From a virus (taxonomy: Duplodnaviria > Caudoviricetes), in the IMG/VR virus record IMGVR_UViG_3300032332_000044, positions 1 through 35,498 of that record: a stretch of 35,498 bases of DNA. The stretch is one strand, 5' to 3'. The notes under the pieces are model-generated. The model had not been told where the DNA came from and did no database searches. It saw only the letters and a list, made by a program, of their open reading frames with translations. Both the position numbers and the translations under genes were made by a program. Of this stretch, positions 1 through 35,498 are shown in pieces; within the stretch, counting starts at the first letter, position 1; each line of letters begins with the position of its first letter.

Positions 1-123
1 CCCAAATGCGCTCACGCTGCGCGTTGACCTTCCTGCGGAACTCGGCATCCACCAAGTCGATCACTCGGTCTATCCCGTAAACACGTTCATGGTCCATCTT
101 CGCTGTTTCCATATCCACCATGA
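1..123. repeat. Terminal direct repeat, left copy (circular assembly overlap)
   Basis: 1-123 (cccaaatgcg...caccatga) is identical to 35376-35498 and lies inside one ORF that reads through the junction. Confidence 0.95.
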
Positions 124-193
124 GCGAATGCTGAAATACCTTGAACGGGTCAGACGGGAACTCATCCCTATCCGTAAGTTTCTTCATAGCCAT
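1..193 (-). CDS. 5' part of the junction-spanning hypothetical protein (continues as 34921..35498; ~215 aa in total)
   Basis: ATG at 193 preceded by AGGAG; MAMKKLTDRDEFPSDPFKVFQHSL joins in frame to MVDMETAK. Confidence 0.85.
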   Translation of the reverse strand, partial: MAMKKLTDRDEFPSDPFKVFQHSLMVDMETAKMDHERVYGIDRVIDLVDAEFRRKVNAQRERIW

Positions 194-204
194 CCTCAAC
201 TCCT

Positions 205-426
205 AATCTAGTCAACTTCACCATAACAACTTTCCGAGGTAGTCAACCTAGTTAACTTACTTCTTGCATTAAGCAAGAAGTTGTAAGTTGACTAGGTTTT
301 TACCTATTCCTGTGCAACTTGCAGCATAGGCAACTGCCTATATTTCACTGAGTTGCCTATATATTCCCAACGTAAGTACATAGGCAACTGCCTATATTTT
401 CATAGTCAACTTAGCAAGTTGCCTAT
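205..426. promoter_or_regulatory. Putative replication origin (iteron-like repeats plus long hairpin)
   Basis: AT-rich intergenic DNA directly downstream of the primase-helicase; 21-bp direct repeat at 325-345 and 379-399; ATAGGCAACT four times in alternating orientation; TAGTCAAC repeats; imperfect inverted repeat 245-298. Confidence 0.6.
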
Positions 427-2519
427 CAAACTGATGCCACAAATGGCTCATCTTTATCACCATCGCGGTAGATCACCCAGCAGTAATTCGCCACATCCGT
501 CTCGTGATACCCGACCAGCTTCTTGGCAAACATAGCCTTCTTACCACGGTAGAAGTCGCTGTCGATTGATTTGCTGTCACCCTTCAACTTGGCAAATTCC
601 TCCTTCCACTCGGACACCGACACCGTCTTATGGCGCTCCTCACCGACGTTTGTCATATGCCCATTCTTCTTTATAGCGTCGTGGATAGCGTCTAATGCCG
701 CCTGCTGGTTTTCCTGCAACTTGCGTGGCTTGGCCTGGCGCTCGACTGCCTGCTGCTGCATCTCCTGCTTGAGCGCCTCGTCACTAGCCCTGACCGCCAG
801 GCTAATCTGGGCGTCGCTGATGCCTAGTGCGCTGGCCTTGATCTCCACCTTCACCATTTCAAAGCCAATCTTCAGCCCGTCCTGGCCATCCTTCTGCTTG
901 CTGATCGTGAGGATTCCTGACCCCGCTATCGGGCTGGACGGGTTGGGTGTTGTGTCAATCTTCAGCAGTTCCAGCTGAGTGTCGACTGCGCCTAGCAGGC
1001 TTGAGTGTCCCCGCAATCCCTTGGTTGCATCCTTACCCGAGTGATGCAACACCATCATGGCGCATCCCAACATCCGCTGAATCCGTCCCGCGTTATGGAT
1101 AAACGCTCCCATGTCCTCTGAGTTGTTCTCGTTGCCACCGCCAAATGCCCTGGCTAAAGTGTCAATCTGCACCAGTTCAAACTGGACGCCTGACTTCTCC
1201 ATCAGGTCCTTGATAGAGGCGACAAGCAGATCGAAGTCCTCGGCGCTCGATCTCATGTTGATGGCTGCCCTGATGACGTAGATTTCTGCTCCCGCTTGCG
1301 TGCGGTTGTGCATCTTGCAGGCTTTGATCCTGGCTCCGATGCCGCCAAAGCCTTCGCCGGCAATGTACAGGACTGCGCCGGCCGCTTGCACCTCCCGCCC
1401 CATCCACGGCCTGCCCGTAGCCACCGCCTCCGCAATGTCCAACGCAACGAATGACTTGTATGAGCCTGGCGGCCCGTACAAGGCGCAAAACGCTTTCTTC
1501 GGTAGGACGTTGTCTATCAGCCACTCAACCGGCTCGTCCTCAATGTCATCCCAAGCCTCGATGTTGAGCAATTGCCGCGGGACCAGGATTGGCACGTCCG
1601 TGCTAATTTCTGGCTCAGTTATACCGAAGTTATCTGGTTCTACAGTAACTTCGGTATAACTAGGCTGTATCCACTCTGGCGTATGCACTTGGCTGATGTC
1701 GGTGATGACTGGTAATGCCTTGGCGAGTTCTGCCAGCTTGGCCCGATCCCCGCCATCCGCTACCCACTCGTAGGCATCATCCCCGAGTTCCGGTAAGTTG
1801 AAGTCGAGGACTCTGACCGCCTTGGCTACTGGCAGCAGCGCCTGCACTACCCGCTTGGCGTACTTCCAACCTGGCGCGTCGCAGTCTGGGATTACGATTA
1901 CCACCGCGTTGGTGAAGTATTGGGTAATGTCTTCCGGCCAGTGGCTTGCACCAGCGTGCGAGGTAGTAGCAATGGCTCCTATGCTGACCAGGGCATCCGC
2001 TGCCTTCTCACCCTCCACCAGGTAAATGGCTCTGCCAGATTCCCTAGCATTGATGAGTTCCGGTAACCTGTAAGGTACTATCCGCGCACCTGTCATTGTT
2101 CCCAGGCGTCTGCCTGCGGCATCCACCTTGTGGAGGCTGTACGTCTTACCTTTTTCAGAATTTACTTTGAACCGGCGCTTTACGAATAGGGTTTCGCCTT
2201 GCTCGTCCTTGTACTCCCACTCCTGCTCCAACTGCGGCATAGTCATCAATTCACCTTTGATAAGCGCGAGACTGTACTCTTGGCGCTGGAGTGCTGGCAA
2301 TAGGTTGCGTTCCCTGACAGCGTCAAATACCGAGTGCTGGTCGCAGCCACCGTGGCAATGGAACAGCAGCTTGCCATTGTCTTCCTTGATAGAGAGACTC
2401 GGGTTCTTGTCCCCGTTGCCGCGTCCGTGGCCAGCTACAGGGCAACTCGCCAGCCAGTTGCCGTTCACTTGCTTAGCATTGCCAAGGGCTTTGGCTATGT
2501 GTTCTGTTGAGTCTTGCAT
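426..2519 (-). CDS. Primase-helicase fusion (Zn-binding + TOPRIM + RepA/AAA_25-type helicase)
   Basis: CPVAGH..CHGGC Zn motif; VEGEKAAD and PDCD TOPRIM; Walker A GPPGSYKS; Walker B VQIDT; HHSGKD..RGHSSL. Start set at ATG 2519 (GAGG upstream). Confidence 0.9.
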   Translation of the reverse strand: MQDSTEHIAKALGNAKQVNGNWLASCPVAGHGRGNGDKNPSLSIKEDNGKLLFHCHGGCDQHSVFDAVRERNLLPALQRQEYSLALIKGELMTMPQLEQEWEYKDEQGETLFVKRRFKVNSEKGKTYSLHKVDAAGRRLGTMTGARIVPYRLPELINARESGRAIYLVEGEKAADALVSIGAIATTSHAGASHWPEDITQYFTNAVVIVIPDCDAPGWKYAKRVVQALLPVAKAVRVLDFNLPELGDDAYEWVADGGDRAKLAELAKALPVITDISQVHTPEWIQPSYTEVTVEPDNFGITEPEISTDVPILVPRQLLNIEAWDDIEDEPVEWLIDNVLPKKAFCALYGPPGSYKSFVALDIAEAVATGRPWMGREVQAAGAVLYIAGEGFGGIGARIKACKMHNRTQAGAEIYVIRAAINMRSSAEDFDLLVASIKDLMEKSGVQFELVQIDTLARAFGGGNENNSEDMGAFIHNAGRIQRMLGCAMMVLHHSGKDATKGLRGHSSLLGAVDTQLELLKIDTTPNPSSPIAGSGILTISKQKDGQDGLKIGFEMVKVEIKASALGISDAQISLAVRASDEALKQEMQQQAVERQAKPRKLQENQQAALDAIHDAIKKNGHMTNVGEERHKTVSVSEWKEEFAKLKGDSKSIDSDFYRGKKAMFAKKLVGYHETDVANYCWVIYRDGDKDEPFVASV

Positions 2520-3733
2520 ATCGCGTCCACCTCTTGAATTCTTTTGCCAATCCATGCCATCACAGGCACTGCCATTGAGTTGCCCAGCGCCTTGTACCTT
2601 GGCCCGTCAGGGGTTGCCTTGCCCTTTGGCTGGATGTCGGTGTAGTTGTCGCCAAAGCCTTGGAGACGTTCGCATTCCACTGGAGTCAGGCGGCGTACTG
2701 CCATTGCTTGCATCAATGTAATTGGCACATTGCCACCGCCAGCGCCATAAGTAGCTGATACCGTTGTACATACATCTCCTAATTCCCGCACCCTACTGTC
2801 TTGGCTGTGCAATTCATATACGGGTTGCGCCACCGCATGGCTGTTTGTTTTGGTGATTGTGAACATGGCCTCACCTTGTTCACCTATGCCGCACCCCGTA
2901 CTCGCGTCAGCGTTTGGGCTTCTAAAGCAATTCATGGTGTTTAACGGGATTGGCTGCGCTACAAACAATCCGCACTCATTACCATCTGGGCCTCCGCTAC
3001 CTTTAGCCCATTTGCTTGTCACGGTGTCGGAAGTGTTTGGGTCAGAGCCGCCGTAGATCGGCATCAGATGCCCTTGTGCTGCATCCTGCACACTTATGAT
3101 TTGTCCTGTTCGGGCGCACAGGCTACCGACTGAAGTGCTTGCGCTAGTGCTGGCGGTAGGTCTTTTCCCCTTTTCTCGGCTCGGCGCAGGATGCCCTTGC
3201 AAGCTGTGGCGCTCAAAAAGAACCGCTGCGGCAGGTCGCCAGTCTCCAAGGTATCCGACAACGAACACACGTTTGCGTCGCTGTGCCACTCCGAAATATT
3301 GAGCGTCAAGCACCCTGTATGCGAACCCATACCCGAGGATTGCCAGCCCTCCGAGGAGGGAACCAAAGTCCCGTCCATCAGCGGAGGACAAAACGCCGGG
3401 GACGTTCTCCCAGACCAGCCAGTTGGGGCGATATCGTTTAGCAATGGCAAGATAGGTAAGCATGAGGTTGCCACGCGGTTCATCCAGTCCTTTTCTGAGT
3501 CCTGCGACTGAGAATGATTGGCATGGTGTTCCTCCAACGAAAACATTGACATCTGCATCAGGCCACTCCTTAAATTTTGTCATGTCGCCCAAGTTAGGCA
3601 CGTCTGGGTAATGATGCTGTAACACCTTGCAAGGGAACGGTTCAATCTCCGAATACGCCACCGATTCCCAGCCCAATGGATGCCAGGCGACACTTGCCGC
3701 CTCAATCCCACTGCAAACTGATAGAAATTTCAT
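2495..3733 (-). CDS. DNA (cytosine-5)-methyltransferase
   Basis: Motif I variant SVCSGIEA, IV GGTPCQSFS, VI ENVPG, VIII QRRKRVF, IX RRLTPVECERLQGF, X RYKALGNS. Confidence 0.95.
   Translation of the reverse strand: MKFLSVCSGIEAASVAWHPLGWESVAYSEIEPFPCKVLQHHYPDVPNLGDMTKFKEWPDADVNVFVGGTPCQSFSVAGLRKGLDEPRGNLMLTYLAIAKRYRPNWLVWENVPGVLSSADGRDFGSLLGGLAILGYGFAYRVLDAQYFGVAQRRKRVFVVGYLGDWRPAAAVLFERHSLQGHPAPSREKGKRPTASTSASTSVGSLCARTGQIISVQDAAQGHLMPIYGGSDPNTSDTVTSKWAKGSGGPDGNECGLFVAQPIPLNTMNCFRSPNADASTGCGIGEQGEAMFTITKTNSHAVAQPVYELHSQDSRVRELGDVCTTVSATYGAGGGNVPITLMQAMAVRRLTPVECERLQGFGDNYTDIQPKGKATPDGPRYKALGNSMAVPVMAWIGKRIQEVDAICKTQQNT
3094..3558 (-). CDS. Nested alternative-frame ORF within the methyltransferase, resembling the M.EcoHK31I beta polypeptide
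   Basis: 154 aa in the +1 frame; AAGGAG 7 nt before the ATG; motifs WQSSGM, CSLSDTLETG, FLSATACKGILRRAEKRGK. Confidence 0.7.
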   Translation of the reverse strand: MQMSMFSLEEHHANHSQSQDSEKDWMNRVATSCLPILPLLNDIAPTGWSGRTSPAFCPPLMDGTLVPSSEGWQSSGMGSHTGCLTLNISEWHSDANVCSLSDTLETGDLPQRFFLSATACKGILRRAEKRGKDLPPALAQALQSVACAPEQDKS

Positions 3734-3752
3734 ACTTGTACTTTTTTAGAGG

Positions 3753-3784
3753 AAAAAAAAGCCGGTGGAGATCAACCCACCGGC
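3753..3784 (-). terminator. Rho-independent terminator downstream of the SSB-like gene
   Basis: Minus strand GCCGGTGG-gttgatct-CCACCGGC followed by T8. Confidence 0.85.
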
Positions 3785-3798
3785 CACCAGATTACTGG

Positions 3799-4371
3799 TT
3801 AGAAAAACTCTTCGTCATCCATCACTGGCGCAGGCGCTGGCTTGGCCGCCTTGCGTACAGGTGCTGGCTCCGGCTCAAACTCGTCACCACCATCCGCATT
3901 CATCCCAGCAGGACGCGCAACCCAACTGACTAACTTGAAGTTTGGAACTCGCGTGTTGCCCTTACCAACCTTCTCGGCGGTGCTGTTGACGTACTCGATG
4001 ACCGGCAGCTTGCCACCGTTATCGCCGGCAGCCTTATCGCACTCGTTATAGATCTTCTCGAATCCTTTACAAGGCCCATACGCATTTGCCGACCAATCGA
4101 CCAGGCCGAGTTCCTTTGAATACAGAGTCACAACAAAGCCCCTCTTGTACCCTTCCCCAGGTGATTGGCTCTTAGCGCCCAGCACCTCATCAGGCTGCCA
4201 ATCGCGTACACCAGCACCAATCATCAACCAGCCGGTCTGAACCGAGTCCAGGTCCATAACCACCTTCTTGAGTTGGATTTCCTCACCGTCTCGGTTCGTC
4301 CAGGCGTTAGCCTGGGGTGCGAATCGGATGTAAGAGTTTCCTGATCCATTGTTGTTTGAAAGATTTAGCAT
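3799..4371 (-). CDS. Putative single-stranded DNA-binding/annealing protein
   Basis: Lies between nuclease and methyltransferase/primase; Pro/Ala linker and acidic-aromatic tail DDEEFF as in SSBs. Confidence 0.55.
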   Translation of the reverse strand: MLNLSNNNGSGNSYIRFAPQANAWTNRDGEEIQLKKVVMDLDSVQTGWLMIGAGVRDWQPDEVLGAKSQSPGEGYKRGFVVTLYSKELGLVDWSANAYGPCKGFEKIYNECDKAAGDNGGKLPVIEYVNSTAEKVGKGNTRVPNFKLVSWVARPAGMNADGGDEFEPEPAPVRKAAKPAPAPVMDDEEFF

Positions 4372-4405
4372 TTTCAGTTCCTAAGTAACGGGCTTGCGCC
4401 CAATG

Positions 4406-5461
4406 TTAGATGTCGGAGGATTCCAACATCTTTGCCAGAGTCAGTCCACTTGAGACCTTCTCTGTCAAATCGTCGAGCAGATGCCGGTCATCTTTGCTCA
4501 GTAATTTCTCAGCTTGCGCTGGCGTTATCGGTTCGCTCTTGTACAGCTTGGCAGTCTCAATCGGCAATTTGCTGATGTCAACATCTGCCTTCCACTTGCG
4601 GATAGCGCGTTTCGGAACTAAGTTCCATCCTGGCACTGCAGCGCCATCATCCAGGCGCTTGGTCGCCACCTTCTTCAGTTCCTCGTAGAAAGCCTCCACC
4701 AGTTCACCCTGCTCTAGCCAGGTGGCAATCTCCAGATCGCTAAGTTCCTTGGTAGGCGCCAATGGCAACTCGTAAGCCTTCTCCCGCAAGGCTGGGCAGT
4801 GTAGCTTGGCAGGGCAATACTTGCAGGCATCGCGTGATGGCGTTGGGTAGGCGTTGCCATAGCTGATAGATTCAATTGCCTTCATCAAATCCTTGCTGCG
4901 CCACTCGTTCAGTTCGGCTAGCGTCATCTCATGGGTGCGGTTAGCGCCGATCTGGGGCTGGACAATAGTCAGCCTGATGGTCTGGAAGTCGCCCAATTCA
5001 CGCATCATGGCAAGTGCATATATTTTTAACTGTGCGGAGTCAGCGTCAACGTAGTTGCGGCCGGTCTTAAGATCCACGATCTCGATGATGGAGTCCTTGA
5101 CGTTGTACCCAACAACGTCGCACGTCCCAGCCAAAGAGATCTGCATGGTGTTTAGCACCGTCCCGTGTTGCTCTACCAGGACCCGCCCGAGGTCAGTCTC
5201 GAGGCGCTTGATCGTGTCCAGGTGTAGCTGCGCAAACTCAGCGTTCTGCTCGGTTATGACGATCTGCTCAACCATCTTGTTTATGTAGTTCTTTGGGTCA
5301 TCCTCTGTCTGCCAGCACAGCTCGGCCAGCGCGTGAATAGCTGTCCCGATTTGCGCAGCCTCACCGGACGGCGACTCAGGAATGCCGACTGACAGGTGGA
5401 CACTGGCCGGACATGCCATCCAGCGTGCGGCCGCACTCGGCCTTAGTTTGATACGTTCCAT
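4406..5461 (-). CDS. PD-(D/E)XK Cas4-like exonuclease (DUF2800-like)
   Basis: PSAAARWMACPAS, GTAIH, GTCD..IVDLKTG, QLKIYA, CKYCPAKLHC. Confidence 0.85.
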   Translation of the reverse strand: MERIKLRPSAAARWMACPASVHLSVGIPESPSGEAAQIGTAIHALAELCWQTEDDPKNYINKMVEQIVITEQNAEFAQLHLDTIKRLETDLGRVLVEQHGTVLNTMQISLAGTCDVVGYNVKDSIIEIVDLKTGRNYVDADSAQLKIYALAMMRELGDFQTIRLTIVQPQIGANRTHEMTLAELNEWRSKDLMKAIESISYGNAYPTPSRDACKYCPAKLHCPALREKAYELPLAPTKELSDLEIATWLEQGELVEAFYEELKKVATKRLDDGAAVPGWNLVPKRAIRKWKADVDISKLPIETAKLYKSEPITPAQAEKLLSKDDRHLLDDLTEKVSSGLTLAKMLESSDI

Positions 5462-5664
5462 TTTTCTCTCTCTCTTTCGTGGTCGTTTGAAATGATTGCG
5501 TAAGCCTGTTTGCGTACTTCATTGGTGACCGCGTGACCCAGGTCATCAGGGTCCAGCAGGCGCTTGAGTAGCACAGTCTTATCGCGTGATGATTCGCGCT
5601 CCTTCTCTAGCTGAGTGCCAAGCCAGATGATGTGTTCGCGCATGGTGCGCAGTTGGTCAAGCAT
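5443..5664 (-). CDS. Hypothetical protein
   Basis: 73-aa ORF overlapping both operon neighbours. Confidence 0.7.
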   Translation of the reverse strand: MLDQLRTMREHIIWLGTQLEKERESSRDKTVLLKRLLDPDDLGHAVTNEVRKQAYAIISNDHEREREKWNVSN

Positions 5665-6136
5665 TTTTTGTGATGTACCAGTAGGCGATCAGGGCCGCAT
5701 CTGCGCGGCCATCGTCCTTCGCACGCTTGAACAGTTCGGCTTTGCTTGGGAACAGTTCCATAGCCCTCATGCGAGACGCATCCTTGCCCGCTGCGCGGCC
5801 TACATCCTTCGTCCAGATGACGGGGGTAACATAGGTATGTGGTATCTGCAAAGCGGCCACAACGCCCTCTATGATGCCTGCGCTGCGCCCAAAGTTGAAC
5901 ATACTCGACACGCCCTGACCAGGCATAGCACCCACCCTCTCAATTACGACGTGAGAGTCAAGAAAGCAAACCAAGATAACACGTAACCCTGACGCGCTGA
6001 TATGCCGCTTCTTCGTTTTTCCTGAGTCCACTTCAAGAGTAGGCATGTCAATGACTTCCAGCAGGTTCTGAGTCTCCCAACTAAACACACTGATGGCTCC
6101 GCTGATGCCTGGGTCGATGCCGATGACGAAACTCAT
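5657..6136 (-). CDS. RuvC-like Holliday junction resolvase
   Basis: IGIDPG, VVIE, GVSSMFNFG, DGRADAALIA; ATG 6136 with AAGGAG. Confidence 0.88.
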   Translation of the reverse strand: MSFVIGIDPGISGAISVFSWETQNLLEVIDMPTLEVDSGKTKKRHISASGLRVILVCFLDSHVVIERVGAMPGQGVSSMFNFGRSAGIIEGVVAALQIPHTYVTPVIWTKDVGRAAGKDASRMRAMELFPSKAELFKRAKDDGRADAALIAYWYITKNA

Positions 6137-6363
6137 GCTGCACGCTCCTTCTGCAGCGCAAGCAGCCTGGCTTCCACCAGGGCATCGCAAGCCTCCTGCA
6201 GATTGACAACTGCCGAGTACAGTGGAACGACCTTGCCGGTGGACCAGCGGCTCACCTGGGCCTTGTCAATGCCTGCCGCGTATGCGACATCGCTCAAAGT
6301 GAAACCGGACCGTTCCGCTTTCTCGCGGATGGCTCTGATTGCTTGTTGTGTAGTGGATTCCAT
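6133..6363 (-). CDS. Cro/XRE-like HTH regulator
   Basis: TLSDVAYAAGIDKAQVSRWSTG HTH; first gene of the leftward operon; AGGAG upstream of ATG 6363. Confidence 0.8.
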   Translation of the reverse strand: MESTTQQAIRAIREKAERSGFTLSDVAYAAGIDKAQVSRWSTGKVVPLYSAVVNLQEACDALVEARLLALQKERAA

Positions 6364-6494
6364 GATGGTATTGTCAACTCCTAGATGACTGATTCTATGC
6401 TGAAATGTGTAGGTGTTTTCCCTACCCCATTTCGCAACTGCTGTTGTCGTCATGTATGAGATGATTACTTCGTCATCAACAACAGGAGAACGTA
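6364..6494. promoter_or_regulatory. Divergent promoter/operator region
   Basis: Intergenic DNA between divergent operons; palindrome GTAGG-tgttttc-CCTAC at 6409-6425; GATGA..TCATC inverted repeat near 6460-6477; TAGAAT on the minus strand. Confidence 0.55.
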
Positions 6495-6794
6495 ATGAAA
6501 CTCACAGACTACCAGCGCAGCCAGCTAAAGGCTGCCGCAGTCTTCGGAGGTGACCAGATCGATAAGGTCGCCGCCTCCCTGCAACGCGAGAACCCAGAAG
6601 CCTTTTTGCGCGAATCGGAACTGCACCAGCGCAACTTCTTCCATGAGCCAATGTCGTACAGGTCACCCGTACCTCACCGGTCCTATGTTCAGCGCCTGGT
6701 GGTTCGCCGCCGTGAGCAGGACAATGAGCGCGATCAGGTGATGGCGCAGAACCACTACTTGACATACACCCACCAGATCGGAGTCGGAGCATGA
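6495..6794 (+). CDS. Hypothetical early protein
   Basis: AGGAG RBS; ATGA overlap with the next ORF. Confidence 0.8.
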   Translation: MKLTDYQRSQLKAAAVFGGDQIDKVAASLQRENPEAFLRESELHQRNFFHEPMSYRSPVPHRSYVQRLVVRRREQDNERDQVMAQNHYLTYTHQIGVGA

Positions 6795-6877
6795 AACAAG
6801 CTATGTATGACGCGCTGCTATCTGCAGCAATCCTCGCCGCACTAGCCTATGTAACTATTCAATGGTGGTTTGCATGA
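6791..6877 (+). CDS. Small membrane peptide (28 aa)
   Basis: MKQAMYDALLSAAILAALAYVTIQWWFA; ATGA-coupled on both sides; below the ORF-track cutoff. Confidence 0.65.
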   Translation: MKQAMYDALLSAAILAALAYVTIQWWFA

Positions 6878-7083
6878 GCGCAATGACTAAAGAAGAGTTT
6901 AAGACCCGCTGGGAGTCCAACATCAACGCAGGTGGTATCAACTACGACGACATAGCGGATTGCGCCCTGGCATGGAAGTTATTCTCACTACCAAAGACAT
7001 GCCGCGTTGATGTTGTCCGCTACCAAGTACTGAAAGCAGCAGGGACTGTTGACGCTGAAGAATTCACACCTGATGAGGAATAA
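6874..7083 (+). CDS. Hypothetical protein
   Basis: MSAMTKEEFKTRW...; ATGA-coupled start. Confidence 0.7.
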   Translation: MSAMTKEEFKTRWESNINAGGINYDDIADCALAWKLFSLPKTCRVDVVRYQVLKAAGTVDAEEFTPDEE

Positions 7084-7087
7084 AAAA

Positions 7088-7336
7088 ATGATGAACCCAC
7101 TAGAAATAGAAATCAAGCGCACCGTGTTTGCGCACCTTCCCGCCGTCGGAGACTTTGGCATCCTGTCACGCGGTGACCTGGCTACGGTCCTGCACACCGC
7201 CTGCACTGAGGCTGCCCTGGCAGGCTGGGCGCGTGGCGCTGAGACCGCGCAGAAACGTCTGGATCAGGAGATGGAGATCCTGCGCCAGGAGTTGAAGTCC
7301 ATACAGACTGAACTGGCGTATGCCAAAGCCAATTAG
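7088..7336 (+). CDS. Hypothetical coiled-coil protein
   Basis: GAGG RBS upstream; C-terminal heptads. Confidence 0.7.
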   Translation: MMNPLEIEIKRTVFAHLPAVGDFGILSRGDLATVLHTACTEAALAGWARGAETAQKRLDQEMEILRQELKSIQTELAYAKAN

Positions 7337-7445
7337 CCTGATCGTGCTGGCGCTCTGCGCCATGCTGTTTGTGTTTGATTCACCGGAGTACAAATCATGG
7401 ATGACAATGAGATTGAGTCCTGGGCAAGCATTGCCCTCGGCCTAA
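7320..7445 (+). CDS. Possible small hydrophobic protein (41 aa)
   Basis: MPKPISLIVLALCAMLFVFD...; fills the gap in the operon. Confidence 0.4.
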   Translation: MPKPISLIVLALCAMLFVFDSPEYKSWMTMRLSPGQALPSA

Positions 7446-7573
7446 TAGCCAGCGTGTTCTTCTTCATTGGCCTGATGGCTGTTGTAGCCGCAGTCTGCAT
7501 GGCCTGGGGATACTACAGCTATGAGCCTATCTGCGGCAGCATTGCCGCCTTATTTACCCAGGAGTGCAAGTGA
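7397..7573 (+). CDS. Small membrane protein (58 aa)
   Basis: GGAG RBS; long hydrophobic stretch; TGATG coupling to the next gene. Confidence 0.7.
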   Translation: MDDNEIESWASIALGLIASVFFFIGLMAVVAAVCMAWGYYSYEPICGSIAALFTQECK

Positions 7574-7959
7574 TGACCGGATTTAATTCAAAGCGTGACG
7601 CGGCTGCTGACAAAGATGCGTTGTTTGAGAAATTTGAAGTGGCACAGCCAGCACAGGATGTTGATTACTGGATTCGTGAAGCTACGGCAGCGCGGCAAGC
7701 AGAGATGGCAATGCGCCGTGAACTTGAGGCACAGCCAGCGCAGGAGCCTGTGGCGACAGTTACAAGTGAAACAGGAAACCCAGACGTAACAATGTCTTGG
7801 TGGCATGAACCCGCACTACCTGTAGGCACAAAACTTTACATCACCCCACTAAAGCGCGAATGGGTAGGGCTGACGGATGAAGACATCGTGAGTTGTTCTG
7901 ACTCACAGCGCTCGGCAGTAATTTATTTTGCCAAGAAACTCAAGGAGAAGAACACATGA
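7573..7959 (+). CDS. Hypothetical protein with AQPAQ repeats
   Basis: AQPAQ twice and REWVGLTDEDI...LKEKNT tail, typical of variable phage early genes. Confidence 0.8.
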   Translation: MTGFNSKRDAAADKDALFEKFEVAQPAQDVDYWIREATAARQAEMAMRRELEAQPAQEPVATVTSETGNPDVTMSWWHEPALPVGTKLYITPLKREWVGLTDEDIVSCSDSQRSAVIYFAKKLKEKNT

Positions 7960-8138
7960 GCAAACGTGACTTAGCATTGGATAGCCTGATGCGCATCTGC
8001 GAGATACAGCAGCGCCTAATTAACCAACTGATTGCTATGGAACAGAACATTTATGCCCGTGGGTATGAGGATGGGATGGCGGCGCAGGCCGAGGTAGACA
8101 TAGCTCTAAACGAAATTGCGTCTGGCGAGTCAAAATGA
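7956..8138 (+). CDS. Hypothetical protein
   Basis: AGGAG RBS, ATGA overlaps. Confidence 0.75.
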   Translation: MSKRDLALDSLMRICEIQQRLINQLIAMEQNIYARGYEDGMAAQAEVDIALNEIASGESK

Positions 8139-8368
8139 TCTGCCCAGAATGCAAAGCATGGACCCGCGTCCTGGAGACGCGGCACAAATACGACAACGAA
8201 GTTTATCGCCGGTATGAGTGCGCCAATACGCACCGGTTCTCGACGATGGAGAGAGTAAAACTCAGAGAGGTGAAGAATGAAGATTACAGCAACATTCCAA
8301 GACGAACAGGAGGCCATCATGGCGATCCACTCGGGCTACGCCTGGCAGACCCTGCAAGAGATCAATGA
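8135..8368 (+). CDS. Zn-ribbon protein (NrdR N-terminus-like)
   Basis: MICPEC...TRVLETR...RRYECANTHRFSTME. Confidence 0.75.
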   Translation: MICPECKAWTRVLETRHKYDNEVYRRYECANTHRFSTMERVKLREVKNEDYSNIPRRTGGHHGDPLGLRLADPARDQ

Positions 8369-8471
8369 AGTGCTGCGCTCAAATAGAAAACACGGCCTAC
8401 CTTTTGAGCAGACCGTGTCTGAGATACAGGCATCTGTGAACGATGCCCTGGCATTGATTCCTGATTATTAA
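8277..8471 (+). CDS. Hypothetical protein
   Basis: GAGGTG RBS before ATG 8277. Confidence 0.7.
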   Translation: MKITATFQDEQEAIMAIHSGYAWQTLQEINEVLRSNRKHGLPFEQTVSEIQASVNDALALIPDY

Positions 8472-8737
8472 GCCGTTTCGGCTTCTTCTTCGTCGTCGTA
8501 CTCTTCCTCGTCATCGCCCCAATCTGCCTCGTCGTCTTCAACCAACAACCACTCGCCGGTCTCTTCGTTCAGCCAGTACCAAGCGTCGTACTCAGCGTCA
8601 TACCAGCAATAGCAGTCGTACTCTTCGTCGTACTCGTACTCTTCTCCGTCTTCAAAAAAGCAATCAGACAACGATTCACCGTCGTCGGTGATTTCCATTG
8701 AGGTGGAATTGTTGATGATAAATGTGAATGAAACCAT
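8468..8737 (-). CDS. Extremely acidic, aromatic-rich small protein (89 aa)
   Basis: AAGGAG RBS before ATG 8737; ~36 D/E and no K/R/H. Confidence 0.8.
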   Translation of the reverse strand: MVSFTFIINNSTSMEITDDGESLSDCFFEDGEEYEYDEEYDCYCWYDAEYDAWYWLNEETGEWLLVEDDEADWGDDEEEYDDEEEAETA

Positions 8738-8747
8738 AAAAAACTCC

Positions 8748-9716
8748 TTAAACGTTAATGATCTGACCGCGAAACTCAACCTGATCGTCTGCCCACTTAT
8801 GAACCAACTCAGGCCACAAAATCCTACCACCTTTGAATGTCAGGACCGCAAATCCGGACCGGTGGTTCAGCGGGTTACCCTCGCCATAATCAAACTGTGG
8901 ACCGTAGGGTTCAGCAAGCGTTCCAGTGTCTACACCATATCTATTACCGTTGTAATCGGAAAATGGAGTTACCTTCAAAGAGTGCAAGTGTCCGGTGACA
9001 ATACTTATTCCAGCATTGACCGTGTTGTTGTGGGCAGCGTGGATGCCGGATCTGTAGCGGTGCTTAATGATGCAGTCATTTGTCGGCCAAACAGACCAGG
9101 CAAACTCCCAGGCTGGCAGATGGTCCTGCAGCTTGAACCCATGCACTTCACGGTACTGCGGAGCCTGGGACGCTAGCTTATTGGCAAAGCGTGTATCGTG
9201 ATTTCCCCAAGTAAACAGCAGCTTTACATTGTGCCTGGCTGCCTTGGCCGTTTCCTCAATCTCGCCAAGATGGGCCTGCACCGCCTTGAGTTCTTCTATT
9301 ACGCTAGGAGTCTTGGACCATCCCAGCGGGTCGTGCCTGCTGATAGTAGCCCCGTCGAATGCATCTCCATTAGAGATGACTGCGTGCGGCTTCAGTTCTT
9401 TGATTGCCCACAGCAAGCCACGGTACGCGGTGGTGTACTCGCCAGGCCAGAAATGCGCGTCACTGAAAACGATTATGGTCTGGTCGAGGATGCCGAGATC
9501 CACTCGGTTCAGCGACGTCTGGATTGGCTGCATATACGCATACGCCTTGGCTCGTTCACTGGCACTGACAAGGGGCTGGTTTGAATCTTTCTCTATCCTG
9601 CGCCGACGATTATGTACAGAACGCTCAGAAATATCCAGATGCTTTGCCACTTCAGAGGCAGAACCGCTGCGGTTCCAAACCTTGATAAACTCTTCACGGG
9701 AAACTTTAGGTTGCAT
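8748..9716 (-). CDS. Calcineurin-like metallophosphoesterase with N-terminal HTH
   Basis: SDAH, NGDAFD, GNHD, GHLH; SASEVAKHLDISERSVHNR HTH. Confidence 0.88.
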   Translation of the reverse strand: MQPKVSREEFIKVWNRSGSASEVAKHLDISERSVHNRRRRIEKDSNQPLVSASERAKAYAYMQPIQTSLNRVDLGILDQTIIVFSDAHFWPGEYTTAYRGLLWAIKELKPHAVISNGDAFDGATISRHDPLGWSKTPSVIEELKAVQAHLGEIEETAKAARHNVKLLFTWGNHDTRFANKLASQAPQYREVHGFKLQDHLPAWEFAWSVWPTNDCIIKHRYRSGIHAAHNNTVNAGISIVTGHLHSLKVTPFSDYNGNRYGVDTGTLAEPYGPQFDYGEGNPLNHRSGFAVLTFKGGRILWPELVHKWADDQVEFRGQIINV

Positions 9717-9766
9717 GGTGACTCCACAAAGTTGCGTGGAATCTAACACTTATTGATGTAGCGAAC

Positions 9767-10138
9767 ATGAACCCCACTAGACTGAAACAAATCGAGCAGG
9801 CACTCAAAAAGCGCCCAATGACTTGCAAGGACTTGGCCGGCGTAGTGTTCCTGTCTGCGCGTGCAGTTGAGAACAATATGAAGAGGATGCATGAGCGCGG
9901 CCAGGTGTACGTTGCAGGATGGTCGCGCACCAAGGGGACGATTGCCAGGGTCTACGCCTGGGGGATAGGGACCGACGCCCCACGTCCTGCGGCCTACTCG
10001 GTGTATGAGCGCGTTCAGAGAGTGCGTGAGCGTGAGTCCCAGGAGGACAAGGATTTTCGGCTGGCGCGTGAGCGTGGCAAGCGCAGGAAGATCAAGGTTG
10101 ATCCGCTGATGGCGGCTTTCTACTCAATCCCCAAGTAG
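9767..10138 (+). CDS. Winged-HTH DNA-binding protein
   Basis: PMTCKDLAGVVFLSARAVENNMKRMHERGQV; basic C-terminus. Confidence 0.75.
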   Translation: MNPTRLKQIEQALKKRPMTCKDLAGVVFLSARAVENNMKRMHERGQVYVAGWSRTKGTIARVYAWGIGTDAPRPAAYSVYERVQRVRERESQEDKDFRLARERGKRRKIKVDPLMAAFYSIPK

Positions 10139-12271
10139 TCCAGAACCATACGGTTGCAGATTGCTACCAATACCGCCACCAGTGAATCCACCAAGACCAG
10201 CGGCTCGTGATCGAGCCTCACCTTGACGGCGTAATTGCATTATCAAATCGTTTAATGCTTGTGGTTCACGCGATAGCAGGATCTGTCCCATCTGATTGCG
10301 CACCGGCTCAGGCGTGCTGATCCTGTTAGCCAGGCCAACCGCTGACGTAATCATTCCTGGAATATTGCCACTCGCTACAGACTGACCGGCAGCCATAGCA
10401 GGAGCGATATCTAGGTCAGACATACCAGCCAGGCGTGCTGCAGTCTGCGATCCACGGCCAGCAGACTCCAGACCTTTCAGTCGTGCCTCTTGGGCTACAG
10501 CAGCAGCAAACTTACGGTAGTCGCCTTCAAATACAGCTTTCAGACGTTCCTGAGTAGCTGGTTCCTTCCACATCTTCAGCAGTGACGTTTGACCGGCCTC
10601 TGTGCCTGTCTTTTGGCGCAAGGACTGCAACGCACCAATGCGGAATGCATCAATCTCTGATCCAGACAACGCACCAAGTTCTTGTTTGAAATTGACAATG
10701 TCGCCCGTCATTGCCTTGCGACCGAGTTCTGCTGCATCCATCATTTGCGACGGGCCTGCCCACTTATCCAGAGCCTGCTTGTAAGCCGACTGACCGCCTA
10801 ACTTTGGCGACTTGTCAACTAGGAAACCGGTCAGGCTGACGCGAATATCATCAATGGCCTTTGCTTGGTTTCCGCTTCCTGATTGCTTGGCTGATTGTGC
10901 CGCGTCGTATAGCGACTGCTTAACAGAGTCCAGTACCGTCATGGGTACGACATCGCCTTTTTTAAGGTTTCCCAGGTTGATCTCATTCCCCGTCTGCCTG
11001 CGGAATAAAGTCTCCGCGCCACCCTGCAAGTCTTTAGACTTTTGAAGCAGCGTGAGCAGATTGTCATCAACCGTAACGCTGGCGTTTTTAATGGCATCGT
11101 AGAAAGGTTGCGCTTGGTCCCTACGCATGGTATTGAACGCATCCAGGCTTTGCTGGAACTGAGCACCTTGCGTTCCCAAAGCCTCGTCAGCGGCAGATAC
11201 CAAGCGTCCTGCACGTCCTGCTTGGCGCTCTCGGATAGCACGCTCCAGCGCCTGCTTAGTCTCACCAGGTAGGGTCGCCAGGGTATCCAGCAATCCGCGC
11301 ACGTTAGCGCCTCCAACGTCAGCAATACGCGCCTCTGATCCCAACTTACCCATCCGCGCCTGCGACATGGTGAGTGCGCTTTGCAATAGGTCTGGTGGCG
11401 TATCGCGCAGCAGCGCCTCGGCGACCTTTTGCTGGGCGTAGCGTGATGCTGCCGTATCAGATACCCGCGCCATGACTTGCCTACCGCCGGCTCCAAGTAC
11501 GGCCATCACCGGCTGACTTACAGGGCCAAGTACGCCACCAATGGCTGCACTCTTTAGCGCGTCCTGGGTGATCTGTCCCATATCCTCACCAGTTGAAGAT
11601 CCTGCGCCACCTACCAGGCCATATCCAACGCCAGCAGTACCGGCCTGCACCATGCGCTGACCCATACCCATAGTCTGACCAGCGGCAGGAGCACCAGCTA
11701 GGTATCTGCCTATGCCTTGTATATTGGCTGCTACTCGCGGAGCCACTGCCTCAACTCCAGACACAATTGGACGTGCGGCCGCACCAATTGCTCTGCTTGT
11801 TAGGTTGGACATTGCCAATGGTAAAGATGCTGCACCTTGCAACCCAGCAGATAACCAGGGACTTTCCTTCATGTAGGACTCAGTTGCACCGCGCACAACG
11901 TCGCGCTGCTGCTGATATGCCTGGCTTAATGGGATATTCTGCTGGTACGCAAGCAAAGGTGCAGCAACTGCACCAGCCAACTCATCAAAATAACCGAGCG
12001 TCGGGCCTTGCATTGCCGTGACAATGGCCCTCTCTGTAGTGGACTTCTGAGCGCCCTGCTCAAATGACGGCGACCTACGCTCCATGATCGACTTGATGAT
12101 GTCAGGTGCAGCGTAATTGTTTTCAAGTGCAGTCTTTACTTGCGGTCCAACAGTAGGCTGAGTCTGCAAGAACTGAGCAATTTCCTCGTCAGTGTAGTTA
12201 GCCTTCTTGGCCTCCAAGATTTGAGCGTTCAAATCTTTCCACTCATCCCATCCTGATTTTTCTCCAGCCAT
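10124..12271 (-). CDS. Large DNA-ejection/internal virion protein (putative)
   Basis: 715 aa, Ala/Gly/Gln-rich and helical; last of the podovirus-type ejection cluster. Confidence 0.65.
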   Translation of the reverse strand: MAGEKSGWDEWKDLNAQILEAKKANYTDEEIAQFLQTQPTVGPQVKTALENNYAAPDIIKSIMERRSPSFEQGAQKSTTERAIVTAMQGPTLGYFDELAGAVAAPLLAYQQNIPLSQAYQQQRDVVRGATESYMKESPWLSAGLQGAASLPLAMSNLTSRAIGAAARPIVSGVEAVAPRVAANIQGIGRYLAGAPAAGQTMGMGQRMVQAGTAGVGYGLVGGAGSSTGEDMGQITQDALKSAAIGGVLGPVSQPVMAVLGAGGRQVMARVSDTAASRYAQQKVAEALLRDTPPDLLQSALTMSQARMGKLGSEARIADVGGANVRGLLDTLATLPGETKQALERAIRERQAGRAGRLVSAADEALGTQGAQFQQSLDAFNTMRRDQAQPFYDAIKNASVTVDDNLLTLLQKSKDLQGGAETLFRRQTGNEINLGNLKKGDVVPMTVLDSVKQSLYDAAQSAKQSGSGNQAKAIDDIRVSLTGFLVDKSPKLGGQSAYKQALDKWAGPSQMMDAAELGRKAMTGDIVNFKQELGALSGSEIDAFRIGALQSLRQKTGTEAGQTSLLKMWKEPATQERLKAVFEGDYRKFAAAVAQEARLKGLESAGRGSQTAARLAGMSDLDIAPAMAAGQSVASGNIPGMITSAVGLANRISTPEPVRNQMGQILLSREPQALNDLIMQLRRQGEARSRAAGLGGFTGGGIGSNLQPYGSGLLGD

Positions 12272-14172
12272 TATGGTGCTCCTCTTGGTCGGATGATTGA
12301 ACTCAATGGTGGTCTACCAGCACCACCGGCTGCTCCTGCTGGTGGAGCAAATGTAAACACTGGAGCAGTTCCTCCGAGTGCCGTAGTGGCATCGATATCG
12401 TACTTATTGCCAAATGCAGCATACTCACCGCGTTTTGCATTGTATGAATTAGCAGCTGCGTTATAGAGTTCATTCGCAAGCGAACCAAAATCAGTACGTT
12501 GGCTAGGTGTAAGCAGAGTTCCCTTCTTCCACATATCAACGTAGTTAGTCAGACGATCCATCTTCCCGCTTGCTGCCATAGCAATACCCAACTCAGACTC
12601 ACGCACTACTGATCCAGGATCGAGCAATTTCATAATCTTGGTTGCAGCCGCAACATCACCAATTGGATTTTCTTTCTTGAGTGATTCTTGAACTTGCTTG
12701 AATGCACTATTCATGCTCTGGAATTCTTTGTATACAGGCTCGTTAGTGAATTCCTTTTTCAAGTCAAATTCGTTCTTAAATCCTTTTTCACCAGTGTTGA
12801 TGGATACGCTAGTTGCTCCAGACTTACGATAATCTTGAACTTTTGCAATTCCAGCAGCACCGGATCCAGCCAATGGTTTACCAGTTAAAAACTCAACATC
12901 AGTGATTGATGTAGATGGTGGATTAAATTGCGATACACCTTCAAGTATTTTGCTTGTTCCATCATCGTAATACTGGACCATCTTAGGAGCGCCACCAATC
13001 ATTTGCATTCTTGGCTCGCCTTGCGGTTTAGCTACTTGGCTAACACCTGATATAGGCTTAAATGTCCCATCATCGTAATACTGAACCATTTGGACCTTAC
13101 CATTAACCAGTTGTTGTTGTGGTTGTCCCATAGGTTTAGCTGCTGGCTTTACTGTTCCTCCGGCAAACAACTTAACATCTCCTGATTCAGTGCGTTGATA
13201 AACATTACCATCAGCACCTCTAAATGGCTCACCAACTGGTTTATCCATTGGAGATACACCCTTAAATGGGATAGTACCGCCAGACTTCAGACGCGAATAC
13301 ATAAGGCCATCATTTCCTCTGAATGGCTCGCCAATCACTTCATCAATAGGCCGAATCTGTTTTGCTAAATCAGCATATGCTTTGGCTTTTGCAGTATCTC
13401 CAACTTGCGCTGCAATGGTGGACGCTCTCATGTATCGATCATGCTGAATATCTATTGCGCTCATAGGTTGAGCAGCAACACGAGCAGGAATCTCTTGAGG
13501 TGGTTCTTGTAATCCTGTAACCGATGTTGGGGATACTTGCTGTGGTGCAGCAACAGCACCAGGCGCTGCAGCTTCTCCTGTCAATGCTCCACTAATAAGC
13601 GCGTCAATAGTACGCGCACGCTTGTACTCATCCATCTTCTGCTTAATCGTCATGCTCTGCATCAGATTCTGCTGCGCACCTTGGTAGCCCTGCTGCCCTG
13701 CACCATAAGCCTGACCAAGCGCCTGGCCGAGTCCTATAGGTGTGCGGCTTGGGCCTGATGCCGCAAGCAGTTGCATAGCCGCTGACAATACGCCCTGGTT
13801 CTGTAGCTGCGCTCTTTGCTCCGGCGTAATATACTCGTCGAGTGCAGATGGCGCACCAAACATATCACCCAGCAGGCCGAGTGTGCGCTTTGGTGCTGCT
13901 CCTGGGGATGCAACATCTGATGCAGCACCAGCACGATAGTCTGGATTGTCTTGCGCCATCATGTCAACAACGTCAACATTCTGCGCAGTTGGCATCATTG
14001 AGCCGCCAGGAGCGAATCCCAATTCCATTGGTGTCTTGAATCTTTCCCCGATATTTGCTATCTCTCTTTCACGGAGCAATGCATCTATCTCTTCCTGAGT
14101 AGGTCGCACAGTCCCAGACATAAATCTGGGCAGATATGCGCCACGATCAAATCCGAAAAAATCTGCTGCCAT
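12271..14172 (-). CDS. DNA-ejection/internal virion protein (putative)
   Basis: Start MAADFF at 14172; GQALGQAYGAGQQGY segment; DPGSVVRESE motif; internal repeats. Confidence 0.65.
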   Translation of the reverse strand: MAADFFGFDRGAYLPRFMSGTVRPTQEEIDALLREREIANIGERFKTPMELGFAPGGSMMPTAQNVDVVDMMAQDNPDYRAGAASDVASPGAAPKRTLGLLGDMFGAPSALDEYITPEQRAQLQNQGVLSAAMQLLAASGPSRTPIGLGQALGQAYGAGQQGYQGAQQNLMQSMTIKQKMDEYKRARTIDALISGALTGEAAAPGAVAAPQQVSPTSVTGLQEPPQEIPARVAAQPMSAIDIQHDRYMRASTIAAQVGDTAKAKAYADLAKQIRPIDEVIGEPFRGNDGLMYSRLKSGGTIPFKGVSPMDKPVGEPFRGADGNVYQRTESGDVKLFAGGTVKPAAKPMGQPQQQLVNGKVQMVQYYDDGTFKPISGVSQVAKPQGEPRMQMIGGAPKMVQYYDDGTSKILEGVSQFNPPSTSITDVEFLTGKPLAGSGAAGIAKVQDYRKSGATSVSINTGEKGFKNEFDLKKEFTNEPVYKEFQSMNSAFKQVQESLKKENPIGDVAAATKIMKLLDPGSVVRESELGIAMAASGKMDRLTNYVDMWKKGTLLTPSQRTDFGSLANELYNAAANSYNAKRGEYAAFGNKYDIDATTALGGTAPVFTFAPPAGAAGGAGRPPLSSIIRPRGAP

Positions 14173-14182
14173 TCTTTTCCCC

Positions 14183-14914
14183 TTATCCAAAGTATCCAAG
14201 CAGACCGCCGAGTGCAGCACCGTAACCACCGCCCAACTGGTAACCTGCAGCAGCACCACCCAAAGCGCCTGATGCACGATTCTGGTAGTAAGGTTGCGTC
14301 TGGGTCATGCCGAGATTTGGTAGCTGGGTAGAGAGTCCACCAGTGGCGATCTGCAGTTTCTCCAGGCCAATGTTGCGCAGGGCATCCAACTGCGCCTGCT
14401 CCAACTGCTGACGCGCACCGCCAAGGCCCATCACTGCCTGGCCGCCAGAGATATTTGCACCCTTGGCGTACTGAGCCAACTGAGCAGCCTGGCCGTAACC
14501 CTGTGCGCGTAACTGCGCAGCAGTATCAGCCGCCTGCTTTATGGCAGCAGCGTTTGTGAGTGACTCCTGCACTCCTTGGCGTGATCCACCAAATGCGCGT
14601 GCTGCTGTAGCCGCTTGACGATCTCGCAATTGTTGAGTTTGCAATGCTGCACCAACATCAGATAGTGAACGCTGAACCACCTCGTTCTCGTACGGGTTCA
14701 TAAACTGCTGGATTGACTCGCCAGTGAACGGGGTCAGAGCCTCGTTTGTGACTTGCTGCTCTCCAGCCGTATACAAAGGATTAAACCCAGCATATTGCCG
14801 TACTGGTAATGCTCCAGCAACGTTCTGAGCCTGGCCGATATTGCGTAGATACGCTGCCTTCAGATCAGGGTCAATCGCTGTGGTGCTAGTTGTGCTTCCG
14901 CCGCCTTTAGACAT
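14183..14914 (-). CDS. Small DNA-ejection/pilot protein (putative)
   Basis: MSKGGGSTT start, Gln/Ala-rich, FMNPY and AFGGSR motifs, Gly-rich hydrophobic C-terminus. Confidence 0.65.
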   Translation of the reverse strand: MSKGGGSTTSTTAIDPDLKAAYLRNIGQAQNVAGALPVRQYAGFNPLYTAGEQQVTNEALTPFTGESIQQFMNPYENEVVQRSLSDVGAALQTQQLRDRQAATAARAFGGSRQGVQESLTNAAAIKQAADTAAQLRAQGYGQAAQLAQYAKGANISGGQAVMGLGGARQQLEQAQLDALRNIGLEKLQIATGGLSTQLPNLGMTQTQPYYQNRASGALGGAAAGYQLGGGYGAALGGLLGYFG

Positions 14915-14925
14915 ATCGTTTCTCC

Positions 14926-15900
14926 TTACATTTCGAGCAAGCCGCGCAGCTTGCCCTTTGAAATCTTGCCCGAGTTAATGGCATCCATCAACTCGATACC
15001 ATATTTTTTTACCGCCTTGTCGTTGATTACGTACTCGCCATCCTTGAGTGCGCCGTAACCGTCATCTGGTCCCATTGGATTCGGGCCTTGCAAGTGCATC
15101 ATGGAGACGCGACCGCCTTTGGCAAAGCCACCGCGTGTTCCACGGTCACCACCGCCTGATGCATCCCCGTTGTTGCCTCCAGTGGCTACACCACCACCAC
15201 CGCCACCGCTATTACCACCACCTCCACCGCGACCCTCATTACTGTAGTTACTGGTGTCACCTTGCGCTGCTGCTTGTGCAGCGGCTGCTGCACTTGCTGC
15301 TGCTGCGGCCGCATCTGCTGTACTAACTTGAGCAGGATATCTATTCAGCAGGCTTTGCGTTTCTGCTGGTTGTGCGAATGCTGCTTCGGCAGCATAAAAA
15401 TCATTCTCACTAATACCTGGAGGAACTGGACCAGTACCGTATGGGCGACCTTCTGCTGCAGCATCTGTTGTTGGCGTTGGTGTTGCACTGATAAACCCAC
15501 CAGTGGGAGCAGGATAGTTTATTCCTTCATTGCTGTAATTGGGATTTACTTGTCCTGCTAAGTAATTCCCATATGCAGTAGATAGAAGTCCTGTTAATGG
15601 GGATACGTATCTTATATTTCTACCAAACTGAGATGCGTTATACGCCTGCTGGCTAGTAGGTTCAGCGAATGCCACACCTTCATCTGATGGCATTACAGGT
15701 CCGCGCCCACCGCCTGCTGCCCCCAAAAGCGGAACAGATTGCGCAATGATGTCGGCATAGCGGTTCGCTGGTGCAGCGGCTGGCGTGTACGCTGTAGCGT
15801 CATAACCTCCGGTGTAGCTTTGTGGGTAACCGAAAAACGAATACGGCTGCGCCTGCGCGTAATTCGCCATGATCTCCGCGTATCGGTTTCTTGTCGCCAT
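14926..15900 (-). CDS. Low-complexity virion-associated protein
   Basis: Ala/Gly-rich; C-terminal FAKGG..GPDDGYGALKDGEYVINDKAVKKYG domain. Confidence 0.6.
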   Translation of the reverse strand: MATRNRYAEIMANYAQAQPYSFFGYPQSYTGGYDATAYTPAAAPANRYADIIAQSVPLLGAAGGGRGPVMPSDEGVAFAEPTSQQAYNASQFGRNIRYVSPLTGLLSTAYGNYLAGQVNPNYSNEGINYPAPTGGFISATPTPTTDAAAEGRPYGTGPVPPGISENDFYAAEAAFAQPAETQSLLNRYPAQVSTADAAAAAASAAAAAQAAAQGDTSNYSNEGRGGGGGNSGGGGGGVATGGNNGDASGGGDRGTRGGFAKGGRVSMMHLQGPNPMGPDDGYGALKDGEYVINDKAVKKYGIELMDAINSGKISKGKLRGLLEM

Positions 15901-16260
15901 CTACAACTCCTTACTAAGAATATGCCACTTCGGGGCATATCCCTCGTCTGCTAAAAATGTCCTTGCCCAACCCTTACGGCCAGCCAAGGTAACTCGCGTG
16001 CAACCAATCTGCTTACCCCAAGCCTCGATGTGTGGTCGCATCCGCTTGAGTTCATCTAGGTCGCCGCCAGCAAGAAAATAGTGCAGATTCTTGAGTCGCG
16101 GATAGACAATGATCTCTGTGATGACTGCGCTATTTACCCCAGGCCATAGCTGGAATCTGTTCTCCTCTACACCCTGCGCAACATCTTCAAGAGTGTGGGT
16201 TCCTGCTGAGTATTCTAAGGCGGCTTCGATGTGTTGTGCCAACCGCCAGAAATCCTCCAT
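15901..16260 (-). CDS. Putative GNAT-fold protein of the podovirus tail module
   Basis: Start MEDFW at 16260; FLAGG..WGKQIGC..LAGRKGWAR; position after the tail-tube gene. Confidence 0.55.
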   Translation of the reverse strand: MEDFWRLAQHIEAALEYSAGTHTLEDVAQGVEENRFQLWPGVNSAVITEIIVYPRLKNLHYFLAGGDLDELKRMRPHIEAWGKQIGCTRVTLAGRKGWARTFLADEGYAPKWHILSKEL

Positions 16261-17738
16261 TACCGTTTCCCTGCCGACGTAGCCTCCAGCCGCATCACGC
16301 CGACCCGCCAATCTTCCAGGACGCTTCCGGTGACCTTCATCTTGACTGACCGGCCTGAGAACCTGGTATCGGTTGGCGCCTTGGCGCTAAACGGGCCGTA
16401 ACTAACTTCGTCCGATGTCGGGTACATCCTGGCCGTAAATGAGATCAGGACCTCTCCCAGTGTCTGCTCGTCAGGAATAACCGATCTGACGGCCATCACA
16501 TTGTCACCATTCCCGAGTTCAATCGGACCGGACTGAGCGTAGGGAGCCACCGAGTCATAGGTATAGCCGACCTCGTGGTCGTAGATGTACCCGTCGGTGC
16601 TGACCATCATAGGATTTACGAATACACCGCGATCTGTTCCCGCGGTTCGCGCCATCAATCCGAAATACCAAGTGCCTTCACGATAGTTGTAGGTGACATA
16701 TGAGTCATTCTCGTTAGAAGAAAGCGACGGGTAGAACCAAGTCACCTCGCCATAGGCAGAATTATGGACAGCGTAGACCTTTGATGCCTGGGCATAGTTT
16801 ATATTGTTGAAGATGTAGTCTCCAACATCGCACTGCATGGGCTTGACAAACCCGTCATAGGACCAAAATCCAGACTGGCTCATCCACATTGCGGACGTGT
16901 CGATGGCTGCTACAGCCTGCGCGGAAATAACCCCGCATCCGCTACCAACCTTCTCAAAACTGTAGACGTATGGCAGTCCGATGTAGTTGGCGACGTGCGC
17001 GTCTGTGTCAGTGAATAGGATATTGACACCTCGCACGCGCTTGCCGCACTTCAGAGATCCTGGTGTCGCCAGTTCAAAGTCACCGGCCTGATTGTTAGCT
17101 GCAGCCGTCCAGGTTGTATTGTTCTCCTGGTCCGACCACTTCACCAGACGCGGATTACCCGATGCGCCCAATGCGAACATGATGCGCTCGCTGGTAACCA
17201 TCACCGCAGCGCAGCTTGTAGGTGCGTTGGTGATTACGGCCGCAATGGTGGGAGTCGTGAAACCTAGTTGCCACTCGTACAGCTTGCCGTCTGTGCTGCT
17301 GCAGGCCGTAAGGTATTCGCCCCAGGTGTCTAGGCTCCAGGTGGTGGCCGGTACTGATCCAACATCTGGACGCGCAGTGCCATAGGACAGACTTCCATAG
17401 GTGTAATAGCCGTATCCGGTTGTAGCAGTCGCATCAGCCGATCCAGTTGTAAATCCAGTAGGTGTTATGTCCTTCAGCGTACCACCGACATCCATCGCGT
17501 ACAGTTTGGACTGAGTCCCTGCAGCCGCCCAGCGGGTTGCGCTGTTATCTCGCCAAGTGATGATGCCTCTGCACTTACCCGTCATGGCAGACTGGGATTT
17601 TCTCCTCCAGCCGCCAATGGGTCGCAGGGTATTCTCAAACCAGCGTACCAGGTTGGAGTCGTACCAACGACCCATTGCCTGGTACTCAGTACCGTTGCGG
17701 TAGACGCCTGGTGGGATCTTGAGAGGAATGAGTGCCAT
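16260..17738 (-). CDS. Tail tubular/DNA-stabilisation (nozzle) protein
   Basis: 492 aa beta-rich; KWSDQEN..W, GCG, EVTWFYPS, YNYREGTW motifs; synteny. Confidence 0.75.
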   Translation of the reverse strand: MALIPLKIPPGVYRNGTEYQAMGRWYDSNLVRWFENTLRPIGGWRRKSQSAMTGKCRGIITWRDNSATRWAAAGTQSKLYAMDVGGTLKDITPTGFTTGSADATATTGYGYYTYGSLSYGTARPDVGSVPATTWSLDTWGEYLTACSSTDGKLYEWQLGFTTPTIAAVITNAPTSCAAVMVTSERIMFALGASGNPRLVKWSDQENNTTWTAAANNQAGDFELATPGSLKCGKRVRGVNILFTDTDAHVANYIGLPYVYSFEKVGSGCGVISAQAVAAIDTSAMWMSQSGFWSYDGFVKPMQCDVGDYIFNNINYAQASKVYAVHNSAYGEVTWFYPSLSSNENDSYVTYNYREGTWYFGLMARTAGTDRGVFVNPMMVSTDGYIYDHEVGYTYDSVAPYAQSGPIELGNGDNVMAVRSVIPDEQTLGEVLISFTARMYPTSDEVSYGPFSAKAPTDTRFSGRSVKMKVTGSVLEDWRVGVMRLEATSAGKR

Positions 17739-17740
17739 GA

Positions 17741-18394
17741 TTACACCGATAGGTTGGAGACAAATGACAGTGTAACGATGGCCGACGGTACTGCTGGCCT
17801 GGTTGGGGAAGTGCCTGCCGGATACTGCTCAATCGACACTCCGACATCAGTAGGCCGCCACATGATCTCCACATAGTCGTTTGCGTTAAGGCTTACAAAA
17901 TAGTTTATTGCTGCAATTGTGTGAAACGGATCGCCAGCGCCTTTTCTGGGTGCAAACCCAAACCTTGAGTTCGACTTGTCAATGTTTGTCCCATTCTTTC
18001 TGAACCAAACGTCAACGTCTTGGGATGAATTTGTCGTGTTCGTAAACTGGATGGAAAACTGGACGTTGTATATGCCAGACTGCGATACGTTTAGTCTGGA
18101 TGAATTTGAGAGAGTGACGCCGTTGCTGAAGTCGGTAGTGTCAAACGTGATGGCGTAAGCCGTTGTGGTGTTAGCCGCGACCTGGTCTGTGGAGTCCTGG
18201 AACGCTCCATAAGGTGCGTTGAGGTACTTGCCTCCACGCGGTCCGAATAACGCTCCCAGAGCGTTTGTGACGCGGCTGGCGTAGTTCCCGATGTTGCTGA
18301 ATGTTTGGCTAAAGTACAGGCGGTCATACACCTCACCAGGATTGCCGAGATTCGGCTGCGCTGGCGTTGTGATCTGGCCGCTGTAGTCACTCAT
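17741..18394 (-). CDS. Tail-associated protein with C1q/TNF-like beta domain
   Basis: GIYNVQFSIQF, WFRKNG, LNANDYVEIMW. Confidence 0.6.
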   Translation of the reverse strand: MSDYSGQITTPAQPNLGNPGEVYDRLYFSQTFSNIGNYASRVTNALGALFGPRGGKYLNAPYGAFQDSTDQVAANTTTAYAITFDTTDFSNGVTLSNSSRLNVSQSGIYNVQFSIQFTNTTNSSQDVDVWFRKNGTNIDKSNSRFGFAPRKGAGDPFHTIAAINYFVSLNANDYVEIMWRPTDVGVSIEQYPAGTSPTRPAVPSAIVTLSFVSNLSV

Positions 18395-18729
18395 ATGTTT
18401 CGTTCAAAGTGTGGGCAGTCCAGCAACGATTTGAAGTTTCCACCCCAACGGTTTTTCGGATGTAGCATCTCCCAATAGGCGCCAACTGGAGCGAGGATAG
18501 CCTTGTCCCAGATGATTTTTCCATCCTTGAAAAAGTTCAAATCCATCGCGCACCGCTTGAGATGGATGCTGTTCATGGTCTTAGACCGACCGGTCTTTAC
18601 GTAGATGGCCTGCTGCTCCGGTGTACGCGCCAATTCGCCACCAGTGACCATAAACCCTTGCTCTGTGGCGTGCTGAATCAGCTTGCACATATCCAGCAGG
18701 AATGCTGCTTGTTCTTGACTAAGACTCAT
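18391..18729 (-). CDS. Endolysin, peptidase M15-type
   Basis: RTPEQQ, SIHLKRCAMD, WGG, DCPHFE. Confidence 0.85.
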   Translation of the reverse strand: MSLSQEQAAFLLDMCKLIQHATEQGFMVTGGELARTPEQQAIYVKTGRSKTMNSIHLKRCAMDLNFFKDGKIIWDKAILAPVGAYWEMLHPKNRWGGNFKSLLDCPHFERNI

Positions 18730-18919
18730 ACAAACCCCTTTTTTGAACAATTAGGTCAATGCAAGTAGCATCTGCTGTTGCGCCCATCTTAATAAATTCC
18801 TGCATCTTTCCCTGTACGGCTGCCATGCACTGCTGCCTGTCGGTGTAGTGGGTAAGTTGCTGTAAGAACTCACAATGCCCGTTCATGCAGATATAGAGGA
18901 CGGGGATGAAGATGCTCAC
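18719..18919 (-). CDS. Small Cys-containing hypothetical protein in the lysis cassette
   Basis: 66 aa, four Cys, overlaps both neighbours. Confidence 0.65.
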   Translation of the reverse strand: MSIFIPVLYICMNGHCEFLQQLTHYTDRQQCMAAVQGKMQEFIKMGATADATCIDLIVQKRGLYES

Positions 18920-19428
18920 TTGTTGCTCCTCATTTCGGCCAGTTTTTCTACAGTGCGTCCACCAAAGTACGCGCCCATAATCAGCATCCCCCAGTTACCC
19001 AGCAGCGTCACATAGGACTCGTTTGCATTGAGGCCGTAGGCAGACATCATGGCGAACAGGAAGTACCCCATAAAGATAGCGATCAGGCTCATTGGCCTGA
19101 TGTTCTTTGATAGCCAGGAGTCAGAGTTCATGTCTGCCTGCCAGCGATCTGTCACGTTATCCGCATCACTCTGTGCGGCTTTAGCAAACAATTCCAGTTC
19201 AGCCATCTCCAGCTTGGCCTTCTCGATGCCCAACTCAATCAGACGCTCTTCATGGTGAAACTGCAACTCGCGCAGCTTCTCAACGTCGGCCGGCGTAGGG
19301 TTGTCGGGTATCTTGACGCCCAGAGTGTTCTCGACTACCTCCTTGCCTTTGGCTTGGATAGCAGAAGAAAGCAGCCCCAGGCCGCTTTCCGCAAGAGTGC
19401 CGAGTAGTGCGCCAAGTATTGGAATCAT
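18916..19428 (-). CDS. Holin (GTA 3TM-like)
   Basis: SWLSKNIRP, C-terminal TM helices, YFGGRTVEK. Confidence 0.75.
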   Translation of the reverse strand: MIPILGALLGTLAESGLGLLSSAIQAKGKEVVENTLGVKIPDNPTPADVEKLRELQFHHEERLIELGIEKAKLEMAELELFAKAAQSDADNVTDRWQADMNSDSWLSKNIRPMSLIAIFMGYFLFAMMSAYGLNANESYVTLLGNWGMLIMGAYFGGRTVEKLAEMRSNK

Positions 19429-19918
19429 TAGAGACCTCTGTTAGTGATGATATGAAATAACGCGCCAACCAGTGGAACAACGATAGCGGATGCGCCTGTA
19501 ATCCAGAGTGTATTCATAATGATCGCAACCTTCATCTCTTTGTCCTTATGCTTTCTCTCTGACTCTTCTCTTTCTAGCGTGTTGCGCTCCTTAATCATCC
19601 TGGTGCGCTCTGCCATCATCTCTTCCCATACCGGCGCATTCCCACTATAGAAAAGAATGTCCTTCAGTTCCTTCTCATGTTCTCTCAGTGCCTTAGATGC
19701 CAGCGCGATCTGGAGTGCCTGAGAACTAATCTGCGCATCTGTCTTTCCTATTGACGCAATCCTGGCCTTGCTACTCGCTAGATGAACTGTGTCTGCCGCT
19801 TGATAGAAACTGCTGAATTCTTTGTATAGGCCATGTATATCTTTACCAAGGGCTACTGCTTTTTTATGCCAGCCACCGCACCCTGGGCAATGGCGAATGC
19901 CGTGAATGGATCAATCAC
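19428..19918 (-). pseudogene. Frameshifted membrane protein gene (21-aa frame-0 part plus -1 frame; ~163 aa if joined)
   Basis: GTG 19918 gives MIDPFTAFAIAQGAVAGIKKQ*; the -1 frame continues AVALGKDIHG...IITNRGL to 19428; break at ATA AAA AAG. Confidence 0.7.
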
Positions 19919-20082
19919 TTCTTGTTCACAACCGCCCACCGGCAGATGCGTCCATCTTTGTCCATGAATTCGTTAGCGCCCATCTTCTTGTCCTCATCTT
20001 TCTTAGGGATACGACAAACCAAAACCGTCTTTGTCTCAGTGTTAGGCCATGGGCTTTCCGCTGATGCAAGCAGAGAAATCAC
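19915..20082 (-). CDS. Hypothetical protein (55 aa)
   Basis: GTGA-coupled at both ends; MISLLASAESPWP...CRWAVVNKK. Confidence 0.65.
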   Translation of the reverse strand: MISLLASAESPWPNTETKTVLVCRIPKKDEDKKMGANEFMDKDGRICRWAVVNKK

Positions 20083-20312
20083 TTGTCAGCCTTGTTTTCC
20101 AGCTTGTCAAAGATGCGCTCCAGAGTCGCGTCAATCTTGTCTAGGCGGCTCTCAATGTCTGCCTTGCTGACGTAGTGCTTTGGCAAGTCAATCTCAATCG
20201 CCTTGATGTCTGCCTTCAGCGCTTTCACCGAATCCCATATCTCTTTACACCACCAACCAACGGCGACCAGGATCGCGCCACCGATGAAGTTGAACATTGG
20301 CTGAAATTCCAT
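20079..20312 (-). CDS. Small membrane-anchored coiled-coil protein (lysis-region, holin-like)
   Basis: N-terminal TM; LPKHYVSKAD..IFDKLENKADK. Confidence 0.75.
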   Translation of the reverse strand: MEFQPMFNFIGGAILVAVGWWCKEIWDSVKALKADIKAIEIDLPKHYVSKADIESRLDKIDATLERIFDKLENKADK

Positions 20313-20612
20313 TTATGCGCTCCAGGGTACGCCAGCAGCGCTTACAGGGTTTTTCAATGCTGCAATTTGTGCAGAAAGGTTGGCTTCAATAGCAGTCTTG
20401 TCCACGCCATTAGCCCAGCACCAATTCAGCACTTCCTGTTGGGTCACGCTGGCGTAGGGGATGGATGGCGTAGCAGCCGCAAAGCCGCAAGTGCCGTAAG
20501 CGCCAGCGGTGTATGTGCCATCAACAGCGGATGCTGTCCAGTGCGCGGTGGTGATAAAGCCGTCTGCTACCAAGTAGTCAGTTTGTACGATGTTCCAAGT
20601 TGTAGTGGTCAT
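20313..20612 (-). CDS. Tail-fibre-associated protein (possible chaperone)
   Basis: Directly downstream of the fibre; IPYASVTQQEVLNW..GVPW. Confidence 0.6.
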   Translation of the reverse strand: MTTTTWNIVQTDYLVADGFITTAHWTASAVDGTYTAGAYGTCGFAAATPSIPYASVTQQEVLNWCWANGVDKTAIEANLSAQIAALKNPVSAAGVPWSA

Positions 20613-20624
20613 GGTAAGTTCTTA

Positions 20625-21683
20625 TTAAATAGAAGTGATGGTTTGCCAAGCAGAACCGGAGTAAACGCAAAGTTTTGCAAGGGTGGTGTCAAATACCATC
20701 AGGCCAGCAGCAGGGCTGGAAATCGCATTCTTCTGCGTTGTGGTCATGTTGGGCATCCTCACGCCCTTAGTAGTGCTTTGTGCGTCTAAGATTGCGGAGG
20801 CACTTGGCGAACTAGTACCAATCCCCACGTTACCAGAGTTGTCAATACGCATTGCAACAGTACCGCTTTTTGTAAAGTCAGCAATAGGTGAAGTTCCATA
20901 CTGGTCAACTTGTAGTGCTGTACAGGCGGCGCTGGCATTGTTAACCAAAATGTGAGCAAAGTATGACGCCGAAACCGCTTGGTCAGTGCGAACACGGAAT
21001 GCGGTTCCTCCCGTGCCTTGGTGCAAAACATACAAACCAGCGTTGTCGTTATTGTTTGGCAAAGAGCCTTGCGGCTGAATTTGAACGGCAATTGAATTTG
21101 TTGCCCCAACAACTTGCAATCTGTAACTTGGCGAACTAGTACCAATCCCCACGTTGCCGCTAGAGTCGATACGCATCCGTTCTGAGTTGTTGGTGTACGT
21201 TGCCATGTAGTTATTATTCGGGTCATACAAAATCTGACCATTTGTAGTCGCACCCGATTTACCCATGTAGATGTAGCAACCACCAGGTGTTGCTGCTTGA
21301 GTTATAAGCGAAAGTGTTGCGCTTTGGGATGCCGCACCATTTTCAATAATCAATTTATTTTCACCGCTTGCTTTATAAGTGTGAAGCAATGAACTTGGCG
21401 AAGTAGTACCAATCCCCACGTTTTGGCTTGTGTCTACGGTTACTGCTGTAGTTCCTACCGTTTTAATGGTCAGTGCAGTTGATGCGTCAGTGTCAATGCT
21501 GCCGCCAATCTTCAACACCTTGCCAGAGCCAACGTGAAGACCGACGCTGGTCCCAGTGCCAGCCGCAGTAAACACTGCGTCCACTGAGTCCAGATCAGTG
21601 TTGATCTTTGTACCCCATGTATCGGTACTTGCGCCTACCTCTGGTTTGGTAAGGAGTAGGTTTGTCGTTGTCGTATCAGCCAT
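20625..21683 (-). CDS. Tail fibre protein
   Basis: N-terminal [24 protein letters not shown] anchor; three NVGIGT(T/S)SPS repeats. Confidence 0.8.
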
Positions 21684-21691
21684 GATTTACC

Positions 21692-22726
21692 TCATTGGGT
21701 TGTCCAACTCTTAGACGTTGCGCCTACTGGCGTCCAAGGGTCGGTGTTGTCAAAAATTATAGTCCAGCTATCTGCATTTTGGGACTGCGTAGTCCATGTT
21801 GTGGTAGACGTGCCAGAGTCAGTCCAGGTGTCGGAATTGATTGGTTCCGGCTCCCACTTCAGCCGCTGAGTGATGAAGTCCAGTGCAGTAGCCGCCTCGG
21901 AAATTGACGCAAGAAAATCCAATCCAGGCAAGTAATCGTCCAGCGCCGATCCTGATTCGGAGATGTTCGCTACAAAGATACCGACGTTTTCATAAGCATC
22001 TATGGCTGCCAAAGACTCAGCAACATTCACCAAGAATACCGCCGTAACGCTTAATGAATCAGACGCCGTCACGGACTCAGAGTTAAACACTTGGTAGGTG
22101 AACGTCGGGAATAGTGACTCCGACGCTGTCAGCGCCTCCGCAACAGCGACAGACATGCTCAACGTGCCTACGCTTGCGTCTGACGCTGTGAGCGTTTCGG
22201 ATACAGCCGCTACCGCTTGCAGGACATTGGTTATCGCGTCCGATACGCTCAGTGTCTCTGATACCTGGACAGGTATTGTCAATATGCAAACTTGCGCGTC
22301 TGCTGCGCTTGCAGCTTCAGAGACAAGCGCCAAGAATACGATGGTGCTGCTTAGTGAGTCAGATGCCGTTACAGACTCGCTGGCAAAGGCAACTGCCACC
22401 AGGTTATTGCTGATTGAATCAGAAGCAGAGCCTGACTCTGCAATGCTTGCCACCAGTGTGGCAATGTTGGTGAGAACTTCAGACGCTGACAGCGTCTCCG
22501 ACATGGTCAGGTCAAGCGTTGTGGTTGCCGACTCAGCGTCAGCCGCAGATCCTGATTCTGCTAGCGACTTGTCATATCCAAAACCACTTAACAGTGATTC
22601 GTAGCCGCCAACCCCATACGCACCATATCCATATAAATTCGCACCATATCCACCAGAGAAAGCGCTAACAGAGTAATAATTACCTGGTGCGCTGAATGGT
22701 GTACCGAATGGCGCAAAACCAAACAT
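21692..22726 (-). CDS. Ser/Thr/Ala-rich repetitive virion protein
   Basis: ~20-aa periodic E(S/T)x(S/T)ASD repeats; C-terminal WT repeats. Confidence 0.65.
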   Translation of the reverse strand: MFGFAPFGTPFSAPGNYYSVSAFSGGYGANLYGYGAYGVGGYESLLSGFGYDKSLAESGSAADAESATTTLDLTMSETLSASEVLTNIATLVASIAESGSASDSISNNLVAVAFASESVTASDSLSSTIVFLALVSEAASAADAQVCILTIPVQVSETLSVSDAITNVLQAVAAVSETLTASDASVGTLSMSVAVAEALTASESLFPTFTYQVFNSESVTASDSLSVTAVFLVNVAESLAAIDAYENVGIFVANISESGSALDDYLPGLDFLASISEAATALDFITQRLKWEPEPINSDTWTDSGTSTTTWTTQSQNADSWTIIFDNTDPWTPVGATSKSWTTQ

Positions 22727-22728
22727 GA

Positions 22729-22881
22729 TTAGTCAGCCGGTAACGGCGTATTGCCTTCAGCAAGCCATTCTAAATATTGCTGGTAATCAGAATTAGCCAT
22801 GTCAAATGGAATGCAAGCACCATCACTTGTGCGGATGACGCTGGTTTGGTTACCCATAAATTGGGGCGATAGTTTGTACAT
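22729..22881 (-). CDS. Small fibre-associated protein (50 aa)
   Basis: MYKL...[23 protein letters not shown]; directly after the fibre gene. Confidence 0.75.
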
Positions 22882-24096
22882 TTAAAGTTCCGCAGAAAGC
22901 TGAGTCCCTACATTAGTAATTGAAAGTGCTTGGTTGGTTGTTCTGCCAGTTAGACCAGCAGTAGTTATTGGTGTTCTAGTTAATGATTGACCAGCACCTG
23001 ATATAGCTTGGCTAGTTGCATTTTGACTGCCACCAATAATGTCAATTGTAATATTTACTCCCGATGCCTGAGATAATGTTGGTAATACCCTCATTGAGAC
23101 TGCATGAACTAACGTGAAAAGCCCAGTTGTTGCGTTAAATGCTTGCCCACAGCTTCCTTGAAAATCTTTTTGGAAATACCGCTGGCATAACGCCAACTCA
23201 GTCCCGTATGAACGGTAATCAAAAGATGTGGCTACACTTCCTTTTTCTAGCTGAACATTACCAATTACCCATGTTCCGCTAGTCTGAGCGCCAACAGTGA
23301 ACAATATTTCAATGCCGGTTGTAGCCGCCGCTGGGATGCTAATTTGTGCGCTGTAATTTGTCAGTGTTGAGTTGACTGTAAAAGTACCAGTAGCAATTTG
23401 CGTCTTAGCTGACCATGTATCTGCACTGGTTGCATAATTTGCAGTCCATGTTACTGTCGTAAGCAAAGAATTAGAAATGTTGACAGATAGCGTGGCTGTG
23501 CTACCAGCCATGTCATAAGAATTTAATTGTTCAATCCTCTGACCAATACCTACTGCTGTAACGGATGCAGCACCTGTAACCTGTAAATTATTTTTATTTG
23601 CTCCAGAACCAGCCACTTGCGCTACAGTTACGGTAGCCCCTGTTGCATAGGCATACCATCGATCTACTGATGGATATGTTGGAGAAGTAGTCGGAACAGC
23701 ATTGCCAGATGTACCAGAAGTTGCTCGTTGAGCAATCTGCATCAATCCGTTAATAAGACGATTTTTGAAACCAAAACTGCTTGGCGTATCTGTATATACA
23801 GCTTTTACCGCTGGATATGTACAGAATACGTTTTTGCTTCCTGCTAGAAAATTTACCAATGCATCACTATTAGATGATGATAGGACAGTATCTCGACTAA
23901 GAGTAGTTCCAGAGGATGTATAGGTTCCTATTCCTACTTCCCAATTTGTACCGTCAGTGATACTGTAATAGGTTGTATTTCCATTGCCAACAACAGAAAA
24001 TGATTGGTATCCAGTAGTAGCACCGGCAAGCGTTACAGTGCCAGTACCAGTTGTGGTAGTGGTTTCCTGTACGCGATCATCGAGGACTAGAGCCAT
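22882..24096 (-). CDS. Tail fibre/receptor-binding protein
   Basis: MALVLDDRVQETTTTTGTG anchor; FKNRLING..QR, DRW, VQLEKGSVAT.F..ELALCQRYF. Confidence 0.8.
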   Translation of the reverse strand: MALVLDDRVQETTTTTGTGTVTLAGATTGYQSFSVVGNGNTTYYSITDGTNWEVGIGTYTSSGTTLSRDTVLSSSNSDALVNFLAGSKNVFCTYPAVKAVYTDTPSSFGFKNRLINGLMQIAQRATSGTSGNAVPTTSPTYPSVDRWYAYATGATVTVAQVAGSGANKNNLQVTGAASVTAVGIGQRIEQLNSYDMAGSTATLSVNISNSLLTTVTWTANYATSADTWSAKTQIATGTFTVNSTLTNYSAQISIPAAATTGIEILFTVGAQTSGTWVIGNVQLEKGSVATSFDYRSYGTELALCQRYFQKDFQGSCGQAFNATTGLFTLVHAVSMRVLPTLSQASGVNITIDIIGGSQNATSQAISGAGQSLTRTPITTAGLTGRTTNQALSITNVGTQLSAEL

Positions 24097-24112
24097 TAAA
24101 GACTCCTATATG

Positions 24113-24289
24113 TCAGCTTGCAACAAGTTCGTTTTCTTTGAAGAAACGCTCTTGTGCCTGGCTAGATTGATCGGTGTATTGAACCTTAAAAAGCAAGGTG
24201 GAATCATCATCCACAACTGCTCCTACCACAATCGTGCCGATCATGGATGTACCATTGATGGTCACGCTATCGCCTGTCTTGAATGTCAT
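24113..24289 (-). CDS. Hypothetical protein (58 aa)
   Basis: AGGAG RBS; MTFKTGDSV...RFFKENELVAS. Confidence 0.7.
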   Translation of the reverse strand: MTFKTGDSVTINGTSMIGTIVVGAVVDDDSTLLFKVQYTDQSSQAQERFFKENELVAS

Positions 24290-24299
24290 AGCTGACTCC

Positions 24300-24854
24300 T
24301 TATACCGATGCGGTGTAGGTGACGTTCAAAGTGTCGCCAGAGGCGATAGAACGGTTGCCACCAGTAAAACTACCAGCAGAGTACAAAGTTCCCGTAGTGC
24401 CAGATTTAGTGCTAACTGTGGTCAGGAATGCACCGGCTACTGTAGCGGTGGCGTTGATGGTGAAAGATGTTGCTGTGGACGCCTTGGAGCCAGCGGATGC
24501 TGCGTTCCAAGCTACTGCTGGACGGGTTGCGTTAGAGTAAGGAACTGTCTCGCTCCAGCCAGCGTGTGAGGACATCGTATCACCAGCGGCGTATGTAGGA
24601 GTAGAGGCTCCATCAACTAGGCCGATGTACCAGGCTGCTGTGTAAGCAGAACCAGCAAAATACTTGTCCAACAGGTCATTCTTACCAACAGTCACTACCA
24701 AGTTTTTGATTGGCTCTGACCATTTCAGATTTCCGTCCTTGTCAAAGCAAGTCAATTCGTAAAATCCAGTGATCCCGATGCTCTCATCCATAGATGATTG
24801 ACGCGAGATTGCTACGCTTGCAGCATCTTGACAATTGATACGCTCTGATTGCAT
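24300..24854 (-). CDS. Virion structural protein
   Basis: NLVVTVGKN..GDTLNVTY; GGAG before ATG 24854. Confidence 0.7.
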   Translation of the reverse strand: MQSERINCQDAASVAISRQSSMDESIGITGFYELTCFDKDGNLKWSEPIKNLVVTVGKNDLLDKYFAGSAYTAAWYIGLVDGASTPTYAAGDTMSSHAGWSETVPYSNATRPAVAWNAASAGSKASTATSFTINATATVAGAFLTTVSTKSGTTGTLYSAGSFTGGNRSIASGDTLNVTYTASV

Positions 24855-24879
24855 TTTGTTCTCCAAAACTGGGAAAATT

Positions 24880-25500
24880 TTAACCGAAAGACTTGGCGCG
24901 TGACTTTAATACGCCGCCGGTAGTAGCACCGCGCTCATCTGCAATTTGCAGTTCCTCAATACCTCTTTGATATAGACCTGCCCACACTTGAATTCTTGCG
25001 TCATCCTGTAGGTAGGGTGCGGCTTGGAGCAGTGACCCGTACAGATACACGTCAGGAGCCTTGGTAAGCAGCCAGTTAGTGGTGTTGGACGTAGACAGCT
25101 TGGCGAGTTTGCTGTAATAGATCAACTCACCTGTGTAGCTGGAATCAGGGATAGGCACAACGCGGAGCTGCGACCCGACAACGCCAAAGAACTTAGGCTT
25201 TCCGCTGGATGTGTACTGAGTCAGTAAGTCATCCAGACTGTCGATAGTCTCAAACTGCAATGGACTGACGGGGTTTGTGTCCATCTTGAACGTCCGCGCC
25301 TCTAGGAAGTCTCCTGGCGTTGCGTTGTACTCGGCGTCAATGGTTGCCGTTGCGCGGGTAATCATCTGGGTGGTGCGTAGAGTGCGCTCCATTTGCGCCT
25401 CGGCCAAAGACACAAAGTCGGTGATGGCAGACGTGAGATCGCTACGGTTTAGCCAGTCGGCGACCGAGGCTTTCAGTTCAGCGTATGTGCTCAGTGCCAT
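24880..25500 (-). CDS. Head-tail adaptor (tail tubular protein A-like)
   Basis: WLNRSDLT..FVSLAEA, TNWLL..APDVYLYGSL; synteny. Confidence 0.75.
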   Translation of the reverse strand: MALSTYAELKASVADWLNRSDLTSAITDFVSLAEAQMERTLRTTQMITRATATIDAEYNATPGDFLEARTFKMDTNPVSPLQFETIDSLDDLLTQYTSSGKPKFFGVVGSQLRVVPIPDSSYTGELIYYSKLAKLSTSNTTNWLLTKAPDVYLYGSLLQAAPYLQDDARIQVWAGLYQRGIEELQIADERGATTGGVLKSRAKSFG

Positions 25501-26155
25501 TTTCTGCCTTTTCCTTTTCGATGTCGCGCATCATCCAAGTGTGATCGTGCTTGAATTCAAACGTCCCGATGTGGCCGATCTCTTTGCTCACGTCGTGGTC
25601 TATGTAGATTTTATACCCTGCCGCCTGCGCCTTTCGGCAGAAGAAGATGTCCTCTCCGATGTAGCCTCGCTTGTCGGTACGCCAGGGAGTCTCGAACCAA
25701 GGTTCTGTTAGCTTCTCAAAGACGTTACGCTTGATTAGCATCACTCCCATGCCGATACTTCCAACTTCCTCGATGCCGGTTGACTCTGGCATGGTGTAGA
25801 CCAGTTCGCGCTCACCGTCCGGACCGTACTTCTGCGCAGTCGGGCCGGTAGGAATGCGCCGGCGTGCGCAATTGGTCGCCACGATGTCCAGGTCATGCGC
25901 AATAAGGCGCTCAACCATGTCCTGCGGGAACGTCATGTCGGAGTCGATGAACAGGATATGCGTGCAGCCCTCGGCCATCGCATCCAGCGCCAGGTCAGCA
26001 CGCTGGTTCTGAATCAGCGTACCCTGCATGATCTTCAAACTCACTGCGTCTGTCGTGTTCAGCGTGTGGTAGCAGACCATATTCACCAAGCAATAGGTGA
26101 AATTGGCGTGAACCATGTCACGGGCTGGCGTGCAGACTGCAATGTAGTTATTCAT
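25478..26155 (-). CDS. GT-A/GT2-like glycosyltransferase
   Basis: QRADL, FIDSDMTF (DxD), GMGVMLI, GEDIFFC, GHIG. Confidence 0.8.
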   Translation of the reverse strand: MNNYIAVCTPARDMVHANFTYCLVNMVCYHTLNTTDAVSLKIMQGTLIQNQRADLALDAMAEGCTHILFIDSDMTFPQDMVERLIAHDLDIVATNCARRRIPTGPTAQKYGPDGERELVYTMPESTGIEEVGSIGMGVMLIKRNVFEKLTEPWFETPWRTDKRGYIGEDIFFCRKAQAAGYKIYIDHDVSKEIGHIGTFEFKHDHTWMMRDIEKEKAENGTEHIR

Positions 26156-26466
26156 ACTTGTCCAGGTCTCGTTCTAAAGAATCTGTTGTCGGGGTCATTG
26201 AGCCAGCGTTTCATGTACGCCTGATCGTCCAGCTTGCCCTCGGCCTTGAGTTTGTAGTAGACGCCCTCTGGAATGCTGGCAATGTGATGCCACTCACCAC
26301 TCCAATTTGCACGTTCATCTACTCGATTGAAATCGGCCTTGTTTGCTTCAACAACTGCTGTGACATCCTGCTGAGTCTGAATTGTTGCCTGGCCGGTTTC
26401 ATCGTTGTAATGCCAAAAGCGGGTGATACCCGCTTCCTTGTTTTCGTCAAATACTTGATTGTTCAT
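26152..26466 (-). CDS. Hypothetical protein downstream of the capsid gene
   Basis: QDVT..ASIP..WLNDPDNRFFRT. Confidence 0.75.
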   Translation of the reverse strand: MNNQVFDENKEAGITRFWHYNDETGQATIQTQQDVTAVVEANKADFNRVDERANWSGEWHHIASIPEGVYYKLKAEGKLDDQAYMKRWLNDPDNRFFRTRPGQV

Positions 26467-26471
26467 GCGTT

Positions 26472-26502
26472 AAAAAAGGGACCAGGTTTCCCTGATCCCT
26501 TC
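26472..26502 (-). terminator. Rho-independent terminator after the major capsid gene
   Basis: Minus strand AGGGATCAGG-GAAA-CCTGGTCCCT followed by a T run. Confidence 0.85.
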
Positions 26503-26509
26503 TACTTGA

Positions 26510-27472
26510 TTACGACGTAATCAGGTCAGCAGCCAGGCCGTGGGCGTTCTCAGCCAGCACCTTGTGACCCCACTCCACCAGCAACATACGCTTCTCAGCG
26601 TCGCCGGTCTTAGCGAGTTCAATTTGCTGATATGGACGCAGCACAGTCATCTTGGCGTACTCAGGATCAAGTACCCATGCATCACGCTCACGTTGGAAAC
26701 GGTTTGCAATCACGCTAACTTGACCGAAATCGCTGACATAAATGTCAACAGCACCGATCAATGTTGCAGGACGATCACCGCCATTGATGTTGTAACGGCT
26801 GGATGCGATACCAGAGAAACCGCTGACGCGCTGTTTGTTAACAGGGCCGGTCATCAGGATCTTTGGAACACCACCGGAAGTCCACACTTGCTGAATCACA
26901 TTCTTGAGAATGGTCTCAGTGAAAGTGCGGACATTGCCGTCGGTACGGGCGCTGGATGGCAGCGTGGTATAGGACGGGTTTGCACCGTTGGTCTGCATAT
27001 CCACGTTGGTCTTGATAAACGCGCCCAGAGATGCTGTACCGCGTGCGGTGCTAGTGCTACCAGCAGCAGCCACAGCGTTGTTCAGCATGGTGAACTCTTG
27101 GTCGCGTTTCAGTTCGGCGCTACGCTTGGCGATCTGGTAAGCCAGTTCGCTGCGACGGCCTGCCTTGTTAACCACCTCTTCAGTCGCGGACAAGATGATG
27201 GTCTTGCGCGAAATCTGAGCATAGTTTTGCAGGCGAACAGTTGCGGTAACAGCGTCAAAAGAGGCGACATCGTCACCCTCGATCTGCTTGTTAGCTGCGG
27301 CGGCTGCCAGCGTGTCGGTCTGATACTCAAACAGCGAATTGCTGATTGACTCGCGTCCGATGTTGCTCATGTAAGGAGTTTCTTCGGGAGCGATATTAGT
27401 GATGATGTTGGACAGGTCTTCACGAATACCTTTGGCGTCAAAGGTGGTGAAAGTATTGGTAACGATACTCAT
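26510..27472 (-). CDS. Major capsid protein (DUF5309-like)
   Basis: REDLSNII..PEETP, NYAQI, ELKRDQE, YVSDFG, LAKTGD; follows scaffold; terminator downstream. Confidence 0.88.
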   Translation of the reverse strand: MSIVTNTFTTFDAKGIREDLSNIITNIAPEETPYMSNIGRESISNSLFEYQTDTLAAAAANKQIEGDDVASFDAVTATVRLQNYAQISRKTIILSATEEVVNKAGRRSELAYQIAKRSAELKRDQEFTMLNNAVAAAGSTSTARGTASLGAFIKTNVDMQTNGANPSYTTLPSSARTDGNVRTFTETILKNVIQQVWTSGGVPKILMTGPVNKQRVSGFSGIASSRYNINGGDRPATLIGAVDIYVSDFGQVSVIANRFQRERDAWVLDPEYAKMTVLRPYQQIELAKTGDAEKRMLLVEWGHKVLAENAHGLAADLITS

Positions 27473-27479
27473 GGTGTAC

Positions 27480-28436
27480 TCACTTTAATAAAAGTTCAAT
27501 TGCGGAGACCGCGTCTTGTACGCGGCCAGTTTTTGCAAGACGTTGTTTTGCACGCGTTGACTCGCTTGTTGTGGAGACTCGACCCGCTGCACCTGGCTTG
27601 GCTGGTCTTGGGCCATTGTTGGTCACCGGCTTGATGTTGCCCCGCTTGGACATCATCTGCTCGTACAGTGCCGCTTTACGCAACACGTTCACAACGCGGT
27701 GGTCAAAAATGTTCTTCAGTTCATCAGGCTGGAATCCGGCTTTCTGCCCAAATTCGATGAGTAGCGCCTTCTCTGCCTTGGCTTTAGCTGGGTCCTTCCA
27801 CTCGGGTAGGACTTCCATCAATCTTTCCTGCTCTGTGGCAAGAAACGCCTGCATAGACTGCGCCTGTTCCTGGCGGGAGATTTCTGCAAGTCGCTGCTGT
27901 TCGCTCTGAATAGCCGCGTACTTAGTCTGGTTCTCTCGCACTAACTCTTTCTGCCTCACCCACTCGATGGGATCCTCTTGGTAGAGGCGGTCCCAATCGA
28001 TCTGAGGCTCTGCCGCCTGCTGAACTTGCTGCTCCAACTGTCCTAACAACTGCGCGTATTGCGCACGCTCGGCGCGGATGGCCTGGCTCTCTTGCTCGAC
28101 TTGCTTACGCACCTCGGCAATCTGCTGGGTCTTCCGCGTGTAGTCTTGAGTGCGTGAATAACCTTGTTGGAGTTCGTCAAGCGTTACAGAAACTTCCTTA
28201 CCGTCTACTTTGACGGTGAAAGTCTGCGGCTCTTCGCTCTCCTCTGATTCCTCATCTTCCTCTGACTGTTCGGTAGGCGTTTCATCGTCCGATGCGTCTG
28301 CATCACCGGACAATTCCTCATCCACCGCCGCCTCAGTTTCCTGAGATAACGCCTCGTCGGGTAACTTTTCTCCGTCTTCCGGAAGTATCGCCGTGAGTGC
28401 CTGGACTGCTGCGTCCATGTTGAGTGATTCTGTCAT
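27480..28436 (-). CDS. Capsid scaffolding protein
   Basis: Acidic N-terminus, VKVDGKEVSVTLDEL..GY.RTQDYTRKTQ, coiled coil. Confidence 0.85.
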   Translation of the reverse strand: MTESLNMDAAVQALTAILPEDGEKLPDEALSQETEAAVDEELSGDADASDDETPTEQSEEDEESEESEEPQTFTVKVDGKEVSVTLDELQQGYSRTQDYTRKTQQIAEVRKQVEQESQAIRAERAQYAQLLGQLEQQVQQAAEPQIDWDRLYQEDPIEWVRQKELVRENQTKYAAIQSEQQRLAEISRQEQAQSMQAFLATEQERLMEVLPEWKDPAKAKAEKALLIEFGQKAGFQPDELKNIFDHRVVNVLRKAALYEQMMSKRGNIKPVTNNGPRPAKPGAAGRVSTTSESTRAKQRLAKTGRVQDAVSAIELLLK

Positions 28437-28684
28437 TTATTTACCCGTTCCGCAGCGCGTTGCGCCACTTTTGCGTTGTCTATGGTCTTTGTCAGTTCAT
28501 TCTTGAAGTTCTCAATTGCCCTCAATATGGACCAGGCCATCTCGCGTTTTGCGGATTCTTCGGGTTTGCTGCTCTTGAAAATCCAGAGTTGGTCGTTCTC
28601 AATCTTGGTGATTGCCGTATTGAACGTCTCATCCTCTAAGAGTTCCTGTGCCTTGCGGCCAGCGCGAATTATTTGATCTGTCAT
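28433..28684 (-). CDS. Small protein between portal and scaffold
   Basis: 83 aa, ATGA-coupled on both sides. Confidence 0.75.
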   Translation of the reverse strand: MTDQIIRAGRKAQELLEDETFNTAITKIENDQLWIFKSSKPEESAKREMAWSILRAIENFKNELTKTIDNAKVAQRAAERVNK

Positions 28685-30804
28685 GCCATTCCAGGTTGGT
28701 TGATGGTTGCCTCTCGATTCATGCTGGTGACAGCTTGAATCTCAGCGTTGCTAATCTGTGCGTTGTACTTTAACTCAATTTCATATTTCTTTAGTAGTCC
28801 ATCCTGCGCCAACTGATCACGCCGGAAATCATCGTCGCGGATCATCTGCTCGCGCTTGAGTTCCAACTCGGCCGCCTTCTTCTGGATATCGGCCTCAATG
28901 GACTTAGCCTGGACCTCGGCCAGCACTTGCTCTGGAGTTGGTTTCTCAGGTGGAGGCGCTGGTGGCCGGTAGTCGGCGGGGATGTCATTAAAGAACTGGC
29001 TGGAGTCTTTGAATCCGCTGAGTTCCACGATTTTGCGTAAGGTGCTGGCGTACATGGACGGGCTTACCAAAGGATTCTGAGCGCCGAGTTGCGTCAGCGC
29101 CTCCTGCTGCTTGGCGCTAATCATCATCAGAGCCTGGAGGCGCTCGTTTGTGTTTCCGTTGCCCAGTCCGATGTTGATGCTCACGTCCATGTTGGCGTTC
29201 CAGGCGCGTGGATCAATCTCCACAAACTGGTCGCGCAGGCGAATCATGCGGGGCTTGTCCTGGTGCGTCACCATCAGGAACAGGATGCCCTTAAACAGCT
29301 TCTTCATGCCCTCGGCCATCATCCGCGCCGTGAGTTCGATGCGGCCCTGGGACGCGCTGATGGTGGCGGCCACCGCCGCCTTGGTGCTGGACTGCAATGC
29401 GTCGGCGTTCAGTCCCATCGCGGCCTTGCTCATGCCGGTGCGGTCTTCTTTGATCTGGTCAATGTAGTCCAGCATGGGAAACGCTGCCTGCCCGACAAAC
29501 GGGCTGGAGAACGGTTGCACCATGCCAGGCGCGCGCATACGAATGATGGCTCCGGTCTCGTTGTTCAGCACGTCATCCATGTTGACCTGGCCCTCAACCA
29601 CCGCAGTGCGCGGGTGGATGGACTGCGCCAAAGAGTCCAACGTGTTGCGCAGGATCTCGGACTTGATCTCTTGGATGTCGTGCGTGATGTCGAAAATTGA
29701 CATCGCCTCGATGGGGGATGTATGTGGCTCGGGATCGCAGGGGAAGTCCACAAACGGGATGTAACTCGCCGGTAGGTTACGCACCACCTTGTAGCTGGAA
29801 CCCATGCAGCAGATCTTGCGCAACTCGGGGATGCCGTCGCCGTCGTAGTCAATTCGCTCATACGCCTCGATGTACAGGACACGGCGCTGCATTGGGTTGG
29901 CGCTGTCTGTCTGTCCGATGGCCGTTGCCAACGGCTGGCGTGCCAGGTACTCCTCGTTATCGTCTAGGTCGGAGGCTGTTACGTTGTCCAGCACCTCGTC
30001 CTCGTCGTATCCCATCGCCACCAGTTCGGCAACAGTCGCCATCTTGCGGTGCGCGATCAGGCTGCAATCATCAAATGAACGCGCTCGGCGGTCAATTAGC
30101 AACTCCTCGGGCGGCACTGCCATGATCTTGATGCGGCCGTCCTTAGTGACGCGCTTGATCTGTACGTCATGCAGCATGGGAGGCGGTGGGGGAGGCATCA
30201 TCTGACCCGTCATAGGGTCAATCATTGGCTGCATGGGTGGCGCGTCGGGGTCAGGATAAGAGACCACAATCTTGACCTCGGCCTGCTCCTGCATCAGTAT
30301 TTGCAGGGTCTGGTCATCCAGGCCAGAGAAGTCGGTGATCTCCACCTTTTCGGAATCCTCCCACCAGAATTTCGCAATGCCGCACTTCCGGACCAGCGAG
30401 TCCTTGAAGATGGCGTAGGTGGTCATAAAACCATTGTTGTCACGGTTAAAGATGAAGTTCGCGTAGTCGGTGGCCTGCTTGGCATATTCCACGTCTGCCG
30501 GTGTCTCGGGGACGTACTCGACGGTGTTCTCGCTAGAGAAAAACACCCGCATCAGGCTGGGCATCATGGCGCTGACGGTGTCTCGCACCTCCATCGCAAC
30601 CACCTGGGAGCGCCCATCTTCCTCATTCCCGAATGGGTCGCCACGGTAGTAGGCGGTACCCATCGCCCGTATTGGCGATATATCGGAATCGATATAACTG
30701 ACGGCGTCTGTCAGGTCCTGCCCGATGATCGCCTCCAGTTCGGTGTCATCCATCTGCTCTTGGGAGGCCACGTCGGTGGTCACTGGCATATCGTTCATGT
30801 TCAT
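28681..30804 (-). CDS. Portal protein
   Basis: 707 aa; YYRG.P.G.E..GRSQVV, DYDGDGIPE, C-terminal coiled coil; synteny. Confidence 0.88.
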   Translation of the reverse strand: MNMNDMPVTTDVASQEQMDDTELEAIIGQDLTDAVSYIDSDISPIRAMGTAYYRGDPFGNEEDGRSQVVAMEVRDTVSAMMPSLMRVFFSSENTVEYVPETPADVEYAKQATDYANFIFNRDNNGFMTTYAIFKDSLVRKCGIAKFWWEDSEKVEITDFSGLDDQTLQILMQEQAEVKIVVSYPDPDAPPMQPMIDPMTGQMMPPPPPPMLHDVQIKRVTKDGRIKIMAVPPEELLIDRRARSFDDCSLIAHRKMATVAELVAMGYDEDEVLDNVTASDLDDNEEYLARQPLATAIGQTDSANPMQRRVLYIEAYERIDYDGDGIPELRKICCMGSSYKVVRNLPASYIPFVDFPCDPEPHTSPIEAMSIFDITHDIQEIKSEILRNTLDSLAQSIHPRTAVVEGQVNMDDVLNNETGAIIRMRAPGMVQPFSSPFVGQAAFPMLDYIDQIKEDRTGMSKAAMGLNADALQSSTKAAVAATISASQGRIELTARMMAEGMKKLFKGILFLMVTHQDKPRMIRLRDQFVEIDPRAWNANMDVSINIGLGNGNTNERLQALMMISAKQQEALTQLGAQNPLVSPSMYASTLRKIVELSGFKDSSQFFNDIPADYRPPAPPPEKPTPEQVLAEVQAKSIEADIQKKAAELELKREQMIRDDDFRRDQLAQDGLLKKYEIELKYNAQISNAEIQAVTSMNREATINQPGMA

Positions 30805-30819
30805 ACGGGTATCTTTCGT

Positions 30820-31512
30820 TCAATCGTTAAACCATTGTTGAACATATTTTGGCCGATATTTCATAAGCCAGGGCATCGCCTGGTGGGTTAATCCGTTGGC
30901 GTCCACGCCAACAGTCTGGCTCCCGACGTGGTGGACGTAGGACGCGCTCACAAAATTCTTATACCCGAGTGCCTCTAGGTCGGCACATTGCACGTCATCT
31001 GAAAACCAATTTAGGGGTGGAAATGGGCATTTGGCAAAGGCATCTGCACAGATCCAGGCGAATATGGGCGAGATCACGTCAGACTGCCGAATCTTGGACT
31101 CGGACGTGAATCGGCACATATCGATGGCCTCACCCTCTGGATTCCAGCGAATATTCTGCACCGCACGCGCAGAATCGCACCTGGCGGCAACCCATCCAGG
31201 GTTCAGACTCAGGTCGCTGACGATGTCCACGTCATCCATCAGGACGCGGTAGCTGGTGGGCGTAAGGACAATATCGTCATTCGCCACCACGACAGAGTCG
31301 AAATCCTTGAGTGCGCAGTTGATGATGTCGTTGTAGTCCTCGCCAAAGTTGCGGGGTTGGCCGATCATCTTCACGTCGGCGTCGAAACGCTCTAGGACAG
31401 ATGCCGGTCCACGCAAGTACACGGGAATCTCGGGGCAGTATTCGCGGATAGATGCCAGCATCACCGCCAGGTTCTTACCGTGGACGGTGCTGATGGCAAT
31501 GGGCGCTATCAC
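30820..31512 (-). CDS. GT-A/GT2-like glycosyltransferase
   Basis: NFGEDYN, VANDDIV, WFSDD, VHHVGSQT. Confidence 0.7.
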   Translation of the reverse strand: MIAPIAISTVHGKNLAVMLASIREYCPEIPVYLRGPASVLERFDADVKMIGQPRNFGEDYNDIINCALKDFDSVVVANDDIVLTPTSYRVLMDDVDIVSDLSLNPGWVAARCDSARAVQNIRWNPEGEAIDMCRFTSESKIRQSDVISPIFAWICADAFAKCPFPPLNWFSDDVQCADLEALGYKNFVSASYVHHVGSQTVGVDANGLTHQAMPWLMKYRPKYVQQWFND

Positions 31513-31799
31513 TTCGCCTTATTCCTTGCGGAGATGGCCTTCGCCTTGGCCTTGGCGTCTGCCTTGGATGATGCGCCCCAAGCGTTCAGACTCAGCAGCA
31601 GCCTGGTAGGCTTACCGTCCTTCATCTCAGGGCCAGCGTTGCCTGCCATCCGCGCCAGGAATGATGCCCGACGCGGGTTATCGCCTGACTTCACTGGTGG
31701 CTTGATGTCCTGGCCTGCAGCCTTCAAACTAGCGCGGCCCTTGGCATTCAACCCGCCTTTAGGGTTCTGCCCCTCCTTGCGTTGCCAGGCCGCTGTCAC
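31509..31799 (-). CDS. Small basic protein
   Basis: GGLNAKGRAS..RRASFLARM..SLNAW. Confidence 0.75.
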   Translation of the reverse strand: MTAAWQRKEGQNPKGGLNAKGRASLKAAGQDIKPPVKSGDNPRRASFLARMAGNAGPEMKDGKPTRLLLSLNAWGASSKADAKAKAKAISARNKAK

Positions 31800-31951
31800 T
31801 TCTTCACCGGCTTGGCCGTCTTAGCCGCCTTGCGAAAGTCGGCTGCACTAGGCGCTGCCTTTGTGCCAGGCTTGTTCATCTTCTCGCCAGAGCCAGCCGC
31901 GATACGTTTCTGCTTGGCGTTGATGTTTGCGTAGAGTCCAGGTTTCGCCAT
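31796..31951 (-). CDS. Small Lys-rich protein (51 aa)
   Basis: MAKPGLYANINAKQKRIAAGSGEKM...KTAKPVKK. Confidence 0.75.
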   Translation of the reverse strand: MAKPGLYANINAKQKRIAAGSGEKMNKPGTKAAPSAADFRKAAKTAKPVKK

Positions 31952-31958
31952 CTTCATG

Positions 31959-32432
31959 TCATTGCCCCAAGTTAGTGTCTACCGATTCCGTATCGCCGTC
32001 ATTAGGCCCGCCCACCACCCACGCATCGCAAGTCCGACTCGCCGCGCACTTGAAGTCAAAGATCTCGCAGTATCCGAGATCAGCCAGCGCAATCGTTCCC
32101 CAGGGGTCTGCTTCATTTCCAATTCCTTTCGCAATGCACTGCTTAATTGAATCCTGCACGTTGAACGCCGCGCAGTTACCGCAGCGGCTCTTCTTTGCGT
32201 CTTCAATGCTCACGTCCCAGGTATCAGCCTTCTTCTTCCAGTAGGCCGTGTTCGGCAACGCGGGATTCTCAGGACCGTAGGCGGCAGTGGTGATCGCCTT
32301 CGCCCGATTCTTCAAATTCAGCACTACGTCCTGGGTAGGCGCAGGACACTTCGCCACCTCGCTGGCCGGTGTCATCATCTGATTCATCGCAGCCTGGTAC
32401 TTGCCAGGTACGTCGCGGGTTTGCGTTGCCAT
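31959..32432 (-). CDS. Cys-rich hypothetical protein
   Basis: CGNC...GYC..FDFKC....TCDAW. Confidence 0.75.
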   Translation of the reverse strand: MATQTRDVPGKYQAAMNQMMTPASEVAKCPAPTQDVVLNLKNRAKAITTAAYGPENPALPNTAYWKKKADTWDVSIEDAKKSRCGNCAAFNVQDSIKQCIAKGIGNEADPWGTIALADLGYCEIFDFKCAASRTCDAWVVGGPNDGDTESVDTNLGQ

Positions 32433-32599
32433 TACATCTTTCCCTTCATAGGCTTGGACTTGCCAGCCTCAGAGAGCGCAATGGCAATAGCCTGCTTGGG
32501 ATTCTTCACGATGCGTTTGGTCATGCCAGAGTGCAATTTCCCAGACTTGTACTCGCCCATGACTTTCGCAATCTTCTTCGCGGCCTTAGAAATCTTCAT
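32432..32599 (-). CDS. Small Lys-rich protein (55 aa)
   Basis: AAGGAG RBS; KVMGEYKSGKLHSG..KQAIAIALSEAG. Confidence 0.8.
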   Translation of the reverse strand: MKISKAAKKIAKVMGEYKSGKLHSGMTKRIVKNPKQAIAIALSEAGKSKPMKGKM

Positions 32600-32626
32600 A
32601 GATCACTCCTTTGGTTGGATGCGCAA

Positions 32627-34054
32627 TTATGCTACTCGCGGAAGATTTCTGCGCAGTGGCTTATTCCAGGATACTTTAGCACCGCCAAATGCACCGATTA
32701 CTGCATCACTGGCAAACGTCAGGCAAAAGGCGTCGGCACGGTCAGGACTCGGGAATCCGCGTTTCCTGATCTCGTCCTTGCCCTCAATCTGAATCTTTCC
32801 GGAACTGGTGAACGAATACCGGACGATAGCCAACTCCGACACCAGCGCCTCGTCCTTGGGCATCTTGCAGTCTCGCCCCTCCAACCAGGCTTTGGCCTTG
32901 TGCCATAACTCAGCCTTCAGATTCCGGTACGTCGCGCCCATCGCGGGACTCTCCGACACATTGATGCCGCGACAGGGAAGATTCAACTCTTTGAGCCGGT
33001 CAACCACTCCCGCGCCCAGGCCAATCGAATCCACTAGGATCTCCATTGGGCGCTCTGACGGCGGCAGAGCCTCGTATTCGGATACCACCGCTCCGGTCAA
33101 CTGCATCAGGTCCAAATTCTTCCACGTCTTAATCGGCTCGGTCACCGCGTTACCCTTGCGCTTGCAGAGTGCCGACCTGTCACTACCAAACCTGGCAACG
33201 TCCAGACCCCAGACCATTGGCGCTGACGCGCTAGGCTCAACGTCCCGCTGCTGCGCCATCTCCAGCAACTCCATAGGGATGACAGTATCGTCATCTGAGC
33301 GTGGAAACTCGCCCAGCACGCGAATCCGGTAAGCATTGCTCTCCTCACCGTAGCGTGCTGCCATCTCGCCGAGGTACGCCTCCGAGACTCGCGGAGAGTC
33401 GGCGCATGACACCTTCATGGTGATCCAGTCATCCTTCAGCCGGTTGTGGGTGTCGTAGAAGAAACCCGTACTGCGCACAGGGTTACCGAGTAGCAATGTC
33501 ACCGCCTTGTGACCCGACATGGAGCCGGCTGCAGCCTCGAACACCGCCTCTGGGATACCGGATGCCTCGTCTGCCACCAGCATGACGTTGTCGCTGTGGA
33601 CGCCTTGCAGTGCCTCGGGTTGCTCGGCTCGGCTTGTCCTGGCCGAGATGAACGCCTCGTTTGGCGCTTCCTTGACCTCAACCCTGTCCTGCTTGACATC
33701 CAACTGGTCTTGCAGCATGGGCGGTAGCTGCTTAACCCAGCGCTTCAGTTCCGCGAACAGGGCGTCGTAAAGCTGGCTTGACGTTGGCGCTGTAACGACA
33801 ATCTTTACAGGGAACCGCAGGAACAGATACCAGAGCATTGCCCAGGCGCTGGCGGTTGACTTGCCTACGCCGTGGCCGGAGCGTACGCTAATGCGTCGGT
33901 TTCCATCCGCGATGTGATTCAGAAACTCTACTTGCCAAGTATCAGGCTCGGTATTCAGCACCTCCCTGACGAACAGCACAGGGTCGTTGCGGTAGCGCAG
34001 GGCGAACTCGATAAACGGGTTCTCGGGAACTTCCAAATTTTTTTTTGTAGCCAT
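32627..34054 (-). CDS. terL: Terminase large subunit
   Basis: Walker A SGHGVGKS, Walker B VADEAS, GNP, GLDVARFGSD, SPDRADA. Confidence 0.93.
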   Translation of the reverse strand: MATKKNLEVPENPFIEFALRYRNDPVLFVREVLNTEPDTWQVEFLNHIADGNRRISVRSGHGVGKSTASAWAMLWYLFLRFPVKIVVTAPTSSQLYDALFAELKRWVKQLPPMLQDQLDVKQDRVEVKEAPNEAFISARTSRAEQPEALQGVHSDNVMLVADEASGIPEAVFEAAAGSMSGHKAVTLLLGNPVRSTGFFYDTHNRLKDDWITMKVSCADSPRVSEAYLGEMAARYGEESNAYRIRVLGEFPRSDDDTVIPMELLEMAQQRDVEPSASAPMVWGLDVARFGSDRSALCKRKGNAVTEPIKTWKNLDLMQLTGAVVSEYEALPPSERPMEILVDSIGLGAGVVDRLKELNLPCRGINVSESPAMGATYRNLKAELWHKAKAWLEGRDCKMPKDEALVSELAIVRYSFTSSGKIQIEGKDEIRKRGFPSPDRADAFCLTFASDAVIGAFGGAKVSWNKPLRRNLPRVA

Positions 34055-34221
34055 AGTGCGCAATCAGGTGGGGGTAGGGGGTCAGGCAATGTGCGGGTCA
34101 GGGGAAATGTGCGTTCGTAACTCGGTAGGTGTTTAGGTGCTGCCACAACCGCCCCGCCGCCACGGCCACCACGGGGGGGTCGGGCGGCCAGGGCGCGGCC
34201 ACCTGGCGACGGGCTGCAGCC

Positions 34222-34449
34222 TGTGGATAACTCAGCACGCTGCGCGCCCCCTCTGACGCTGGGCTATGGTGCGCGTAAGCCTATGATTCCATTGATGATT
34301 ATGCTGATCGTCAGCACTAATCCCACAATGTGTATTTGATACAGTGTCCATTATGTGAAGTTAGAACGGGTGTTTATGCGTGTTTATGCTTAATCTTTAA
34401 GCAAATGCACTCATTCTGTGGATAACTTTGGCATCTGGTCTGTGGATAA
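34222..34449 (-). promoter_or_regulatory. Three perfect DnaA boxes (TTATCCACA)
   Basis: TGTGGATAA at 34222-34230, 34417-34425 and 34441-34449, each in CTGTGGATAACT context and in the same orientation. Confidence 0.7.
34334..34361 (+). other. dif-like XerC/XerD recombination site
   Basis: ATTTGATACAG-TGTCCA-TTATGTGAAGT (11-6-11); right arm matches XerD consensus TTATGTTAAAT at 9/11. Confidence 0.65.
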
Positions 34450-34857
34450 CTGCTCAACCACTTCGACGTGGCGCAGCGCCTCCATGCGTAAACCCTGGAT
34501 GCTGATGTTGACCTGACTGGCTTTCTCAGTGCCGTACGTCTTCCGATCCCACCTCTCAGCCAGCCACTGGCGCGTCCGGATGCGCTGCACGTCGCGCTGG
34601 CCGTTGTCGACGTCCATGCCGTCCGCTATGGTGAGTGTCTCGCAGGCTAAATGCGAGGCCGCTTCCACCCGCGCGCGTGTAATTATAGTTTCATAGTCGT
34701 TGTCCGATATCCATGTATCGAGCGCACGCCGTCCGATGCCTAGGCCACGGCATATGTCTGCCTTGCTACGTCCTTCCTCAAACATCGACAGGATCAACTC
34801 GTCATCGATGTCCTCCAGCAGTGCGATATCGGCTCTCACTTTCGGATTCCCAGGCAT
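34411..34857 (-). CDS. terS: Terminase small subunit
   Basis: N-terminal HTH; ARV..A..LA....IAD, RIRTRQWLAERWDRKTYG; upstream of terL. Confidence 0.8.
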   Translation of the reverse strand: MPGNPKVRADIALLEDIDDELILSMFEEGRSKADICRGLGIGRRALDTWISDNDYETIITRARVEAASHLACETLTIADGMDVDNGQRDVQRIRTRQWLAERWDRKTYGTEKASQVNISIQGLRMEALRHVEVVEQLSTDQMPKLSTE

Positions 34858-34937
34858 CAGATGACCCTCCAAGCGTTTTTCGTTGTGGCAAGCACCATGC
34901 GTACCACCTCATCCAATAAATCACGTCCTGCGCTCAT
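34857..34937 (-). CDS. Possible 26-aa peptide coupled to terS
   Basis: MSAGRDLLDEVVRMVLATTKNAWRVI*; TGATG overlap with the terS start. Confidence 0.4.
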   Translation of the reverse strand: MSAGRDLLDEVVRMVLATTKNAWRVI

Positions 34938-35498
34938 CTCTTGCCCTTTCTGCTGCCTTTGTGTCGAATAACTTGCCACCCTTAAATGGTTTGCTGATGT
35001 CGATGTCGTTCTCCATGTCCTCGAACCCGCTGCTTCCTTGCGGCGTCACGGGAACCATTGTCGTACCTGGCAGTGCTGCTTTGATCTCGCGAACCTGAGT
35101 CAACGTCGGACCCGTCATCACCACCTCCAGTTCCGCAAGTGTCCAGACTGATCGCGGGTTTGGCTCCTTGCGGAACTGCTCGTACCAGGTAGCCATCTGC
35201 TTGTCCCTCACGATCACCATCAGGCTCCCGTCGGCCATCCGGTGTTCCATGCAATCGATTTTAGGCATCTGCTCAATGCCTGACTCAACCGCCCACCTGG
35301 TGAGCGCCTTGTAGGCCGCGATCATTCCCTTGATGGCTTTCTCTAACCTTTCCTCATCACGCGCCTGGCTTGCCTCCCAAATGCGCTCACGCTGCGCGTT
35401 GACCTTCCTGCGGAACTCGGCATCCACCAAGTCGATCACTCGGTCTATCCCGTAAACACGTTCATGGTCCATCTTCGCTGTTTCCATATCCACCATGA
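34921..35498 (-). CDS. Hypothetical protein (3' part; starts at 193 across the junction)
   Basis: Continuous ORF across the terminal repeat. Confidence 0.8.
   Translation of the reverse strand, partial: MVDMETAKMDHERVYGIDRVIDLVDAEFRRKVNAQRERIWEASQARDEERLEKAIKGMIAAYKALTRWAVESGIEQMPKIDCMEHRMADGSLMVIVRDKQMATWYEQFRKEPNPRSVWTLAELEVVMTGPTLTQVREIKAALPGTTMVPVTPQGSSGFEDMENDIDISKPFKGGKLFDTKAAERARDERRT
35376..35498. repeat. Terminal direct repeat, right copy
   Basis: Identical to 1-123. Confidence 0.95.

What the first reader, a model, noticed from the sequence alone, without database searches (positions are those of the whole stretch)
34334..34361. dif-like Xer site in an integrase-free tailed phage
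Seen: a 28-bp 11-6-11 site, ATTTGATACAG-TGTCCA-TTATGTGAAGT, in the non-coding gap between terS and terL, and no recognisable integrase anywhere in an apparently complete genome. Known: chromosomal dif has this layout, the XerD arm consensus is TTATGTTAAAT, and XerCD-hijacking elements (CTXphi, VGJphi, TLC; IMEX) are mostly inoviruses or islands. From memory, the left arm resembles Comamonadaceae-type dif arms. Inference: this podovirus may borrow host XerCD, either to integrate at dif or to resolve multimers of its circular form. That would be an unusual lifestyle for a tailed phage.
Basis: partly seen in the sequence, partly recalled or inferred. Interest (0 to 1): 0.85.

Follow-up and report, generated by a model that had tools for sequence, protein, structure and literature searches.

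The report
Host Xer site at phage ends
This freshwater phage and hundreds of relatives carry, beside their DNA-packaging genes, a close copy of the site bacteria use to untangle chromosomes (dif), with its middle changed from the host's, so host enzymes likely recombine the phage with itself, probably joining its predicted repeated ends into a circle, rather than inserting it into the chromosome.

Summary
The 28-mer is real and dif-like. It scores 27 bits against a profile of dif-like sites from one likely host family; the next locus scores 2, and 0 of 100 simulated genomes reach 27. It is conserved in 75 of 75 testable close relatives and in 29 of 30 near-complete relatives, none with an integrase. 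The arms follow the host dif, but the central hexamer never does (0 of 79 distinct sites), and no host junction or prophage was found. Integration at dif is therefore unlikely. The site stays beside a C-run/G-run element. In the cultured relative phiM5 the annotated 357-bp terminal repeat ends 13 nt after that element. The site is thus predicted to be duplicated at both virion ends, where XerCD could circularise the genome, as Cre/loxP does for P1. Binding, recombination and the termini are untested, and a sister clade mostly lacks the site (79 of 80). The scan noted similar sites in other phages before.

The parts
34334..34361 (+). dif-like 28-bp Xer core: predicted XerC arm 34334-34344, central hexamer 34345-34350, predicted XerD arm 34351-34361
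   Evidence: host-family sites
34417..34425 (-). exact DnaA box on the XerD side, overlapping the 3' end of terS
   Evidence: a DnaA-type box lies within 120 nt on the XerD side in 286 of 287 distinct phage contexts against 1 of 30 host sites; consensus recalled
34441..34449 (-). second exact DnaA box on the XerD side, inside terS
34222..34230 (-). exact DnaA box on the XerC side
   Evidence: XerC-side boxes in 64 of 287 contexts
34276..34288 (-). IHF-like site on the XerC side, one mismatch to the recalled consensus here, exact in many relatives
   Evidence: exact in 65 and relaxed in 92 of 287 contexts
34150..34181 (-). C-run/G-run element, homologous in layout to the element just inside the end of the phiM5 terminal repeat
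   Evidence: (between site and terL in 177 of 201 loci with a site)
34136..34142 (-). conserved GCAC-type motif; predicted right end of the terminal repeat at about 34142 (inferred from phiM5)
34411..34860 (-). terminase small subunit (Sf6-type)
32627..34054 (-). terminase large subunit, 52% identical to phiM5
5657..6190 (-). RuvC-like Holliday junction resolvase; candidate for finishing a XerC-made junction (inferred)

Best explanation
The 28-mer is a conserved dif look-alike, likely bound by the host's XerC and XerD, that lies inside the phage's predicted direct terminal repeat and would recombine with its own copy at the other genome end to close the injected DNA into a circle (or join genomes into concatemers), not with the host chromosome. 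Shown: the site, its conservation, the host-family arms, the non-host central hexamer, the link to the end element, and no recombinase gene found. Inferred: the host family (that of a Limnohabitans bin, Comamonadaceae type), XerCD binding, the terminal repeat (by homology to phiM5), and circularisation. Most speculative: activation. A XerC-first exchange finished by the phage RuvC-like resolvase or by replication, with IHF and DnaA shaping the ends, is my preferred route.
For: (1) Dif-like beyond chance, and conserved: mean majority fraction 0.86 in the site against 0.51 and 0.57 in the flanks over 287 contexts. (2) Arms track the host family: C at position 9 in 42 of 42 distinct phage sites, as in most host sites listed. 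(3) The central hexamer departs from the host's on the XerD side in all 79 distinct sites and on the XerC side in 37 of 79, which fits recombination with an identical copy only. One relative (L367) has arms identical to the Rhodoferax-type arms except at position 2, yet keeps the phage hexamer. (4) phiM5 is homologous across the head module (terL 52%, capsid 51%, portal 43%). Its annotated 357-bp terminal repeat covers the terS 3' part and ends 13 nt after the same C-run/G-run element. (5) The site follows that element: it is inverted relative to terS in one clade, and in L596 it lies about 80 nt before the element although terS lies after it. (6) 5 of 28 distinct contig ends within 300 nt after the G-run fall at +8 to +18 (expected 1.0, P=0.003). 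(7) P1 cyclises its terminally redundant DNA by RecA or Cre-lox (PMC3973344, one passage).
Against: No binding or recombination data. The termini are inferred from one relative's GenBank annotation, whose basis I did not see; no raw reads were served. The contig-end cluster weakens to P=0.06 if only the 20 ends within 100 nt are counted, G-runs break assemblies anyway, and contig starts inside terS are spread, not sharp. psi/cer-type control needs supercoiled DNA (10.64898/2026.02.23.706985, passage) and FtsK activation is confined to the septum (PMC9226527, passage), so neither known control explains circularising linear DNA, and no XafT-type activator was found. The site is dispensable in the wider lineage: 79 of 80 loci of a sister clade (terL about 73%) score under 15 bits, 5 of 5 complete members tested lack an integrase, and one complete closer relative (G330) lacks the site. 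Position 11 is G here where host sites nearly always have A.
Confidence: 0.45

Rival explanations
1. The site is a psi/cer-like multimer-resolution site: the genome circularises by other means, and XerCD resolves dimers of the replicating or carried circle, with DnaA boxes as part of an origin.
For: Same sequence evidence for self-only recombination. Known accessory control works on supercoiled direct repeats, and accessory sequences lie on the XerC side, where the IHF-like site sits in this clade. One site-less relative, MW202879, has a serine resolvase gene just after terS and the end element. A satellite-like element next to a tRNA-Arg gene carries an intact site of this type while the host dif lies on another contig.
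Against: No ParA found; the closest plasmid terminases are at most 38% identical. It does not explain why the site stays at the predicted genome end. The resolvase occurs in only 1 of 50 records.
Confidence: 0.23
2. The site is an attP for VGJphi-type integration at host dif: XerC exchanges one strand pair and replication resolves the junction.
For: The window's XerC-side triplet equals the host's and the mismatches are on the XerD side, the VGJphi layout (PMC5357621, passage); 42 of 79 distinct sites share that triplet. No integrase found. Freshwater host genomes are mostly incomplete bins, so prophages may be missed.
Against: 37 of 79 sites lack the triplet, and it varies among close relatives. 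A scan of 185,579 genomes gave 8 loci; the 3 with a dif-like site near terL have it intact between terS and terL. 76 of 76 informative metagenome loci are intact (4 more end before the site). No joint or host-like loose end at the site among those listed for four runs (4 loose ends not shown). 10 of 401 family genomes match a hybrid-site pattern, 9 scoring 3 bits or less.
Confidence: 0.12
3. XerCD binds but does not recombine: the site with its DnaA and IHF boxes is a decoy or end-cap that titrates host proteins or shields the DNA end.
For: DnaA boxes travel with the site, even when it is inverted. Outer arm positions are degenerate in part of the window's clade. IHF-like and DnaA boxes occur near terS in relatives with no dif-like site there (Venkman, HTVC106P).
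Against: Spacing of exactly 6 bp and a fixed non-host C at position 16 (74 of 79) are better explained by selection on strand exchange than on binding alone.
Confidence: 0.13
4. The site is a late promoter or terminase signal that only resembles dif.
For: A -10-like hexamer reads toward terL on the minus strand, and the site lies in the packaging region.
Against: No sigma-70 promoter called in 34000-34600. The site points away from terL in 59 of 200 loci. Host-family detail in both arms would be unexplained.
Confidence: 0.07

Closest known systems
Chromosomal dif of Comamonadaceae (Rhodoferax ferrireducens; PMC2731167, passages)
   Same: 28 bp, 11-6-11; arms close to the family type; best host sites match at 22 of 28
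   Different: On a phage; central hexamer non-host in 79 of 79 sites; flanked by DnaA and IHF-like boxes that host sites lack (1 and 0 of 30)
Plasmid Xer sites psi (pSC101) and cer (ColE1) (PMC5357621, 10.1101/2024.04.05.588136, 10.64898/2026.02.23.706985; passages)
   Same: Host XerCD acting on a mobile element's own directly repeated site; degenerate inner XerC arm; flanking protein-binding sites
   Different: No plasmid partition gene found; accessory boxes look like IHF/DnaA, not ArgR/ArcA (those not tested); substrate predicted to be linear virion DNA
Phage P1 Cre/loxP cyclisation (PMC3973344, one passage)
   Same: Site-specific recombination between redundant ends to circularise injected DNA (predicted here)
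   Different: P1 encodes its recombinase; here none was found and the host's would be borrowed; short fixed repeat predicted rather than long redundancy
IMEX: VGJphi, TLCphi, CTXphi (PMC5357621, PMC9226527; passages)
   Same: Integrase-free phage with a dif-like site; the window's hexamer has the VGJphi pattern
   Different: Tailed dsDNA phage; no integration found; no XafT-type gene; single site
Sinorhizobium phage phiM5 (MF074189; LUZ24-like lineage per PMC10386132, passages)
   Same: Homologous head and packaging genes; same end element after terS
   Different: phiM5 has its own integrase and no match to the dif pattern

Membership tests
Xer recombination site (dif/xrs) | Two 11-bp arms around a 6-8 bp central region | tested here: met
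Xer recombination site (dif/xrs) | XerD arm better conserved than XerC arm; arms match host dif | tested here: met
   per-position counts; host sites
Xer recombination site (dif/xrs) | Inner arm bases form a palindrome | tested here: inconclusive
   2 of 5 inner positions in the window, but also 2 of 5 in the host-family consensus; position 11 is non-canonical here
Xer recombination site (dif/xrs) | Bound and recombined by XerC/XerD | not testable with these tools
   needs gel shift and resolution assay
IMEX (any type) | Found integrated at host dif | tested here: not met
   none found; host genomes incomplete, so absence is not proven
IMEX, VGJphi type | Central region matches dif on the XerC side | tested here: inconclusive
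   met in the window and 42 of 79 sites, not in 37 of 79
IMEX, TLCphi type | Central region like dif, divergent XerD arm, XafT activator | tested here: not met
   0 of 79 central matches; XerD arm conserved; no DUF3653
IMEX, CTXphi type | Two inverted sites about 90 nt apart folding in ssDNA | tested here: not met
   single site; best other locus 2.1 bits
psi/cer-type plasmid site | Accessory sequence beside the XerC arm bound by PepA with ArgR or ArcA | not tested
   only IHF-like and DnaA boxes were scored
psi/cer-type plasmid site | On a stably kept plasmid replicon | tested here: inconclusive
   no ParA; no close plasmid relative; other partition systems not searched
P1 Cre/loxP cyclisation | Phage-encoded recombinase | tested here: not met
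P1 Cre/loxP cyclisation | Site inside the terminal redundancy | tested here: inconclusive
   predicted from phiM5; weak contig-end signal; no raw reads

The most novel reading that the evidence does not exclude
An abundant lineage of freshwater LUZ24/phiM5-like podoviruses puts a host-tuned Xer site inside its terminal repeat and uses host XerCD, with IHF and DnaA as accessory factors, to circularise linear virion DNA: a borrowed Cre/loxP and a third way of exploiting Xer besides integration and plasmid dimer resolution.
Probability: 0.4. Interest if true: 0.8.

Novelty: new variant of a known kind. Interest (0 to 1): 0.62.

Why it matters
If true, it explains how some short-terminal-repeat phages without a recombinase close their genomes, and implies an FtsK- and supercoiling-independent route of Xer activation. 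It also warns that a dif-like site in a tailed phage is not evidence of lysogeny. The family-specific arms give a host hint for a very common uncultured phage group (7,698 related terminases at E<=1e-50 among 7,996 scored). Four full-text searches (listings only) returned no paper whose title or abstract opening describes this; the library lacks most subscription papers.

Tried and rejected
Promoter reading: rejected. KOPS-directed FtsK activation: a KOPS-like octamer points at the site from the XerC side in 98 of 141 loci but 0 of 59 in the inverted clade, inside a G-rich tract, so not counted (consensus recalled, also quoted). Read depth as a sign of a terminal repeat: only contigs were served, so unusable. 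Contig starts inside terS as left ends: no sharp peak. Capsid homologues in 5 of 401 host-family genomes: 4 fetched, distant lineages, no site above 9 bits; G243 not examined. A swap of site for own recombinase across relatives: only partly seen (integrase in 2 of 5 distant GenBank relatives, resolvase in 1 of 50; the sister clade has neither). Atlas searches on ORFs 34921-35496 and 3799-4371 gave no function. BLAST of the module against cultured phages gave only chance-level hits. A recalled likeness between the phage hexamer and the psi central region could not be confirmed in the paper searched and is not used. No paper on phage C72C1 was found. Look-ups in earlier findings by place and by a second word set returned nothing. 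No structure or complex prediction was run.

Full report
Observation. The 28-mer is at 34334-34361 as stated, between terS and terL. The record is a closed 35.5-kb phage genome; the 123-nt repeat at its ends falls inside a coding region and is most likely an assembly overlap. Portal, capsid and adaptor belong to the SU10 Pfam families and are homologous to those of Sinorhizobium phage phiM5, which PMC10386132 (passages) places in the LUZ24-like podovirus lineage. No integrase, resolvase, ParA or DUF3653 was found.

Is it dif-like beyond chance? I drew host sites from genomes rather than from memory. A degenerate pattern matched 85 of 301 genomes in the family of a Limnohabitans bin, mostly once each, and its reversed control matched none. 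A profile from 28 distinct sites in 30 of those loci scores the window site 27.0 bits. The best other locus scores 2.1 and the best of 100 simulated genomes 16.5. The pattern was designed with the window site in view, so it favours sites of this type; the printed Rhodoferax dif (PMC2731167, passages) is an independent check and matches at 22 of 28. A Polynucleobacter bin has a similar dif, so the host family is a likely assignment, not a firm one.

Conservation. All 75 of 80 terL loci with enough upstream DNA carry the site 247-356 nt before terL. At 74-80% terL identity, 122 of 151 loci score at least 15 bits, and many of the misses have short upstream DNA; at 60-74%, 0 of 15 do. Of 320 terS-selected loci 307 carry it; these sets overlap and are not independent genomes. 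Among 30 near-complete relatives 29 have it and none has an integrase. Results against: G330 lacks it, and so do 79 of 80 loci in a sister clade. Dif-like sites of other types sit at the same place in phage C72C1 (terL 48%) and L253 (62%), judged by eye.

What varies. In 79 distinct sites the arms follow the host type, but the central hexamer is never the host's. None ends like the host's, 74 have C at position 16, and 37 differ in the XerC-side triplet too. Xer strand exchange happens in this region (PMC5357621, passages). VGJphi integrates with XerC-side homology only, and the window fits that layout, but a family-wide integration role would fix that triplet. I infer selection to recombine with self and not with the chromosome.

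Search for integration. One scan of 185,579 genomes with a terL alignment gave 8 loci, all in bins. The three with a dif-like site near terL have it intact. Of 80 metagenome terS loci, 76 reach the site and all are intact. Laying contigs of five runs showed no joint at the site (tables were cut). A hybrid-site pattern hit 10 of 401 family genomes; 9 scored 3 bits or less, and one belongs to a satellite-like element beside a tRNA gene, away from that genome's dif. Incomplete bins limit all of this.

Position. The site is inverted relative to terS and terL in one clade, with its DnaA boxes still on the XerD side, which argues against a terL promoter. A C-run/G-run element lies between site and terL in 177 of 201 loci, usually followed by a GCAC-type motif. 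In L596 terS abuts terL, the element lies upstream of terS, and the site again lies just before the element. So the site follows the element. In phiM5 the annotated 357-bp direct terminal repeat spans the terS 3' part and ends 13 nt after the G-run, one base before the same motif. Mapped onto the window, the repeat would end near 34142 and include the site, the IHF-like site and the DnaA boxes. Five of 28 distinct contig ends within 300 nt after the G-run fall at +8 to +18 (P=0.003, or 0.06 on the 20 ends within 100 nt; one end was reassigned by hand). This is a weak hint only.

Mechanism. A site in a direct terminal repeat is present at both ends of every virion molecule. Recombination between the two gives a circle, as Cre-lox does for P1 (PMC3973344, one passage); between molecules it gives concatemers. 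The weak point is activation: psi/cer control needs supercoiling and FtsK acts at the septum. XerC has a basal ability to form junctions that replication or another resolvase completes (PMC9226527 and PMC5357621, passages), and the phage encodes a RuvC-like resolvase. I give circularisation or end-joining 0.45, multimer resolution 0.23, binding without recombination 0.13, integration 0.12 and promoter or packaging signal 0.07. That XerCD binds the site is about 0.9.

Prior notes and print. My reading before one search was integration or dimer resolution. Earlier scan notes on other phages suggested end-joining and the P1 analogy; I tested that here through phiM5 and the end element. Those notes are unreviewed and are not counted as support. 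Four literature searches (listings only) showed Xer use by filamentous, tailless, gokusho- and satellite phages and by plasmids, and nothing on terminal-repeat circularisation. PMC8163748 (passages) gave no termini data for Venkman.

Verdict. A real, conserved, host-tuned Xer-like site; probably not an attP; most likely a self-recombination site at the genome end. New variant of a known kind; interest 0.62.

Noticed in passing
G161:C5:9940-9967 (L729, L730): Satellite-like element (large primase/helicase ORF) next to a tRNA-Arg gene carries an intact Xer-like site with a phage-type hexamer and an IHF-like box; the host dif is on another contig.
   Followed up: partly
L715:966-2390 (MW202879): Relative without the dif-like site has terS, a short palindrome, the end element, then a serine resolvase gene.
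   Followed up: partly
L549:3980-4430: Sister clade without the site has, before the end element, an IHF-like site, repeats of the same short palindrome as MW202879, and a palindrome resembling a Fur box (recalled).
   Followed up: no
L297:216-238 and 23152-23183 (phiM5): An inverted repeat inside the phiM5 terminal repeat has matching arms just upstream of the phiM5 integrase gene.
   Followed up: partly
L714:35300-35560 (HTVC106P): After terS: a DnaA box, an 8-8-8 inverted repeat resembling a recombinase core, and an IHF-like site.
   Followed up: no
L713:1-70 and 38615-38624 (Venkman): The linear record breaks at the start of a terS-like gene, with an IHF-like site and DnaA boxes at its ends but no dif-like site.
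   Followed up: partly
L086:2785-2880 (phage C72C1): Two dif-like sites in opposite orientation about 55 nt apart with an IHF-like site between them, just before the end element.
   Followed up: no
L140: terS, site, DnaA boxes and end element are all inverted relative to terL compared with close relatives; real inversion or misassembly.
   Followed up: no
L166, L087 and their clades, about 20 nt from the XerC arm: A short motif (GAATAC) is conserved in two clades with different upstream context; possible accessory site.
   Followed up: no
window 3094-3558 (-): A 154-aa ORF in another frame lies wholly inside the DNA methyltransferase gene; no Pfam match.
   Followed up: partly
window 8468-8830 (-): Very acidic 120-aa ORF with no family match; could be a DNA mimic.
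   Followed up: no
G001:C236 (L258): Another family member in a Burkholderiaceae bin has arms identical to the dif of the Limnohabitans bin but a different hexamer.
   Followed up: partly
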